Positions 1-64,000 of a stretch of 64,000 bases of DNA are shown here, one piece after another. A program made the translations under genes and the position numbers. The notes beneath the pieces are model-generated. The model saw nothing but the letters and a program-made list of their open reading frames with translations, was not told where the DNA came from and ran no database searches. The DNA is from Christensenellaceae bacterium (lineage in GTDB: Bacteria > Bacillota > Clostridia > Christensenellales > CAG-138). Within the stretch, counting starts at the first letter, position 1. Each line of letters opens with the position of its first letter. The stretch lies in the NCBI GenBank assembly GCA_022510765.1, contig JAFLSU010000008.1, positions 1,991 to 65,990 of the forward strand. Direction: 5' to 3'.

Positions 1-420
1 CACTTGGATTTTCATCCGCTAAAGGATGATAGGATGCTTGCTTTGCTCCCGGAGAACCACCCGCTTGCAAAACGAGATGCCCTGCCTTTGAAAGAGATCA
101 CGAATCTTGATTTCATCATTCCGGGCGAAGGCTCGAAATACGACATTGGACATATCTTAGCGGACGCGGGCATCAGCCCTAGGGTGCGGTTCACCGTAAG
201 CGACGACTACGCAGCGATCGCCATGGTGAGAAACGGCCTTGGCATGACCATTGTCCCAGAGCTTATCCTGACGGGGCTTCATGATACTGGACATGTAATG
301 GAGCTTCATCCGGCATGTGCGCGCACGATCGGGATAGCTACTTATCCAAACATCGCGATTTCCCCTGCTTGCAGGGCGTTTTTGGACTTCGTGCGGGTCT
401 GGGCTAATGGGTTGGCATAA
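1..420 (+). CDS. LysR-family regulator, C-terminal substrate-binding domain (5' truncated by window edge)
   Basis: HPLA...L...FI, AMVRNGLGMTIVPE and SPACRAFLDF are typical LysR substrate-domain motifs. Confidence 0.85.
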   Translation, partial: HLDFHPLKDDRMLALLPENHPLAKRDALPLKEITNLDFIIPGEGSKYDIGHILADAGISPRVRFTVSDDYAAIAMVRNGLGMTIVPELILTGLHDTGHVMELHPACARTIGIATYPNIAISPACRAFLDFVRVWANGLA

Positions 421-541
421 ATACGGTCTGCTGATCCTTGAATTTTAATTACTGCATTGACTTTGTTTTTTAATTATATAGGCAAGGCATTCATATCGAG
501 GTGCAGTTAAACTGTTTTTGATGGAGGTGTCATCGATTAAT

Positions 542-1999
542 ATGAATAGGACGGTAAAGGTTTTTGCGCTGATGCTCTGCATGATTTTGCTTTTAGGTTT
601 CGGTGCAGTGCCCACATCCGCAAACTCGGTCCCGAAATTTTGGTCAGGTTCTACCGGCATGGGTGCAATTATTGCTGATGAGGATTGTCCCATCGTTGTG
701 GAAAATGAGCTGCTGACCTTTGATATTCATGAGTTCCCTGAGCGTGATTATGAACAAACTCAGGACTTTTTAGAATATTCAGCATTCGTTACGGCGCAGT
801 ATACCTTTTATAATCCGGCTGATTATACCATAATTGCTACGCTTGTTTTTCCGTTCGGGAAACTGCCCTCATACGGAAACGGTTACTCCTTTTGGGATTC
901 GAAGCTTGGGATGTATGTAAACGTCAATGATACCGATAAATACGATATAACCATCAACGGTAATGTGATTGAAAAGACCCTACGGCATACGCTGATGCCA
1001 ACAGGAGCAAGCTTTGAGCTTGAAGAGGACCTTGGAAGGCTATGCGATGGGTATATTGACGATCCGTTTTTTAGATCCGATATGCCCGTCACAAAGTATA
1101 CATATTCTATCAGTGGTATCGATGATGAATATGATGCCGCAAACGCAGCATTCGATCTTGCAAAGTTTGACGGAAAAACGAAGCTTTTGTTTATGGAATT
1201 AAGAGGTACTCATGTGCAGAAGAATAAGTCCTGCCGCATCAGCGCATGGGTGAAAAACGGAAGCAACCTCACCCTGTATGCAATCGGCGAACCTTTGAAT
1301 GGAGATCCGCAATGGAAGTTTTACGAGAACGGCGGAGTTAAAGATAAAGAGGAAATTGAGGGTTCTGCAACGCTCGTATCCACCGAAGAAATGACCTTTG
1401 AAGAGTTTGTGCTTAAAGCATATGTCGAAGAATCGGACATACTCGCATCGGACTGGTATAATGCGATGGTGATGGATCTAAACAGGAACGAAAGCAAATA
1501 TGGCGTTGTTTCCCGCTCTGATAGCGGTTTTGATCTTTCCCACTCGCTTATGCGCTGGTACGAATATGAGATAACCCTTGCCCCGGGCGAAAGGCTCGTG
1601 AACGCTGTTACTGCACCAATGTACCCTTCAATAGACGGATACTGGGACCCAAATGTTTATGATTACACATACCTGCTGTCCCCTGCGCAGAAATGGTCTG
1701 AATTCGGTTCGCTCGAAATAGTAATCAATACACCTTTCTTTGTTACCGAAAGCAGCTTGGGCGATTTTGAAAAGACCGACAGCGGATACAGGCTCGTGCG
1801 TGACGGTCTTCCCTCGGGAGAACTGAAATTTTCGCTTTGCTCCGTAGAAAACCCGAAAAAAGATTCTAATTGGAGCAGTATCCTCTTTTTGATCATCTTC
1901 ATTGGTTCTCCCATCATTATCATTGTCGGTGTAATTTTCCTTATTGTCTTTGGAATCGTTTGCTTAATACGAGGTATTAAGAGCAAAAAACGAATCTAA
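542..1999 (+). CDS. Hypothetical exported protein with C-terminal membrane anchor
   Basis: GGAGG upstream of ATG 542 (ORF track starts at 518); signal-peptide-like N-terminus; long hydrophobic C-terminal helix followed by KSKKRI. Confidence 0.75.
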   Translation: MNRTVKVFALMLCMILLLGFGAVPTSANSVPKFWSGSTGMGAIIADEDCPIVVENELLTFDIHEFPERDYEQTQDFLEYSAFVTAQYTFYNPADYTIIATLVFPFGKLPSYGNGYSFWDSKLGMYVNVNDTDKYDITINGNVIEKTLRHTLMPTGASFELEEDLGRLCDGYIDDPFFRSDMPVTKYTYSISGIDDEYDAANAAFDLAKFDGKTKLLFMELRGTHVQKNKSCRISAWVKNGSNLTLYAIGEPLNGDPQWKFYENGGVKDKEEIEGSATLVSTEEMTFEEFVLKAYVEESDILASDWYNAMVMDLNRNESKYGVVSRSDSGFDLSHSLMRWYEYEITLAPGERLVNAVTAPMYPSIDGYWDPNVYDYTYLLSPAQKWSEFGSLEIVINTPFFVTESSLGDFEKTDSGYRLVRDGLPSGELKFSLCSVENPKKDSNWSSILFLIIFIGSPIIIIVGVIFLIVFGIVCLIRGIKSKKRI

Positions 2000-2195
2000 G
2001 GAATCGGCTGTACCCAAAACGAAGCGGGGTGCAGCTTCATTGTACGCATAGATTTTTTAACTGTCTGCATAATTCCGTTATTTGTGCATATCGTTTATCA
2101 GGTATCCGAAGATATGAAGAAACTGTCCTTTCACATTTTCGGATATTCTCCAAATCCATACGGTCTAATTTTCAGCCCGAAGAAAGGAGCTTTGC

Positions 2196-2603
2196 ATGGC
2201 AAAGCATGGTAACACGACAAATAACGGCACAAAAACAGCGGTTAATCCCATCATATCGATACTGAAAAGCGCGTTGATCGCGCTGCTGTGCAGCATGGTT
2301 TTGATCGTTATATCCGCACTTTTGCTGCAAAAACAAATTTTGGAAATCGACAGCATTCGCATAATCAACCCTGTCATCAAAGCTGCAAGCTCCTTGATCG
2401 CCGCACTTATCGGAGTAAGATGCTTTGAGAATAAAAGCTGGCTGTATGGAGCAATTAGCGGCATCGTTTATGTTGTCTTCTCGTTCGCAGTGTTTTCCAT
2501 ACTTACAAACGATTTTTCTTTCAACACCGGCACCTTTATAGACCTTCTTATGTGCGGCTGCGCAGGTATGGTTGGCGGCATACTGCATCGTTTGTCGAAA
2601 TAA
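2196..2603 (+). CDS. TIGR04086-like four-TM membrane protein
   Basis: Four hydrophobic segments with a WLYGAISG motif; sits directly upstream of the SCIFF precursor as is usual in Clostridia. Confidence 0.7.
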   Translation: MAKHGNTTNNGTKTAVNPIISILKSALIALLCSMVLIVISALLLQKQILEIDSIRIINPVIKAASSLIAALIGVRCFENKSWLYGAISGIVYVVFSFAVFSILTNDFSFNTGTFIDLLMCGCAGMVGGILHRLSK

Positions 2604-2617
2604 CTCTTAACTCGGTA

Positions 2618-2646
2618 TTGAAATCAGGCATCATATGTAGTATAAT
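2618..2646 (+). promoter_or_regulatory. Sigma-A promoter for scfAB
   Basis: TTGAAA-17 bp-TATAAT, followed by GGAGG and ATG 2679. Confidence 0.75.
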
Positions 2647-2678
2647 CATTATATTATGAACAAATGGAGGAGCTATCC

Positions 2679-2822
2679 ATGAAACACATCACCAATATTA
2701 AACCCGCATGTATCAGGAACGATGCATCCACCGGATGCGGCGAATGCCAGGCTTCCTGCCAGTCCGCCTGCAAGACTTCCTGCACAGTTGCGAACCAGAA
2801 GTGCGCTAAATCTTCAAAATAA
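2679..2822 (+). CDS. scfA: SCIFF (six-Cys-in-45) ranthipeptide precursor, 47 aa; absent from the ORF track
   Basis: Hand translation MKHITNIKPACIRNDASTGCGECQASCQSACKTSCTVANQKCAKSSK; GGAGG RBS; TAA overlaps the ATG of the radical SAM gene. Confidence 0.95.
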   Translation: MKHITNIKPACIRNDASTGCGECQASCQSACKTSCTVANQKCAKSSK

Positions 2823-4156
2823 TGATACACGCATTCGCATACCGTGATGCTTTTCTCGTTCTTGATGTTGAAAGCGGTGCGATCCATAAGGTGGACGAGC
2901 CCACATACGAGATAATCAGGGCTATGGAATTGGGCAACGATATACATGCGTTGCCCTATTCAAATTCATTGATAAATGACGTGCTGGATGAGATAGATGA
3001 GCTTCGTAAGGCCGGACAGTTTGACTCCCTCACCCCTTCGGCTCCTAAGCGAACCGCCGAGTTTTCACCGATCAAATCTATGTGCTTGAATATTGCTCAT
3101 GACTGCAATCTCCGATGCGCATATTGCTTTGCGGAAACCGGCGAATTCCATGGCGGCAGGATGCTTATGCCGCTTGAAACTGCTAAGGCCGCGCTGGATT
3201 TTTTGATTGCGCATTCGATGGGACGGCATAACCTTGAGGTCGACCTGTTCGGCGGAGAGCCGCTGATGAATTTTGATGTCGTTAAGTCTGTAGTCGCATA
3301 CGGGCGTGAGCTTGAGAAAAAACACGATAAGTGCATTCACTTTACCATCACCACGAACGGTGTCGCACTTGATGATGAGATTATAGAGTTCATTAATAAA
3401 GAGATGTTCAATCTCGTCATCAGCATCGATGGGCGAAAGCAGGTTCACGACGCGCTTCGAGTGACGCCGAACGGCAAAGGGTCATATGATATCATAGTTC
3501 CAAAGGCGCAGGAGCTCATTAGGCTTCGCGGCGACGGTGAGCATTATGTACGCGGAACCTTTACCGCAAAAAACCTTGACTTCACCGAGGATGTCCGTGC
3601 TCTCACCGATCTTGGCTTTGAACAGATCTCCATCGAACCCGTGGTACTGCCCGCCGATGATCCATGTGCGATAACGGAAGAAAACATCGACCGTGCACTT
3701 ACCGAGTATGATAGGCTTTCAGACTTTGTACTTGAACGCCGCAGCGAGGGCAACCCCTTCAATTTCTTCCATTTCATGATCGATCTCGATGATTCGCCCT
3801 GTCTCTCCAAGCGCAGTCTCGGATGCGGCGCAGGCGTTGAATACGTTGCAGTCGCACCCAACGGCGATATATATCCCTGCCACCAGTTTGTAGGCAATAA
3901 GGATTTTCTGCTCGGCAACGTCCATAATGACGAACTTGACAACGAGATCCGAAACAGGTTTGCTGGCTGCAATATATTCACCAAGGAAAAATGCTCAAAA
4001 TGCTGGGCTAAGTATTATTGCAGCGGGGGCTGTGCCGCGAACGCCAATAACCTTAACGGCAGCATCATGAACCCGCCTGAAATAAGCTGCAAACTGCTCA
4101 AAAAACGCACCGAGCTTGCAATAGGCATGGAGCTGCTCGGGGACTGCTCGAATTGA
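2822..4156 (+). CDS. scfB: SCIFF radical SAM/SPASM maturase
   Basis: CNLRCAYC motif, FGGEPL, SPASM Cys cluster (CGAG...YPCHQF...CSKCWAKYYCSGGC). Confidence 0.95.
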   Translation: MIHAFAYRDAFLVLDVESGAIHKVDEPTYEIIRAMELGNDIHALPYSNSLINDVLDEIDELRKAGQFDSLTPSAPKRTAEFSPIKSMCLNIAHDCNLRCAYCFAETGEFHGGRMLMPLETAKAALDFLIAHSMGRHNLEVDLFGGEPLMNFDVVKSVVAYGRELEKKHDKCIHFTITTNGVALDDEIIEFINKEMFNLVISIDGRKQVHDALRVTPNGKGSYDIIVPKAQELIRLRGDGEHYVRGTFTAKNLDFTEDVRALTDLGFEQISIEPVVLPADDPCAITEENIDRALTEYDRLSDFVLERRSEGNPFNFFHFMIDLDDSPCLSKRSLGCGAGVEYVAVAPNGDIYPCHQFVGNKDFLLGNVHNDELDNEIRNRFAGCNIFTKEKCSKCWAKYYCSGGCAANANNLNGSIMNPPEISCKLLKKRTELAIGMELLGDCSN

Positions 4157-4259
4157 TTTAACCGTCACAAAATTTGATGGAGCATTCGTCTCTTCATTGG
4201 CTGTCTCATAGTCGGGCTAGTAATCCATAGATTTAACGGCTATTGCGGAGGAAACGGAT

Positions 4260-6746
4260 TTGATTATTTATGAAAAATCAAAATATTTCTCTGCCGAAAC
4301 GGATGGGGACAACCGCTTGGGTCTATCCCCACTCCTAATTCGTGCGCTTCGCGCGAGGGGCGCAGTCACGGATGATGAGATCAACCGTTTTTTAAACCCC
4401 TCCCCCGCCTTTTTTCATGATCCGTATATGTTGCCGGATATGGAAAAGGCTGTTTCCCGCATACGTTCCGCTATTTCTATCGGAGAGAAGATATGCGTAT
4501 TCGGAGATTATGATGTCGATGGCATCTGCGCAACATCGATGCTTGTGGACTTTTTCCGTTCCATAGGTGCCGATGTATGCTATTACATACCTTCGCGTCG
4601 GGACGAAGGTTACGGAATGAGCCGCAGCGCCGTGGAAAGGCTGAAGCAATGTGGTGTGGAGCTTGTGATAACCGTCGATAACGGGATTTCCGCCTCTTGT
4701 GAGGTGCAGTACTGCATTGAATGCGGCATTGATGTTATCGTAACAGACCACCATATCCCTCCCGAAACGCTGCCCGTCTGTACTGCCGTTGTCTGCCATA
4801 CCGTCCCCGGCAGCAATTACCCGAATCGAATACTCTGTGGAGCCGGTGTCGCTTTTAAGCTGCTTCATGCACTTGCGGGTTTGGATACCGCTATGCGCTA
4901 TGTAGCACTTGCAGGACTGGCCTCCGTTGCCGATGTTGTTCCTCTGCTCGATGAAAACCGTATCTTAGTTAAGCTTGGCCTCGAGGCAGTCAATGCGGGC
5001 GATTGCTGCGTCGGCTTAAGACGCCTTATTGCAAGCATTCCAACCGCAAAGATGCCTTATACCGTCTGTAATCTTGGCTTTTCCGTCGCGCCACGGCTCA
5101 ATGCATCTGGCAGGATGAGTGATGCTTCGCTTGCCGTTGAGCTTTTCCTTTCAGCGGATATTGAACGGATCGATGAAATCATTGCGGAATTGAATAGATT
5201 GAACGAATGCAGGCAGCAGCAGGAGGCTGAAATACTGAATTCCGCCATCGAGATGGTTAGTCATATAAACCTCGCTGAGACACGCGCCATCATCCTTAAA
5301 TCCGCAGATTGGAACTCGGGCGTAATAGGCATCGCAGCGTCACGCATATCCGAGATGTATCATCGCCCTGCAATACTCTTTTCGGAGAGCGACGGAGTTC
5401 TCAAAGGCTCTGCCCGTTCCATTGACGGAATCAACATTCATGATGCGCTTACCTTTACAAAAGAATTATTTCTTAGGTTTGGTGGACATGCTAAAGCAGC
5501 CGGTGTAACGATCGAGTCGTCTCATTTCGAAGCGTTTGTGGAAGAGTTCAATCGTCATTTAGCCGATGTATACGATGACAAGCTCTTTGTCCCGCGCAAG
5601 AGCTACGAATTCGACATTGCTCTCTCGGGTATCACTCATGAACTTGTCAAAGAAATATCCCTGCTTGCCCCCTTCGGTGAGGGCAATCCGTCCCCCATCT
5701 TCCACGCATCCGAAGTGCGCATATCCCATCTGCGCAGGTTTGGCTGCAATGCTCAGCACATGCGAATGGATGTGAGGGACGGTTTTCGATGCCTTGAGGC
5801 GGTGTGGTTCGCCTCTGCAAGCAGCTTTGACAGACTCATGAATGCGGACACCACCGAAATGCTGTTCACTCTCAGTATCAACAACTGGAATGGGCAGTCC
5901 AATCTTCAGCTCAGACTGCTTTCTGCCAAAGCGGAATTGCCTTCCGAGCCTTCTGAGTATGTAGAAAAAAGCATGGCGCGGTTCTGCAGCGCACTTATTG
6001 AGAATTGCGCATTATCCGAATGCGTTTCGGAATACTCGTGTGATGAAAGCACCGCCTGCTCAGCTCCGCAGAGCATTGAAGTTTGCCTTGACGAAATAAG
6101 CAATCATTGTATTTCGGGCATGATGATACTCGTTTTCACCATTGATGGAGCAAAGCGTATCATTGCCGATATGCGGGAACGCGATATAGGAAATATTGAG
6201 ATTTGTTTTGGGCTCATTCCCGATTCACCGGTACACACAAATACGGTAGTTATCGCACCCATCATTTCCGCCCTGCCCGAAAATGGTTTCAATCAAATTC
6301 TATTCTATGATCTGCCGCCAACGCCTGAGGTCTATTCACTCGTTGCACAACGTTTTTTGAATAAATCGAAGAGCCGTTCGAACGAGGAGCCGCGTATTTC
6401 AAACAAAACCCGTTTCTTTATCAATTTCGATGCTCGCGGCGAATTTGGCCAAGTCGCTTGCCTTTTTGATTGCAGAAGAGAATTCATGGTATGCTGCTAT
6501 CGCAGAACCCTTTCCATGCTGTCGTTACGCTGCTATTCCTTTGAAGAACTGTCTGCAAGGCTGAGCGAGGAAATGCAGGTGCCGCTGTATCAGGTTGAAT
6601 TCGCACTTCGAGTATTCTTTGAGCTGGATTTCATCGCGTTCAATCGAAACGGCTCGATCTCTACAGTGGAGAACGTGCGCTGCACTGCCCTAACCAACAG
6701 CGCACTGTATCGAAGGATTTCAAAGCTACAAAACTATACAAAATAG
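4260..6746 (+). CDS. recJ: ssDNA exonuclease RecJ with long C-terminal extension
   Basis: GDYDVDG, ITVDNG, TDHH, PRLNASGR and GGHAKAAG DHH-family motifs. Confidence 0.95.
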   Translation: MIIYEKSKYFSAETDGDNRLGLSPLLIRALRARGAVTDDEINRFLNPSPAFFHDPYMLPDMEKAVSRIRSAISIGEKICVFGDYDVDGICATSMLVDFFRSIGADVCYYIPSRRDEGYGMSRSAVERLKQCGVELVITVDNGISASCEVQYCIECGIDVIVTDHHIPPETLPVCTAVVCHTVPGSNYPNRILCGAGVAFKLLHALAGLDTAMRYVALAGLASVADVVPLLDENRILVKLGLEAVNAGDCCVGLRRLIASIPTAKMPYTVCNLGFSVAPRLNASGRMSDASLAVELFLSADIERIDEIIAELNRLNECRQQQEAEILNSAIEMVSHINLAETRAIILKSADWNSGVIGIAASRISEMYHRPAILFSESDGVLKGSARSIDGINIHDALTFTKELFLRFGGHAKAAGVTIESSHFEAFVEEFNRHLADVYDDKLFVPRKSYEFDIALSGITHELVKEISLLAPFGEGNPSPIFHASEVRISHLRRFGCNAQHMRMDVRDGFRCLEAVWFASASSFDRLMNADTTEMLFTLSINNWNGQSNLQLRLLSAKAELPSEPSEYVEKSMARFCSALIENCALSECVSEYSCDESTACSAPQSIEVCLDEISNHCISGMMILVFTIDGAKRIIADMRERDIGNIEICFGLIPDSPVHTNTVVIAPIISALPENGFNQILFYDLPPTPEVYSLVAQRFLNKSKSRSNEEPRISNKTRFFINFDARGEFGQVACLFDCRREFMVCCYRRTLSMLSLRCYSFEELSARLSEEMQVPLYQVEFALRVFFELDFIAFNRNGSISTVENVRCTALTNSALYRRISKLQNYTK

Positions 6747-6766
6747 AACCGTGGAGGTTTACTGTC

Positions 6767-7291
6767 ATGATGAACGAAAAGGAACTTAAGGAAACCATAC
6801 GCAGCATACCCGATTTTCCAAAGCCCGGAATACTTTTCCGAGATATTACCACCTTGCTTAAGGATAGGGTCGCCTACGAATCGCTCATACATTCTCTTGC
6901 GGACTCCCTGCGCGAACTGGATGTAGACATTGTAATCGGCCCCGAGGCGAGAGGATTCGTAATCGGCTCAGCGGTCGCCTACGCCATAAACGCCGGCTTT
7001 GTTGTAGCGAGAAAACCCGGGAAGTTGCCGTGCGAGACCTGCAAAATAAGCTATGGCCTTGAATACGGCGATGACTGCCTTGAAATACATGAGGATGCCA
7101 TTGAACCCGGTCAGCGAATAGCAATCGTTGACGACCTTCTCGCGACCGGAGGAACCGCATTAGCGACCATAAAGCTTGCCGAGGACATGGGGGCGACGGT
7201 CGTTGCTGCCGCATTTGCGATCGAGCTTTCCGATCTGAACGGACGCGAACGGCTCGATGGACACAACGTTATCTCCGTAATCAAATACTGA
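6767..7291 (+). CDS. apt: Adenine phosphoribosyltransferase
   Basis: IPDFPKPGILFRDITT, EARGF, VDDLLATGGT. Confidence 0.97.
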   Translation: MMNEKELKETIRSIPDFPKPGILFRDITTLLKDRVAYESLIHSLADSLRELDVDIVIGPEARGFVIGSAVAYAINAGFVVARKPGKLPCETCKISYGLEYGDDCLEIHEDAIEPGQRIAIVDDLLATGGTALATIKLAEDMGATVVAAAFAIELSDLNGRERLDGHNVISVIKY

Positions 7292-7353
7292 TAAAAGCAT
7301 CAAAGAATAATTAGTAGAAATAATTAGATAGAACGGTTTACCATGGAGCGTCT

Positions 7354-9528
7354 ATGGACAGACTCATAGCTGCATGTGAACGGAAGTTCACTCAGGATAA
7401 AATTGAATTGGTAAAAAAGGCCGTTGACTTCGCTAAAACGGTTCACGCTGAGCAAAAGCGTGAATCCGGCGAAGCATACTATATCCACCCCGAGGCCGTC
7501 GCACTTTTCCTGCTTGAAATGGATTTGGATGCCGATACGGTCATTGCGGGGCTGCTTCACGATACCGTCGAGGATGGTCACGGTATAACCGTTGAGCAAA
7601 TATCAGCCATGTTCGGCAAGGACATAGCGCGAATGGTTGACGGCGTTACAAAGCTTACTAAGAGCAACATTTCGCATATGCTTTCGCGTGAGGACAGGCA
7701 GGCTGAAAATCTTCGCAAGATGTTCCTCGCTATCGCAAACGATGTGCGCGTGGTCGTGATTAAGCTCGCTGATCGCCTTCATAATATGCGTACCCTCGGC
7801 TATTGCAGCAAGGAAAAGCGCATACGCAAAGCACAGGAAACCATGGAGGTTTATGCGCCTTTAGCTGACAGATTCGGTATGGGTGCCATAAAAATCGAGC
7901 TTGAGGATCTTTCCTTCAGCTACCTCATGCCCGTGGAATGCCGCAGGCTCCAATCGCTTATCGAACCCAAGCAGGAGGAGCGCATGGCATTGCTCAAAAC
8001 GTCAATGCGCCGCATCGAGACTGCCCTCAAGGAAGCCGGCATTAAGGCGGATGTCAGCGGAAGAAGAAAGCATATTTACAGCATCTATCGCAAGCTCAAC
8101 ATAAAAAAGGTCGGTCTCAACGAGATTTACGACTTGGTCGCCTTGCGTGTAATTGTCGATTCGATCAAGGATTGTTATGGTGCGCTCGGCATAATTCATT
8201 CAATTTGGAAGCCGTTTCCGGGCAGATTTAAGGATTATATCGCGATGCCCAAAACGAATATGTATCGTTCGCTCCATTCCACGCTTTTCAGCGAACACGG
8301 TATGCCGTTCGAGGTTCAGATAAGGACATGGGAAATGCACCGAACTGCCGAATACGGCATCGCCGCACACTGGATGTATAAGGAAGGGCGCACCGAACAG
8401 GATAATCTCGACAGTAAGCTTGCATGGCTGCGCCAGCTTGTAGACTACGATTCCGATGCTGGCTCAACCAAGGAGTATGTCGATAATGTCCGCCAGGATT
8501 TCTTCACGGACTATGTATTCGTACTCACTCCGAACGGCGAAATAATCGATATGCCGCTCGGCTCCACCCCAGTTGACTTTGCATACCGCATACACACCAA
8601 TGTCGGCAACCACACCCAGCACGCAAGGGTAAACGGCGCGTTGGTAAAGCTTGATTACAAGCTTAAAACCCATGATGTCGTTGAAATATTGACGAACCCT
8701 CAGGCCGCCCCGAACAGGGATTGGCTTAACTTTGTTAAAACTTCACAGGCAAAATCTAAGATCAAGCAGTGGTTTAAAAAGTCCAATCGTGAAGAGAACA
8801 TCGAGCGCGGACGCGAAATGCTTATAGAAGCAGCCCGCAGGCAGGGACAAAAGTTTGCCGATATTTCAAAACCCGAATTCTGTCAGGCCATGCTCAAGCG
8901 CATGGGGATGACATACATGGACGATGTTTATGCGGCCATAGGTTATGGGGGCTTCACCACAGGACAGATCCTTCACAGGCTCATGGATGCCTATCGCAAG
9001 GCGCAAAAGGAGGAGGAGCTTGCACGCAAGCTCGAACAGAACGAGCAGGCTCCCGGTAAAAGCTTCGACGCAAGCGGTCGTGCCGTCATCGTGAAGGGTG
9101 AAGCCAATATGGTCGTGCGCTTCGCGCAATGCTGCTCTCCCCTGCCCGGTGATGATATTTTCGGCTATATCACCAGAGGACGCGGCGTTTCCATCCACAG
9201 CAAGGATTGCGCCAATGCATCAGCACTGCTTAGCGACAGCGATCGCATTATTGACGTATCATGGGCGGATGAAGATAACGCCAGCTTCCCGGTCACGATT
9301 CACATCCTTGCCAAGGAGCGAGTAGGGCTTCTGATGGATTTGAGCCAAATGTTAATGAATATGAAGATAAATCTCCGCTGCATCAATGCGAGAGCCGTCG
9401 AATCAACCGAAGAAGTCGATGTTTCCATGAGTTTCGATGTACAGAATGCAGTTCATCTTCAGAACATCGTGCGCAACCTGATGAAGGTCGACTCAGTTGA
9501 AGAAGTATCGAGGGTAAAGTCAACATGA
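7354..9528 (+). CDS. relA: Bifunctional (p)ppGpp synthetase/hydrolase Rel
   Basis: HD hydrolase motif (LLHDTVED), KLADRLHNMRT, synthetase (YRSLH, EVQIRT), TGS and ACT domains. Confidence 0.95.
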   Translation: MDRLIAACERKFTQDKIELVKKAVDFAKTVHAEQKRESGEAYYIHPEAVALFLLEMDLDADTVIAGLLHDTVEDGHGITVEQISAMFGKDIARMVDGVTKLTKSNISHMLSREDRQAENLRKMFLAIANDVRVVVIKLADRLHNMRTLGYCSKEKRIRKAQETMEVYAPLADRFGMGAIKIELEDLSFSYLMPVECRRLQSLIEPKQEERMALLKTSMRRIETALKEAGIKADVSGRRKHIYSIYRKLNIKKVGLNEIYDLVALRVIVDSIKDCYGALGIIHSIWKPFPGRFKDYIAMPKTNMYRSLHSTLFSEHGMPFEVQIRTWEMHRTAEYGIAAHWMYKEGRTEQDNLDSKLAWLRQLVDYDSDAGSTKEYVDNVRQDFFTDYVFVLTPNGEIIDMPLGSTPVDFAYRIHTNVGNHTQHARVNGALVKLDYKLKTHDVVEILTNPQAAPNRDWLNFVKTSQAKSKIKQWFKKSNREENIERGREMLIEAARRQGQKFADISKPEFCQAMLKRMGMTYMDDVYAAIGYGGFTTGQILHRLMDAYRKAQKEEELARKLEQNEQAPGKSFDASGRAVIVKGEANMVVRFAQCCSPLPGDDIFGYITRGRGVSIHSKDCANASALLSDSDRIIDVSWADEDNASFPVTIHILAKERVGLLMDLSQMLMNMKINLRCINARAVESTEEVDVSMSFDVQNAVHLQNIVRNLMKVDSVEEVSRVKST

Positions 9529-9971
9529 AGGCAATTGTTCAAAGGGTATCCGAATCCACCGTTGTCATCGAAGGGGATTGCGCCCGAAAAATCGGATCAG
9601 GACTCACGGTGCTTATCGGCATCGAACCGGACGACGGTGCTTCGGATGTCGATTATATCGTTAAAAAATGCTTAAATCTGCGCATATTCGAGGACGAGTT
9701 CGGCAAAATGAACCGCTCGGTGCTTGACTGTGACGGCGAGATCCTATTGGTATCCCAATTCACCCTGCTTGGCGATGCGCGGAAGGGCAACCGTCCAAGC
9801 TTCATCGGTGCGGCAAGACCCGAAACGGCGATCCCCCTTTATGAAAGCGTTATTGCAGCGTTGCAGAAGAGCGTGCATGTTGAAACGGGTGTTTTCGGAG
9901 CCGACATGCAGGTATACATTGTAAACAATGGCCCCGTTACTATACTTCTTGACAGCAAGAAGCTATACTGA
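9525..9971 (+). CDS. dtd: D-aminoacyl-tRNA deacylase
   Basis: SQFTL, GNRPSF, FGADMQV..N.GPVT. Confidence 0.97.
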   Translation: MKAIVQRVSESTVVIEGDCARKIGSGLTVLIGIEPDDGASDVDYIVKKCLNLRIFEDEFGKMNRSVLDCDGEILLVSQFTLLGDARKGNRPSFIGAARPETAIPLYESVIAALQKSVHVETGVFGADMQVYIVNNGPVTILLDSKKLY

Positions 9972-10066
9972 GGCATAAAACTGATATTTTTGTATTTTTA
10001 CCTTTCTTTCAATGTTGTAACACCGATTGGAAGAAACACGGCTATGGTGCTGAAAGGAAGCATTAA

Positions 10067-10720
10067 ATGAACATTCTCTCCGTCCCGACCGGGCCGCTCT
10101 CGGTCAATACGTACATAGTTTTTACTGACGAGGCCGCCAAAAAAGGCGGTGACTGCGTTGTTATCGATCCCGCGAATTCAAAAAAAGTACTTGATGAGAT
10201 GGCAAAGTACAAATTGCATTGCTCTCACATATTGCTCACGCATGGACATTTTGACCATATCATTGGAGTTGCGGGATTAAAGGAGCATGAAAACGCAACC
10301 GTGATGATCCATTCACTCGATGCGGCTGCTCTTTCGGACAGTTCTGTAAACCTTGCAATGATCTCCGGTGCGCTCGTAAGACCTTGCGAGGTTGATATTC
10401 CGCTAAAGGATAACGACCGCTTTACGGCAGCCGGAATGGATTTTCGCGTTATACATACCCCCGGCCATACCCGTGGCTGCGTATGTTTTGTCATGGAGGA
10501 TGAAAAGGTAATATTCTCAGGCGATACGCTGTTTCGCCTGAGCGTTGGACGAACGGATTTTCCGGGCAGCAGCACCGAGCAACTCTATGAATCCATACTG
10601 TATCGTCTATTCACGCTTCAAGGGGATTATCGGGTCTTACCGGGACACATGCGCGAAACGACGCTCGATTTTGAGCGCAAACACAATCCGTTCATGCGCA
10701 ACGGCGGTTTGGACTATTAA
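10067..10720 (+). CDS. MBL-fold metallo-hydrolase (glyoxalase II-like)
   Basis: THGHFDH, HTPGHT, SGDTLF. Confidence 0.9.
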   Translation: MNILSVPTGPLSVNTYIVFTDEAAKKGGDCVVIDPANSKKVLDEMAKYKLHCSHILLTHGHFDHIIGVAGLKEHENATVMIHSLDAAALSDSSVNLAMISGALVRPCEVDIPLKDNDRFTAAGMDFRVIHTPGHTRGCVCFVMEDEKVIFSGDTLFRLSVGRTDFPGSSTEQLYESILYRLFTLQGDYRVLPGHMRETTLDFERKHNPFMRNGGLDY

Positions 10721-10753
10721 ACTCTGCATTCATTATGCAGCGGGGGGTGCGAC

Positions 10754-12226
10754 ATGCTTTTATATACAAACAGACAGAATTTTTTCAATGATATTTGCGA
10801 GATAATACGTCTGTTTCTTCCACAGGCCACCATTGAGCTTTGCGAAGATAACCCAGGCTTTAGTGGTGCTGATAGTTTGTATGTCACTCTTGTTGATCGC
10901 GATGAGCATTTTGTTGCCGAGGCGAGCCTTTGCTTTAATGGTATATCCTACAGTTATATCCATACCGCACCCTATCGTGATGAAAGCGCTCTCTTAGAAA
11001 AGCGCTATGGCAAGCGCTGCATCAAGGTTGCCGCATTCCGCGCGATGCGTAAAGCGTTCCCCGAAACGAGTCTTCCATGGGGATCGTTGACCGGAATACG
11101 TCCGACAAGGCTACTTCGTGAGTTAAAACTCACAGAAGGCGAACAAAATGCAAACCGGCTCATGCTCAATGAATTTGACGTAACCGAGGAAAAGCTGCGC
11201 CTTGCGGACAAAATAGTGACCGTACAGACCGAAGTACTAGGCTCTATCCGACATGACGAGGTAGATGTATATATAGGCATTCCGTTCTGCAAAACACGAT
11301 GCCTGTACTGTTCCTTTGCGTCACAGCTTCGCACGCAAAAAACCGATATGAGCGCATACCTTTCCGCTCTTAAGCGTGATATTCTGAACGGAGTCAAGCT
11401 CGTTAAAGCTAATGGGCTGCATGTTCGCGCGTTGTACCTCGGAGGAGGAACGCCCACGATACTGACGGCGGATGAGCTGAGCGACCTAATTGATTTTGCG
11501 ATCACCGAATACGATGTAAAGCCCAGAACCGAGTTCACGGTTGAAGCAGGCAGGCCCGATACCATTACCGCCGAGAAGCTCCGCGTAATCAAAAAATATG
11601 GTGCAACAAGAATATCCGTCAATCCGCAGACCATGTGCGATGCAACGCTTCGCGCGGTTGGCAGGGAGCATACGTCAGAGGACATTCGTAAATGCTTCAT
11701 GCTGGCACGAGAGATCGGCTTCGATTCCATCAATATGGACTTGATCGCGGGTCTTCCCGGTGAGGATGCACATGGCATGCAGTGCACGATCGATGAGGTC
11801 ATCAAGCTTGATCCCGACTGTCTCACCGTCCATACCCTTGCAATAAAGCGTTCATCGCGCCTTAAGGAGCAGCTTGAACACATAGCGCTGCCTGCGATTT
11901 CGGAGGTCGAACGCATGACTGCAATAGGATCTGCGGGTGCAGAGGCCATGGGAATGCTGCCATACTATATGTATAGGCAAAAGTACATGGCCGGCAATAT
12001 GGAGAATGTTGGGTATTCCAAGGCCGATAAGGTTTGCATATATAATATCGACATGATGGAGGATGCTCTAAGCATCATCGCTCATGGCGCGGGTGCAATG
12101 ACCAAACGTGTTTTTCTGGGAGAACAGCGCATTGAGCGCGTACCGAATCCTAAGGATATAGCTACCTACATTGAAAAACTTGACCGAGTTCACGCGGAGC
12201 GTATGGAGCTGTTTGAAATACGTTGA
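10754..12226 (+). CDS. hemZ: HemZ-type radical SAM protein
   Basis: WGSLTGIRPT, IPFCKTRCLYCSF, GGGTPT, YMYRQK; conserved rel-dtd-MBL-hemZ order. Confidence 0.9.
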   Translation: MLLYTNRQNFFNDICEIIRLFLPQATIELCEDNPGFSGADSLYVTLVDRDEHFVAEASLCFNGISYSYIHTAPYRDESALLEKRYGKRCIKVAAFRAMRKAFPETSLPWGSLTGIRPTRLLRELKLTEGEQNANRLMLNEFDVTEEKLRLADKIVTVQTEVLGSIRHDEVDVYIGIPFCKTRCLYCSFASQLRTQKTDMSAYLSALKRDILNGVKLVKANGLHVRALYLGGGTPTILTADELSDLIDFAITEYDVKPRTEFTVEAGRPDTITAEKLRVIKKYGATRISVNPQTMCDATLRAVGREHTSEDIRKCFMLAREIGFDSINMDLIAGLPGEDAHGMQCTIDEVIKLDPDCLTVHTLAIKRSSRLKEQLEHIALPAISEVERMTAIGSAGAEAMGMLPYYMYRQKYMAGNMENVGYSKADKVCIYNIDMMEDALSIIAHGAGAMTKRVFLGEQRIERVPNPKDIATYIEKLDRVHAERMELFEIR

Positions 12227-12506
12227 CGGAAGCCGTACTAAAATTCTGCGATAGTAGCATAGCCTAAACAGTATTTTCTGACAATTTAATGCTGTTTGAT
12301 TCCATTTGATTTACAAAAGTATTCTCTTCACTTTTATCTGCAAAAATTAATTTAACAGAAATTCCAAAATTGGCAGTACAAATTTGGTTCGATCTGTGTT
12401 ATGATATAATAGTGTGCGGGTATTCTGCATTTAATTGCATGAGTATTCTTTGCCGCGCGCGAGCATAGCGCCCGGTGTCCGGCGGCACGCGCATGGAGGT
12501 ATTCGG

Positions 12507-13358
12507 ATGAAATTTAACGACATTATTAATGCGATACTCAGCGGTTTAGCCGAGTTTCGCTTTCAGGATCTGCTTGATATAATCATCATAGCATTTCTTA
12601 TATATAAAATCATCGAGGTTTCCGTCAACACTCGCGCCTATCAGCTTTTAAAGGGTTTGGCGGTACTCCTCATCATCATGCTGTTAAGCACCGTATTCAA
12701 CCTATACACGGTGAACTACCTTCTGAATACCCTCTTAGTATCCGGTATCGTTATAGTATTCGTTCTCTTTCAGCCCGAGCTCCGCAGGGCTTTGGCTCAC
12801 CTTGGCAGGTTTAAGTTTAATCTGGTTACCAGGGACAAGGAAAGCGATAATCAAATCGTCAAAGAACTTGTCAATGCGCTTGTGGAGCTTTCCAAACGCA
12901 AGGTCGGTGCGCTCATCGTTATCGAAAGGGAGACCAAGCTTGACGACTATCTTCCCACGGGAACATACCTTGATGCAAGCATAAGCAGTGCGCTTGTTCA
13001 GAATATATTTGAGCCGAAGACGCCGCTCCATGACGGTGCAGTTATCGTTCGAGACGGAAGGATTCACTATGCGGCTTGCGTGCTTCCGCTGTTCAGCGAC
13101 CCTAATATTTCCAAGGAGCTTGGCACACGCCACCGCGCCGCACTCGGCGTATCCTCGGTTTCCGACAGTTTAACTCTCGTGGTATCAGAGGAGACTGGCG
13201 TTATATCCTATGCGGAAAACGGTAAGCTCGTCCGATATGTTGACAGAATCGCGCTCACTGAGGTGCTTGAAACCATGTTCTCAGCACCTCAGGATGAACA
13301 TCCGTTTACATTTATCACCAAGAGGTTAGGTAAGGACAATGACAAGCAGCAAAGATAA
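12507..13358 (+). CDS. cdaA: Diadenylate cyclase CdaA
   Basis: Three N-terminal TM helices, FQPELRRAL, LHDGA and GTRHRAA; GGAGG before ATG 12507. Confidence 0.95.
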   Translation: MKFNDIINAILSGLAEFRFQDLLDIIIIAFLIYKIIEVSVNTRAYQLLKGLAVLLIIMLLSTVFNLYTVNYLLNTLLVSGIVIVFVLFQPELRRALAHLGRFKFNLVTRDKESDNQIVKELVNALVELSKRKVGALIVIERETKLDDYLPTGTYLDASISSALVQNIFEPKTPLHDGAVIVRDGRIHYAACVLPLFSDPNISKELGTRHRAALGVSSVSDSLTLVVSEETGVISYAENGKLVRYVDRIALTEVLETMFSAPQDEHPFTFITKRLGKDNDKQQR

Positions 13359-14700
13359 CGATAGATTCATTAACCACACCGACGGGCATGCCCCCGCTGC
13401 GCCCGTCGGAAATTCAGAAAAAACGGACGAGACTCCCGTCCGTTGGTATAAGCGTTCCTTTATCCGCAAGCTTGGTTACATGCTCGTGTCGGCACTCATT
13501 GCCATGACCCTGTGGGGTTATGTCCTCATGAGCGAAAATCCCGCCCGCGAAAAGCGAATCGAAAACGTTCCGGTCAGCTTCAGCGGACTTGACTCAAACC
13601 TTGCCGTTTGCGGCAATTTAGACGAGCTTATTCCGAAGGTTACGGTTACCGTTCAAACCACGCTTAATGATCTTCCCCGCTTCAATCAGGAGAGTGTTGC
13701 AGGCAATATTGTCCGTGCATCCGTAAGCGCACAGGAAATAAACTCGGCCGGCGAACGCACGCTTTATATAACCGCAACGACAAGCATCGGTACGGTCATT
13801 TCCGTTACTCCCTCGGCGGTTACTTTAAAATTCGATAATGTTGTTGAACGCAGCATCCCTATCAGCCACAGCTTCATCGGCGAGCTTCCCGAAGGCTATT
13901 GGCATTCCGATCCTCAGCTTGATTCAAGCAATGTTAGGATCAAGGGAGCGGAAAGCGAAATAAATAGCATAGTTAAGGCAAGCTTTGAAATTGATTTGAC
14001 TGGTCGTACAAAGCCAATTAATGATTCCTTTACTCTCAATCTTTATGATAAAGAGGATAACATAATTGATTCCTCCTCGGTTGTCATAGGCACGCTGCCC
14101 TCCGCAACGGTTACCATGGATATTCTGCCATATTTGGAGATACCTATCCAACCCAATATCATCGGGCAGGATCGCCTTAAGGATATTTTTGAAATCTCAA
14201 GCATTAATATCAGTCCTAATGCGCTCAGCATTGCTGCTGAGTCGGATGTGCTTGCTACTGTCAATGAGCTGATCTCGATTGAACCCATTGATATAAGTAA
14301 TATATCGGATGAAGGATTAGTTACTGCCACTATATCCGTGAGCGGACTTCCCGAGGGCATCAGACTGCTTTCCGAGAATCAATTCACGGTTACAATAGAG
14401 ATCAGCGAGCGTAATGAGGAAATATCGTTCGAATCGATGCCGATCCTTATCATCAATCAGGATCCGGCCATGTACTACAGCTATGATACGACCGTTTGCA
14501 ATATCAGTTTCAAGGGAAAGGCCAGTTTGATACGAAGTCTGTACTCATGGCAAATCAAATTGACGCTGAACATGTCAGGTTATGATGAAGGCAATTACAC
14601 CCTCGTACCTGAGTTGGAGCTGCAGAATGGGGATCGTTTGCTTGAACTTGATTATAACATAACCCCTGTCATCTGCACGATTTCGCCGATAGAGAATTAA
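13339..14700 (+). CDS. cdaR: CdaR/YbbR-domain regulator
   Basis: Single TM helix (LWGYV) followed by repeated beta-rich YbbR-like domains; overlaps cdaA. Confidence 0.85.
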   Translation: MTSSKDNDRFINHTDGHAPAAPVGNSEKTDETPVRWYKRSFIRKLGYMLVSALIAMTLWGYVLMSENPAREKRIENVPVSFSGLDSNLAVCGNLDELIPKVTVTVQTTLNDLPRFNQESVAGNIVRASVSAQEINSAGERTLYITATTSIGTVISVTPSAVTLKFDNVVERSIPISHSFIGELPEGYWHSDPQLDSSNVRIKGAESEINSIVKASFEIDLTGRTKPINDSFTLNLYDKEDNIIDSSSVVIGTLPSATVTMDILPYLEIPIQPNIIGQDRLKDIFEISSINISPNALSIAAESDVLATVNELISIEPIDISNISDEGLVTATISVSGLPEGIRLLSENQFTVTIEISERNEEISFESMPILIINQDPAMYYSYDTTVCNISFKGKASLIRSLYSWQIKLTLNMSGYDEGNYTLVPELELQNGDRLLELDYNITPVICTISPIEN

Positions 14701-14742
14701 AATGCCTGGCTTGCACCGGCTTAAAGCCTATTTCGCATAGAT

Positions 14743-16401
14743 TTGCGAAAAACAAAAGAAAGGATACAATTGCGGGATTCGTCCTGCGATAAATTAAACG
14801 AAATGCGTCTTGTCGCAACAAATCTTAATATGCCCTTCAATGCGGATGAAGCCGCACTTAAGCTGCTGCTTTCCTCCCATATTCGCCTTGCCCCAGATGC
14901 GATCTCGGAAATGCGCATTATACGGCACTCCCTCGATGCAAGGGATAAGGCGGATATACGCAGCATATATTCCGTCAGTTTCGAGCTTTCAAACGAAAAC
15001 GCACGGCGCGTCGCGCTGTTGGATCTGAAAAATGTAGGTAAACTGCCTGAACGGACGAAACGATGCCCCGAATGCGGCAATGAACCTCAAAATGCAACCA
15101 TTGCTGTCATAGGTCTCGGCCCTGCTGGACTGTTTGCCGCATATGAGCTTGCCAAACTCGGCTACCATGTGACAGTGATCGAAAGGGGCAAGCCCATTTC
15201 CGAGCGCAAAGCGGACGTTGATGCCTTTTTCGAGAAAGGACTGCTCAATGCCCACAGCAACATTATGTACGGCGAGGGCGGCGCGGGTACCTTTTCGGAT
15301 GGAAAGCTCACAACGCGCATCAAGGATCCTCGTGCTGAGGATGTACTTGAAACTCTAATTAAGTTCGGCGCTGACGAGAGCATCGGTATAGAGGCAAAAC
15401 CCCATATCGGCACGGACGTGCTTTCGGAAGTTGTGCTCAATATGCGCAAGGCGCTTGAGGATATGGGTGTCGATATTCGGTTCAATTCGTGCATGACGGA
15501 TTTCGATTCCGCTAACGGACGCATCACTTCCGTAACGATAAACGGTTCGGAAAAAATACCCTGCTGTGCGGTCATTCTTGCCATCGGTCAGGCCGCAAGG
15601 GATACCTATCGACTGCTAATTTCCAAGGGCATTGAATTGATTCAAAAACCCTTTGCCGTGGGAGTACGCATCGAACACCCTCAGGATTTCATCAATCGAT
15701 CCCAGTACGGCAAATTTGCAGGACACCCTCGCCTTGGTGCTGCTGAATACAGGCTCACCGGCAAGAGCGGCGAAAGGGGCGTTTACACCTTCTGTATGTG
15801 TCCTGGCGGCGTGGTCGTTGCGTCATCCTCTGATGCGGGACAAGTCGTGACCAACGGCATGAGCTATCATGCGCGGAACGGAATAAACGCGAACTCCGCC
15901 ATAATTGTTCAAGTAAACCCGGTCGATTTTGGAGATGACCCGCTTTCTGGCATTGTATTCCAGGAAAAGCTTGAAAACGCGGCCTTCCGGCTTGGAGGCG
16001 GAGATTATTCCGCGCCTGCCATGCGCGTTGGAGATTTCCTTGCGCATAAAAAACCCGAGCGTTTCGGCGGCATAACCCCCACCTATCGTCCCAATGTCGT
16101 GCCGCGCGATATACGCCGCTGTCTCCCTCCCGTGATCTCGAAGGGCATTGAAGATGGTATCCGTGCATTCTCACGTCAAATTAAGAATTTTGACATGTAT
16201 GACGCGGTGCTCACCGCCGTTGAGAGTAGATCCAGTGCGCCCGTTCGTATCGTTCGCGACGAGGGCGGCGAAGCTACCCGCATGAAGGGGCTTTACCCGG
16301 TCGGTGAGGGTGCAGGCTATGCGGGCGGAATCGTTAGTGCAGCCGTTGATGGCATCCGTGCTGCGGAACGAATAATTGCAAGATTCAAGCCACAAAAATA
16401 A
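14743..16401 (+). CDS. FAD-dependent oxidoreductase (uncharacterised family)
   Basis: VIGLGPAG Rossmann motif, GEGGAGTFSDGKL, FCMCPGG, GEGAGYAGGI; start uncertain (ATG 14802 possible). Confidence 0.85.
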   Translation: MRKTKERIQLRDSSCDKLNEMRLVATNLNMPFNADEAALKLLLSSHIRLAPDAISEMRIIRHSLDARDKADIRSIYSVSFELSNENARRVALLDLKNVGKLPERTKRCPECGNEPQNATIAVIGLGPAGLFAAYELAKLGYHVTVIERGKPISERKADVDAFFEKGLLNAHSNIMYGEGGAGTFSDGKLTTRIKDPRAEDVLETLIKFGADESIGIEAKPHIGTDVLSEVVLNMRKALEDMGVDIRFNSCMTDFDSANGRITSVTINGSEKIPCCAVILAIGQAARDTYRLLISKGIELIQKPFAVGVRIEHPQDFINRSQYGKFAGHPRLGAAEYRLTGKSGERGVYTFCMCPGGVVVASSSDAGQVVTNGMSYHARNGINANSAIIVQVNPVDFGDDPLSGIVFQEKLENAAFRLGGGDYSAPAMRVGDFLAHKKPERFGGITPTYRPNVVPRDIRRCLPPVISKGIEDGIRAFSRQIKNFDMYDAVLTAVESRSSAPVRIVRDEGGEATRMKGLYPVGEGAGYAGGIVSAAVDGIRAAERIIARFKPQK

Positions 16402-16509
16402 CGTGTGGATTTAATTAAAGCAATCGGAGACTAATGCGGAGATTTGCATAAATTAATTTGAGAATGATGCTATGATCCGCACAAAGCAAAACAAACGGAT
16501 TTCTGTTCT

Positions 16510-17220
16510 ATGAAAAAATTTATTGTTATAATTGGTAACTTTGGTTCCGGCAAGACCGAGCTTTCACTCAATCTTGCATTCGAATACGCAAAAAATCAGA
16601 AGGTCACTCTCGTCGATCTCGACATAATTAACCCCTATTTCCGCTCAACCGAGCGCAAGGCGGAATTGGACGCTGCGGGCATTCGTCTGCTCTCCCCCAC
16701 CTATGCCATGCTTGGCGTGGAGATCCCGAGTCTGCCTGCGGATATTTATTCTGTATTTTCGGACAGCAGCGACATCGTCATCTTTGATGTCGGAGGTGAT
16801 CCGGCTGGCGCTATCGCTCTCGGACAGTACAAGCGTTTTTTCGACCAAGCTAAGGATGTGAAAGTATTATACGTCATCAACGCAAGACGTCCGTTCTCGT
16901 GTGAGCTCGATATGAATCTTGACATGATCGCAAGGATCCGGGAAGCGGGCAGGATGGATATCGATGCCATCGTAAACAATACTAATCTTTCGCAGGAAAC
17001 CTCGCTTGAGGAGCTCATCGACGGGTACAACCTTGTTCGCGATGTGGCTGTTGAGACCGGACTTCCCGTCAAATACACCGTCGGCGTTCCGAGCATCTTG
17101 GATGAATTCCGCCGCTACGCCGAAGATAACGGGCTTTTAAATGACTATATCGGTGAATACCACCCCATCGAACGCTATATGCACAGGGATTGGGAGCGTT
17201 ATACCGAGAAGGGACTGTAA
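16510..17220 (+). CDS. P-loop NTPase (MinD/CobQ-like)
   Basis: GNFGSGKTE, DLDIINPYFRS, DVGGD. Confidence 0.75.
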   Translation: MKKFIVIIGNFGSGKTELSLNLAFEYAKNQKVTLVDLDIINPYFRSTERKAELDAAGIRLLSPTYAMLGVEIPSLPADIYSVFSDSSDIVIFDVGGDPAGAIALGQYKRFFDQAKDVKVLYVINARRPFSCELDMNLDMIARIREAGRMDIDAIVNNTNLSQETSLEELIDGYNLVRDVAVETGLPVKYTVGVPSILDEFRRYAEDNGLLNDYIGEYHPIERYMHRDWERYTEKGL

Positions 17221-17309
17221 TCATCGGTACGATCAGTGTAATTGTTTGGTCATCAAAGATAACGATAGCAACCGTATTAGGTTATTGATTTTGTTTACGG
17301 AGTTAAACG

Positions 17310-19232
<1,923 letters not shown>

Positions 19233-19413
19233 AGTTGAGTAGTGTCTAAAGTCGTCTGCTGGCGAATGCGCTTTCATGGCTAAATCAGGTGTCATAACGC
19301 ACCCAAGTTGCAAGCATCGCTTACAATAGTTAATATATTGCGACTGCGATATATTGTTGCGACCCACGACGCAGGGTTTGGTAAATGCGTCATTTTGAAA
19401 GGAGAAGATATAT

Positions 19414-21087
19414 TTGTCAAAAAAATCAGGTCAGCGTCTTAGGATAATTCCCTTAGGCGGCCTCGGAGAAATAGGAAAAAACATGACCGTACTCGAGTAC
19501 GGTGGAAGCATGATAGTAATCGATTGCGGACTTGCCTTTCCCGATGAGGATATGCTCGGCATAGACATGGTGATTCCCGATATGTCGTTCCTCGAGCTGA
19601 ATCAGGATAAGCTCGCCGCATTCATAATCACCCATGGTCATGAGGATCATATCGGTGCCATCCCTTATGCGCTGCAAAAATTCCACGTCCCCGTCGTCGG
19701 GACAAAATTCACTTTGGCGCTCATTGAGCATAAACTGCATGAACACAAGATAGAAGAAGCCGACCTTCGCTGCATAACCGCCGGCGATACGGTGCAATTC
19801 GGCTGTTTTGAGATAGAGTTCATCAAGGTCAGCCACTCAATCGCAGGTGCGGTCGCACTCGCGATCACCACCCCCCTCGGCGTTGTTATCCATACGGGTG
19901 ATTTCAAGGTGGATTATACCCCCGTGGATAACGAACCTATAGATATAAACCGCTTTGCGTATTACGGTTCCAAAGGCGTGCTTGCTCTGCTTATGGACAG
20001 CACCAATGCGGAGCTTTCCGGGGTGACTCCGTCCGAAATGGAGATAGGAAAAACCTTTGAAAAGGTTTTCAACGATGCTGACGGCCGTATAATCGTAGCG
20101 TCCTTCGCATCCAATGTATACAGAATACAGCAAGTCGTGAACATTGCTATAAGGCATAACAGGGTCGTATGTTTCCAAGGTCGGTCGATGGTAATGATAG
20201 CCAAAATTGCAAAGGAGCTTGGCTACCTTAATCTTCCCGAGGAAAGCGTTGTTGAGCTTGAAAAGCTTAAAAATTATGAGAATGATCGCATTTGCGTGCT
20301 AACCACGGGCAGTCAAGGAGAATCCATGAGCGGTCTTTTCCGCATGGCAAATGCAAACCATAAGCTGATCATCGGAAACGGAGATACCGTAATCATTTCC
20401 GCTTCCGCAATACCCGGCAACGAAAAAAGCGTTGGCAGGGTCATCAACCAGCTTTTCAAACGAGGCGCAAACGTTGTTTATGATAGGCTTGCCGACGTGC
20501 ATGTTTCCGGTCACGCGAGACGTGAGGAGCTGAAGCTCATGTTCCGTCTGCTCAAACCGCAATACTTCATGCCCGTACACGGTGAAGCACGGCATTTATA
20601 TCACCATGCGAGACTTGCCGAAAAAATGGGCGTTTCCCCCGGAAATATTTTTGTGCTTGAGAATGGAAACATGCTTGAAATAACGGACAAGGGTGCAATG
20701 AAGCTTTCAAGCAGCGTTGCCTCAGGCGCGATCCTTATCGATGGGCTTGGCGTTGGCGATATTGGTGCAACGGTGCTGCGCGAACGCCGTCTGCTCTCTC
20801 AGGACGGTTTGTTCGCGATCATAATACCCGTACAAAAATCCACCGGAGAAATGCTCGGCCTGCCCGAAATCATCACGAGGGGTTTCATCTATGTAAAGGA
20901 TTCCGATGAGCTTATGTCCGAAGCACGCGAATACGCATTCGACCTCGCAATGAAGCTTTCTATGGAATACAGGTATGATTGGAGCAACTTTAAGTCGAGC
21001 ATGAAATCGGGCATGAAGGGCTTTCTGCTCAGCAAGACCAGGCGAACGCCTATAATCATGCCGATGATTGTTGAAATAGATTGCTGA
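19414..21087 (+). CDS. rnj: Ribonuclease J
   Basis: PLGGLGEIGKN, THGHEDH, HVSGHA, PVHGE. Confidence 0.96.
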   Translation: MSKKSGQRLRIIPLGGLGEIGKNMTVLEYGGSMIVIDCGLAFPDEDMLGIDMVIPDMSFLELNQDKLAAFIITHGHEDHIGAIPYALQKFHVPVVGTKFTLALIEHKLHEHKIEEADLRCITAGDTVQFGCFEIEFIKVSHSIAGAVALAITTPLGVVIHTGDFKVDYTPVDNEPIDINRFAYYGSKGVLALLMDSTNAELSGVTPSEMEIGKTFEKVFNDADGRIIVASFASNVYRIQQVVNIAIRHNRVVCFQGRSMVMIAKIAKELGYLNLPEESVVELEKLKNYENDRICVLTTGSQGESMSGLFRMANANHKLIIGNGDTVIISASAIPGNEKSVGRVINQLFKRGANVVYDRLADVHVSGHARREELKLMFRLLKPQYFMPVHGEARHLYHHARLAEKMGVSPGNIFVLENGNMLEITDKGAMKLSSSVASGAILIDGLGVGDIGATVLRERRLLSQDGLFAIIIPVQKSTGEMLGLPEIITRGFIYVKDSDELMSEAREYAFDLAMKLSMEYRYDWSNFKSSMKSGMKGFLLSKTRRTPIIMPMIVEIDC

Positions 21088-21136
21088 GACGGGTTGGATG
21101 CGATTGTTCTCACACCATAAAGGATTTGACTATTGT

Positions 21137-21484
21137 ATGAATAATATTTACAATAAAGCGCAGGAACTGGCGTATATGCTGAAGAACAGTGATGAATTTA
21201 CACGGTTCTGCGCCGCAAGGGACAGGATCACGGCTGATGAGTCCACAAGAGTACTGCTTAAGGATTATCGCACCCTTCAGTGCCGCGTACAGGCCGCCAT
21301 GGTCACAGGGCAGCCCGATGAAGTCAGCCTTGCAAAGCTGCAAAAGATGGGAGAATTATTGCAGCTCAACCCCGACGCTTCCGAGTACCTTTTTGCCCAA
21401 TACCGTCTCAGCAATCTGCTCGGCGATATATACAAACTGCTTGCCGATGCTGTTGATATCGATCTGAGCGTTTTGGACGAATGA
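21137..21484 (+). CDS. YlbF/YmcA family protein
   Basis: NIYNKAQELA..LK.SDEF N-terminus; helical, about 115 aa. Confidence 0.8.
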   Translation: MNNIYNKAQELAYMLKNSDEFTRFCAARDRITADESTRVLLKDYRTLQCRVQAAMVTGQPDEVSLAKLQKMGELLQLNPDASEYLFAQYRLSNLLGDIYKLLADAVDIDLSVLDE

Positions 21485-21510
21485 TCCAAAAACATTTTAG
21501 GAGGAGTATC

Positions 21511-22896
21511 ATGCCCAATAGCCGATCTTCAAACACAGGCAGTCGAAATTCCAACATGTCAGATGGAAACGGACGCGGGCGCTCGCGCGAATACTTCGAC
21601 GAAAGCGATATTTTCTCGCCGATCAATAACAATATTCCGAGGCGCGTCTACGATTCAAATATCCCCGCCGATAAGGTATACGTCAATTTGGATGATGAAT
21701 ATGACGATGATATGCCTGGTGGACTCGATGCGTATAACCGATGGCTCAAACGTAAGGAACGCAAGAAGCGCAACAAATCCAAGTTTGAAACCTTTTGGAA
21801 GGTTTGGAGTGTTCTACGTGCATTTATAGTGCCTGCGGCCTGTGTTGCTATTACTGTTCTCTTGCTTTATAAAGTGGGAAACAAGCTGTATAACGATTAT
21901 TTCATGCCCGTTGACCCCAACGATGCCACGCCCATCGTTGTTGAAATTCCCTCGGGAAGCGGCGCATCCACCATCGCCAAAATACTCTATGAAGCCGGCG
22001 GCGAGGATGCCGAGGGACTTATCCCGCATAAAGCCGTATTCAAGGTCTATGTTGATTTTATCGGCAAATCAAGCAGACTGCAGGCGGGTACCTATGTGCT
22101 TTCACGCAATATGAGCATACCCGAGATCGTTGACGTAATCTGCAAGGGCAATCCTCCGAGGGAGACCATAAGCGTTACGATCCCCGAGGGCCTTACTGTC
22201 GAAGCTACGGCAAACAAGCTTGTCGAACTCGGCGTTTATGAGAGTCCCGACCGTTTTATAGAACTCTGTATTACAGGCGAGGCCTTTATAAAGGATCATC
22301 CGTTTATCAATGATATTCCGGTGGATGAATCCGGCGAACGTAAGTATATGCTTGAGGGATTCCTGTTCCCGGATACATATGACATATATGCGGACGCGAA
22401 TGAGGAGACCTTGATAGATAAGATGCTCACGCGCTTCGAGCAAATCTTTGGCCCGATTTATACCGCAAGGGCTAACGAACTGGGATTGAGCTTTTATGAG
22501 GTGACCACACTTGCTTCATTGATCGAAAAGGAAGCAAAAACCTTTGATTTTGCACGAGTCTCCGCAGTATTCAGCAACCGCACGGAACTTAACATGCCAT
22601 ACGCTTCGGATGCGTCGCTCGAATATGTACTGCAAACGGGTTCGCTCAATCTTACCATCGAGCAGCTTGAAACTCCGTCGCTGTACAACACGCACATTAA
22701 CGTCGGTCTGCCCCTTGGCCCCGTCTCCAACCCGGGCGATGCCGCGCTCTCCGCCGCGCTCTACCCCGACGAGCAATACATTGCCGATGGGTATCTGTAT
22801 TTCTGTCTCATGGATCCCGAGACCGGCGCGCTCGTGTTTGCAAAAACTTTGGACGAGCATAACAGAAATGTTGCTAAATACAGCCCGCTCTGGTGA
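21511..22896 (+). CDS. mltG: Endolytic transglycosylase MltG
   Basis: TM helix followed by TIPEG, LEGFLFPDTY, ASLIEKE, GLPLGPVSNPG; AGGAG before ATG 21511. Confidence 0.92.
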   Translation: MPNSRSSNTGSRNSNMSDGNGRGRSREYFDESDIFSPINNNIPRRVYDSNIPADKVYVNLDDEYDDDMPGGLDAYNRWLKRKERKKRNKSKFETFWKVWSVLRAFIVPAACVAITVLLLYKVGNKLYNDYFMPVDPNDATPIVVEIPSGSGASTIAKILYEAGGEDAEGLIPHKAVFKVYVDFIGKSSRLQAGTYVLSRNMSIPEIVDVICKGNPPRETISVTIPEGLTVEATANKLVELGVYESPDRFIELCITGEAFIKDHPFINDIPVDESGERKYMLEGFLFPDTYDIYADANEETLIDKMLTRFEQIFGPIYTARANELGLSFYEVTTLASLIEKEAKTFDFARVSAVFSNRTELNMPYASDASLEYVLQTGSLNLTIEQLETPSLYNTHINVGLPLGPVSNPGDAALSAALYPDEQYIADGYLYFCLMDPETGALVFAKTLDEHNRNVAKYSPLW

Positions 22897-22994
22897 TGAA
22901 AGGAAATAAAAGAGTTTTTGCAGTTTTACTGCGGACACCTTTTCAGTGATGAAAGGAAAAAAATGGGCTTCTCTGGTTTTACTGCGGACACCTT
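22893..22994 (+). repeat. Imperfect tandem duplication with 53-bp period, covering the RBS and first codons of the DUF2461 gene
   Basis: gtgatgaaaggaaa...gttttactgcggacacctt occurs at 22893-22941 and again at 22946-22994. Confidence 0.9.
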
Positions 22995-23658
22995 CAAGTT
23001 TCTGATGGAGATCCGCTTCAATAACAATGTTGAATGGTTTGACGCAAACAGGGAGCGTTATAAAAAATCCGTACAGCTACCGCTCAAGCAGCTTGCAACG
23101 GAGCTTATGCCGACCGTGCTCTCCGTCGATCCCTATTTCAGCACCAACCTCAATACCACGGTGTCCAGAATAAGGCGGGATACGAGGTTTACAAAGGACA
23201 AGTCTCCCTATCGCGACAATATGTGGTTAGGCTACCGCTATCCGGGCAGAAGCATCAGCGAGGGATTCACAATCTGGTTCGGCATCGATCCAAACGGATA
23301 CGATTACGGCATGGGGTTCTACTATGCAGAACCCAGCTTCATGGCGCATTACAGAAAACGAATCATCAGTGATCCGTCGGGATTCTTCTCCTTGGCTGAA
23401 CCCTTGATGAAGCTCGGATTCATGTATTCCTGCGAATTATATAAGCGCGACCGCTTCCCCGACGCGCCTGCGGAGATCAAGCCGTATATCAATGTCAAGA
23501 ACTTCTCTTGGATGCGTCATTTTGACGGTGTCGCCGATCTTCTTGAGCCGAGCGACATTGCAAACAGGCTTAATGATGAGTTCATCCGTATGAAACCGAT
23601 GTATGACTATGTTAGGAGCATCGCGCTCATCGATGATGCTTCAAAGCTGTCTCATTAG
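22963..23658 (+). CDS. DUF2461 (TIGR02453-like) protein
   Basis: FSGF...F.FL....NNN.EWF..N...Y and RIRRDTRFTKDKSPY. Confidence 0.85.
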   Translation: MGFSGFTADTFKFLMEIRFNNNVEWFDANRERYKKSVQLPLKQLATELMPTVLSVDPYFSTNLNTTVSRIRRDTRFTKDKSPYRDNMWLGYRYPGRSISEGFTIWFGIDPNGYDYGMGFYYAEPSFMAHYRKRIISDPSGFFSLAEPLMKLGFMYSCELYKRDRFPDAPAEIKPYINVKNFSWMRHFDGVADLLEPSDIANRLNDEFIRMKPMYDYVRSIALIDDASKLSH

Positions 23659-23663
23659 GCGCT

Positions 23664-24044
23664 ATGGCTTGTGAGGGTGCTCAAAAGTTGAAATACGGCG
23701 TAAGGATCAAACTTTTGGATGTAATTATTATAATTACTATTGCTATACTTTCGCTTTCGATATGGTTGTTTATGCCTACGGGCGGCGAAACCGTACTCGT
23801 ATCATGGCACGGTGAGCAGATCTACTGCGGAAGCATTAACGCCAATATTGAAATTGTTACGCCCGATGGACTCAATACCATCTCCGTCAGCCATGGATAT
23901 GTGTATATGAGCCACGCTGAATGTGCCGATAAAACCTGCGTCCATATGGGTAGTGCGTCATCGGGAAGACCTGTCGTGTGCCTTCCGAACCGAGTAATAA
24001 TCACTGTAACAGGCGAATCGGGGGTTGATTCAATCACATGGTGA
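23664..24044 (+). CDS. NusG domain II-containing membrane protein
   Basis: TM helix followed by CADKTCVHMG...VVCLPNRV. Confidence 0.8.
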   Translation: MACEGAQKLKYGVRIKLLDVIIIITIAILSLSIWLFMPTGGETVLVSWHGEQIYCGSINANIEIVTPDGLNTISVSHGYVYMSHAECADKTCVHMGSASSGRPVVCLPNRVIITVTGESGVDSITW

Positions 24045-24577
24045 GACATTTATCCGGCACAAAGCATACGCTAACTGAGACCTCTTTCATTGCTCAAGCC
24101 TCCTTGCTTGCCGCACTCGCGGTGATCATGCACAGCGTTGAAGCGTTGCTGCCGCCGCTCATAGCAGGTGTTCCCGTTAAACTTGGGCTTGCAAATATAT
24201 TTACCCTGCTTGCCGTGATGCGGCTTGGAAACGGTTATGCCGCCTCGATAGTTGTAGTACGTTGTTTACTCGGCACACTCATTTCTGGCTCGGTTTCATC
24301 CCTCCCCTATAGCCTTGTGGGTGCGCTTTTGTCGCTTCTTATCATGGTGCTATTGGAGCCTGTACGCAGGCTGGACAAGTTATCCCCCATCGGCATTAGC
24401 ACTGCTAGCGCATTTATGTTCAATATTGGACAGCTTGCCGTCGGCTGTATCGCCGTTGGCAAAGCGATGCTGTATTATTTCCCTTTGATGAGCCTGTTTT
24501 CCATCCCAACCGGGGTGTTCACCGGGCTTATTGCCTACTATATCGACAAAGGAATCAAGAATAAAAACCATGCCTAA
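24038..24577 (+). CDS. Gx transporter / heptaprenyl-diphosphate synthase component I-like membrane protein
   Basis: GVPVKLGLAN motif, multiple TM helices, usual partner of NusG-II genes. Confidence 0.8.
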   Translation: MVRHLSGTKHTLTETSFIAQASLLAALAVIMHSVEALLPPLIAGVPVKLGLANIFTLLAVMRLGNGYAASIVVVRCLLGTLISGSVSSLPYSLVGALLSLLIMVLLEPVRRLDKLSPIGISTASAFMFNIGQLAVGCIAVGKAMLYYFPLMSLFSIPTGVFTGLIAYYIDKGIKNKNHA

Positions 24578-25796
24578 ATCTATGCGAAAAAAAGTTGAAC
24601 TTCTCGCCCCTGCTGGCAACATGGAGAGGTTAATGACTGCAATCCATTTCGGCGCGGATGCCGTCTACCTCGGTACGACCGCATTTTCGTTGCGCAATCT
24701 TGCGGATAATTTTACGCTTGACGAAGTTGCCGAGGCCGTTCGCTACTCCCACGAACGCAACGTGAAGGTCTATGTAACCGTTAATTCGTTCATGCGCGAT
24801 GATGACCTTGTAGATCTTCCCGATACTATTCGCGCCCTCCATGAAGCGGGCGTGGATGCACTGATAATAAACGACCCTTCCGTGATACGTATCGCTAAGC
24901 GTGTCGCTCCCGAACTCCACCTCCACCTCAGCACGCAGGCGAATACGCTTAATTCGGAGGCTGCGCTTTTCTGGCACGAACAGGGCATTGAACGCATAGT
25001 ACTTGCCCGCGAATTAACCTTGAAGCAGATCGCCGAAATGCGCAGGAAACTGCCCGAAACCTTGGAGCTTGAGGCCTTCGTGCATGGTGCAATGTGCGTA
25101 AGCTATTCCGGGCGTTGTCTTCTCAGCAATTATATCGACGGTCGCGACAGCAACCGAGGCGAATGCGTCCAGCCCTGCCGCTGGTCGTATGAGGTTCGGG
25201 AACGCGGAAAGAATGGGGAGTATTTCACCATCGTATCCGAACGGGATGGCAGCTTCATCCTCAATTCACGAGACATGAATATGGTCTCGCATTTGAACGA
25301 GATAATTGATTCTGGCATCGTGAGCCTTAAGATCGAAGGCCGCATGAAGTCCATCCTCTATGTGGCAACGGTCGTAAACGCTTACCGCATGGCACTTGAC
25401 GGCTGTGATATGCAGGTCGTTCGTAACGAGCTTAATCATGTGAGCCACCGCCCCTACACCACGGGGTTCATGCTCGATAATGATGCGATGGGTTCGACCG
25501 ATGAACTTATGGCACCCGAATCGGGCGGATATATTCAGAATTTTCAGATTTCCGCAGTAGTGCTTGGTTATGACGAGGAGACCAAGACCGCTCACATTGA
25601 ACAGCGCAATCGCTTCTTCGATGGGGATGAGCTGATGATACTCTCGCCCAAGGATGTGCTTCGGAAGTTCACCGTTCACGGTATCCGCACCGAGGACGAC
25701 GTTGTTCAGGACAATGCTCCGCACCCCTGTCAACGGCTTTTCATCGGATGCGATGAACCCGTTAAACCCGGGGACATTCTTAGAAAAAAGGTGTGA
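24570..25796 (+). CDS. U32 peptidase family protein (TrhP-like tRNA hydroxylation)
   Basis: ELLAPAG, HLSTQA, GAMCVSYSGRCLLS, NRGECVQPCRW, KIEGRMK. Confidence 0.92.
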   Translation: MPKSMRKKVELLAPAGNMERLMTAIHFGADAVYLGTTAFSLRNLADNFTLDEVAEAVRYSHERNVKVYVTVNSFMRDDDLVDLPDTIRALHEAGVDALIINDPSVIRIAKRVAPELHLHLSTQANTLNSEAALFWHEQGIERIVLARELTLKQIAEMRRKLPETLELEAFVHGAMCVSYSGRCLLSNYIDGRDSNRGECVQPCRWSYEVRERGKNGEYFTIVSERDGSFILNSRDMNMVSHLNEIIDSGIVSLKIEGRMKSILYVATVVNAYRMALDGCDMQVVRNELNHVSHRPYTTGFMLDNDAMGSTDELMAPESGGYIQNFQISAVVLGYDEETKTAHIEQRNRFFDGDELMILSPKDVLRKFTVHGIRTEDDVVQDNAPHPCQRLFIGCDEPVKPGDILRKKV

Positions 25797-26725
25797 TTAC
25801 CATGGAAAATACTTTAGGTGAATTGCTGAAATCCTATTGTGCGCTCTCCGATGAAGCGCATGTGCTTATCGTTACTGATGCCTCGCAGCGGCATATTTCC
25901 GATATGATAAGCTCAAGCCTGCCCAACGAATGCAGCACGGTCGAGTTTTCAAAGGATAGCGAAATACTTAATAGGATGCGTGGACTGTTGCCCCACGACC
26001 TGCTGCTTGTGATCCTTGGATTTGATACCTACGTTAACGAAGGAGCCAGTAGATTCTTTTCTCCTTTTGGAAAACCCGACGGCGTTACCGCAAAGTATGC
26101 GTTCGTTCGTCTTGGGATTTCCGCTGAATCACTCCAACAGGGACTATCAACCCCGATAGATACCGTTACTAATAAGATTCGCGAAATGGAACGGTTTGAT
26201 CCCGAGCATGAGATTCACATTCGTAGTGCCGCTGGAACCGACATTAGGCTGCGCGCAAATAAGTTTATAACCTGCTCGCATTTCATAACGGAGGACGGTG
26301 GGTATGCCTTCCTGCCGCCATCCGAGACATCTTCCGATGTTGTCCTGGGCAGCGCAAACGGTCGCATCGTCGTGGATGTTACCGTTGGACAGCTCTATCA
26401 TTACGGAAAGCTCCTCGGTGAATTTGGGTTGGTTCCATCCCCCGTTACCATCACGGTGCAAAACGGAATAGTGACCGATATCTTTGGTTGTTCCATGGCG
26501 GATGAACTGAAAAGCAAACTCTTTGCGCTTCCTTCGGAATGCAGAGAGCTTGTCGAGCTTGGACAAGGGCTGTCTCTGATGAAACCTACGGGACTTATAG
26601 GCGTTGATGAAAGCATCATCACCACCTGTCATTTCGGTATCGGAGACGGCGCAAAATGCGGACTGCATCTCGATGTCGTAATAAACAGTCCGATAATAAG
26701 CGTACTAAATGAAGAGATCGGATGA
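25793..26725 (+). CDS. Divergent M29/aminopeptidase T-like metalloprotein
   Basis: LPPSE, ELVELGQG, GVDES...CHFGIG and HLDVV follow the C-terminal metal-ligand pattern of that fold. Confidence 0.55.
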   Translation: MITMENTLGELLKSYCALSDEAHVLIVTDASQRHISDMISSSLPNECSTVEFSKDSEILNRMRGLLPHDLLLVILGFDTYVNEGASRFFSPFGKPDGVTAKYAFVRLGISAESLQQGLSTPIDTVTNKIREMERFDPEHEIHIRSAAGTDIRLRANKFITCSHFITEDGGYAFLPPSETSSDVVLGSANGRIVVDVTVGQLYHYGKLLGEFGLVPSPVTITVQNGIVTDIFGCSMADELKSKLFALPSECRELVELGQGLSLMKPTGLIGVDESIITTCHFGIGDGAKCGLHLDVVINSPIISVLNEEIG

Positions 26726-26771
26726 TGGCTAATTCATTGCGTCATCACCCATTGTTATTTTTCGCAATGCA

Positions 26772-26800
26772 AATCGAGTGCCCGGTTCGAGCACTCGATT
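26772..26800. terminator. Hairpin between convergent genes
   Basis: aatcgagtgc-9 nt-gcactcgatt, perfect 10-bp stem. Confidence 0.75.
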
Positions 26801-26816
26801 AAAGCTATTTGCAAAT

Positions 26817-28046
26817 TCATTTTCCAAAGCTGATTCTTTCACGAAGCATTGGCATACTCATGCAGCGTGGGCCTCCCCTGCCACGGCTGAGTTCGCCGCC
26901 CGGGATCGGATTCACCTTGACTCCCGCCTTGTCTATCAGTTCATTGGTGATAACGTTGCGGTCATAGGTTATGATGCTGCCTGGAGCCATGGCAAGCGAG
27001 TTTGCGCCCATGTTCCAGTGTTCGCGCCGATACTGTATCGGGTCTCCCCCTCCCATTTCAACAAAGGTCACCTTATCAAGTCCCAAAGCACGTTCAAGAA
27101 CATGCTCGGTTGAATCGGTCGTAAGGGACACGTTAAGCTCACCATTGCCCGAAGGAGTGATCTCGTAGATGTCGAACCATTTGTGCGCAATGCAGGGATG
27201 GGCAAGAAATTTGTCGTAATCGATATGGGTCATAAGCACATCAAGGTGCATATAGGTTCTGGAGCTTGGATTTTTGAAGAGAAGGACACGCTCATAGCCG
27301 CGCTCAAACAAGGTTAGCGCAAGGCGTTCCACCGCAGCAACCGTTGTGCGCTCACCGCTACCTATGGCAACGCATTTATCCGATAGGGAGAGCACGTCGC
27401 CGCCCTCAATGCCGCAGCCGCAGTTGTAATCATAAAGCAAATCCACACCGCCCTTGCCGAAATACTCACTATACTTATGAATGTAACGAACGAATAGCGT
27501 TTCCCTCATGCGTGCGGGCATGCTCATTGCGGAAATTGCTATGCCCGTACCCAAGCAGAAGCTGATATCCCTTGTGAAATACAGATTGGGAAGCGGGTCG
27601 GTAAGGAACGGATAATCGTCCTTTATCAAGGATTGAATAGGTTTTTTCTGAACATCCTTCAGATCTGCAACGGTTATGCCCTTTGCTACCGCGTCGAACA
27701 GCTTATCATAAGGAACGGTGTTCAGGTATTCTTTAACCGCCGCAGAAAGGCTGATACCTTTAACACCTATATCCACAAAATCATCTATGAAAGCCTTGCG
27801 AATATCATCATCCTTTACGACTTGTGCGAACATGTCCTCAATATAGACCACATCAACGTCGTTCGAACGCAGGATATTAGCAAAAACATCATGCTCCTCT
27901 CCGGCACGGCGCACATCGGGCGTATCCTCGGCGAGCATTCTTTCAAGATAATCAGGCATAAGGTTTGATAACTCAACACCCGGGCGGTGCAGCATTACCC
28001 TCTGCAATCTGCCGATCTCGGACTTTACATTGATAAGCTCGTTCAT
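26817..28046 (-). CDS. arcA: Arginine deiminase
   Basis: SEIGRL..V.LHRPG, PNLYFTRD, IEGGD, MHLD, ELSRGRGGPRCMSMP; GGAGG before ATG 28046. Confidence 0.93.
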   Translation of the reverse strand: MNELINVKSEIGRLQRVMLHRPGVELSNLMPDYLERMLAEDTPDVRRAGEEHDVFANILRSNDVDVVYIEDMFAQVVKDDDIRKAFIDDFVDIGVKGISLSAAVKEYLNTVPYDKLFDAVAKGITVADLKDVQKKPIQSLIKDDYPFLTDPLPNLYFTRDISFCLGTGIAISAMSMPARMRETLFVRYIHKYSEYFGKGGVDLLYDYNCGCGIEGGDVLSLSDKCVAIGSGERTTVAAVERLALTLFERGYERVLLFKNPSSRTYMHLDVLMTHIDYDKFLAHPCIAHKWFDIYEITPSGNGELNVSLTTDSTEHVLERALGLDKVTFVEMGGGDPIQYRREHWNMGANSLAMAPGSIITYDRNVITNELIDKAGVKVNPIPGGELSRGRGGPRCMSMPMLRERISFGK

Positions 28047-28097
28047 TAACTCCTCCAAACCGGGTCACACAATCAACCCCATAATTTGTGCATCGGT

Positions 28098-28125
28098 ATT
28101 ATAACACATTTTCCAATTAGTGCAA
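28098..28125 (-). promoter_or_regulatory. Sigma-A promoter for arcA
   Basis: Minus strand TTGCAC-16 bp-TATAAT with extended -10 TG. Confidence 0.6.
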
Positions 28126-28283
28126 ATACTTAGGAAAGGGTTGTTGTTACCAACCATTGACGCTGTAACACCGAACAAGCTGCAAAAAAGGTCAAGGCGC
28201 TCGACCATGAACGGTCAAGGCACCTTTACTTTACTGCATTATTAATTTGGTCAAGATTTTATACTAATGCACTGCTGTATACA

Positions 28284-28952
28284 TCAGTTAAATGACGGTG
28301 GAGTAACATTAACATCGGTGAACCGACTGTCTGCGGGCGAAGGTTCTGACATGCTGAAGTACATTTTTGCGGCCCTTGTCGTTCCGAAATCGCGATTCGA
28401 GCCGGTATCTTGCACCTTATTGAACGCCTCTCTGAACATTGCGTTGTGCGCTTCCTCGCGGTTCAAAAGGAAATCGATAGTTTCCCTGACTTTCTTGTCA
28501 TCTATCTGCCGATACAGGTATTCATAAACCACTTTAGCTCTTTGCTCAGATGCGATGTTTGAAAGAAGATCCGCACAAAGATCGCCTGTAACCGTCACAT
28601 AGTCACCGGTCCAAGAATAGCCGGAAGCGTTAATAAGACCTGGATTCAATCCTAAAAGCACATGGGATTGGATCTCTCCTGCGGGGACGGACATTGCGCC
28701 AATATCGTGACCGTTCAGCAGATTAATGGTCTGCGCGACCATTTCCATATGGCCAAGTTCTTCCGCCGCAATATCCAAAAACAGATCCTTGATTTCCGGA
28801 TCTTTGATACGGAAACTCTGTGACATATACTGCATTGCAGCCTTTAATTCACCGTTTGCACCTCCAAGCTGTTCTTGAAGGAGTGCGGCATACTGAGGGT
28901 TAGATTTTTCAACGGCAACCGGGTGAAATAGCGTTTTTTCATGTTTAAACAT
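28284..28952 (-). CDS. Manganese catalase family protein
   Basis: EQLGGANGEL.AAMQY, DIAAEELGHME, NIASE, REEAH. Confidence 0.92.
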   Translation of the reverse strand: MFKHEKTLFHPVAVEKSNPQYAALLQEQLGGANGELKAAMQYMSQSFRIKDPEIKDLFLDIAAEELGHMEMVAQTINLLNGHDIGAMSVPAGEIQSHVLLGLNPGLINASGYSWTGDYVTVTGDLCADLLSNIASEQRAKVVYEYLYRQIDDKKVRETIDFLLNREEAHNAMFREAFNKVQDTGSNRDFGTTRAAKMYFSMSEPSPADSRFTDVNVTPPSFN

Positions 28953-29047
28953 ATAATTTACCTCACTTTCTTACATTAGCATCTGTGCATTTGAAAATTG
29001 TATTCATTTCAGCACGACATATTAAATATGAAGAAAGTGAAGCAGCC

Positions 29048-29584
29048 TTATTTATCAAGACTTGAAAAGTATTGCTCTTTGGTTATCGTAAATCTTGAAA
29101 AGCCATTTTTATCTCTATGCTGTGTAAACCCTGCGAAAAGGTGAGTTTTAACGGCGGCATAGCGAGTATCCTCGAATTCGTTGTGTACGGCATCGGCATT
29201 TAAGTTTTCAAAAGCATGCTTTAATAATAAGTTCAAGGCTTCTTCGGCATAGCCATTGCCACGATGCTTATGCTCCAAAACGATGCCCATTTCATACCAA
29301 TCCTGATTCTGTACTTTATGAAGATTCACTTCACCGATAAAAGCTTCGTCCTCGCTTCTCACAATATAGGCATAAAAGCGCATTGGTTCGCCACAAACGA
29401 AGTATTGATACCAAGCCTGCCAATCCTCTTTAGGAAAATCCAGGCAGCCCGTATCCTTGTGATAACCTTCAATGTCCAAATCATAATTTCGATTATAACT
29501 CATCGTATCGAGATCGTTTAAAAGCTGCTGCCGATACCACAATTCATCGATTGAAGGAACATGTAAATATAATTTCTTTGCCAT
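29048..29584 (-). CDS. GNAT acetyltransferase (RimL-like)
   Basis: EMGIVLEHKHRGNGYAEEAL acetyl-CoA motif; GGAGG before ATG 29584. Confidence 0.85.
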   Translation of the reverse strand: MAKKLYLHVPSIDELWYRQQLLNDLDTMSYNRNYDLDIEGYHKDTGCLDFPKEDWQAWYQYFVCGEPMRFYAYIVRSEDEAFIGEVNLHKVQNQDWYEMGIVLEHKHRGNGYAEEALNLLLKHAFENLNADAVHNEFEDTRYAAVKTHLFAGFTQHRDKNGFSRFTITKEQYFSSLDK

Positions 29585-29604
29585 ATAACCTCCTCTTGGA
29601 TAAG

Positions 29605-30357
29605 TCATACATATGCGTCTACGTGAATCACAAGCCGTCCTTTGCGCGTTTCGCGAACGGTTTCACGATATATGAATCGACCATAGCCGCGCATGGATAC
29701 GACATCGCCGCTTCGAAGGGTCTTGCTGCCGTCCATGCAGCACCTGCCATTTATGAACAGCTTCCCAGATGCAATAAGCTCGTTCACCGCGCTGCGAGAA
29801 AGCTTAAGAAACTGCGAGGCGATGCCGTCCAGCCGCTCGCTTGCTGAATTGAGCTGCATGGTCTGTGTTTTAAATAGCTCACCGGCAGGCAGTTCCGTGG
29901 CAATGGAGCAGCTCAGATCGGTATGCTTTGCACGCACAAGACCATCACAGATATATTGCGAAATCTGCTCCGTGCAAAATATGTATGCAACATTTTCGCG
30001 TATCACAATATCACCCGTTCGACTGCGATCTATACCAAGGTTCATGACCGCTCCAAGAATATCGCGATGCGAAAGCCTATCGGCAAATTTTTGCGAAAGC
30101 GGTTCAGCTTTTACGCATGAAATGGGGAATGGCATATCGTATCCGCAAAGGGACTCGCTACCAAAACGAACCATCACTCGTTCGCAGCCATCCGCGCCGC
30201 CATACAGTGAATGCGGAACATATGAAATTGCCTTTTCCGCTCGGTGCAGAACATCCTGCTCTGCAAGCCCAAGGAAGGAGGTGAAGCAATATTGCCCGGT
30301 GTGATAAGCCTTTTCGGCAAGTTCCAGTATTCGCTTTTTTAACAGTTCTTCATCCAT
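29605..30357 (-). CDS. YlmH family S4 RNA-binding protein
   Basis: LSHRDILGAVMNLGI, RLDGIAS...LSRS, GDVVSMRGYGR. Confidence 0.9.
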   Translation of the reverse strand: MDEELLKKRILELAEKAYHTGQYCFTSFLGLAEQDVLHRAEKAISYVPHSLYGGADGCERVMVRFGSESLCGYDMPFPISCVKAEPLSQKFADRLSHRDILGAVMNLGIDRSRTGDIVIRENVAYIFCTEQISQYICDGLVRAKHTDLSCSIATELPAGELFKTQTMQLNSASERLDGIASQFLKLSRSAVNELIASGKLFINGRCCMDGSKTLRSGDVVSMRGYGRFIYRETVRETRKGRLVIHVDAYV

Positions 30358-30365
30358 AATATTAT

Positions 30366-31475
30366 TTAGCCAAGGTCAAATTCTGCAGAAACTTCATAGA
30401 TACCGCCACCGGAATAATCATAAAATACAACTTGATTATTCTCCCTGTCAAGCTCATAAAAATCACCAAAACACACACCGGTATATATGTCCGAAAAGCG
30501 CGTATCGCTGATATCGAAAACGCCTTCTATTGGATAGTCGGCTCCTGCAAAATACCGGGTATTTACAACATAGTAGCCATAGCTTGTCCGCGCATTTGAA
30601 GTAAAACCGAAAAAGGTGAGGCTTTCCGATTTATCCCATGTCGGATCAGCATAGTACCATTTGCCTCCAAGCTTGAACAGCGTCCATTCGTGATGTCCAA
30701 CGCCGCCGTCGGCACTAACCGTAAGTGCTTCAACTCCGATTTGATTAAGTAGGAACGCATATCCTCGGCCGTAGCACCAGCATACGCCTTTTTCATTCAA
30801 TATCGAGTCAAAGCAATGATCGTACAATTCGCCGTCATAGTCGGGATCGGTGCCATCGTAATAATCGGAGGTAGGCGTATCATACTTCACTCGGCTTGTA
30901 AAAGCATTGTAGATCACAAGGCAGCGCATAGCCATGCTGTCGTCGTTCGTGAGGAGGGCAATGTAATCAAGCGCCTTGGATTCAAACTGCGAAATCAGTT
31001 CAGCATGTTCTTTTTCGGTAGTCGTGTACTTCCATGAGACGGTATTGCTGCCGTATTCGATGGAAGTTTCATCAACATCACTGTAGAATATGGGAAAGCA
31101 TAGCTCTATCAAATACTCTAAACTAACTATCTCATCATCAGCAGAAAACTCTATCGAAGTCTCGTATCCAAGATACGCGGGTATGATCTTCTCATATGCA
31201 TCAATATCCGCAGCAGTAAGCTTATCCCTGATTGCATCGGGTATCGCAAAATAGTCCAGCTCTTGCGTGATCGGCTTTGGCGATGGTTCGTCGAAAGGAC
31301 ACTGCGTTGGATCTGCCGAATGAAATTCCGTTGGGGAAAGCGTCGGAATCGTGGTCAAAACCTGAGTTGGTTCCGGCGTTTCGGGCGTTTTATCACTGTG
31401 AGACGGCGCGCAGCCAAAAATCGCGCCTGCACAGATAAGAATAGCAATTATCAGAAACCAGATTCGTTTAATCAT
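30366..31475 (-). CDS. Lipoprotein with transglutaminase-like domain
   Basis: Lipobox IFGC, Pro/Thr linker, Cys-His-Asp triad (GVCWCY, HEWT, YADPTWD). Confidence 0.8.
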   Translation of the reverse strand: MIKRIWFLIIAILICAGAIFGCAPSHSDKTPETPEPTQVLTTIPTLSPTEFHSADPTQCPFDEPSPKPITQELDYFAIPDAIRDKLTAADIDAYEKIIPAYLGYETSIEFSADDEIVSLEYLIELCFPIFYSDVDETSIEYGSNTVSWKYTTTEKEHAELISQFESKALDYIALLTNDDSMAMRCLVIYNAFTSRVKYDTPTSDYYDGTDPDYDGELYDHCFDSILNEKGVCWCYGRGYAFLLNQIGVEALTVSADGGVGHHEWTLFKLGGKWYYADPTWDKSESLTFFGFTSNARTSYGYYVVNTRYFAGADYPIEGVFDISDTRFSDIYTGVCFGDFYELDRENNQVVFYDYSGGGIYEVSAEFDLG

Positions 31476-31528
31476 GAAATTCTTCCACTCCTTAAATTAA
31501 ATTTTAAAGCACAATTTCACTTATTGTC

Positions 31529-32299
31529 TCAGCCGTCCTCGTTGTCGAAAGTCCACCAAATATTATCGGAACTGACTGTCAGATCAAGCTTTCCCTGCAA
31601 TCTAAGCGAAGCATCATTGCTGGTATACACCTGCCCATAGGGGATCCAACCTCGCTCAATGTGCAGATTATGCATGAAGCATTCAAGCTCCACTCCTATG
31701 CCGCGCCGTCTGTACTCTGGGAAAACCTCAAGCATACCTGCGCTCCCGTCGGAATGCCAGCCGATAAATCCGACAAGCTCTCCTTCAATCTCGGCACCAT
31801 ACATTAACTTCTTCTCTATGAGGTCATGGGCTTCATCAATATCTGACAACATATGATAATGTTCGATTACGGCGGCTGCGTCCTTAGCTGTAAGCGGTCT
31901 GATGTCGCATATTCCGCGCAGAGGAATAATCTCCTTTGAATATCTGCAATACTGTAAGCACGCTTCACCGATGAAAAAATCGGTTGCGGAGGAAACGGCA
32001 TCCAAGGCCGGTTTCCCATGAGCTATGCAGCAGTGCATTAAGTTTTCAGCGTTACCGGAATCAGCGGTGCTGTCGTTTGAAATAGCTTTATCGGTAGTAA
32101 CGCACGAAAGCGCACGGATACCCTCGGCAGTATCGTCGCACCAAAGCATATGCATGCCCGCTTTGTGCTTAATCAGGATTGCATTATCGGACATAAAAAG
32201 AATTTTATCCAAATTGCCCCTGTTAAAGGTTTCAACCATATCGACCGTAAGCGCACCCAACTCTCTGAGTTTACTGAGCGCAAGTTCCATCTTATTCAT
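31529..32299 (-). CDS. GNAT acetyltransferase (FR47-like C-terminus)
   Basis: GMLEVFPEYRRRGIG, N.ASLRLQGKL. Confidence 0.85.
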   Translation of the reverse strand: MNKMELALSKLRELGALTVDMVETFNRGNLDKILFMSDNAILIKHKAGMHMLWCDDTAEGIRALSCVTTDKAISNDSTADSGNAENLMHCCIAHGKPALDAVSSATDFFIGEACLQYCRYSKEIIPLRGICDIRPLTAKDAAAVIEHYHMLSDIDEAHDLIEKKLMYGAEIEGELVGFIGWHSDGSAGMLEVFPEYRRRGIGVELECFMHNLHIERGWIPYGQVYTSNDASLRLQGKLDLTVSSDNIWWTFDNEDG

Positions 32300-32383
32300 A
32301 TCACACTCCGCTTGTTTATATTTGTTTAGAGATGCGAAACTCGTACTGCACGATGCAGGGGGCGATTCACCGCTTCGATTAAC

Positions 32384-32761
32384 CTATTCGATTACGGGTC
32401 TGCGCTTTGCATGGCGGCATATCGCCTCAAAGGTCTCAGCACTGATGTCATGCTCTATTTTACATGCATCCTCGCGTGCAGTAGCCTCATTTACGCCTAT
32501 ATGTATGAGGAAAGCGGTAAGCATCTTATGCCGTTCGTACATCCTTTCGGCAATCTCAAGTCCCGAAGGAGTGAGGCTGATAAGACCATCGCTGTCCATG
32601 GTGATATAGCCGTTTTCACGCAGACGCTTGGTTGCATAGCTTACGCTTGGTTTGGTAACGCCTAAATGCTCCGCCACATCGACCGATCGGATGAAACCGT
32701 TGCGTTCCTGCATCATCAGCATGGTCTCAAGGTAATCTTCGGAAGACTTTTGTATTTTCAT
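32384..32761 (-). CDS. DtxR/MntR family metal-dependent regulator
   Basis: EDYLE, DVAEHLGVTKPSVS, ERHK, DACKIEH; upstream TTGCAA-17 bp-TAATCT. Confidence 0.9.
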   Translation of the reverse strand: MKIQKSSEDYLETMLMMQERNGFIRSVDVAEHLGVTKPSVSYATKRLRENGYITMDSDGLISLTPSGLEIAERMYERHKMLTAFLIHIGVNEATAREDACKIEHDISAETFEAICRHAKRRPVIE

Positions 32762-33073
32762 AATCGTAATCAACCTTTCGTCAAATAAGGAATCCGTATC
32801 CCAAAATAGATTAGCACAATAAAAAAAGATTTGCAAATTTTTTGTTGTGTGACGAGCCATTTTTGAAAAAATTCATGTGCTGCGGTAGAATTAGTTTATA
32901 ACACCTTGTAAGACAGTTAATTAAAAACTTCGGGCAAACAAAAACGTTAAAATATATTTATTTTTTTGATTGTTTTAATGTGCATTTAATGATAGACTTA
33001 TTAATTCGTGATATTAAGTATCACAATAGTCAACAAAAACCGCATTACCGTTTTCATGCAGGAGGTATGGTGA

Positions 33074-33994
33074 ATGAAAAAAAGCATTGACAAAAAGCAG
33101 ATGACATCAAAGTCAAAGAATAGAGTTTTTACAGCTGCGCGCATAAAAACCCTTGCCGCAGACGTCCTCTACGATATTCTCGGCAGCATTCTTTACGGCG
33201 CCGGCATGTACACCTTTGCCGTCGCAGCAAACTTTGCACCCGGCGGTGTATCGGGTATCGCAATCCTTATCAATCACCTGACCAACGGACTGGTTCCGAT
33301 TGGTTTTTGCACTATCATCATTAACATTCCCATAATCATTATTTGCCTGCGCACGCTTGGGAAGGGCTTTTTCCTTCGCTCCGTCAAGACTATCATAATC
33401 TCCGCAGTTATTGTGGACTACCTTATGCCCATGCTCCCCGTCTACACCGGCGAGCCAATCCTTGCTGCTATCTTTGGCGGAATATTTGCCGGCGCGGGTC
33501 TTGCTTTCATCTACATGCGCGAATCCTCCACGGGCGGTTCTGATTTCGTTATCCTCGCGATTCGCAAGAAGAACCCCCAGCTTTCAATAGGCAATATTTC
33601 CCTGGCGGTGGACGGCGTAATTATACTGCTCGGTTGGATGGTTTACGGTCGAATCGACGCGGTGCTATACGGTATCATCATGACGATTGGCTACAGCCTA
33701 ATCGTTGACAAACTCATGTACGGTATCGACATGAGGAAGCTCGCCATAATCATCACCACAAAGGGTGAGGATATTGCGAGGGAGATCGGTCACGAGGTTG
33801 AACGTGGCGTTACGGTTGCAAAGGGCGTTGGCGCATACACCGGCAACGAAAAGCAGATTCTGCTCTGTACCTGCTCAAAGGCGGAGGTATTCAAAATAAA
33901 GCGCATTGCCTATTCGCACGACAGCAAATCCTTTATCATGGTCAGTTCTCTGGATGCGGCATACGGCGAGGGCTTCAAGCCGCATATGGATTAA
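33074..33994 (+). CDS. YitT family membrane protein
   Basis: APGGVSG, SSTGGSD, RGVT...G.GAYTG C-terminal DUF2179-like domain. Confidence 0.9.
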   Translation: MKKSIDKKQMTSKSKNRVFTAARIKTLAADVLYDILGSILYGAGMYTFAVAANFAPGGVSGIAILINHLTNGLVPIGFCTIIINIPIIIICLRTLGKGFFLRSVKTIIISAVIVDYLMPMLPVYTGEPILAAIFGGIFAGAGLAFIYMRESSTGGSDFVILAIRKKNPQLSIGNISLAVDGVIILLGWMVYGRIDAVLYGIIMTIGYSLIVDKLMYGIDMRKLAIIITTKGEDIAREIGHEVERGVTVAKGVGAYTGNEKQILLCTCSKAEVFKIKRIAYSHDSKSFIMVSSLDAAYGEGFKPHMD

Positions 33995-34041
33995 ACGGAT
34001 TTGCATTATTCTTAATAGCCATTTTCAATGCTTATGCATGG

Positions 34042-34070
34042 TTGCAATATCTCCATAAAGGCACTATAAT
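34042..34070 (+). promoter_or_regulatory. Sigma-A promoter
   Basis: TTGCAA-17 bp-TATAAT. Confidence 0.65.
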
Positions 34071-34142
34071 AAGGTTTACTTCAATAGAACGATGCGGTGT
34101 TTTAAACGCCGTATTGTGCTGTATTTGCGTAGGAGGCATGAG

Positions 34143-34712
34143 ATGGAATTCACCATTCAGGATATCAAGGATCAAACCATGGCGGTCATGGATGAGCTGT
34201 TTTTAAACTGCGACGATGGACACTACAAGCTCAACCGCGGTGACATTCTCGTAATTGGGTGCAGCACCAGCCGGGTCATGGGCTTCCATATGGGTTCGCA
34301 CTCCACCGAGGACGTGGCCAAGGCGATCATGGAAACCGTGCTTCCCTATGTTAAGGAACGCCGGCTATATCTTGCGTGCCAATGCTGTGAACACCTTAAC
34401 CGTGCGCTCGTCGTTGAGCGGGAATGCATGGAGAGGTACGATTTTACACAGGTCTCAGTCATCCCCGCTCTTCACGCAGGCGGAGCATGGAGTGTACAGG
34501 CGATGGGAGAATTTACCGATCCCGTTGTAGTTGAGGATATATGTGCTCGCGCAAGAGCCGGAATCGACATCGGAGGTGTGTTCATCGGTATGCATATGCG
34601 TCACGTTTGCGTTCCGATACATAATGAAAACAATCATATCGGCTGCGCGTATATCGGCATGGCTCGCAGCCGTCCTAAGTTGATCGGCGGCGAACGCGCT
34701 CAGTATAAATAA
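34143..34712 (+). CDS. TIGR01440/YwlG family protein
   Basis: VIGCSTS, QCCEHLNRALVVE, RPKLIGGERA; GGAGG before ATG 34143. Confidence 0.9.
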   Translation: MEFTIQDIKDQTMAVMDELFLNCDDGHYKLNRGDILVIGCSTSRVMGFHMGSHSTEDVAKAIMETVLPYVKERRLYLACQCCEHLNRALVVERECMERYDFTQVSVIPALHAGGAWSVQAMGEFTDPVVVEDICARARAGIDIGGVFIGMHMRHVCVPIHNENNHIGCAYIGMARSRPKLIGGERAQYK

Positions 34713-34735
34713 CCGCTGTAATAATTTTTAGTCTT

Positions 34736-36112
34736 ATGAGCAAAAATCGCGATAAAGCAAATAATTCCATAGGATTTAAGCAAAAGACGAGGTTAAGCCA
34801 GACCCAGGTCATTTCCCTCGGCTTTTTTATAATCATCATTGTTGGAGCGCTTCTTTTGATGCTCCCCATTTCATCCCGCACGGGCGAGTTCACTCCTTTT
34901 GCTGACGCGCTGTTCACCGCAACCTCCGCAAGCTGTGTGACGGGACTTGTCACAGTGGACACATACACGCATTGGTCGGTATTTGGTCAGTGTGTGATAC
35001 TTATTATGATTCAAATCGGCGGATTGGGCTTCATGACGCTTGCGACCTTCTTTTTCCTTCTTATCAATCGTAAGCTTGGGCTTCGAGAGAGGGAGATCCT
35101 GTCGGAAAGCATAAACACACTTCAAATCGGAGGAATTCTGCGCCTCGCAAAGCGCATCATCACAGTAACCGCAATAGTCGAAGGAACTGGCGCTATTTTG
35201 CTTATGCTGCGCTTCTGCCCACAGTACGGTCTGTTAAAAGGCGCATATATGGGCATTTTCCACTCTGTGTCCGCATTCTGCAATGCGGGATTCGACCTGC
35301 TGGGCGGAATCTCTCAGTTCGGCTCCTTCGTTCCGTATTATAATGATGTTCTTGTAAATGTTGTGCTTATGCTTCTCGTCGTCATAGGCGGGCTCGGCTT
35401 TCTCGTTTGGGACGATATGTTGAACTTCGGATTCAGGCTTAAAAAATATCGCCTACACAGCAAAATCGTTTTGCTGATGACAGGAGTGCTGATCTTCTTC
35501 GGGGCGTTAGTCCTGGGGGTTACCGAATGGAACGCCTCGTGTTCAGGCATGAGCGTTGGAGATAAGATACTTACCGCGCTTTTCGGTTCGGTATCCGCAA
35601 GAACGGCGGGCTTTAACACCGTTGACCTTGCCGCGCTTTCCGATGGCGGACTTTTTACGACTATAATGCTCATGTTCGTTGGCGGCAGTCCCGGTTCCAC
35701 TGCAGGCGGAATAAAGACCACCACGCTCATCACGCTTCTTCTCTATGCGTTTTCATATGTTCGCAAGGAACGGAGCTTCGGTATCTTTGGACGCAGATTC
35801 GAGGAAAGCGCGCTGCATAAGGCAACGGCCGTATTCTTTACCAATCTCATGCTCATGCTCGTTGCAACGGTGATAATAACCGCCGCAGACGGACTCCCCC
35901 TCGCGGGTGTTATGTTTGAGACTACTTCCGCCGTTGCTACCGTTGGCTTAACTACGGGCATCACACGCAGCCTGTCCTCCGTTTCAAGGGTGGTCATCAT
36001 CTTCCTCATGTACTGCGGCAGAGTTGGCAGTTTGAGCTTTGCCGGCGCTCTAACCGAAAAAAAAGCGCCGCCGCCCGTAATGGCTCCAGTTGAACAGATA
36101 ACCATTGGATAG
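34736..36112 (+). CDS. ktrB: Ktr/Trk K+ channel membrane subunit
   Basis: TATSASCVTGL, SAFCNAGF, RTAGF, GGSPGSTAGGIK, SAVATVGL. Confidence 0.88.
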   Translation: MSKNRDKANNSIGFKQKTRLSQTQVISLGFFIIIIVGALLLMLPISSRTGEFTPFADALFTATSASCVTGLVTVDTYTHWSVFGQCVILIMIQIGGLGFMTLATFFFLLINRKLGLREREILSESINTLQIGGILRLAKRIITVTAIVEGTGAILLMLRFCPQYGLLKGAYMGIFHSVSAFCNAGFDLLGGISQFGSFVPYYNDVLVNVVLMLLVVIGGLGFLVWDDMLNFGFRLKKYRLHSKIVLLMTGVLIFFGALVLGVTEWNASCSGMSVGDKILTALFGSVSARTAGFNTVDLAALSDGGLFTTIMLMFVGGSPGSTAGGIKTTTLITLLLYAFSYVRKERSFGIFGRRFEESALHKATAVFFTNLMLMLVATVIITAADGLPLAGVMFETTSAVATVGLTTGITRSLSSVSRVVIIFLMYCGRVGSLSFAGALTEKKAPPPVMAPVEQITIG

Positions 36113-36179
36113 GACTTCGGGCAAAGCTTTGTTTAATTCTTAATAGTTTTAGGTTTTATCGAAAGGAAATAGTGCAATT

Positions 36180-36821
36180 ATGAAATCGTTTTTGGTGATC
36201 GGAGCAGGAAAGTTCGGACATTTTGTGTGTCAAGGATTGAATGCCGCAGGCTGTGATGTAATGATAGTCGATGAGGATGAAAGCAAGCTTTCGGATATGC
36301 TTTCGTATGTCTCAAGTGCAAAGATTGGTGACTGCACGCGCAAATCCGTGCTCATGACCTTTGGCGTGGAGGACTTCGATGCCGCTATCGTCTGCATTCC
36401 CGAGGATTTTCAGGATAGCCTTCAAACGGTGGACTTGCTTAAAGAGCTTGGGGCGCAGTATGTCGTCGCCGTTGCGTCCACCGAGGTACAGGCAAAGTTC
36501 CTGCGTAAGAACGGAGCCGACGAAATCATATTCCCCGATAGGGATATAGCAAAGCGTCTTGCCGTCAGCATAAGCAACGATAGCGTATTTGACTTTATCA
36601 ACCTTTCGGACGAGTATGCCATTTACGAAATCTCCGCGCCCAAGCGGTGGCTTAAGCGCAGCATTATCGAAATTAATGTGCAAAAAAATTACAAAGTAAA
36701 TATCGTCGTCGTCAAGTCGCCCAAAGGAACTATGGCCATGCCCGACGCAAAGTATGTATTTAATGAGCGGGATCATCTGATGGTGCTCGGCAGGAAGGGT
36801 GATATTGAAAAACTGATATGA
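36180..36821 (+). CDS. ktrA: Ktr/Trk RCK regulatory subunit
   Basis: VIGAGKFG RCK_N plus RCK_C domain; follows ktrB. Confidence 0.85.
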   Translation: MKSFLVIGAGKFGHFVCQGLNAAGCDVMIVDEDESKLSDMLSYVSSAKIGDCTRKSVLMTFGVEDFDAAIVCIPEDFQDSLQTVDLLKELGAQYVVAVASTEVQAKFLRKNGADEIIFPDRDIAKRLAVSISNDSVFDFINLSDEYAIYEISAPKRWLKRSIIEINVQKNYKVNIVVVKSPKGTMAMPDAKYVFNERDHLMVLGRKGDIEKLI

Positions 36822-36852
36822 CATGATATCCTACTCATGCTAACCATTTTGC

Positions 36853-37467
36853 TCATTTAGCGAGTTCGTTAATAATAGTCTCTATGCATACCGTAAGACC
36901 TCGAATGCAGGTCTCAACCTCCATTCCGGGATACTCTCCACCATGCGCTGCTGCCTGCTCCATCGATAATGGGATATGCACAAATCCGGTCGGCATGCTT
37001 GGGTGATTCATAGCCGAATAATGCAGCGCATGAAACATTAAGTTATTGCATACATACGTTCCTGCGGTATAACTCAGTTTCGCGGGAATTCCGTTCTCCG
37101 TCATACGCCTGACCATGGCACGCACCGGAAGTGTCGAAAAGTATGCATCCGGCGCTTCCGGAGTTATTCTGCACCCTCTGTACTCCACTCCCGCATTGTC
37201 CTTTACGCCGTCCCGTTGGTTGATGGCAACAAACTCCGGCGTTATACAGTTTCGCTTCATTGCCTGACCAACGAGCAGCACGGCATCGGGCAGTTCCCGC
37301 TCTATGGCACCAATCAGCAGTTCTCCACAGGTATCGTACACCACGGGAAGCTCGAGCTTGGCTATCTGCGCCCCTAACACGAAGCTTGGAAGCGCATTTA
37401 CCGCCTGCCACGATGGATTTACCTGTTCATTTCCGAATGGCTCAAAGCCGGTCACAAGTATCTTCAT
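36853..37467 (-). CDS. pcp: Pyroglutamyl-peptidase I
   Basis: ILVTGFEPF, NPS, AGTYVCN, GFVHIP. Confidence 0.95.
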   Translation of the reverse strand: MKILVTGFEPFGNEQVNPSWQAVNALPSFVLGAQIAKLELPVVYDTCGELLIGAIERELPDAVLLVGQAMKRNCITPEFVAINQRDGVKDNAGVEYRGCRITPEAPDAYFSTLPVRAMVRRMTENGIPAKLSYTAGTYVCNNLMFHALHYSAMNHPSMPTGFVHIPLSMEQAAAHGGEYPGMEVETCIRGLTVCIETIINELAK

Positions 37468-37514
37468 AACGAATTATTTTGCCTTTCATTAACTAAGAAA
37501 TATTAAAACGATAC

Positions 37515-37550
37515 AGGGACGAATCGGAGCAAGCAACTCCGATCCGCCCC
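37515..37550 (-). terminator. Hairpin downstream of the dockerin protease gene
   Basis: Minus strand ggggcggatcggag-ttgcttg-ctccgattcgtccc. Confidence 0.7.
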
Positions 37551-37580
37551 AAAACATTTTACATATAGTCCCCAATCGGA

Positions 37581-40013
37581 TTAAGCTATGTTCATTGCCC
37601 TGCGAAGGATGATCAGCGCATCGGTACCATCTACGATGCCGCTATTGTCAACATCCGCAAGTGCGAGCTGATCGCTCGTAAGCGCAGTTATCTGCATCGC
37701 ACAGCGCAGCGCCAGCAGTGCGTCGGAGACAGTAATGCTTCCATCCATGTCAACATCACCAAGTTCATAATCCGAACCGCCGCCAACGTAACCGGGAACG
37801 AACACATTATCCACCCAACCGCAGTCGCTTCCTCTGTCAACGCTGCCGTCCTTTGAATAGCTCCACCTGAAGGTGAAGGATCCGGTGGTCGTCGCCGTAT
37901 AGCTTACGGTTGCCCAACTCGTTTCGCCCGATATGCCCTGAACATACGCATCGTTTACATAGAACTCGAGCTTGTCGTAGTTCTGTTCGCTGCTCGTGCG
38001 CCAATCGAAGCTCATCGCATCCCCGGCGTTCATGTTTACGGTAAGCGTAAAGTAGCTTTCGGAGTTATGCACGCCCGCATTGGTGCTTCTTACGCTTGCC
38101 CTGCCCTCGTCGGACGTAGTATCGACCTCGAACGGAAAGTTGCTTGCTGAGCCGTTGAATTCGAGTGTTCCGTTTTCAACATTGAGCGCCTCGTTGAGCG
38201 ACGGCGTGTGTTTAACGAACACCTGAGCGGATGCAGAATAATCACGATTATTGATGTTGTCGTGGGCATTGACGGTAATGATCGCCGTTCCCGGTTCAAC
38301 GCCCGTAATGGTCGCATTGCGGTTATTGCCGTTTACCGCTGCTACGGAGGGGTTGGAACTCGTCCATGTCAGCTCAAAATTGTTCGCATTTTGCGGTTCA
38401 CGCACTGCATTGATGCGTGCCGATCCGCCTTCATATATCTCGATGGATCCGGGATTGAGCGAGATACTCGTTAGCGCAACGGGCTCGGGAGGTTCAGAAT
38501 TCAGAGTAATGCCATAGTACTCCAAACTGCTTGACGCACCCTGCGGAGGGTAATATACACCGTCCACGGGCTTAACCGTTATCGCACCGCCGCCTGCTAT
38601 CGAACAGCTGTTGCCGGTGAATACGAGCGGTGCAAGCCAGTTATATAAATTCTCAACGCCGTAGTATTGCTCGGGATCATATCCCTCCTGCATACGGAAG
38701 CCGTAAATCCCATCGTATTGATCGGGCGTATTTGCGGTCAATGCAATCCTGAAATTTCTCGTAAACTCGGACGCATTCTGCCCCGTTACCGTTTGGAATG
38801 CGGACGTAAAGCCCTGCCCCGCTGCCATTCTCTCAAGTAAAGCGCGGAAGGTGGGATTGCCGTACTGGGTATAGATATACTGAGCATAAAGCGAAACCTG
38901 CGCATACAGAGCCAGCCTATCGCTCATGTCCAGCCAGTCGCTCCAGTCATACATTGAAAAGCCGTTATGCAATTCCCAGTAAGGGTTGTACTCATGTTCT
39001 GCCGGCGGATTAAGCCAATCCTCGTTTTCACTGAATTTATAGTTGAGCCATGACTGGATTCTCGGCGCAACGCTGCTGCCCGGATAGCATATCTCTTCAG
39101 CCGCTGCGCTCATGCACTCGTTTATCCACGAATCGCTATAGCCGCATACGGAATAGTTGATGAGGTGCTGATACTCATGAACCATTGTGTTGTATGTACT
39201 GGTAACATCGATGATTTCTTCTCCCTGAGTGTTCACATAATATACACCCGGATAGGTATCGATGTTGAGACAGGGCATACCGTTTGATGAAATATCGGCT
39301 CCGGTAAAGAAGCCTGCAACATAACCATCGCCCGGCTGCCAGCCGCAGTCGATATTATAGTAAAGGATGTTCAGTCTTCCGTCGCCCTGCGAACCGTTGG
39401 TATGGTCGCCGAAGGAAGATTGCATGAGGTCGAACTTGGAATCGAACTCAGCTGCGCAGATATCAGCGAAGCTTTCATCTATCTCGTCAAGCGGATATAC
39501 GTTGCTCGCCGTTGAGGTTGGGGTCCAGATATAGCAGTGTTCGCCCTTTGCAAGCACTTCAAATTCAACGCGAGTGTTGGGCAAAGGACAATAGCTGGCA
39601 TAAAGATTGAAGTAATGGGTGTCCCCCACTTCGAAGGACAGCGTCTTTTCGCTGGAACCTTCCGCCGTGATGCCGTTTCTCTCGGCTTCTTCAGCAAGAA
39701 CCGAATCAATATCTATGGTATAGGGTCGATCCGAATGCTTGTTTGCACCCTCGGACGCGGTAAAATCAAAATCGATTTCGGTTTCGATAAGCCCGCTCAT
39801 ATTGCCAGTGCTTGCCGAACCGCTGTACGCGCTTGTGCCCGGGTTATAAATGACGACGTAATCGCCAGAATAGCCGTCGCTGCCGTCATCATCGATCTCA
39901 AGAGCGCCCGTATTGATGAGCTTTGATGATGTGTCCATGCTGCCCGATGCTGCAACCGGCATAATAACCATGATGAAGCAAATGCATAGCACAATGCTGA
40001 TTATTTTTTTCAT
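37581..40013 (-). CDS. Secreted Zn metallopeptidase (M30-like) with Ig-like domain and C-terminal type I dockerin
   Basis: Signal peptide; HEYQH...WINE zincin motif; TWTSSNPSVA Big_2 motif; duplicated GDVDMDGSITVSDA / ADVDNSGIVDGTDA Ca-binding loops. Confidence 0.85.
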   Translation of the reverse strand: MKKIISIVLCICFIMVIMPVAASGSMDTSSKLINTGALEIDDDGSDGYSGDYVVIYNPGTSAYSGSASTGNMSGLIETEIDFDFTASEGANKHSDRPYTIDIDSVLAEEAERNGITAEGSSEKTLSFEVGDTHYFNLYASYCPLPNTRVEFEVLAKGEHCYIWTPTSTASNVYPLDEIDESFADICAAEFDSKFDLMQSSFGDHTNGSQGDGRLNILYYNIDCGWQPGDGYVAGFFTGADISSNGMPCLNIDTYPGVYYVNTQGEEIIDVTSTYNTMVHEYQHLINYSVCGYSDSWINECMSAAAEEICYPGSSVAPRIQSWLNYKFSENEDWLNPPAEHEYNPYWELHNGFSMYDWSDWLDMSDRLALYAQVSLYAQYIYTQYGNPTFRALLERMAAGQGFTSAFQTVTGQNASEFTRNFRIALTANTPDQYDGIYGFRMQEGYDPEQYYGVENLYNWLAPLVFTGNSCSIAGGGAITVKPVDGVYYPPQGASSSLEYYGITLNSEPPEPVALTSISLNPGSIEIYEGGSARINAVREPQNANNFELTWTSSNPSVAAVNGNNRNATITGVEPGTAIITVNAHDNINNRDYSASAQVFVKHTPSLNEALNVENGTLEFNGSASNFPFEVDTTSDEGRASVRSTNAGVHNSESYFTLTVNMNAGDAMSFDWRTSSEQNYDKLEFYVNDAYVQGISGETSWATVSYTATTTGSFTFRWSYSKDGSVDRGSDCGWVDNVFVPGYVGGGSDYELGDVDMDGSITVSDALLALRCAMQITALTSDQLALADVDNSGIVDGTDALIILRRAMNIA

Positions 40014-40201
40014 TTCGTTCCCCTCCTGGAATAGTCTGCCGGAACTGCGATCACACAGATCCGATAGCTGATTAATACATATATATTACCATCTTTTAAA
40101 GCAAACCGATAGCCTTTTTGTCAATATATTATCTTTTCCGCAAAAATGGAGAAACGCACAGTTTTAATGCTCTGAAATGCGCCTGATTGCGGCTTTCGCG
40201 T

Positions 40202-40258
40202 CGATGATTATGCAATTATTCGATGATCATGCTGTTGTTAGATGATTGTGCAATTTTC
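40202..40258. repeat. 3 x 19-bp degenerate tandem repeat in a divergent promoter region
   Basis: cgatgattatgcaattatt / cgatgatcatgctgttgtt / agatgattgtgcaattttc. Confidence 0.7.
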
Positions 40259-40430
40259 TACTTTCTGCATATTTATACATAGAATCCAAATATATATCTC
40301 CTTTTGACGTGTTTTCGGTTGCACCTTCATAGCTAAAATGATAGAATTAATCCGTCTGTCGGAACAGCGGAATGCAATATGCGCTTTGTCTGTTTCGCAG
40401 AAAATATTTCTATTTTGTTTGGAGGCATCC

Positions 40431-41624
40431 ATGAAAATCTCGCAGAAGGCTATGGCTTGCAACCTTTCACCCATGCGTAAATTCCATCCGTTTGCCGTTG
40501 CTGCCACAAAGCAGGGCAAAAAAATATATCATCTGAACATCGGTCAGCCGGACATCGAGACCCCGCCCGCATATTTCGATGCGGTAAAGAATTTCGAGCT
40601 TCCCGTACTCGAGTACGCAGCCTCACCGGGTATGCCCGTTCTTATCAAGGCAATTCAGGATTATTATGATAAACTTGGAATTCATTACGATGAAAATGAG
40701 ATACTGATCACGACCGGCGGAAGCGAGGCACTCCAGATGCTCATGCTCAGCATCCTTGATCCCGGCAGTGAAGTCATCATTCCGGAACCCTTTTATCCCA
40801 ATTATAATACATTCGTTAAAAGCGCAGGCGGCGTTATCCGTCCCCTCACCACCACTCCTGAAGGCGGCTATCGCTATGCGTTCCGCGACAAGCTGGAAGC
40901 CCTTGTAAACGAGAATACCCGCGCAATCATGTTCACAAACCCTGGAAACCCGACCGGCGTTGTGCTTACTCCCGATGAGCTTCGCACCATTGCCGACGTT
41001 GCAAAGGAGCATGACTTATTCGTCATCGGCGACGAAGTATATCGCGAATTCGTATACGGCGGCGAGTCGCTTGCAACCATAGGTCAATTCGATGACATCA
41101 GCGAAAACGCCGTAATCATCGACTCCGTATCCAAGCGTTTCTCCGCATGCGGCGCCCGCATTGGCACTATTATTACACGGAACAAGGAGTTGCAGCAGCA
41201 GCTTCTCAAGTTCTGTCAGGCAAGGCTCTCCGTTGCAACACTTGATCAGATTGCCTCTGCCGCCCTCTACAGCGTCGACCCCGATTATTTCGATGCCGTA
41301 CGCAAGGAGTACAAACTCCGCAGGGACACCTGTTATAATAAGCTGCTTGAGATTCCCGGCGTTATCGTTAAGGAACCGCAGGGCGCATTCTATATGATGG
41401 CTGCCCTGCCTGTTGACAATGCCGACACCTTCCAAAAATGGCTGCTCACCGATTTTGACGACAATGGCGATACCGTCATGTTCGCACCCGGTGAGGGATT
41501 CTATGCAACCCCTGGCAAAGGTCTGAACGAGATTCGCATTGCCTATGTTCTCAAGCAAAAGGATCTCGAGCGGGCAATGGATCTGCTTGCGCTTGGCATC
41601 AAGAAGTATAACGAGACACATTGA
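40431..41624 (+). CDS. PLP-dependent aminotransferase class I/II
   Basis: LNIGQPD, NPGNPTG, DEVY, SVSKRFSACGARIG; GGAGG before ATG 40431. Confidence 0.92.
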   Translation: MKISQKAMACNLSPMRKFHPFAVAATKQGKKIYHLNIGQPDIETPPAYFDAVKNFELPVLEYAASPGMPVLIKAIQDYYDKLGIHYDENEILITTGGSEALQMLMLSILDPGSEVIIPEPFYPNYNTFVKSAGGVIRPLTTTPEGGYRYAFRDKLEALVNENTRAIMFTNPGNPTGVVLTPDELRTIADVAKEHDLFVIGDEVYREFVYGGESLATIGQFDDISENAVIIDSVSKRFSACGARIGTIITRNKELQQQLLKFCQARLSVATLDQIASAALYSVDPDYFDAVRKEYKLRRDTCYNKLLEIPGVIVKEPQGAFYMMAALPVDNADTFQKWLLTDFDDNGDTVMFAPGEGFYATPGKGLNEIRIAYVLKQKDLERAMDLLALGIKKYNETH

Positions 41625-41643
41625 TAATCTCTGTTTCAACAAG

Positions 41644-41675
41644 AACTGCCACCGTTCTATCGAGCGGTGGCAGTT
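41644..41675. terminator. Bidirectional terminator
   Basis: aactgccaccg...cggtggcagtt 11-bp stem between convergent genes. Confidence 0.85.
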
Positions 41676-41724
41676 TGAGATTCAAACCCAACTATTTACG
41701 CTGAGACATTAGTTCATTGAGTTG

Positions 41725-43017
41725 CTATTCCTCACAGAAGTACCTAAGCACAAGTTCATTTATTGATGCCTGATCCCTTGCACCCATGGTTTCACGGCTC
41801 GAATGCATAGCAAGCATCGGTACGCCTATGTCCGCTGTACTCATGCCGAGCTGAGATGCCGCATAGGAGCCGAGCGTTCCGCCGCCGCGCATATCGGGAC
41901 GGTTCATATAGCGCTGATATGGAATTTCATATTTTTTGCACAACCCCTCAATGATTCCTATGCCGACCGCTTCGGTCGCATAACGCTGCTCATAATTCAT
42001 CTTTAGCGCAACACCTTTGTTCATGACCGCATTGCATGAGTTATCCGCAAGCTCCCCATGATTTGGATGCTTTGAATGAGCGACGTCGCAGGAAAGCATA
42101 AAACCGGATGTGAGTGAATCGATGAATTCAGCACGGCTTGATCCGAGTGCAATGGCAATCTTTTCAAGCATCATGCCCAGGGTCGCACTATCCGCGCCCT
42201 GCTTCGTACCGGAGCCGACCTCCTCATTGTCAAAGAGTATCGCAGCAGTTATGCCATGCTTGCGTTCACACTTTGCAATGCCCGCAAGGATAGCAAAGGT
42301 CGAAGTAAGGTTATCAAGGCGCGGCGAAGTCAAAATGCTCTCGTCAAATCCGCAGAGAATCGGCTTCTCGGCATTGTAAAGGCATAGATCATAGCTCAAT
42401 ATGCTCTCCGGTTCTACGCCCATAAGTTCAGCAAGCTTTCTCACAAAGAAACCGTCCTTATTAAACTCACCCTCTATAGTAGCAGCTATCGGAAGCATAT
42501 CCTTGTTAGGATTTAGTTCAACTCCTTTGTTTACATTGCGGTTCATATGTATTGCGAGATTGGGTATCGTAAGTATCGGTTTTACAAAATTTACAAGCCT
42601 GCGCTCGGGCTCAAGTACGTTCTCAGTCTTGACGGTGACTACGCCCGCTGCGGAAAGGGGTCTATCGAGCCATGTATTATGAATCATTCCTCCATAGGGT
42701 TCGATGCTTATCTTTAAGCAATCGCCCGCGACCTGCTCGGGATTGGGTTTGATATAATAGCATGGCCAGTCGGTATGGCTGGCAGCAAGGCGGAATCCTT
42801 CGCCGGGCGTATATTCAGAGCCCACGTGGAACGCAAGCAGCATGGTTCCAAAGCATTTAACATAGTAATTGCGCCCGCGCTCCAAGCTCCAAGCTTTGCT
42901 CTGCTCCAAGAAAGTAAACCCTTCCGCATCAAGAAGGCGCATCGCCTCCTCCGCCGCATGATAGGGCGAAACGGATTTTTCAAGAAGCGAGATAAGACCA
43001 TTGATATCGTTCTTCAT
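41725..43017 (-). CDS. M18 family (aspartyl) aminopeptidase
   Basis: SHTDWP, RLDNL, FDNEEVGS, DVAH, GGGTLG, LAMHSSRE; GGAGG before ATG 43017. Confidence 0.93.
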   Translation of the reverse strand: MKNDINGLISLLEKSVSPYHAAEEAMRLLDAEGFTFLEQSKAWSLERGRNYYVKCFGTMLLAFHVGSEYTPGEGFRLAASHTDWPCYYIKPNPEQVAGDCLKISIEPYGGMIHNTWLDRPLSAAGVVTVKTENVLEPERRLVNFVKPILTIPNLAIHMNRNVNKGVELNPNKDMLPIAATIEGEFNKDGFFVRKLAELMGVEPESILSYDLCLYNAEKPILCGFDESILTSPRLDNLTSTFAILAGIAKCERKHGITAAILFDNEEVGSGTKQGADSATLGMMLEKIAIALGSSRAEFIDSLTSGFMLSCDVAHSKHPNHGELADNSCNAVMNKGVALKMNYEQRYATEAVGIGIIEGLCKKYEIPYQRYMNRPDMRGGGTLGSYAASQLGMSTADIGVPMLAMHSSRETMGARDQASINELVLRYFCEE

Positions 43018-43048
43018 AATTTCCTCCGAAGGTATTATTAGCATAACA

Positions 43049-43077
43049 ATTATAGTGTGTGTCAAGACCATTGTCAA
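43049..43077 (-). promoter_or_regulatory. Consensus sigma-A promoter for the M18 gene
   Basis: Minus strand TTGACA-17 bp-TATAAT. Confidence 0.85.
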
Positions 43078-43114
43078 ACATGGACGCACCCGATAAGTGC
43101 GACCACTTAAAACT

Positions 43115-43233
43115 CAAATCTTTATTTTTGGGGCCGGATATGTTATCATTTTAGACATTATTGAACAAGGAACGGAATCGAAATGAACATTAAGCGTTTT
43201 TTCGGTGATAAGAACTTCTACAAGGCGGTGCTT
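43115..43233 (+). repeat. Left copy of a 119-bp direct repeat (MATE upstream region plus first 17 codons)
   Basis: 109/119 identical, ungapped, to 45493-45611 by hand alignment. Confidence 0.95.
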
Positions 43234-43269
43234 ATGACCATTGCGAAATGCCAAAAGCCCGAATCCTGA
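43183..43269 (+). pseudogene. Truncated duplicate of the MATE gene 5' end (28 aa)
   Basis: MNIKRFFGDKNFYKAVLMTIAKCQKPES* versus MATE MNIKRFFGDKNFYKTVLAIAVPV. Confidence 0.85.
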
Positions 43270-43362
43270 CTTAATTTGCCGGGACTTCATATTCCTACAA
43301 ATACGTCAAAAATCGTTGTTGCCACATATTTAACCACAACAGCGCCAAAATTAAATATTTGT

Positions 43363-43439
43363 CAGAGGTGTTGCTCCGTTGGTACAGCGCCGCATTTGGG
43401 ATGCAGGGGTCGCAAGTTCTAACCTTGTCGCTCCAACCA
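43363..43439 (+). pseudogene. Decayed tRNA-Pro(TGG)
   Basis: 77 nt; D-loop TTGGTA, anticodon loop TT-TGG-GA (43395-43401), variable GGGTC, T-arm gcaag-TTCTAAC-cttgt, terminal ACCA; acceptor, D and anticodon stems carry mismatches. Confidence 0.8.
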
Positions 43440-43472
43440 AACTCTTTGAAATCAATTGATTTCAGAGAGTTT
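43439..43472. terminator. Palindrome between the tRNA relic and the retron 3' end
   Basis: aaactctttgaaatc-aatt-gatttcagagagttt. Confidence 0.7.
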
Positions 43473-43508
43473 TCTATACCTATTTTTTGTTTACTATAGC
43501 ATGATTTT

Positions 43509-45206
43509 TTACTCTTTGCTGTTAGAGTAGTTAGTAATAACCCTAACGATATTGTCTAACATCGGTTTAAAGTTGTCAAAGTTAATATTTCTATAATTTG
43601 ACTGAATGAAGTTAGCGAAAATTTCTTTTCCGTAATGCTTTTCTTTATCAGCCTTATCATCTTTCGAAAATGTCTTTCCGGCAATAATGTGATTCCTTAT
43701 AGATTCATCAAACAAATCTTCTATTTCACATTCTTTTTTTTCTTGCACCAATTGATGTGTTATAAGGTATAAATTGCCACCATTAATTACTCTTATCCAG
43801 CGGTACGTTTCGAAATCTTTCCTGTCAGATGGGGATGTTTTAATGTGAGAGATAAACGAACCCAAAGGTTTATCCTTGTTCGACAATTCATTATCAAATA
43901 CAAAAATCACAGGATTATAAGCTTTGTTTTTACAATCATTGCTAAATACCTTGAAATAATTTGTTAACCTCGGATTTTTATCTACAAAAAAACTATACAA
44001 ATTCTTCATCGCATCAGCACCATCTTGGCTCATGCCAAAAAAATATTTAAACCTTTTCGATCTCTTTAAAAATGCCACCTTAAACTCAAAGTGTCCTTCC
44101 GGTGTCTTTTCGATGAGTTCCGGGTATTCTAAATAAAGGTTTTTCAAAGCAGATTTTATGTACTTAACATCTGTTTTGCCCTCCGTCACAATCACCGGTT
44201 TCTCATGTGCAAAAAAGTATCGATAAAATAAAAATTTTTGATATTGTTTTTCTCGACCATTTAGATTAAACACGGAATGCTGTTGTTCAGAATCCTTGAT
44301 GTTATTGAATTTATCCAATTGATCGATAAAGGAAAACTTTCCTTCTAATTGCCTGATAGTTCCCTCGACCCCATTATTATTAAAACTTTCTTCTTTATAT
44401 AGCGAATCCGCCATTGCCCTTACTTGTTTGTAATACCTATGATCAACGCTGAGTTTTTTGTTTACAACCAGTCCCGTTACCGTTTGCCTTGAATCCCTAT
44501 ACTGAACACTCGTTTTATTAGTGTTGATTTTAAATCCTGCTCGTTCAACCTCATGGGAAAGTTCGCTGTAGAAATATTCCCATTGTTCAACAAGTCGCTT
44601 GTCATTTGTTGAAAAACTTAGGTCATCGGCATATCTCGTATAGTCCAAATGATATTTTTTAGCAAGGGCTAAAACCCTCATATCGAAGATTTGGCAAATA
44701 AAATTTGTAATGATAGGCGAAGTTGGTGCACCTTGCGGCAACTTTCCCTGATAGCATGTTAACTGAGCCATAACAATCGCCAGGTCGTGAGGTAGTGCGA
44801 AATCGCGGTTTTTTTCAAAGAATCCATACACTCTGCCAAAATGGAAACTATTGAAAAAATCTTGCAGATCAATATTAGCTATGACACGTTTGTTCCTGTG
44901 TATCTCGCCATTCGTAATAATACTTTTTTCTTTTTCGAAGGCCTGTGCAATATTCGTGTGTATATTGTTTTTCTTGCGCAAAAATTGTTGGTACTGTAAA
45001 AGAACATCATAAAGTTTTTCCTGTATCTGTTTGAGGTCTCCTGTTGGAGCGCAAATCGTTCTTATTCCCCCAGACTTTTTAGGAATATCAAATGTTTTAT
45101 AGAAACTATCGACTTTAGCTGCATACAAAACATAAGTTAACTTGCTGTGAGGAATCTCTAATAAATCAGCTAAATCATTTCTCGTTAATATATGTTTGAA
45201 AGTCAT
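43509..45206 (-). CDS. Retron reverse transcriptase fused to an OLD-like TOPRIM nuclease (Ec67/Eco2-like)
   Basis: IPKKSGGIRTI, NGEIH (NAxxH variant), DLQDFF, LPQGAPTSP, YTRYADD, VTGLVVN; C-terminal VIVTEGKTD, FVFDNE, EIEDLF; ncRNA upstream. Confidence 0.93.
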   Translation of the reverse strand: MTFKHILTRNDLADLLEIPHSKLTYVLYAAKVDSFYKTFDIPKKSGGIRTICAPTGDLKQIQEKLYDVLLQYQQFLRKKNNIHTNIAQAFEKEKSIITNGEIHRNKRVIANIDLQDFFNSFHFGRVYGFFEKNRDFALPHDLAIVMAQLTCYQGKLPQGAPTSPIITNFICQIFDMRVLALAKKYHLDYTRYADDLSFSTNDKRLVEQWEYFYSELSHEVERAGFKINTNKTSVQYRDSRQTVTGLVVNKKLSVDHRYYKQVRAMADSLYKEESFNNNGVEGTIRQLEGKFSFIDQLDKFNNIKDSEQQHSVFNLNGREKQYQKFLFYRYFFAHEKPVIVTEGKTDVKYIKSALKNLYLEYPELIEKTPEGHFEFKVAFLKRSKRFKYFFGMSQDGADAMKNLYSFFVDKNPRLTNYFKVFSNDCKNKAYNPVIFVFDNELSNKDKPLGSFISHIKTSPSDRKDFETYRWIRVINGGNLYLITHQLVQEKKECEIEDLFDESIRNHIIAGKTFSKDDKADKEKHYGKEIFANFIQSNYRNINFDNFKPMLDNIVRVITNYSNSKE

Positions 45207-45227
45207 AGAATACGCTCCTACAGGATA

Positions 45228-45360
45228 ACAGCGTATGGCAACTCTTTACGCGGAAATTACAGCGATCTAAGAGACAAGCAATGATGGATGGACGCAAATG
45301 CCGCTACCATTTTAGTCAACGCTTGCGAAACACAAGCCCAAAATCTTGCCATACGCTTGT
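45228..45360 (-). ncRNA. Retron msr-msd ncRNA
   Basis: Perfect 12-bp inverted repeat agcgtatggcaa (45230-45241) / ttgccatacgct (45346-45357); on the transcript the 5' arm is followed by G (45345) and the stem gcttgtg-ttt-cgcaagc. Confidence 0.85.
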
Positions 45361-45364
45361 CGAC

Positions 45365-45393
45365 ATTATAACACATTTTTCTTTATTATTCAA
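45365..45393 (-). promoter_or_regulatory. Sigma-A promoter of the retron
   Basis: Minus strand TTGAAT-17 bp-TATAAT with TGn extension; predicted start (about 45358-45360) coincides with the ncRNA 5' arm. Confidence 0.85.
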
Positions 45394-45492
45394 TCGCCTG
45401 TTAAACAACGATTTATCAAATTTTCCTTTGGAATAATCTACCAATAAATATTTTATACTTGCAACCATCAATAAGCGCAATTACGCGAAACG

Positions 45493-45611
45493 CAAATCTT
45501 TATTTTTTTTGACAAATATGTTATCATCTTAGACATTATTGAACAAGGAACGGGATCGAAATGAACATTAAGCGTTTTTTCGGCGATAAGAACTTCTACA
45601 AGACGGTGCTT
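45493..45611 (+). repeat. Right (intact) copy of the 119-bp direct repeat
   Basis: Matches 43115-43233 and continues into the full MATE ORF. Confidence 0.95.
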
Positions 45612-46946
45612 GCCATCGCAGTACCCGTCATGATACAGAGCGGCATAACGCAATTTGTCAGCGTGCTCGACAACCTCATGGTGGGCAGGATCGGTACCGA
45701 ACAGATGAGCGGCGTTGCAATATCGAACCAGCTTATTTTCGTATTCAACCTGTGCATCTTCGGCGGTCTTTCGGGCGCGGGAATATTTGGAGCGCAGTTT
45801 GCGGGCAAGGGTGATTCGGACGGGATCCGCCATGTATTCCGTTTTAAGCTCATAGTTTGTATTCTAATATGTGCGTTAGGGCTTTTGGTGCTTGGGTTTG
45901 CGAATGAACCCCTTATCAACCTTTTCCTTCACGAGGGCAGCGCGGAGGGCAATCTTGTTGCAACGCTGAACTACGGCAAGGATTATCTTCTCATAATGCT
46001 TATAGGGCTTGCGCCATATGCATTGGCTCAGTGTTATGCCTCGACCCTGCGTGAATCCGGGGAAACCGTCATACCCATGATCGGCAGCGGCTCGGCGGTG
46101 CTTATAAACCTCGTGTTTAATTATTTGCTCATCTTCGGTAAACTTGGTTTTCCGGAGCTTGGTGTCAACGGCGCTGCCATAGCGACGGTCATCTCCCGCT
46201 TTGCGGAGCTTGCGATAATGGGCATCTGGGCGCATGTGCGTAGGGATCGTTTTCCATTCTTTTCTGACGCATACCGCTCACTCCGACTGCCCCGTTCGCT
46301 TGCGCGCGATATTATCATCAAGGGGATGCCCCTGCTTGCAAACGAAACGCTTTGGTCGGCTGGCATGTCGATGCTTACACAGTGCTACTCCACCAGGGGG
46401 CTTGCTGCCATTGCCGCTATCAACATAACCGGCACGGTTTCAAACCTTTTCAACGTGGTATACATGTCGATCGGCTCCAGCATAGGCATAATCGTTGGAA
46501 ACCTCCTCGGAGCGAACAAGCTGGATGAAGCGCGAGAGACCGACACTAAGATTATTTCCATGAGCGTACTTGGGTGTTTCATATTTGGCGGATTGCTTGC
46601 CATTAGCTCGGGACTCATCCCCCAGCTTTACAATACGACTGACGAAGTCAAGGGACTTGCTACCTCCTTCCTTCTCATTTGTGCGGTTATGATGCCCTTC
46701 CATGCGTTCACTCACGCCTGCTACTTTACCCTGCGTTCGGGCGGACAGACACGCATAACCATGCTTTTCGACAGTTGTTATGTATGGATCATCTGCATAC
46801 CCGTTGCGTATGTACTCAGCAGGTTTACGTCTATCGACATTGTATCCATGTACTTCATCTGCACAGCACTGGAGTTAATTAAATGCGTGATCGGATTCTT
46901 CTTTATAAAGAGCGGAAAATGGATGAAAAATATTGTTAAAACGTAA
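45561..46946 (+). CDS. MATE family efflux transporter
   Basis: About 12 TM helices, DNLMVG, LRESGET, LIFGKLGFPELGVNGAAIATVISR. Confidence 0.93.
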   Translation: MNIKRFFGDKNFYKTVLAIAVPVMIQSGITQFVSVLDNLMVGRIGTEQMSGVAISNQLIFVFNLCIFGGLSGAGIFGAQFAGKGDSDGIRHVFRFKLIVCILICALGLLVLGFANEPLINLFLHEGSAEGNLVATLNYGKDYLLIMLIGLAPYALAQCYASTLRESGETVIPMIGSGSAVLINLVFNYLLIFGKLGFPELGVNGAAIATVISRFAELAIMGIWAHVRRDRFPFFSDAYRSLRLPRSLARDIIIKGMPLLANETLWSAGMSMLTQCYSTRGLAAIAAINITGTVSNLFNVVYMSIGSSIGIIVGNLLGANKLDEARETDTKIISMSVLGCFIFGGLLAISSGLIPQLYNTTDEVKGLATSFLLICAVMMPFHAFTHACYFTLRSGGQTRITMLFDSCYVWIICIPVAYVLSRFTSIDIVSMYFICTALELIKCVIGFFFIKSGKWMKNIVKT

Positions 46947-46992
46947 TCAGTTCATTGATTCATGCGTTTTGGAATGATCCCCAAATAACATT

Positions 46993-47037
46993 TTGAGCGC
47001 TTTAGGGGACCTATTCGAAATCCCCAAAAGCGCTCAA
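46993..47037. terminator. Bidirectional terminator
   Basis: ttgagcgcttt-a-gggga...tcccc-a-aaagcgctcaa between convergent genes. Confidence 0.85.
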
Positions 47038-47063
47038 TTAAATTTTTAAGAACTTTAAACAAC

Positions 47064-48071
47064 CTACTCTCCAAATTCTTCAGCGGCTCTCTTGAGCATT
47101 TCCCTGATCGGAAGCCCGTACGGACAGCGCGGTTCACATTTTCCGCAGCCGATGCACGCGCTCGCCTTCACAGGCAGGCTCGAATATCTATCCTTTGCCC
47201 AGTCAGAAAGACCGTAGCGTTCAAGATAGCCCGCAAAAAGAAATACGCTTGGTATGCCGATTCCAACAGTACATGGTGCGCAATAGTTGCACCTGCGGCA
47301 GAAATTGCCTGTAAGCGTCTCTCGAATCCTTACAATACGCTCGTTTTCTGCATCAGTAAGCGGTGAAAGATCGGAGCCTGCAACGGTGTTTATGCGCACT
47401 TCCTCCGGGCGATACATTCCCGGAATCACGACCGTAACATTCGGATTCGTAACGAGATAGCGCATTGCCGCCTCGCCGTCCTCTATCGCTCCCCCTGCCA
47501 TTGGTTTCATAGCAATGAACCCGATATTGCGTTCCCGACATTTATCAAGCAGGTACTCGCACTGACTTTCAACAATGTTATACGGGAACATTATCGTTTC
47601 GACCCAGTCAAGTTCTAGCGCACGTTCGAACACGGATAATGCATGAGCTGTAATGCCGATATGCCCTATTCTTCCATCCGCCTTGGCGGCAAGCAGTGCT
47701 TCAAGCGCACCGCTCTCACCGGTGACGGTGTTCAGGTTCTCCATGCTTGGGTTATGAACCTGATACAGGTCGATATAGTCGGTCTTTAGATTGCGAAGGC
47801 TCGTTTCGATATCGTTTGCCATCGCTTCGGCCGTCCGCGCCATGCTCTTGGTTGCAAGAATGAACTTATCCCGCCTGTCTGCAATGGCGTTTCCTATAAG
47901 CTCCTCGCTTATCGTGTAACCCCTCGCCGTATCGATGTAGTTTACGCCATATTCGATGAGCGTATCTATGAGTTCGTTCGCCCCCTGTTGATCGATTCGC
48001 TGGATCGGAATTCCTCCAAAGCCAACACGCGAGACATGAAGCCCCGTTTTGCCTAAAGTTACATACTGCAT
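47064..48071 (-). CDS. Aldo/keto reductase with C-terminal 4Fe-4S domain
   Basis: LGKTGL.VS..GFG, IDTARGY, YIDLYQVH; CRRCNYCAPC and CIGCGKCEPRCP. Confidence 0.9.
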   Translation of the reverse strand: MQYVTLGKTGLHVSRVGFGGIPIQRIDQQGANELIDTLIEYGVNYIDTARGYTISEELIGNAIADRRDKFILATKSMARTAEAMANDIETSLRNLKTDYIDLYQVHNPSMENLNTVTGESGALEALLAAKADGRIGHIGITAHALSVFERALELDWVETIMFPYNIVESQCEYLLDKCRERNIGFIAMKPMAGGAIEDGEAAMRYLVTNPNVTVVIPGMYRPEEVRINTVAGSDLSPLTDAENERIVRIRETLTGNFCRRCNYCAPCTVGIGIPSVFLFAGYLERYGLSDWAKDRYSSLPVKASACIGCGKCEPRCPYGLPIREMLKRAAEEFGE

Positions 48072-48209
48072 AATATGTCCCCCATGTTTAAGTTAATTAT
48101 TACCTTTTTGTTGCTCCATTCCGCAGCTGCATATCGAGCACAAATCCATTTTAGCATAACTTAGTCATGATTTAAAGACCCGAAAATGCTCGAATACAAT
48201 TGAAACCAT

Positions 48210-48539
48210 TCAACCAAGTTTGTCTCCGTTCTTTACGGTTTTGTCCGTGGTTATCAGCACTACTCCGCCTTCGCTGTAGGTCCCTAGAACCAGTACTTCG
48301 GACATGAAATTTGCTATCTGTCTTGGCGGAAAATTGACAACGGCAAGCACCTGTTTCCCGATCAACTCCTCAGGCGTGTATTTCTCTGTGATCTGTGCGG
48401 ATGATCTCTTTATGCCAATCTCATCGCCAAAATCTATTTGAAGCTGATAAGCAGGCTTTCTCGCTCGCCCAAACACCTTTGCATCCAAAATGGTGCCCAC
48501 TCGGATATCCAACTTCATAAAACCATCAATTGTCGCCAT
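48210..48539 (-). CDS. csaA: tRNA-binding protein / chaperone CsaA
   Basis: LDIRVGTI, SSAQIT, VVNFPPRQIANFMSEVLVLG. Confidence 0.9.
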   Translation of the reverse strand: MATIDGFMKLDIRVGTILDAKVFGRARKPAYQLQIDFGDEIGIKRSSAQITEKYTPEELIGKQVLAVVNFPPRQIANFMSEVLVLGTYSEGGVVLITTDKTVKNGDKLG

Positions 48540-48584
48540 CGTATATCCATCCTTTCAATTTAGGTACGCAGAACTTATCGTCCG

Positions 48585-49445
48585 TCACAGGCTCCGTTTA
48601 CAAACCAAGCGGCCATAACCGCCGACAAATACGGAATCTATCACATCGTCATGGTATTCAATATTCACCTCAATTCGTGAAACTTCTCCGAGGTTATGGC
48701 CTTGTTCAAACACATACTGTGTTTTCTTCTTATAATATTTAAAAAGATAGCAGGCTAAAGCGCAATTCGATGTTCCGGTTGCCGATTCTTCATCAATTCC
48801 ATAGAGTGGAGCAAAATTCCTGCATATTGCCGTTACATTAGAATCCTTCGTTAAAGTAAAGGCATGCACTCCGACAACATCTTTCTCCATGCTTAAATCC
48901 GTCATGACTTCAAAATCCGGAGTCAATCCTTCCAAATGCTCCATTGTGTCAATAGGGAGCATAATATCCTTTAATCCCGTAGAAATTATCTGTATTGGCA
49001 AAGAATTATCAATAAATAGATCTTCTAAGCAGCCCGCAAACATATCGGGTTTTAAAACCTCAAAGCATTCCGGGCAATTCTGTTCCATGAATATCATGCC
49101 ATTTTCTTTAACATGGATTCTAAGTATCCCGGCCTTGGTCTCTATCTTATAATCCTGCTTTTCAAGCATATTTAATAGCTTAAGAATATAAAACGCAGCT
49201 ATCGTAGCATGGCCGCATAGCGGAACCTCATCCGTTGGGGTATAGTACTCCAGTTTATAATCCGCTGCGCTTGAATTCAACACAAAAGCAGTCTCGGAGT
49301 AGCCCAGTTCCCTCGCTATGCTTAGCTTTTGCGCAGCGGTTAAATCCGCCTCATTAATGACTACTCCGGCTTTATTTCCGCCACTACCATTCTTGCTAAA
49401 GGCGCTTGCAACATATATATCCATCATCCTCTTCTCTGCTTTCAA
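48585..49445 (-). CDS. PhzF family isomerase
   Basis: GGNKAGVV, SETAF, EVPLCGHATIA, EESATGTSN. Confidence 0.92.
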   Translation of the reverse strand: MKAEKRMMDIYVASAFSKNGSGGNKAGVVINEADLTAAQKLSIARELGYSETAFVLNSSAADYKLEYYTPTDEVPLCGHATIAAFYILKLLNMLEKQDYKIETKAGILRIHVKENGMIFMEQNCPECFEVLKPDMFAGCLEDLFIDNSLPIQIISTGLKDIMLPIDTMEHLEGLTPDFEVMTDLSMEKDVVGVHAFTLTKDSNVTAICRNFAPLYGIDEESATGTSNCALACYLFKYYKKKTQYVFEQGHNLGEVSRIEVNIEYHDDVIDSVFVGGYGRLVCKRSL

Positions 49446-49459
49446 TCTGCAAATATTGC

Positions 49460-50287
49460 TTAATATGAAAGCATTTCTTCATCGAACATCTTTTGTGCAT
49501 TCATCGTTGTTATCCTGCACTTTTCCAAGGTCTTATCAAAAAGCTTGTCCGTGATCTTGGGTAAATGCTCCCGTATCACTTTAACGCCCTCTTCCGTAAT
49601 TCCACCCTTTGTAGCAACTCTTAAAACTACATCCTCAAACGAATAATCATCCGCAAGCATCAGTTCGCCTGTTCCAACCATTGTCTTAAGGAGCATTTGA
49701 ATGATCTCCTTATTAGAAATTCGGGTGCGTTTTTTTGCTGATGCAAAAAATTCGTTGAATATGGCAGCAATAAAGCCCGGCATGCAGCTTACCAAATCCG
49801 CACCAATATCAATTTCATTCTCCGGAAGTTCTATTACATCGCCCATGCAGCGAAGCAATTTGGCAAGATAAGCTTTGTCCGTTTCGCTTACCGCTTCATT
49901 GAAGCAAACCAATGTTTGCGATTTATTCACCTCCGCAGTTACCGCCGGAATTACCTTTGCGATTTTATTCCTGCAAACGGATTCCAGCTGTTCAAACGTG
50001 ATGCTTCCGTTCAATGAAATAAGGAGCGTATCTTCACTTATCGCCTGCCTGATCTCCGAGAAAACCTCTCTCATTTCGGTGGGTTCGACGCAGATAAATA
50101 TAATATCCGCTAACGAAGCCAGTTCTGCATTGCCCTCGCATACATTATATGTACCCTTCAAATGAGCGATTTTTTCCTTTGTTCTGTTTGAAACAAACAG
50201 TTCGATTTCGGATAATTCCTGAGCACGGGCTATTTTTTCCAAGATCATTTTACCCATACTGCCATAACCAATGATTCCTATTTTCAT
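49460..50287 (-). CDS. Pyrroline-5-carboxylate reductase-like (ProC/ComER family)
   Basis: IGIIGYGSMG, SCMPGF, VATKGGITEEG. Confidence 0.8.
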   Translation of the reverse strand: MKIGIIGYGSMGKMILEKIARAQELSEIELFVSNRTKEKIAHLKGTYNVCEGNAELASLADIIFICVEPTEMREVFSEIRQAISEDTLLISLNGSITFEQLESVCRNKIAKVIPAVTAEVNKSQTLVCFNEAVSETDKAYLAKLLRCMGDVIELPENEIDIGADLVSCMPGFIAAIFNEFFASAKKRTRISNKEIIQMLLKTMVGTGELMLADDYSFEDVVLRVATKGGITEEGVKVIREHLPKITDKLFDKTLEKCRITTMNAQKMFDEEMLSY

Positions 50288-50305
50288 TTTTTCATCTCCT
50301 TGCTA

Positions 50306-50380
50306 TCAAAAATATGTCCACATTGTTTTTCGATTCAGTTTTCTTCTCTCCGCTCCGCTAGATATGCGATTCTTTTTCAT
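50306..50380 (-). other. 24-codon ORF with strong RBS (gene remnant or small peptide)
   Basis: AAAGGAG-8 nt-ATG; MKKNRISSGAERRKLNRKTMWTYF*. Confidence 0.35.
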
Positions 50381-50517
50381 AATTATTTCTCCTTTACACC
50401 TATCCTACACACTAGACATGCGTTTTGTGCTAATAGAGTTATTCGGCATGTTATTGTTAATCTAAAATGATTTCTAAAACACCTCTAAGTCACTTGTCGT
50501 GTTGAAAATATATTTTG

Positions 50518-51333
50518 TCATTGATTGTCAAATTTTTGCACATATTTACATTTAGGAAAATTAGAACATCCATAGAATTGATTACCCGCATTTGCTCCTC
50601 TTTTCGCCGTTTTAAGAATAAGCTGACCCCCGCATTTTGGACACAAAACTATATCCTGTGATTTATTCGTCTCAGGTTTTGATTCATCCGTAATGCTTGG
50701 CGCGGGTATGGTTTTTTTATATTTTATATTAATGTTTGCAATATGGGCTTCTCTAGTTGCTGCATCAACATTAGTCAGGATTTTAAGCCTGTTATAGATT
50801 TCGTCTACCCTTTCATTCGATAGCACGTCCTCCGCATTTTCCCATATACTGCAAACCGTGGCATAAAGTCCGTCCCTCTTTATCACACGAGCATCCGCGC
50901 TATCCAAAGATATCTTTTTCAATTCACAGCGTTCAGAAAATACAATTAACGAAAAGAGCGGAATCTCATCTTGCAGATACAAGCCCAACCATTTCATGTG
51001 CGTCCTGTTCTGTTTGATTGGATTATAAAATTGATTCTTTTCCTTGTTTGGTAACATTGCCGTCCAATAGGATGATTTCTCATTTCCAAAAATCCAACCT
51101 GAATAATTTTTGCTTTCGATAACAAAAATACCTTTTTGAGTGATGAATACAACATCAATTTCCGATGTCTCACCATTGTCTTTAGGAACATAAATATTCC
51201 TTAAGATTTTCCCCTTGCGGCCAAACAACCTGACGAAATTAAGTTCTCTCTCTGTAAGCTTCTCACCTCTACGACCTACCCAATTAGCGTCAAAAATTCT
51301 ATCCAGTATGATATCAATTAACCCTTTTGCCAT
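50518..51333 (-). CDS. NERD nuclease domain protein with topoisomerase C4 zinc finger
   Basis: GRRGE, EIDVV...GIFVIESKNYSG, NPIKQN..H; CPKCGG...FYGCSNFPKC. Confidence 0.9.
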   Translation of the reverse strand: MAKGLIDIILDRIFDANWVGRRGEKLTERELNFVRLFGRKGKILRNIYVPKDNGETSEIDVVFITQKGIFVIESKNYSGWIFGNEKSSYWTAMLPNKEKNQFYNPIKQNRTHMKWLGLYLQDEIPLFSLIVFSERCELKKISLDSADARVIKRDGLYATVCSIWENAEDVLSNERVDEIYNRLKILTNVDAATREAHIANINIKYKKTIPAPSITDESKPETNKSQDIVLCPKCGGQLILKTAKRGANAGNQFYGCSNFPKCKYVQKFDNQ

Positions 51334-51684
51334 ATCTTCACCTTCTTTGTATTTCTATCATCGGTTTTTAAACGTAATTTTTCTGCAAATTCAACTTTTT
51401 TCTCTTATTGATTACTCACATAATAATATCACAATAAGAAGTTTCTTTTTCGTGTTGGCAACAATCACAAATACTATTTGCCCCACATATAATAAAATCC
51501 AATACTCACTCCCCTAAAAAATTCTGTTGCTCTGTTTGCACAGAACAGGCTCTATCGAATGATTTCACGGGAGTGTTCCCGTAAACTCCTCAAATCATAA
51601 GCCTTTCCTTTCATCCCATTCACCTTTCTGCTCACCATATTCTTTCATTATGTCCCTTGCAGAGCGATTCATAAAGCATTCACC

Positions 51685-53064
51685 CTATTTTTCCCATACA
51701 GTCCTTTCCCTTAACATCAATACTACCGTCTCAACATGATGCGTCATCGGAAACATGTCCACAGGCTGCACGGATTCTATACCATATCCGCCGTCAGCCA
51801 GTATCCGGCAATCACGAGCAAGCGTTGCGGGATTGCAAGAAATATATGCAATGCGTGGAATATTGCTTGCGATTATTGCATCAAGTGCCGGCTTGTCCGC
51901 ACCCTTTCGGGGAGGATCGAGCACCAAAGCATCGGCGTGTTTACCGTCTTCTATAAGTCTTGGAAGCAATGATTCCGCTTTTCCGCAGATAAACGATGCA
52001 TTTGTGATGCCGTTTAACACCGCATTGCGCTTTGCATCCGAAACCGCGGATTCAACGCATTCTATACCAAGCACGGAGTTAACACGACCTGCCATCAGCA
52101 GTGAGATTGTGCCGATTCCGCAGTATAAATCGATTATATCATCGTTTGATGATAAATTCAATTGTTCAATAGCCTGCATATAAAGCCTAAGTGTCTGAAT
52201 CGGGTTTACCTGTAAAAAGCTCTGTACGCTGACCTCAAACTTTAGCCCGGAAATTTTCTCAATTATGGTATCCACGCCAAAAATCGTTTTGTTATTGCGA
52301 CCCAAAATGAGATTCGTATTGGATGGATTTACATTATGAATAATAGAGCGTATTTCCGGGACAGCGTTCGTAAGCATTTCTATGAGTTCCGTTGAATGCG
52401 GCAGCTTCCCCGTTGTTACGATGACTACCATCGCACCTCCTGCTGTTGTTCGCGCGACAACATGGCGAAGAATTCCCTCACGCGTACGCTCGTCATATGG
52501 TTGAATATGGAACCTGTTTGCCCATTCAGTTACGATACGAAGCACTTTCATCGAGATCTCATGCTGAATCATACATTCGGTTACGGGTATGATTCGATGA
52601 CTCTTTTTCGCAAAATAGCCCGAAACGACTACATTCTCTTTCTCGGCGAACGGAAAACTTGCCTTATTGCGATATCGACAAGGCACTTCCATCCCAAGCG
52701 TTTGTTTTACTTCGATTCCTTTAAAGCCGCCTATGCGCTCCATAGCGTCGCGAACCCGAGTTCGCTTGAATTCAAGCTGCGCATCGTAATTCATATGGAG
52801 CAGATCGCAGCCGCCGCACTCAGGATATGCGGCGCACTTGGTGAGCACCCGTTCCACGGCTTCCTCGTTTATCGAAAGCAGCTTTCCCTCGGCATAGGAA
52901 TTCGTTACTCTTTCGATACGAACCTTCACCTTTTCGCCAACGAGAGCGAGAGGCACGAAAACAGCCATGCCGCAGTATCTTCCTATGCCCTGTCCTTCCG
53001 AGCCAAGCGCATCGATGGTCAGTTCTATTTCGTCATTGCGCGAAAGTATTCTTGGACCGCTCAT
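51685..53064 (-). CDS. rlmD: 23S rRNA m5U1939 methyltransferase
   Basis: TRAM domain, CGGC, YRNK, FLQVN, DLYCGIG, DPPRKG, SCNPATLARD, DMFPMTHHVE. Confidence 0.96.
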   Translation of the reverse strand: MSGPRILSRNDEIELTIDALGSEGQGIGRYCGMAVFVPLALVGEKVKVRIERVTNSYAEGKLLSINEEAVERVLTKCAAYPECGGCDLLHMNYDAQLEFKRTRVRDAMERIGGFKGIEVKQTLGMEVPCRYRNKASFPFAEKENVVVSGYFAKKSHRIIPVTECMIQHEISMKVLRIVTEWANRFHIQPYDERTREGILRHVVARTTAGGAMVVIVTTGKLPHSTELIEMLTNAVPEIRSIIHNVNPSNTNLILGRNNKTIFGVDTIIEKISGLKFEVSVQSFLQVNPIQTLRLYMQAIEQLNLSSNDDIIDLYCGIGTISLLMAGRVNSVLGIECVESAVSDAKRNAVLNGITNASFICGKAESLLPRLIEDGKHADALVLDPPRKGADKPALDAIIASNIPRIAYISCNPATLARDCRILADGGYGIESVQPVDMFPMTHHVETVVLMLRERTVWEK

Positions 53065-53088
53065 ATGTTTTAATTTATCCTAATTCAA

Positions 53089-54051
53089 TCAAAATTTCGC
53101 CATGATCGTATTAAGATCATAGAGCTTATCATCAAAGCGATCCTTCGTTTCGACCGCCTCGGTGAGCGATACATCAATAATGCTGTTTTTAGAGATGCCT
53201 ACAGCCCTGCCGCCATTGTTGTCCGCAAGCAGTTCTACCGCGCGCTGACCGAACTTTGCCGCAAGCACCCTGTCGAATGCCGAAGGATTTCCGCCGCGTT
53301 GGATATAGCCAAGCACGGTAGCCTTAATTTCCACATCGGTATTCTCGCGAACGAATTTACAAAAGTCCTCCGCCTTTCCCGCGCCCTCAGCTATCATTAC
53401 TATGCTCGTTAGCTGACCGCGAAGCTTGTTTGCGGCAAGCATATCGGCCGCCTCAGCCCATGGCATCGGACGCTCCGGTACGAGTATCAAATCTGCCGCT
53501 CCGCTTATTCCTGCCCATAACGCAATATCGCCGCATCTGTGACCCATGACCTCGATTACACCTACTCTGTCATGCGCCCGCATGGTATCGCGAATCTTAT
53601 ATATCTCATTCATGACATTGTTTACGGCGGTGTCAAAGCCGATCGTAAAATCGGTGTAGCCCATGTCATTATCTATCGTGCCTGGTATGCCTACCACAGG
53701 TATGCCGTAACCGCTAAGAACATCCGCGCCTCGGAAGCTGCCGTCTCCACCGATGACGATAAGTCCTTCAATGCCATAGGCACGCAACACGTTTAGAGCT
53801 CTTTTCTGCCCTTCCTTGGTCTTAAATTCCTCGCTTCTGGCTGTTCGAAGTATGGTGCCACCCTTATGCATCTTGCTCTCGACATCAGCATGCCCGAGAT
53901 AGTCGACCCTTCCTTCTATAAGACCCTTATAGCCATGATAGATGCCCATCACCTGCATATCCATATCCACTCCGGTCTTAAAGACCGAGCGGATCGCTGC
54001 GTTCATGCCCGGCGTATCCCCGCCGCTTGTTAAAACTCCGATTCGTTTCAT
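53089..54051 (-). CDS. pfkA: ATP-dependent 6-phosphofructokinase
   Basis: LTSGGD.PGMNA, GGDGS, PGTIDND (Gly at both ATP-specificity positions), QRGG. Confidence 0.93.
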   Translation of the reverse strand: MKRIGVLTSGGDTPGMNAAIRSVFKTGVDMDMQVMGIYHGYKGLIEGRVDYLGHADVESKMHKGGTILRTARSEEFKTKEGQKRALNVLRAYGIEGLIVIGGDGSFRGADVLSGYGIPVVGIPGTIDNDMGYTDFTIGFDTAVNNVMNEIYKIRDTMRAHDRVGVIEVMGHRCGDIALWAGISGAADLILVPERPMPWAEAADMLAANKLRGQLTSIVMIAEGAGKAEDFCKFVRENTDVEIKATVLGYIQRGGNPSAFDRVLAAKFGQRAVELLADNNGGRAVGISKNSIIDVSLTEAVETKDRFDDKLYDLNTIMAKF

Positions 54052-54136
54052 TCTTATTGTCCTATCTTTCACCCAAGTAAAAGCTTCCTTTCTTGGGTAC
54101 CAAGCTACTTTCTCGATACTTACTTAAAGCTCGTTA

Positions 54137-57100
54137 TTAGTTTTGCCCCTTCGCATAGAGCTTTACGTTATCCGCACCGAGCAGACCGCAAAGCATATTT
54201 ATTAACGCCGGCTGGGAATTTACCCAAAGTTCCTTGGGCGCAAGCATGGGCTTAGGTTTCGAGTGATAAACAAATACCACCTCGGTATTTCCCGGGTATC
54301 GACGCAAGGTTTCGACAACTCGATCATTGAGAAGCTCCGTATCCTCGGTAAACCTAATTGCAAGACGGTATTTTTGACCCTTCATAAGCGGAACCACCTC
54401 GTCCACAAGGATTGAATTCGCCCTATCCTCGCGCATGGAGAGCCGACCCGAAACAATGACCGCCTTATCATTTATGAGCAGCGGGGCATATCTTGAGTAT
54501 ATGCTTGGGAACACGGCAAGCTCCACATTCCCCGTCATATCCTCCAGCATGCCGTATCCCATCATGCCCGAGCCTGATTTTACGGGTCTTGTTCTCATGC
54601 CCGTAACGATCCCTCCAACGCGCACCACCGCATTATCCTTTATTCTGCCCGTTCCATCGGCATCCGAAAGCTCTGCGCAGGTACAGCCGAGATTGACAAG
54701 CTCCTGCTCGTACTCCATCAGAGGATGCCCACTGACATAGATGCCCATGACTTCACGCTCAAGCGTAAGAAGCTGTTCAAGCGGGAATTCATTATGCGTC
54801 TCGTCCGCATCAACAGGAACGCTCGTCTCGATGGATTCGTTACCAAAATCAAAAAACGACATCTGACCCGATTCGAGCCGCTTGCGCTCAGCGTTGGCGG
54901 AGGCAAGTTCATGCTCGTAATGTGACATCAGGTATTGGCGTGAAACCTGCATTGCATCAAAGCAGCCGGCCTTGATAAGTCCTTCGATAAGGCGTTTGTT
55001 CAGTCCCTCGTTTCGGCGCAGGAAGCTCGAAAAATCCGAAAACCGACCGTTTAATTTACGCTCATTTAGCACATCGAGCATGACGCTCTCACCCACATTG
55101 CGTATCGCGGCAAGGCCAAACCTTATTGAGCCGTTTTCCACCGAAAACCTTGCTTCACTCTTATTAATGTCGGGAGGAAGTATGCTTATGCCAAGCTTTC
55201 TGCAATAGTAAATATAGCTCGCGATCTTCTCCGGCGTAGTCATGAAGCTGTTGATGAGCGCAGTCATAAACTCGACCGGATATAGGCATTTTAGAAGTGC
55301 TGTTCGATATGTGGTAACGGCATAACAGGCCGCATGAGCTTTATTGAACGCATAGGAAGCAAAGTCCATCATTTCGTTAAAAATTTCCTCAGCGGCAGCT
55401 CGTGAAACGCCGCGCCTTAGCGCACCATCGACCTTGACGACCCCATCCTCCACGATACCGTTTATGAAGTTTTCCCGCTCCTTCGCCATCACATCGTGCT
55501 TTTTCTTGCTCATCGCACGGCGCACAAGATCGCTCCTGCCGAGCGAATAGCCCGCAAGATCCCTGACTATCTGCATTACCTGCTCCTGATACACCATGCA
55601 GCCATAGGTCGTATCCAGTATTGGGCGCAGCAGCTCCGTTTCGTAATGCACATTTGCACGGTTCTGCTTGCCCTCGATGTACCTTGGTATCTGATCCATG
55701 GGGCCTGGGCGGAACAGGGAAATTCCTGCGATTATGTCCTCAAGGCTGTCCGGCTTCATCTGCATCATAAACTGCGTCATACCCGCCGATTCAAGCTGGA
55801 ACACTCCGACGGTATCGCCCGAGCGTATGAGGTCATAAACGCGTTCGTCATCATAGGCACTGTTATCAAAATCGGGAAGTTCTCCTCCGGCCGCACGAAC
55901 ATATTCGCAGCAGTCCCGTATCACCGTTAACGTGCGAAGCCCGAGAAAGTCCATCTTAAGCATTCCAAGCTCCTCAAGCTCGGTCATGGTGAACTGTGTC
56001 GTTATAGCCTCATCGTTGCGCTGCAAGGGAACAAGCTCCATCGTGGGAAGTGATGAAATTACCACGCCAGCCGCATGGGTGGATGTATTTCTTGGCAAGC
56101 CCTCTACCTTCAGCGCGAGATCCAGCATACGCTTGGTATTTTCATCGGTATCATACAGAGTTTTAAGCTCCGGTACCATTTCAAGCGCGGTCGTCAGGTT
56201 CATATCCTTCATCTGGGGTATAAGCTTCGCTATCCTGTCAACATCCTGATATGGGATGCGCAATACCCTTCCGACATCGCGCACCGCACCCCTTGCCGCC
56301 ATGGTGCCGAAGGTGACGATCTGCGCCACATGATCGCTTCCGTATTTATTCTTTACATAATCGATTACTTCCTGACGGCGTTCGTAGCAGAAGTCCACAT
56401 CAAAATCGGGCATACTTATGCGCTCGGGGTTCAGGAAACGTTCAAAAAGGAGATTGTATTTTATTGGGTCAATATCAGTAATTCCCATCACGTAGGCGGC
56501 TATGGAGGCCGCACCGCTGCCGCGCCCGGGGCCAACGACTATGCCGTTACTTTTGGCAAAATGTATAAAATCCCACACTATGAGATAATAATCGACAAAC
56601 CCCATCGTGGTGATGACGTTAAGCTCGAATTCAAGACGCTCTATTTGTTCCTTCGTAGGTTCACCGTAGCGCCTTCTAAGACCCTCGCCGCACAGCTTGC
56701 GAAGGAATGTCTCGTTATCCGTTCCATCGGGATTGGCGAATCCCGGCAGGTGACGCTTCCCAAATTCTATTGTCAGGCTGCATTTCGAGGCTATCTCGGC
56801 GGTATTGGAGACAGCCTCCTCGTATCCATACATGTGCTGACGCATTTCCTCCTCGGACTTGAGGTAGAATTCCTCCGTCTCCATGCGCATACGGTTGGTC
56901 TCATCTACGAAGCGTCCTGTCTGTATGCACATCAGCACATCCTGCGCCTCGGCATCGCTGCGCTTTACATAATGAATGTCATTCGTTGCAACGGTCTTTA
57001 TTCCAAGTTCCTTTGCAAGCTCGTTTAAGCGCGGAAGCACCACAAGTTGGTCCGGAATGCCGTGGTTCTGCAGCTCAATATAAAAATCATCCCCGAATAC

Positions 57101-57583
57101 ACGCTTTAACCGTATGGCGAGCGCTCTTGCTTCATCATACCGGTTCATAAGCAGGTACTGGGGAATATCGCCTGCCAAACACGCAGATAAGCAGATTAGA
57201 CCTTCGCTGTGCTTTTCAAGGAGGTCATAATCTATCCTCGGGCGATAATAAAAGCCGTCCACAAAAGCAATCGACGAAAGCTTTATCAGGTTTTTATAGC
57301 CTTGCTCGTTCTTGCACAGTAATATTAGATGGGCATTTTCGCGCATGCCCGTTTTATCGTATATGGATTTCGGAGCGACATAAGCCTCCATTCCGATTAT
57401 CGGCTTAATGCCTTCCTTGGTACATTTTTTATAGAATTCAATTACGCCGTACATGTTGCCATGGTCGGTTATCGCAAGCGATTCCATTCCGAGCTCCTTT
57501 GCCCGCTCGACAAGCTCCTTGATCCGTGCTGCTCCGTCAAGCAGACTGTATTCGGTGTGCACATGCAAATGCGTGAAGCTCAT
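54137..57583 (-). CDS. dnaE: DNA polymerase III alpha subunit
   Basis: HLHVHTEYSLLDGA, GPGRGS, FERFLNPER.SMPDFDVDF, KMDFLGL; GGAGG before ATG 57583. Confidence 0.97.
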   Translation of the reverse strand: MSFTHLHVHTEYSLLDGAARIKELVERAKELGMESLAITDHGNMYGVIEFYKKCTKEGIKPIIGMEAYVAPKSIYDKTGMRENAHLILLCKNEQGYKNLIKLSSIAFVDGFYYRPRIDYDLLEKHSEGLICLSACLAGDIPQYLLMNRYDEARALAIRLKRVFGDDFYIELQNHGIPDQLVVLPRLNELAKELGIKTVATNDIHYVKRSDAEAQDVLMCIQTGRFVDETNRMRMETEEFYLKSEEEMRQHMYGYEEAVSNTAEIASKCSLTIEFGKRHLPGFANPDGTDNETFLRKLCGEGLRRRYGEPTKEQIERLEFELNVITTMGFVDYYLIVWDFIHFAKSNGIVVGPGRGSGAASIAAYVMGITDIDPIKYNLLFERFLNPERISMPDFDVDFCYERRQEVIDYVKNKYGSDHVAQIVTFGTMAARGAVRDVGRVLRIPYQDVDRIAKLIPQMKDMNLTTALEMVPELKTLYDTDENTKRMLDLALKVEGLPRNTSTHAAGVVISSLPTMELVPLQRNDEAITTQFTMTELEELGMLKMDFLGLRTLTVIRDCCEYVRAAGGELPDFDNSAYDDERVYDLIRSGDTVGVFQLESAGMTQFMMQMKPDSLEDIIAGISLFRPGPMDQIPRYIEGKQNRANVHYETELLRPILDTTYGCMVYQEQVMQIVRDLAGYSLGRSDLVRRAMSKKKHDVMAKERENFINGIVEDGVVKVDGALRRGVSRAAAEEIFNEMMDFASYAFNKAHAACYAVTTYRTALLKCLYPVEFMTALINSFMTTPEKIASYIYYCRKLGISILPPDINKSEARFSVENGSIRFGLAAIRNVGESVMLDVLNERKLNGRFSDFSSFLRRNEGLNKRLIEGLIKAGCFDAMQVSRQYLMSHYEHELASANAERKRLESGQMSFFDFGNESIETSVPVDADETHNEFPLEQLLTLEREVMGIYVSGHPLMEYEQELVNLGCTCAELSDADGTGRIKDNAVVRVGGIVTGMRTRPVKSGSGMMGYGMLEDMTGNVELAVFPSIYSRYAPLLINDKAVIVSGRLSMREDRANSILVDEVVPLMKGQKYRLAIRFTEDTELLNDRVVETLRRYPGNTEVVFVYHSKPKPMLAPKELWVNSQPALINMLCGLLGADNVKLYAKGQN

Positions 57584-57671
57584 CCCTTCACCTCCCTTGG
57601 CCTTAATTCGGCTGACATTATTCAGCATTCGTTTTAGATTTTATCTTTTATTATAGTTATTTCTTTAATCT

Positions 57672-58631
57672 TTAAACTATCTTAGGCGTTACGCCAATGC
57701 GGATATCCTCCGCCATTTCGCTTAACCTTTTTAATCTATAGTTTACCGCGGATTTCCCGATGCCCAGCTCCTCCGCAAGCTCTAATAGAGACATTTCGTA
57801 ATTGTTTAGTCTGGCCTCCGCAACCATCCTAAGCTGCTCCGGAAGATTATCATACCCAATCGTATCGATAACGAGACGTATATCCCCCGCTTGACGCAAA
57901 GCTGTCTTAGAGACCCTTTCAAGGTTCGCGTTGATGCAGTTTACGCTTCGATTCGCTTCATTGGATGCCTGCTTGATTATCCTTGTTTCCGTAACTGCCA
58001 TCATTGCTGAGGATGCCCCCATCAGCGCAAGAAGGTTTTCAAGCTGTTCACCATCCTTAATGTAGACAAGCTCCGAAGCCTTCCGCCGTGTGCGTTTAGC
58101 GTTTATTCCGAACTGCATAAGCAGATCGTTGGCACAATCCGCTATCTCTGCGTTTTTAAACACGAACTCTGCGTGATATGCCTTTTGCGGCTCTGTGACC
58201 GTGCCGCAGGCGAGGAAAAGACCGCGTAAAAAAGCACGGCTCTTCGTTTCGGTATCGGCAATATCATTCGGAAGCCTTGGGGAAAAAGTCTTATCACCAT
58301 CATTATCGATGCTCATTATCCCGGTATCCAGCATGAATCTTTCGACACTTTCGCCGTAAAGAAGCAGCTCGTTGTAGACGGCGTTAAGCCGCTCGTGACT
58401 CACCTTAGAAATGCTGCATTCAAGGCCGTAATACTGCGCCGAAAGCTTCGCTATAAGCGTCACCGCAGCCTCGTTTTCGCTTACAAAATGCACTCCCCAT
58501 TGCCGCAGGTTCGGTATGAGCTTCAATGAACCTATGCTCAATGTGAACGCACTTAGAAGCGCCAAAGCGTCGCTTTCTCGTTTTATGCGCAGGCCCGTCA
58601 GTTCCCGTTTTATATCCGATGAAAACGACAT
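57672..58631 (-). CDS. whiA: DNA-binding protein WhiA
   Basis: MSFSS.IK.EL, FLRGLFLACG...P...YHAE, NR.VNC..AN, KSAVNYRL. Confidence 0.93.
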   Translation of the reverse strand: MSFSSDIKRELTGLRIKRESDALALLSAFTLSIGSLKLIPNLRQWGVHFVSENEAAVTLIAKLSAQYYGLECSISKVSHERLNAVYNELLLYGESVERFMLDTGIMSIDNDGDKTFSPRLPNDIADTETKSRAFLRGLFLACGTVTEPQKAYHAEFVFKNAEIADCANDLLMQFGINAKRTRRKASELVYIKDGEQLENLLALMGASSAMMAVTETRIIKQASNEANRSVNCINANLERVSKTALRQAGDIRLVIDTIGYDNLPEQLRMVAEARLNNYEMSLLELAEELGIGKSAVNYRLKRLSEMAEDIRIGVTPKIV

Positions 58632-59527
58632 TATCTTGCGTTGAACCTCTCCTTTATATCGTCTGCCTCTGTAACGAGATCGCGATGCTCCAGCATCACC
58701 TGGTATTCTCCGGCCATCCTGTCGTGCAGCGCCTCAGCCATCGCAACCGAGCGATGCCTTCCTCCGGTGCAGCCGAACGAAATCATGAGCCTGCGCTTTC
58801 CCTGTTTTTTAAATTCCGGAATCACGAGTTTAAGCATGTCCACTATCATGTCAAGCTGCCTGCATACCGCAGGATCGGAGAACACAAACTCTTTGACCTC
58901 ATCGTCCCTGCCCGATAGGAGCCTCAGTTCCTCCACATAGAACGGATTGGGCGTGTAGCGCATATCGAAGATATAATCCGCGTTGTACGGAATCCCACGC
59001 TTGTATCCGAAGCTTGAGATTATAAGCCTCAGCGGAACATTCTCGCCCCTCATAAGTATGCCCTCTATGGTTCTAGAAAGCTCGATGGGTGTCATATTGG
59101 TCGTTTCGATGATGTAATTCGCCTTTTCCTTAAGAGGTGCCAGCATAGCTCGCTCCATCGCTATACCGATGCTGACATCGTTGTTCATCGGGTGGGGTCT
59201 GCGTGTTTCGCTGTAGCGATGCTTGAGAACCGCATCCTCGCACTCCAAAAACATTATATCATATGGATAAGTTATCGATTTCAGCTCATTATATGTACTC
59301 AACGGATTGTAACCAAAGACCGACTCCCTGCTGTCAAGCACTAGCGCCACCCGTGTAATCTCATTTTCACAGTTTGCGCAAAGATCCAGATACTCGTTCA
59401 CGAGTTGACAGGGCAGGTTGTCCGCGCAAACAAAGCCCATGTCCTCCAATGCGCTGAGCGCGTTGGACTTTCCTGTCCCCGACAACCCAGTAACGATCAG
59501 AATATACATGTTGTTTTTCTGATTCAT
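58631..59527 (-). CDS. rapZ: RapZ/YvcJ RNase adaptor NTPase
   Basis: VTGLSGTGKS, DNLP, ETRRPHP, SFGYK.G, GCTGGRHRSV. Confidence 0.93.
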   Translation of the reverse strand: MNQKNNMYILIVTGLSGTGKSNALSALEDMGFVCADNLPCQLVNEYLDLCANCENEITRVALVLDSRESVFGYNPLSTYNELKSITYPYDIMFLECEDAVLKHRYSETRRPHPMNNDVSIGIAMERAMLAPLKEKANYIIETTNMTPIELSRTIEGILMRGENVPLRLIISSFGYKRGIPYNADYIFDMRYTPNPFYVEELRLLSGRDDEVKEFVFSDPAVCRQLDMIVDMLKLVIPEFKKQGKRRLMISFGCTGGRHRSVAMAEALHDRMAGEYQVMLEHRDLVTEADDIKERFNAR

Positions 59528-59560
59528 TCAAATTTCCGCCTTTTCTATGACCGATTTTTT

Positions 59561-59611
59561 AATGATCTTCATTTCCCAATGATCTTCATCCTTCGTCGAT
59601 CTACATATCTC
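59561..59611. repeat. Degenerate 17-bp tandem repeat, 3 units
   Basis: aatgatcttcatttccc / aatgatcttcatccttc / gtcgatctacatatctc. Confidence 0.55.
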
Positions 59612-59683
59612 CATCTTCTCGTTCTTAAATAGCTCTTGTCCACAAGCAGACTTTTGCAAAATAAATTTTATCTTATGTAATGT

Positions 59684-60598
59684 TCATCTGATTATTTTTA
59701 CCTCAGGTTCCAGATTCACTTTGAATTTGCGCATGACCGTCGTGCGCACGAGCTCAATAAGCCCCATGACATCGTTGAAAGTCGCGCCGCCGCAATTTAT
59801 GATGAAACCCGCATGCTTGACGCTAACCATCGCGTTTCCGACCCTTGCGCCCTTCAATCCCGCATCCTCTATCAGCTTTCCGGCAAAATAACCTTTCGGA
59901 CGCTTGAACGTGCTTCCCGCCGACGGATATTCTAGCGGTTGTTTCTGCCTGCGCCTTTGGCCGTATTCATCCATCAGCGCCTTTGCGCAGCCGTCATCAT
60001 TGTTAAGCTCCATCGTCGCACTAACAACTATTGAATCGGGATATGCAAATGATGAGTATCGATAGCCAAGGTCCCCATCCGAAACCCGCTTTTCGACTAT
60101 CATGCCGTTTTTGATAATGCGTACCGACTTAAGAACCTGCTTTATCTCTCCGTCGTATGCTCCGGCATTCATCGCAACGCCGCCTCCGACAGTGCCGGGT
60201 ATCCCTGCGGCCCATTCAAGCCCGCGCAACCCTCTGCACACGCTTGCCTTTGCTACGCTGCAAAGCAATGCACCGGCATCCGCAGTTACGCTTGTGCCAT
60301 GGAAAGAACATGATGACATTTTCTCGCATATTCGAATGAACAGCGCGTCCACCCCATCATCGGAAACGAGCAAATTACTGCCGTTGCCGATCACATAGAC
60401 CGGATAACCGCATCGACCCGCCGCGCATAGGAATTTGCACAGCTCGTCCACGCTGCGCGGCTCGGCGAAGAATGCCATCGGCCCTCCTATGCGGAAGCTG
60501 GTATACGACCTCGCCAAGACATCAGTCCTGTATTCCAAATCGCCAAGCTCGGCGATGAGTCCATTCTTCCTGTCCATGAATCCCCTTTTAGATTCCAT
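59684..60598 (-). CDS. murB: UDP-N-acetylmuramate dehydrogenase
   Basis: TSFRIGG, GNGSNLL, GIPGTVGG...MNAGAY, QPLEYPSAGSTFKRP, KHAGF; start at 60598 inferred. Confidence 0.95.
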   Translation of the reverse strand: MESKRGFMDRKNGLIAELGDLEYRTDVLARSYTSFRIGGPMAFFAEPRSVDELCKFLCAAGRCGYPVYVIGNGSNLLVSDDGVDALFIRICEKMSSCSFHGTSVTADAGALLCSVAKASVCRGLRGLEWAAGIPGTVGGGVAMNAGAYDGEIKQVLKSVRIIKNGMIVEKRVSDGDLGYRYSSFAYPDSIVVSATMELNNDDGCAKALMDEYGQRRRQKQPLEYPSAGSTFKRPKGYFAGKLIEDAGLKGARVGNAMVSVKHAGFIINCGGATFNDVMGLIELVRTTVMRKFKVNLEPEVKIIR

Positions 60599-60753
60599 TG
60601 TCGAACCCTTCCGAATAACTTCATACAAGTTCGAAATCATTAAGAGTACCTTCTTAGGCAAAACGCCGCACAACTCCGTACGCGCGGAACACAAGCAGAC
60701 ACTCTCCCATTATGCATATTATACAATAAACGTGCCTTTGCTGCAAACTCGAT

Positions 60754-61662
60754 TTAACCGCAGTTTCTATGCCATTCATCAAATGTATTAGGAAATTTAT
60801 ACATGCTCTGGTCTATCAGCCCATATGCCTCCCCAAGAAATGCCTGTTCATACTTCCGCTCTACCCGCTCGTTCAATGGCATAAGCCCAATCGAACAGAG
60901 CTGGGACTGCGCTTTTTCGGACAAAGCTGCATTGAACAGCTCATTAATGTATGGCAGTTTTGCAGGCTCGCAATCCGCGCTTGTGCCAAGATACTGCACA
61001 AGATCGGTCTCATTAAGAAACGGCAGCACCTCAAAATACTCGGCCTTACCCGCGATAAGTGCGCGCTGCAAATCCCCCGAATCCCTCGCGTCCGCCAAAC
61101 AGCAGGAGACCTTGCCCTTTTTAAAATCCTCCAATGAATTGTCCTGTGCCATACCGGGATCCTCCGATAACTCGGAAGCCGTGATCTTCGACGGATAATA
61201 AAGGATAACGCTGCATGAAGCGCAATAAGGAACCGCACGCAGAACCGCCATATCCATGCCGCTTGACACATCAACATCATATTCGCCCTCCAGCACAGCA
61301 AGCTCTCCCCCGCTGCACCAACCACTTGGAAAGCTCAAAGCATCAGGAAATTTACCGTTTGATATACGGGCCGCCGCCTCGTCAACCGTGATCGAATCCA
61401 CCTCAAAGTACACGCCAAAATGCTTCTTTTCAACGGAGCGCGCACGCTCCGAAAGCCACGAACCCAAACTGCCCAGATAGGGTTTGAATCCCACCACATG
61501 CCATACCGTTATCACTCCTTCGAAATCCTCCGATTTAGGCTCCATCCACTCCCGATAGTAGTCACGTCCAAGCATTGCATCGGTAAACTTCGGCAGATAC
61601 ACGAGCAAAAGTAAAATCGCAGGTATGAGTGCAAATGAAATTATTCGCTGAAACCTTGTCAT
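60754..61662 (-). CDS. Hypothetical membrane-anchored protein, solute-binding-like
   Basis: N-terminal TM helix; ITVWH...EKKHFGVYFEV...G.FPD pattern resembling SBP folds. Confidence 0.55.
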   Translation of the reverse strand: MTRFQRIISFALIPAILLLLVYLPKFTDAMLGRDYYREWMEPKSEDFEGVITVWHVVGFKPYLGSLGSWLSERARSVEKKHFGVYFEVDSITVDEAAARISNGKFPDALSFPSGWCSGGELAVLEGEYDVDVSSGMDMAVLRAVPYCASCSVILYYPSKITASELSEDPGMAQDNSLEDFKKGKVSCCLADARDSGDLQRALIAGKAEYFEVLPFLNETDLVQYLGTSADCEPAKLPYINELFNAALSEKAQSQLCSIGLMPLNERVERKYEQAFLGEAYGLIDQSMYKFPNTFDEWHRNCG

Positions 61663-61775
61663 GATGCATTGTATGCAGAATTATGCACGGTAATGCTTTA
61701 CATGAGTGCATAAACCAATAGAAGGCACATACATATGCCTTCGTGCGATATTAAATATCTGAAACAAAAACCTCT

Positions 61776-62786
61776 TTACTCAAAAAAATTGTTAAATTCC
61801 GGCGTATATCCCTCGTTCGCCGATGACAGCTTTTGAGTATAAATATTGGTAAAGCCAAGCGATAAAGCATAATCCACCGCTCTCATATACTCCCGGCGCA
61901 GAAGCCGTCTGTTGAGTGGCGGCTTAAGCTCAAACATCGGCGTATACTGGCTCATCAGCGAAACGCATGTGTCTATTGGGAAATTGTCATGAATAAAATC
62001 CAGCACTCCCCTTGTTTCATCAACGGAACCCGGCAAGACAAGATGGCGAATTATAAGACCATTTCGTGCTATTCCTTCGTCATCCGTCACCAGTGCGCCG
62101 CACTGCCGCTGCATTTCAAGCACTGCCAATGACGCGACTTCGAAATAATTTGATCTGCCGCTGTACATTTGGGAAACGGCAGAATGAATGTACTTCAAGT
62201 CCGGCAGATATATGTCAATTAGTCCGTCCAATCTGCGCAGCGTATCGACCTTTTCGTATGAGTTTGTGTTATACACAATCGGTATTGTCAAGCCCCTGCT
62301 ACTTGCAAGTGGAATCGCCTTTTCAAGAAGCCTTACGTGGGGCGATGGGGTGACAAGGTTTATGTTATGCGAACCAAGTTCCTGCAAGCGAAGCATGATA
62401 TTACAAAGCTCCAAAGCATCCACGGGTACACCGCTCTGCGCGTGGCTTATTCCCATGTTCTGGCAAAAGATACACGCCATATTGCAGCCGGAGAAGAATA
62501 TCGCTCCGCTGCCGCGCGTCCCCGAGATGGGCGGCTCCTCATAATAATGCCGCGCCGCCCTTGCTACAAGAGCGATTTCATTAGGTTCGGCATCGCGTGA
62601 TGCGTTGGCATCGTCAAAACCGCTAACACTGCCCAAACCGTCAATACCGCCAAAACCGCCAACGCCGCAAAGCCCAACTTCCACGGTTCTATCCGCACCG
62701 CATTCCAACGGACAGAGTTTACAAACCTTCGCCGTTATCGGTCTATTCACTTTATCCATAGTCAGTTCACGAATGGAGTCTGTCAT
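61776..62786 (-). CDS. PflX-like radical SAM protein
   Basis: CKLCPLECG, EEPPISG, GAIFFSGCNMACIFCQN, IDIYLPDLKY, IRHLVLPG. Confidence 0.88.
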   Translation of the reverse strand: MTDSIRELTMDKVNRPITAKVCKLCPLECGADRTVEVGLCGVGGFGGIDGLGSVSGFDDANASRDAEPNEIALVARAARHYYEEPPISGTRGSGAIFFSGCNMACIFCQNMGISHAQSGVPVDALELCNIMLRLQELGSHNINLVTPSPHVRLLEKAIPLASSRGLTIPIVYNTNSYEKVDTLRRLDGLIDIYLPDLKYIHSAVSQMYSGRSNYFEVASLAVLEMQRQCGALVTDDEGIARNGLIIRHLVLPGSVDETRGVLDFIHDNFPIDTCVSLMSQYTPMFELKPPLNRRLLRREYMRAVDYALSLGFTNIYTQKLSSANEGYTPEFNNFFE

Positions 62787-62818
62787 AACGATTTAACATC
62801 ACCGGCTCAATCTTTTCC

Positions 62819-64000
62819 CTATTCGCCGATACTCCTCTCCGTCAATAACTTTGCTTCACGCCCTATGGTGAATCGGAAGCTTATCATGCCGTCATGGTGT
62901 TCAACGGAGATGCTTTCGCCAAGAAGGTTAAGCACCTCCGAAACGATGGCAAGACCTATCCCGGTGCCCTCGCCCGAATGCGCCCTGTCCGCCTTATAGA
63001 AGCGCTCGAACAGATGAGCTATATCCTCCTCGCAAATATCGGCTGGGTTGCTGACGCACATCACATACGCATTGCGATCTTCATCACATTCCATAGAAAT
63101 ATCAACATTGCACCCATCGGTTCCATGCTTGACCGCGTTGTCAACAAGCGCAATGAGCACTTGTTCGATCCTGTCCGCATTGGAATAGGCATAATATTCT
63201 CCCTCGGAAATTTTCAACCTCACGGTCTTATCGCGTAACTTTGCGGCATCGTTCATCCTGTCAGCAACGTCGTACGCAATCTCGTACAGTTCGACCCTGC
63301 CCTTAGTAAATGCAACGCCGCCGCTTTGAAGCCTTGAAAGCTCCAACAGATCATCGATAAGGTGGGATAGACGAATCGATTCACGCAGGACATAGCCGTA
63401 GTAACGTTTTTTATCGTCCTCGTTTGCAATCATTCCGTCGTTTAGCGCGTCAGCAAGGCTTCGGATGGACGCAAGCGGAGTTCTTAGCTCATGGCTTACA
63501 TTCGCAACATAATCCCTTCGCGTCTGTTCAAGCCTCTCGCTCTCCGTAATATCACGCATGAGCGCGACCGCGCCGCAAAGCGCCCCGGCATCCTCGTAAA
63601 TCGGCGTAACGACTACGCTTATCATGCGCTCGCCCACCACAATATCCTTAGCCCTTCGCTCGTTTGAATCAAGAACCTCGAGAATGCATGTTGCAATGTA
63701 CGTATATTTAGGAAGCGCGGCAGGCCGTTGTCCTTCGTCTCCGCCGAGCAATTGCACCGATGCCGAGTTATAGTGTGTGATAACGCCATGCCTGTCGACC
63801 GAAATGATCCCCTCTCCAAGTCCATCAAGCACGGTCTGCAATCTATTGCGTTCGATAACGAGTTCATCGATGTTCGATTGCAATGCTCCAACGAGCGTAT
63901 TAAACGACCTCGCCAAATGTCTTGACTCAAAGCTTCCGGCTTCGACCGCTCGAACGCTCAGATCGCCTGCCGCCATCGAGAGGGCGACCTCCGAAACATG
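62819..64000 (-). CDS. Sensor histidine kinase (HAMP-PAS-HisKA-HATPase), 5' truncated
   Basis: ANVSHELRTPL, LVDNAVKH, FERFYKAD, GTGIGLAIV. Confidence 0.92.
   Translation of the reverse strand, partial: HVSEVALSMAAGDLSVRAVEAGSFESRHLARSFNTLVGALQSNIDELVIERNRLQTVLDGLGEGIISVDRHGVITHYNSASVQLLGGDEGQRPAALPKYTYIATCILEVLDSNERRAKDIVVGERMISVVVTPIYEDAGALCGAVALMRDITESERLEQTRRDYVANVSHELRTPLASIRSLADALNDGMIANEDDKKRYYGYVLRESIRLSHLIDDLLELSRLQSGGVAFTKGRVELYEIAYDVADRMNDAAKLRDKTVRLKISEGEYYAYSNADRIEQVLIALVDNAVKHGTDGCNVDISMECDEDRNAYVMCVSNPADICEEDIAHLFERFYKADRAHSGEGTGIGLAIVSEVLNLLGESISVEHHDGMISFRFTIGREAKLLTERSIGE

What the first reader, a model, noticed from the sequence alone, without database searches (positions are those of the whole stretch)
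43509..45393. Apparently complete, intact Ec67/Eco2-type retron (ncRNA plus RT-TOPRIM fusion) in a clostridial chromosome
Seen: an uninterrupted 565-aa ORF with the RT core (LPQGAPTSP, YADD), the retron VTG motif, a region X variant (NGEIH for NAxxH) and a C-terminal TOPRIM-type domain (TEGKTD, DNE, EIEDLF). Upstream lie about 130 nt closed by 12-bp perfect inverted arms and a near-consensus sigma-A promoter whose predicted start falls on the 5' arm. The gene is visibly more AT-rich than its flanks. Established: RT-TOPRIM fusions define Ec67/Eco2-type retrons, which are anti-phage systems characterised mainly in E. coli. Inference: this is an expressed, single-gene abortive-infection system. 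The architecture is known, but this Firmicute member and its ncRNA may be undescribed.
Basis: partly seen in the sequence, partly recalled or inferred. Interest (0 to 1): 0.85.

Follow-up and report, generated by a model that had tools for sequence, protein, structure and literature searches.

The report
Intact type I-C2 retron, orphaned cassette
This is a genuine, apparently working copy of a known single-gene anti-phage system (a retron whose reverse transcriptase is fused to a nuclease), of a subtype already known to be common in gut Firmicutes, so it is a sound but ordinary find.

Summary
A 565-aa ORF (43509-45206, minus strand) matches PADLOC RT-Toprim_I-C end to end (809 bits) and NCBIfam retron_Ec67_fus (632.6 bits, cut-off 450). 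It aligns over its full length with the solved Eco2/Ec67 protein (E 1.5e-110). The RT and all four Eco2 TOPRIM catalytic positions are kept, but TOPRIM motif V is DNE, the published signature of subtype I-C2, not I-C1 (Eco2).

The upstream 128-nt ncRNA (45357-45230) is real. Across 50 distinct homologous ncRNAs, the a1/a2 stem pairs in 97% of cells, with compensatory changes in 12 of 12 pairs. A short msr hairpin pairs in 99%, and the branching G (45345) is invariant. A sigma-A promoter sits at a conserved distance.

The retron lies on a 2.4-kb low-GC islet flanked by 141-nt direct repeats of the MATE gene's 5' end. The islet also carries a decayed tRNA-Pro(UGG). Its closest relatives (about 80% identical, gut metagenomes and viral contigs) place the same cassette between a tyrosine integrase and an intact tRNA-Pro. 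The window's copy has lost the integrase.

The retron is probably functional (dN/dS about 0.07). I-C2 retrons in Bacillota are already catalogued, so this is a new member of a known kind. Interest is low to moderate.

The parts
43509..45206 (-). RT-TOPRIM fusion gene, 565 aa. RT residues about 1-300 (YADD 192-195, NGEIH 99-103, VTG 243-245). TOPRIM residues about 335-560 (E342, D346, D438, E440, E496).
45215..45219 (-). Ribosome-binding site AGGAG, 8 nt before the ATG.
   Evidence: read
45230..45357 (-). Retron ncRNA (msr-msd), 128 nt, from the first base of a1 to the last base of a2.
45346..45357 (-). a1, the 5' inverted arm.
   Evidence: (a1/a2 helix 97.2% paired; 12 of 12 pairs with changes on both sides)
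45345..45345 (-). Predicted branching G (priming 2'-OH). It is the first base after a1 and is invariant in 50 of 50 aligned ncRNAs.
   Evidence: invariant column G17; role inferred by analogy with Eco2 G15
45321..45337 (-). Single short msr stem-loop: 5-6 bp stem, 7-nt loop.
   Evidence: 99.3% paired; 5 of 6 pairs with compensatory change
45243..45307 (-). Approximate msd template, giving a predicted msDNA of about 60-65 nt. The 3' limit is set by the opposing invariant G at 45242. The 5' limit is inferred from the Eco2 layout, not measured.
   Evidence: for the Eco2 layout
45230..45241 (-). a2, the 3' inverted arm.
45365..45393 (-). Sigma-A-type promoter: TTGAAT, 17-nt spacer with TG, TATAAT. 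The predicted start is at about 45358-45357.
   Evidence: Position conserved: 26 of 56 distinct upstream regions have a -10 with at least 5 of 6 matches plus a -35 with at least 4 of 6, ending 15-25 nt before the branching G.
43439..43472 (.). 17-bp hairpin between the RT stop and the tRNA-like gene. It is a likely bidirectional terminator; the scan tool did not call it.
   Evidence: pair I1, 94% complementary; one search found no terminator; conserved in the 80% clade
43364..43436 (+). Decayed tRNA-Pro(UGG)-like gene, convergent with the RT gene. It is homologous to the intact tRNA-Pro that follows the RT in the closest relatives.
   Evidence: Rfam tRNA 26.4 bits, below the gathering score of 29; ARAGORN: none
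43305..45395 (.). Block of nucleotide homology (about 77%) with the cassette of the 80% clade: tRNA-Pro, hairpin, RT, ncRNA and promoter.
43093..43233 (+). Left direct repeat: the MATE promoter and the first 17 codons, running on into a 28-codon dead-end ORF (43183-43269).
45471..45611 (+). Right direct repeat, 87% identical to the left one over 141 nt (96% over a 96-nt core). It is continuous with the intact MATE gene (45561-46946).

Best explanation
This is a complete type I-C2 retron, a one-protein anti-phage system.

Shown here: the anatomy. A sigma-A promoter drives a transcript that begins at the a1 arm. Its first 128 nt fold into the retron ncRNA: an a1/a2 stem, a branching G at 45345, one short msr hairpin and a variable msd. 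The RT-TOPRIM reading frame follows after a ribosome-binding site.

Inferred, by analogy with the solved and tested relative Eco2/Ec67:
1. The RT primes on the 2'-OH of the branching G.
2. It copies about 60-65 nt of msd into msDNA.
3. The RNA-DNA hybrid stays bound and holds the TOPRIM nuclease inactive.
4. A phage factor that degrades or alters the msDNA, in Eco2 the nuclease DenB, releases the TOPRIM.
5. The TOPRIM then cuts tRNAs and other RNAs and stops translation, aborting the infection.

The cassette is horizontally acquired. It descends from retrons carried between a tyrosine integrase gene and a tRNA-Pro(UGG) gene of integrative elements of gut Clostridia. In this genome it sits alone, without the integrase and with a decayed tRNA copy. 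It lies between the M18 aminopeptidase and MATE genes, flanked by a 141-nt duplication of the MATE 5' end.
For: Protein:
- PADLOC RT-Toprim_I-C: 809 bits over residues 1-561 of 565.
- NCBIfam NF038237: 632.6 bits, cut-off 450.
- phmmer against PDB: Eco2 chains 9lm3/9i2f, E 1.5e-110, residues 7-558 against 14-578.
- AlphaFold2 model with mean pLDDT 86.7. Its five best Foldseek hits are all Eco2 chains, E 3e-46 to 2e-43, about 600 aligned columns.
- Counting along the alignment, Eco2 YADD 199-202 falls on 192-195. The residues mutated in the paper's dead-TOPRIM variant (E374, D378, D460, D462) fall on E342, D346, D438 and E440. Eco2 F46 falls on F39.
- D438-N439-E440 and E342/G343/D346 are invariant in 31 of 31 aligned relatives.
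- DxE is the stated I-C2 signature (PMC7736814, passage).

ncRNA:
- 56 further distinct ncRNAs have a perfect arm pair at the same position.
- On 50 aligned sequences the a1/a2 helix is 97.2% paired, with both-side changes in 12 of 12 pairs. The msr hairpin is 99.3% paired, with 5 of 6.
- 0 of 500 shuffles reach any of the five measures. Sliding the partners drops pairing from 88.9% to 25-54% (RNAalifold).

Selection:
- dN/dS against four relatives (three of the 80% clade plus L049) is 0.046-0.072, with synonymous sites near saturation.
- dN on the window's branch (0.063) equals that on the sister branch (0.061).
- About the first 56 nt of the ncRNA are identical to L035 (read).

Acquisition:
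- Low GC.
- Found with this protein query in 1 of 16 other genomes of the genus, and there it belongs to a different clade.
- NF038237 scores over its cut-off in 5 of 400 genomes of the class, G000 included.
- One genus genome (G012) has the aminopeptidase and MATE genes adjacent with no insert.
- 24 of the 26 loci at 78-81% identity have tRNA-Pro(UGG) after the RT: 67-102 nt after the end of the RT match in 23, and 804 nt in L114.
- An integrase lies upstream in those with enough flank.
Against: No experiment or expression data bear on this locus.

- Motif V is DxE, not the DxD of the only characterised relative. I found no paper reporting a tested I-C2 member.
- Region X reads NGEIH rather than NAxxH. 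This is shared by 21 of 96 distinct RTs.
- No retron RNA family in Rfam matched at E up to 5.
- The 194-nt leader folds no better than shuffles (z -0.46). The 128-nt ncRNA reaches only z -2.47, and its single-sequence minimum-energy fold uses an alternative pairing instead of the covarying msr hairpin.
- The predicted msDNA has no stable hairpin (DNA fold z +0.33; msd RNA z +0.39). This is family-wide: median z -0.23, and 2 of 50 below -2.
- A third hairpin at the start of msd is weak overall (61.7% paired). By my reading of the alignment, the window keeps only 3 of its 6 pairs.
- The stretch aligned to Eco2's only protein-protein trimer contact (residues 325-347) carries gaps. By my count the window is 13 residues shorter there, so the same trimer is not assured.
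- The model superposes on Eco2 with TM only 0.50 and rmsd 23 A. It has pLDDT below 50 at 85-101 and 239-249, which contain region X and VTG.
- The neighbouring tRNA has decayed and the integrase is gone, so the cassette could be on its way to loss.
Confidence: 0.8

Rival explanations
1. An orphaned, decaying remnant. The cassette was torn from its integrative element and no longer works as a defence system. The ORF is simply not yet broken.
For: - No integrase of the linked family is in the window (tblastn, no hit at E 1e-3). Only 26-28% identical ones lie elsewhere in the genome.
- The tRNA-Pro copy next to the RT has mismatches in the acceptor, D and anticodon stems. ARAGORN does not call it, and Rfam scores it below the gathering score.
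- The msd has weak folding. By my reading, the msd-proximal hairpin keeps 3 of 6 pairs.
Against: - The 565-aa frame is intact, with every residue that is invariant in 31 relatives.
- dN/dS is about 0.05-0.07, and amino-acid change on the window's branch is not accelerated (0.063 against 0.061).
- The a1/a2 arms, msr hairpin, branching G, promoter and ribosome-binding site are all intact. The msr is identical to the 80% clade although synonymous sites are saturated.
Confidence: 0.1
2. A working I-C2 retron whose output or trigger differs from Eco2. For example, it may assemble differently, cut DNA or other RNAs rather than tRNA acceptor stems, or sense a phage factor other than a DenB-like nuclease.
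For: - DxE replaces DxD at the position of the Eco2 residue D462, whose placement changes between the inactive and active states.
- The region aligned to the Eco2 trimer loop is shorter.
- msd sequences are highly variable and unstructured across the family.
- The hosts are Gram-positive anaerobes, whose phages need not encode DenB (my own reasoning, not from a call).
Against: - All metal-binding positions are conserved or conservatively replaced.
- The ncRNA layout (arm, G, short single strand, one hairpin, single strand, template) is the same as described for Eco2.
- The three DxD-type viral loci L128-L130 align into the same ncRNA family.
Confidence: 0.08
3. Not a retron: a group II intron maturase, DGR, Abi or unknown-group (UG/DRT) reverse transcriptase.
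For: Weak cross-hits, which every RT gives: group II maturase TIGR04416 at 44 bits and Drt2 at 35 bits; distant fold hits to group II, DRT and Abi RTs.
Against: - Both scores are far below their cut-offs of 300 and 390.
- No intron or other RNA family was found in 42900-45700.
- The retron models score 20-fold higher, and the ncRNA has the retron layout.
Confidence: 0.01

Closest known systems
Retron-Eco2 (Ec67), type I-C1, E. coli; structures 9LM3, 9I2F, 9I2G, 9S1F
   Same: - A single RT-TOPRIM protein downstream of its ncRNA.
- Full-length homology (E 1.5e-110; Foldseek E 3e-46, 37% identity).
- YADD, VTG, EGxxD and the metal-B glutamate are conserved.
- The ncRNA has a1/a2 arms, a branching G directly after a1 and one short msr stem-loop.
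   Different: - Motif V is DNE, not DND.
- Region X is NGEIH.
- The segment aligned to the trimer contact loop is 13 residues shorter, by my count.
- The host is a gut Clostridia lineage, not E. coli.
- The predicted msDNA has no self-complementary stretch of note.
- The trigger and substrates are untested.
Type I-C2 retrons as catalogued by Mestre et al. 2020 (PMC7736814) and the SPIRE survey 2026 (PMC13712802)
   Same: - RT fused to a TOPRIM with EGxxD and DxE.
- RT clade 8, with the single 'IC' ncRNA family.
- 97% of the 31 SPIRE candidates are Bacillota and 90% are host-associated (passages seen).
- The window fits on every point tested.
   Different: Nothing in kind. This sequence is 78-81% identical to its nearest relatives. 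It sits outside the usual integrase/tRNA-Pro setting. The papers' supplementary lists were closed, so I could not check whether this or a near-identical entry is listed.
Type XII (RT-TIR) and type XI (RT-protease) retrons, same RT clade
   Same: The RT half scores 307 and 287 bits against these PADLOC models.
   Different: The matches stop at about residue 275-357. The C-terminal half is TOPRIM, not TIR or protease.
Defence cargo at the att-proximal end of integrative elements and prophages. The Eco2 paper says type I-C retrons are often encoded on prophages.
   Same: - In 42 of 109 related loci a related tyrosine integrase lies within 1.5 kb of the retron.
- In 31 of 109 a tRNA-Pro(UGG) does.
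- 17 relatives lie on IMG/VR viral contigs.
   Different: The window's copy has neither a usable tRNA nor an integrase. It sits in a housekeeping region between 141-nt direct repeats that are not tRNA-derived.

Membership tests
Type I-C retron (Ec67/Eco2 family; NCBIfam NF038237, PADLOC RT-Toprim_I-C) | Full-length match to the curated family model, above its cut-off | tested here: met
   NF038237: 632.6 bits against a cut-off of 450, residues 3-560. PDLC02964: 809 bits, residues 1-561.
Type I-C retron | RT catalytic core YxDD | tested here: met
   YADD at 192-195, aligned to Eco2 199-202. Pfam RVT_1: 72 bits.
Type I-C retron | Retron-specific VTG triplet | tested here: met
   VTG at 243-245. 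Present in 92 of 96 distinct RTs aligned; the other four have ITG.
Type I-C retron | Retron-specific NAxxH motif (region X) | tested here: inconclusive
   The window reads NGEIH. N99 and H103 are invariant in 31 relatives, but A is replaced by G, as in 21 of 96 distinct RTs, including the whole 80% clade. The functional effect is unknown.
Type I-C retron | C-terminal TOPRIM with the invariant Glu (EGxxD), an acidic dyad in motif V and the metal-B Glu | tested here: met
   E342, G343, D346, D438, E440 and E496 are invariant in 31 of 31. They align to Eco2 E374, D378, D460, D462 and E515.
Type I-C retron | ncRNA directly upstream, with a1/a2 inverted arms, a branching G after a1 and an msr stem-loop | tested here: met
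   a1/a2 97.2% paired with 12 of 12 covarying pairs; hairpin 99.3% paired; G invariant in 50 of 50.
Type I-C retron | Single protein-coding gene, no separate effector | tested here: met
   The neighbours are an M18 aminopeptidase and a MATE transporter, and housekeeping genes beyond them.
Type I-C retron | Produces msDNA, 2'-5' branched on the G, in an RT-dependent way | not testable with these tools
   Needs denaturing PAGE and RT-DNA sequencing.
Type I-C retron | [quoted passage not shown] | not testable with these tools
   Needs plaque assays with mutants.
Subtype I-C1 (Eco2 proper) | TOPRIM motif V is DxD | tested here: not met
   DNE at 438-440. It is therefore not filed as I-C1.
Subtype I-C2 | TOPRIM motif V is DxE (signature stated in PMC7736814) | tested here: met
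   DNE is invariant in 31 of 31 close relatives. It is present in all Toprim-bearing RTs of the set except the three DxD loci L128-L130 and the aberrant L028.
Group II intron RT/maturase | Match to the maturase model, and an intron RNA around the ORF | tested here: not met
   TIGR04416: 44 bits against a cut-off of 300. No group II intron RNA in 42900-45700.
Defence-associated RTs (Drt2 and the like) | Match above the family cut-off | tested here: not met
   Drt2: 34.6 bits against a cut-off of 390.

The most novel reading that the evidence does not exclude
The tRNA-Pro(UGG)-like gene that travels with this retron may be more than a leftover of an attachment site. It may be a working part of the cassette. 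It is kept convergent with the RT in 24 of the 26 closest relatives, within about 100 nt of the end of the RT match in 23 of them. In the window it keeps a cloverleaf, with what look like compensatory changes in the D and T stems. It is about 78% identical to the relatives' copy, while synonymous sites are saturated.

Eco2's TOPRIM nicks tRNA acceptor stems, tRNA-Pro among them. A cassette-borne tRNA-like RNA could therefore act as a decoy, a sensor or a cleavage-resistant spare.

A second, separate reading: the cassette moved here without an integrase, by a route that leaves 141-nt flanking repeats.
Probability: 0.06. Interest if true: 0.65.

Novelty: new member of a known kind. Interest (0 to 1): 0.27.

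Why it matters
It does not change what is known about retrons. Its modest value has three parts.

First, it is a compact, cleanly delimited natural I-C2 retron from an uncultured gut Clostridia lineage. The promoter, 128-nt ncRNA, branching G and 565-aa protein fit in 1.9 kb. My searches found no tested member of this subtype, so the locus could be used to ask whether the Eco2 mechanism holds for the DxE subtype that dominates in Bacillota. In that mechanism the msDNA cages a TOPRIM RNase.

Second, the family alignment gives a covariation-backed ncRNA model for this group. It also shows that its msd is not a stable hairpin.

Third, the setting shows how such cassettes travel. They ride as cargo between a tyrosine integrase and tRNA-Pro(UGG), and they can be left behind as integrase-less islets.

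Tried and rejected
Steps that led nowhere or added little:
- Rfam at E up to 5 found no retron RNA family in 42900-45700. It found only the sub-threshold tRNA hit and four chance-level hits.
- The terminator scan found none, although a 17-bp hairpin is there.
- Single-sequence folding of the 194-nt leader was uninformative. The covarying structure came only from the alignment.
- A third hairpin at the start of msd, which I proposed from individual folds, was weak on the alignment (61.7% paired). I do not claim it.
I got relatives from the genome search and from metagenome and viral contigs with an alignment.
- The look-up of sequencing runs: none was listed, and no RNA holder was listed. Read laying was therefore not used, and expression is untested.
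- I looked for the source of the cassette in the same genome. The native tRNA-Pro(UGG) is at C55:233-309, next to a contig end, and its flanks share nothing with the islet.
- The 71 nt and 75 nt between the repeats and the homology block (43234-43304 and 45396-45470) match nothing else in the genome or in the loci.
- I could not decide whether the 141-nt repeats come from site-specific or from Campbell-type homologous integration.
- The three-taxon dS was saturated, so only dN could be compared per branch.
- I considered the group II intron, DGR and Abi/UG readings and rejected them.
- I did not run complex prediction. Three copies exceed its size limit, and a pass would rest on likeness to solved Eco2.
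- Literature: I saw passages, not whole texts, of PMC7736814, PMC13712802, PMC12405507 and the bioRxiv census 10.1101/2024.01.25.577267. Of PMC12916289 I saw the abstract, sections 4, 6, 10 and 13, and the passages found.
- Supplementary tables were closed. These hold the Mestre retron list, the census list of tested retrons and the SPIRE candidates, and they may contain this retron or tested I-C2 members.
- The statement that no I-C2 member has been tested rests only on search listings and the passages.
Full report
**The observation.**
The window holds an uninterrupted 565-aa ORF on the minus strand, 43509..45206. Its translation carries YADD (192-195), VTG (243-245), NGEIH (99-103), TEGKTD (341-346), DNE (438-440) and EIEDLF (494-499).

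Upstream on the same strand lie two perfectly complementary 12-nt arms, 45346-45357 and 45230-45241. They enclose 128 nt in all. A TTGAAT-17-TATAAT promoter with an extended TG lies at 45393-45365, and its expected start falls at or one base before the 5' arm. An AGGAG lies 8 nt before the ATG. GC drops to 0.31-0.41 over the element, against 0.45-0.55 in the flanking genes.

**What the protein is.**
- Pfam sees only RVT_1 (72 bits).
- PADLOC's RT-Toprim_I-C models match end to end (809 and 794 bits, residues 1-561).
- NCBIfam's retron Ec67-family fusion model scores 632.6 bits, against a curated cut-off of 450.
- The group II maturase and Drt2 models score 44 and 35 bits, against cut-offs of 300 and 390.
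- Against the PDB, the best matches are the Eco2/Ec67 chains (E 1.5e-110, residues 7-558 on 14-578).
- An AlphaFold2 model built on 31 relatives has mean pLDDT 86.7. Its five best Foldseek matches are Eco2 chains (E 3e-46 to 2e-43, about 600 aligned columns, 36-37% identity).
- The global TM-score is only 0.50, with rmsd 23 A. I attribute this to a different relative position of the two domains in a nucleic-acid-free model.
- The model's two low-confidence stretches (85-101 and 239-249) contain region X and VTG.

Counting along the alignment gives these correspondences:

| Eco2 | Window |
|---|---|
| YADD 199-202 | 192-195 |
| E374 | E342 |
| D378 | D346 |
| D460 | D438 |
| D462 | E440 |
| E515 (metal B) | E496 |
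| F46 (fingers aromatic) | F39 |

E374, D378, D460 and D462 are the four residues mutated in the published TOPRIM-dead Eco2.

**Subtype.**
Motif V is DNE. D438-N439-E440 is invariant in 31 of 31 aligned relatives of 54-78% identity. Among 96 distinct RTs from related loci, every TOPRIM-bearing one has DNE, except three viral-contig proteins of about 35% identity (DND or DAD) and one aberrant sequence. Mestre et al. 2020 state that DxE is the signature of variant I-C2, whereas Eco2 is I-C1 with DxD (passage seen). The element is thus type I-C like Eco2, but subtype I-C2. Region X reads NGxxH in the window and in 20 other sequences, including its whole sister clade. The rest have NAxxH.

**The ncRNA.**
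I collected 109 related loci: genomes of the same class, metagenome contigs, viral contigs and two others.

In the region upstream of the RT start, 56 distinct sequences besides the window's have a perfect inverted pair of at least 8 nt, with the 5' arm starting 130-190 nt before the start codon. Seven distinct upstream regions had no such pair: L025, L085, L087 and four non-TOPRIM RTs. Two had pairs elsewhere (L028, L033).

I aligned 50 of these ncRNAs, the window's among them.
- RNAalifold predicts the terminal stem and one hairpin; 15 of its 19 pairs carry compensatory changes.
- Counting a structure that I named: the a1/a2 helix is paired in 97.2% of cells, with changes on both sides in 12 of 12 pairs.
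- The msr hairpin is paired in 99.3% of cells, with changes on both sides in 5 of 6 pairs.
- None of 500 shuffles reaches any of the five measures.
- Sliding the partners by 1-3 columns lowers pairing from 88.9% to 25-54%.
- The G directly after a1 (window 45345) and the G directly before a2 (45242) are invariant in all 50. These are the 'two opposing G residues' of retron ncRNAs.

The layout is arm, G, short single strand, one short stem-loop, single strand, template. This matches the layout described for Eco2. The three DxD-type loci align into the same family.

The promoter position is also conserved. In 26 of 56 distinct upstream regions, a -10 with at least 5 of 6 matches and a -35 with at least 4 of 6 ends 15-25 nt before the branching G. 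In many, including the window, that distance is exactly 19 nt.

**Points that do not fit neatly.**
- Rfam has no match for a retron RNA here.
- Single-sequence folds are weak. The 194-nt leader has z -0.46. The 128-nt ncRNA has z -2.47 and uses an alternative pairing in place of the covarying hairpin.
- The msd is not a stable stem-loop: window z +0.39 as RNA and +0.33 as DNA. Across the family the median z is -0.23, and only 2 of 50 fall below -2.
- This departs from the textbook 'long stable msd stem-loop'. The departure is family-wide. In Eco2 the msDNA strands were seen to pair between subunits in a three-way junction rather than as hairpins.
- By my count from the alignment, the stretch aligned to Eco2's only protein-protein trimer contact (325-347) is 13 residues shorter in the window.

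**Is it alive?**
Against four relatives (L034, L046 and L047 of the 80% clade, plus L049), dN/dS is 0.046-0.072, with dS about 1.8-3.2, which is saturated. With L049 as the third taxon, dN on the window's branch is 0.063, against 0.061 on the sister branch. I see no sign of relaxed constraint. About the first 56 nt of the ncRNA (a1 through the conserved AAAAUGG segment) are identical between the window and L035, despite that saturation.

**How it most likely works.**
The anatomy above is shown. The rest is inferred from Eco2 (PMC12916289: abstract and sections 4, 6, 10; passages).
1. The RT primes on the branching G and copies the msd.
2. The msDNA-RNA hybrid stays bound and cages the TOPRIM.
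3. A phage nuclease (DenB for Eco2) starts msDNA decay.
4. The freed TOPRIM nicks tRNA acceptor stems and other RNAs, and translation stops.

I give 0.8 to 'functional I-C retron defence system'. I give about half of that to 'the same trigger logic and substrates as Eco2'.

**Setting and origin.**
- The neighbours are housekeeping genes: an M18 aminopeptidase and a MATE transporter, and further out an aminotransferase, TrkAH, pyroglutamyl peptidase, P5C reductase and DnaE. A dockerin protein is also nearby.
- The closest named DnaE relatives (60-80% identical) are from 'Clostridia bacterium', 'Clostridiales bacterium', 'Christensenellaceae bacterium' and 'Candidatus Pelethousia sp.' MAGs. 'Clostridial chromosome' therefore holds at class level.
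- The retron is sporadic. With this protein query, 1 of the 16 other genomes of the genus had a match (52% identity, a different clade). NF038237 scores over its cut-off in 5 of 400 genomes of the class, G000 included.
- The element lies between 141-nt direct repeats, 43093-43233 and 45471-45611. They are 87% identical overall and 96% identical over a 96-nt core. Both repeats are copies of the MATE promoter and first codons.
- Removing one repeat plus the insert (2,378 bp) would restore a divergent aminopeptidase-MATE pair. That arrangement is seen in genus genome G012, the only one of 15 genus genomes with the MATE gene in which the two genes are adjacent within the fetched flank.

**Relatives' setting.**
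Nucleotide homology with the 78-81% clade covers window 43305-45395 only. This clade has 26 loci. Several contig titles read 'human gut metagenome', and ten loci are IMG/VR contigs. The homologous block includes a tRNA-like sequence at 43364-43436 (+). Rfam scores it 26.4 bits, under the gathering score of 29, and ARAGORN does not call it.

In 24 of the 26 clade loci, an ARAGORN-called tRNA-Pro(UGG) lies convergent with the RT. It is 67-102 nt after the end of the RT match in 23 loci and 804 nt after in L114. Of the two without it, L050 ends at the RT stop. Upstream of the promoter, these loci carry a tyrosine integrase (Phage_integrase, 98.8 bits).

Overall, 31 of 109 loci have tRNA-Pro(UGG) within the fetched flanks, and 42 of 109 have a homologue of that integrase. 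Two further clades show the order tRNA-Pro, retron, integrase. On a FastTree of the 96 distinct RTs (midpoint-rooted; I did not print support values), the window is sister to the 80% clade, inside this integrase-linked group.

The window has no such integrase. The genome has only 26-28% identical ones elsewhere, and it has its own tRNA-Pro(UGG) on another contig. I read the islet as the att-proximal end of such an element, left or moved without its integrase. How the 141-nt repeats arose is unresolved.

**The tRNA-like gene.**
Aligned by hand to the clade's tRNA, it has mismatches in the acceptor, D and anticodon stems. It also has what look like compensatory changes in the D and T stems. It remains about 78% identical, while synonymous sites are saturated. 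Most simply, it is a recently decaying passenger. A functional link to a tRNA-cutting retron is not excluded, and I give that reading 0.06.

**Comparison and novelty.**
I-C retrons are about 11% of retrons and are often on prophages. I-C2 was defined in 2020 together with its ncRNA family. A 2026 survey lists 31 I-C2 candidates, 97% of them Bacillota and 90% host-associated, and classes them as 'known-type expansion'. NCBI already names relatives 'retron Ec67 family RNA-directed DNA polymerase/endonuclease', for example in Enterococcus faecium. My searches found no report of a tested I-C2 member, but the supplements were closed.

Noticed in passing
window 43364-43436 (+); L034 3259-3334 and relatives: A decayed tRNA-Pro(UGG) copy lies convergent with the RT gene. 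In 24 of the 26 closest relatives an intact tRNA-Pro(UGG) follows the RT, 67-102 nt after the end of the RT match in 23 of them. In two other retron clades a tRNA-Pro(UGG) lies 328-458 nt upstream of the RT start on the same strand.
   Followed up: partly
window 43093-43233 and 45471-45611: 141-nt direct repeats (87% identical; 96% over a 96-nt core) of the MATE promoter and 5' coding end flank the 2.2-kb insert. The left copy runs into a 28-codon dead-end ORF (43183-43269). Similarity fades but may continue about 50 nt further upstream. The origin is unresolved: att-like sites or Campbell-type integration.
   Followed up: partly
L034 3483-3524; L038 and L041 3669-3709; L036, L114: In the 80% clade, partial copies of the 5' 43 nt of a tRNA-Pro lie upstream of the complete tRNA. 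They are 83-93% identical to this genome's native tRNA-Pro (93% in L034, L039 and L114). The complete tRNA next to the retron is only 74-79% identical to it. This suggests that the complete tRNA belongs to the element and that the host gene was interrupted.
   Followed up: no
G000 contig C55:233-309: The genome's own tRNA-Pro(UGG) sits 232 nt from a contig end, with its 3' end facing the break. An unassembled element could lie there.
   Followed up: partly
L002 (G013, same genus): A second I-C2 retron in the genus is 52% identical, from a different clade and at a different site. It has its own a1/a2 arms. This points to independent acquisitions within one genus.
   Followed up: partly
alignment A4, columns 62-170: Across 50 I-C ncRNAs the msd is hypervariable in sequence and length (60-91 nt) and is not more stable than shuffles (median z -0.23). 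Its last 10 nt before a2 (consensus GCAUAAUGAG) are nearly invariant. The 5' end of the msDNA would therefore be conserved.
   Followed up: partly
window 37581-40013 (-): An 810-aa secreted protein with a Big_2 domain and a C-terminal type I dockerin domain. This hints at a cellulosome-like surface system in this small genome (1.87 Mb).
   Followed up: no
L056, L064, L082 and relatives, 20-45 nt upstream of a1: In some clades the promoter lies further upstream, and a short GC-rich hairpin sits between it and a1. This is a different 5' leader from the window's.
   Followed up: no
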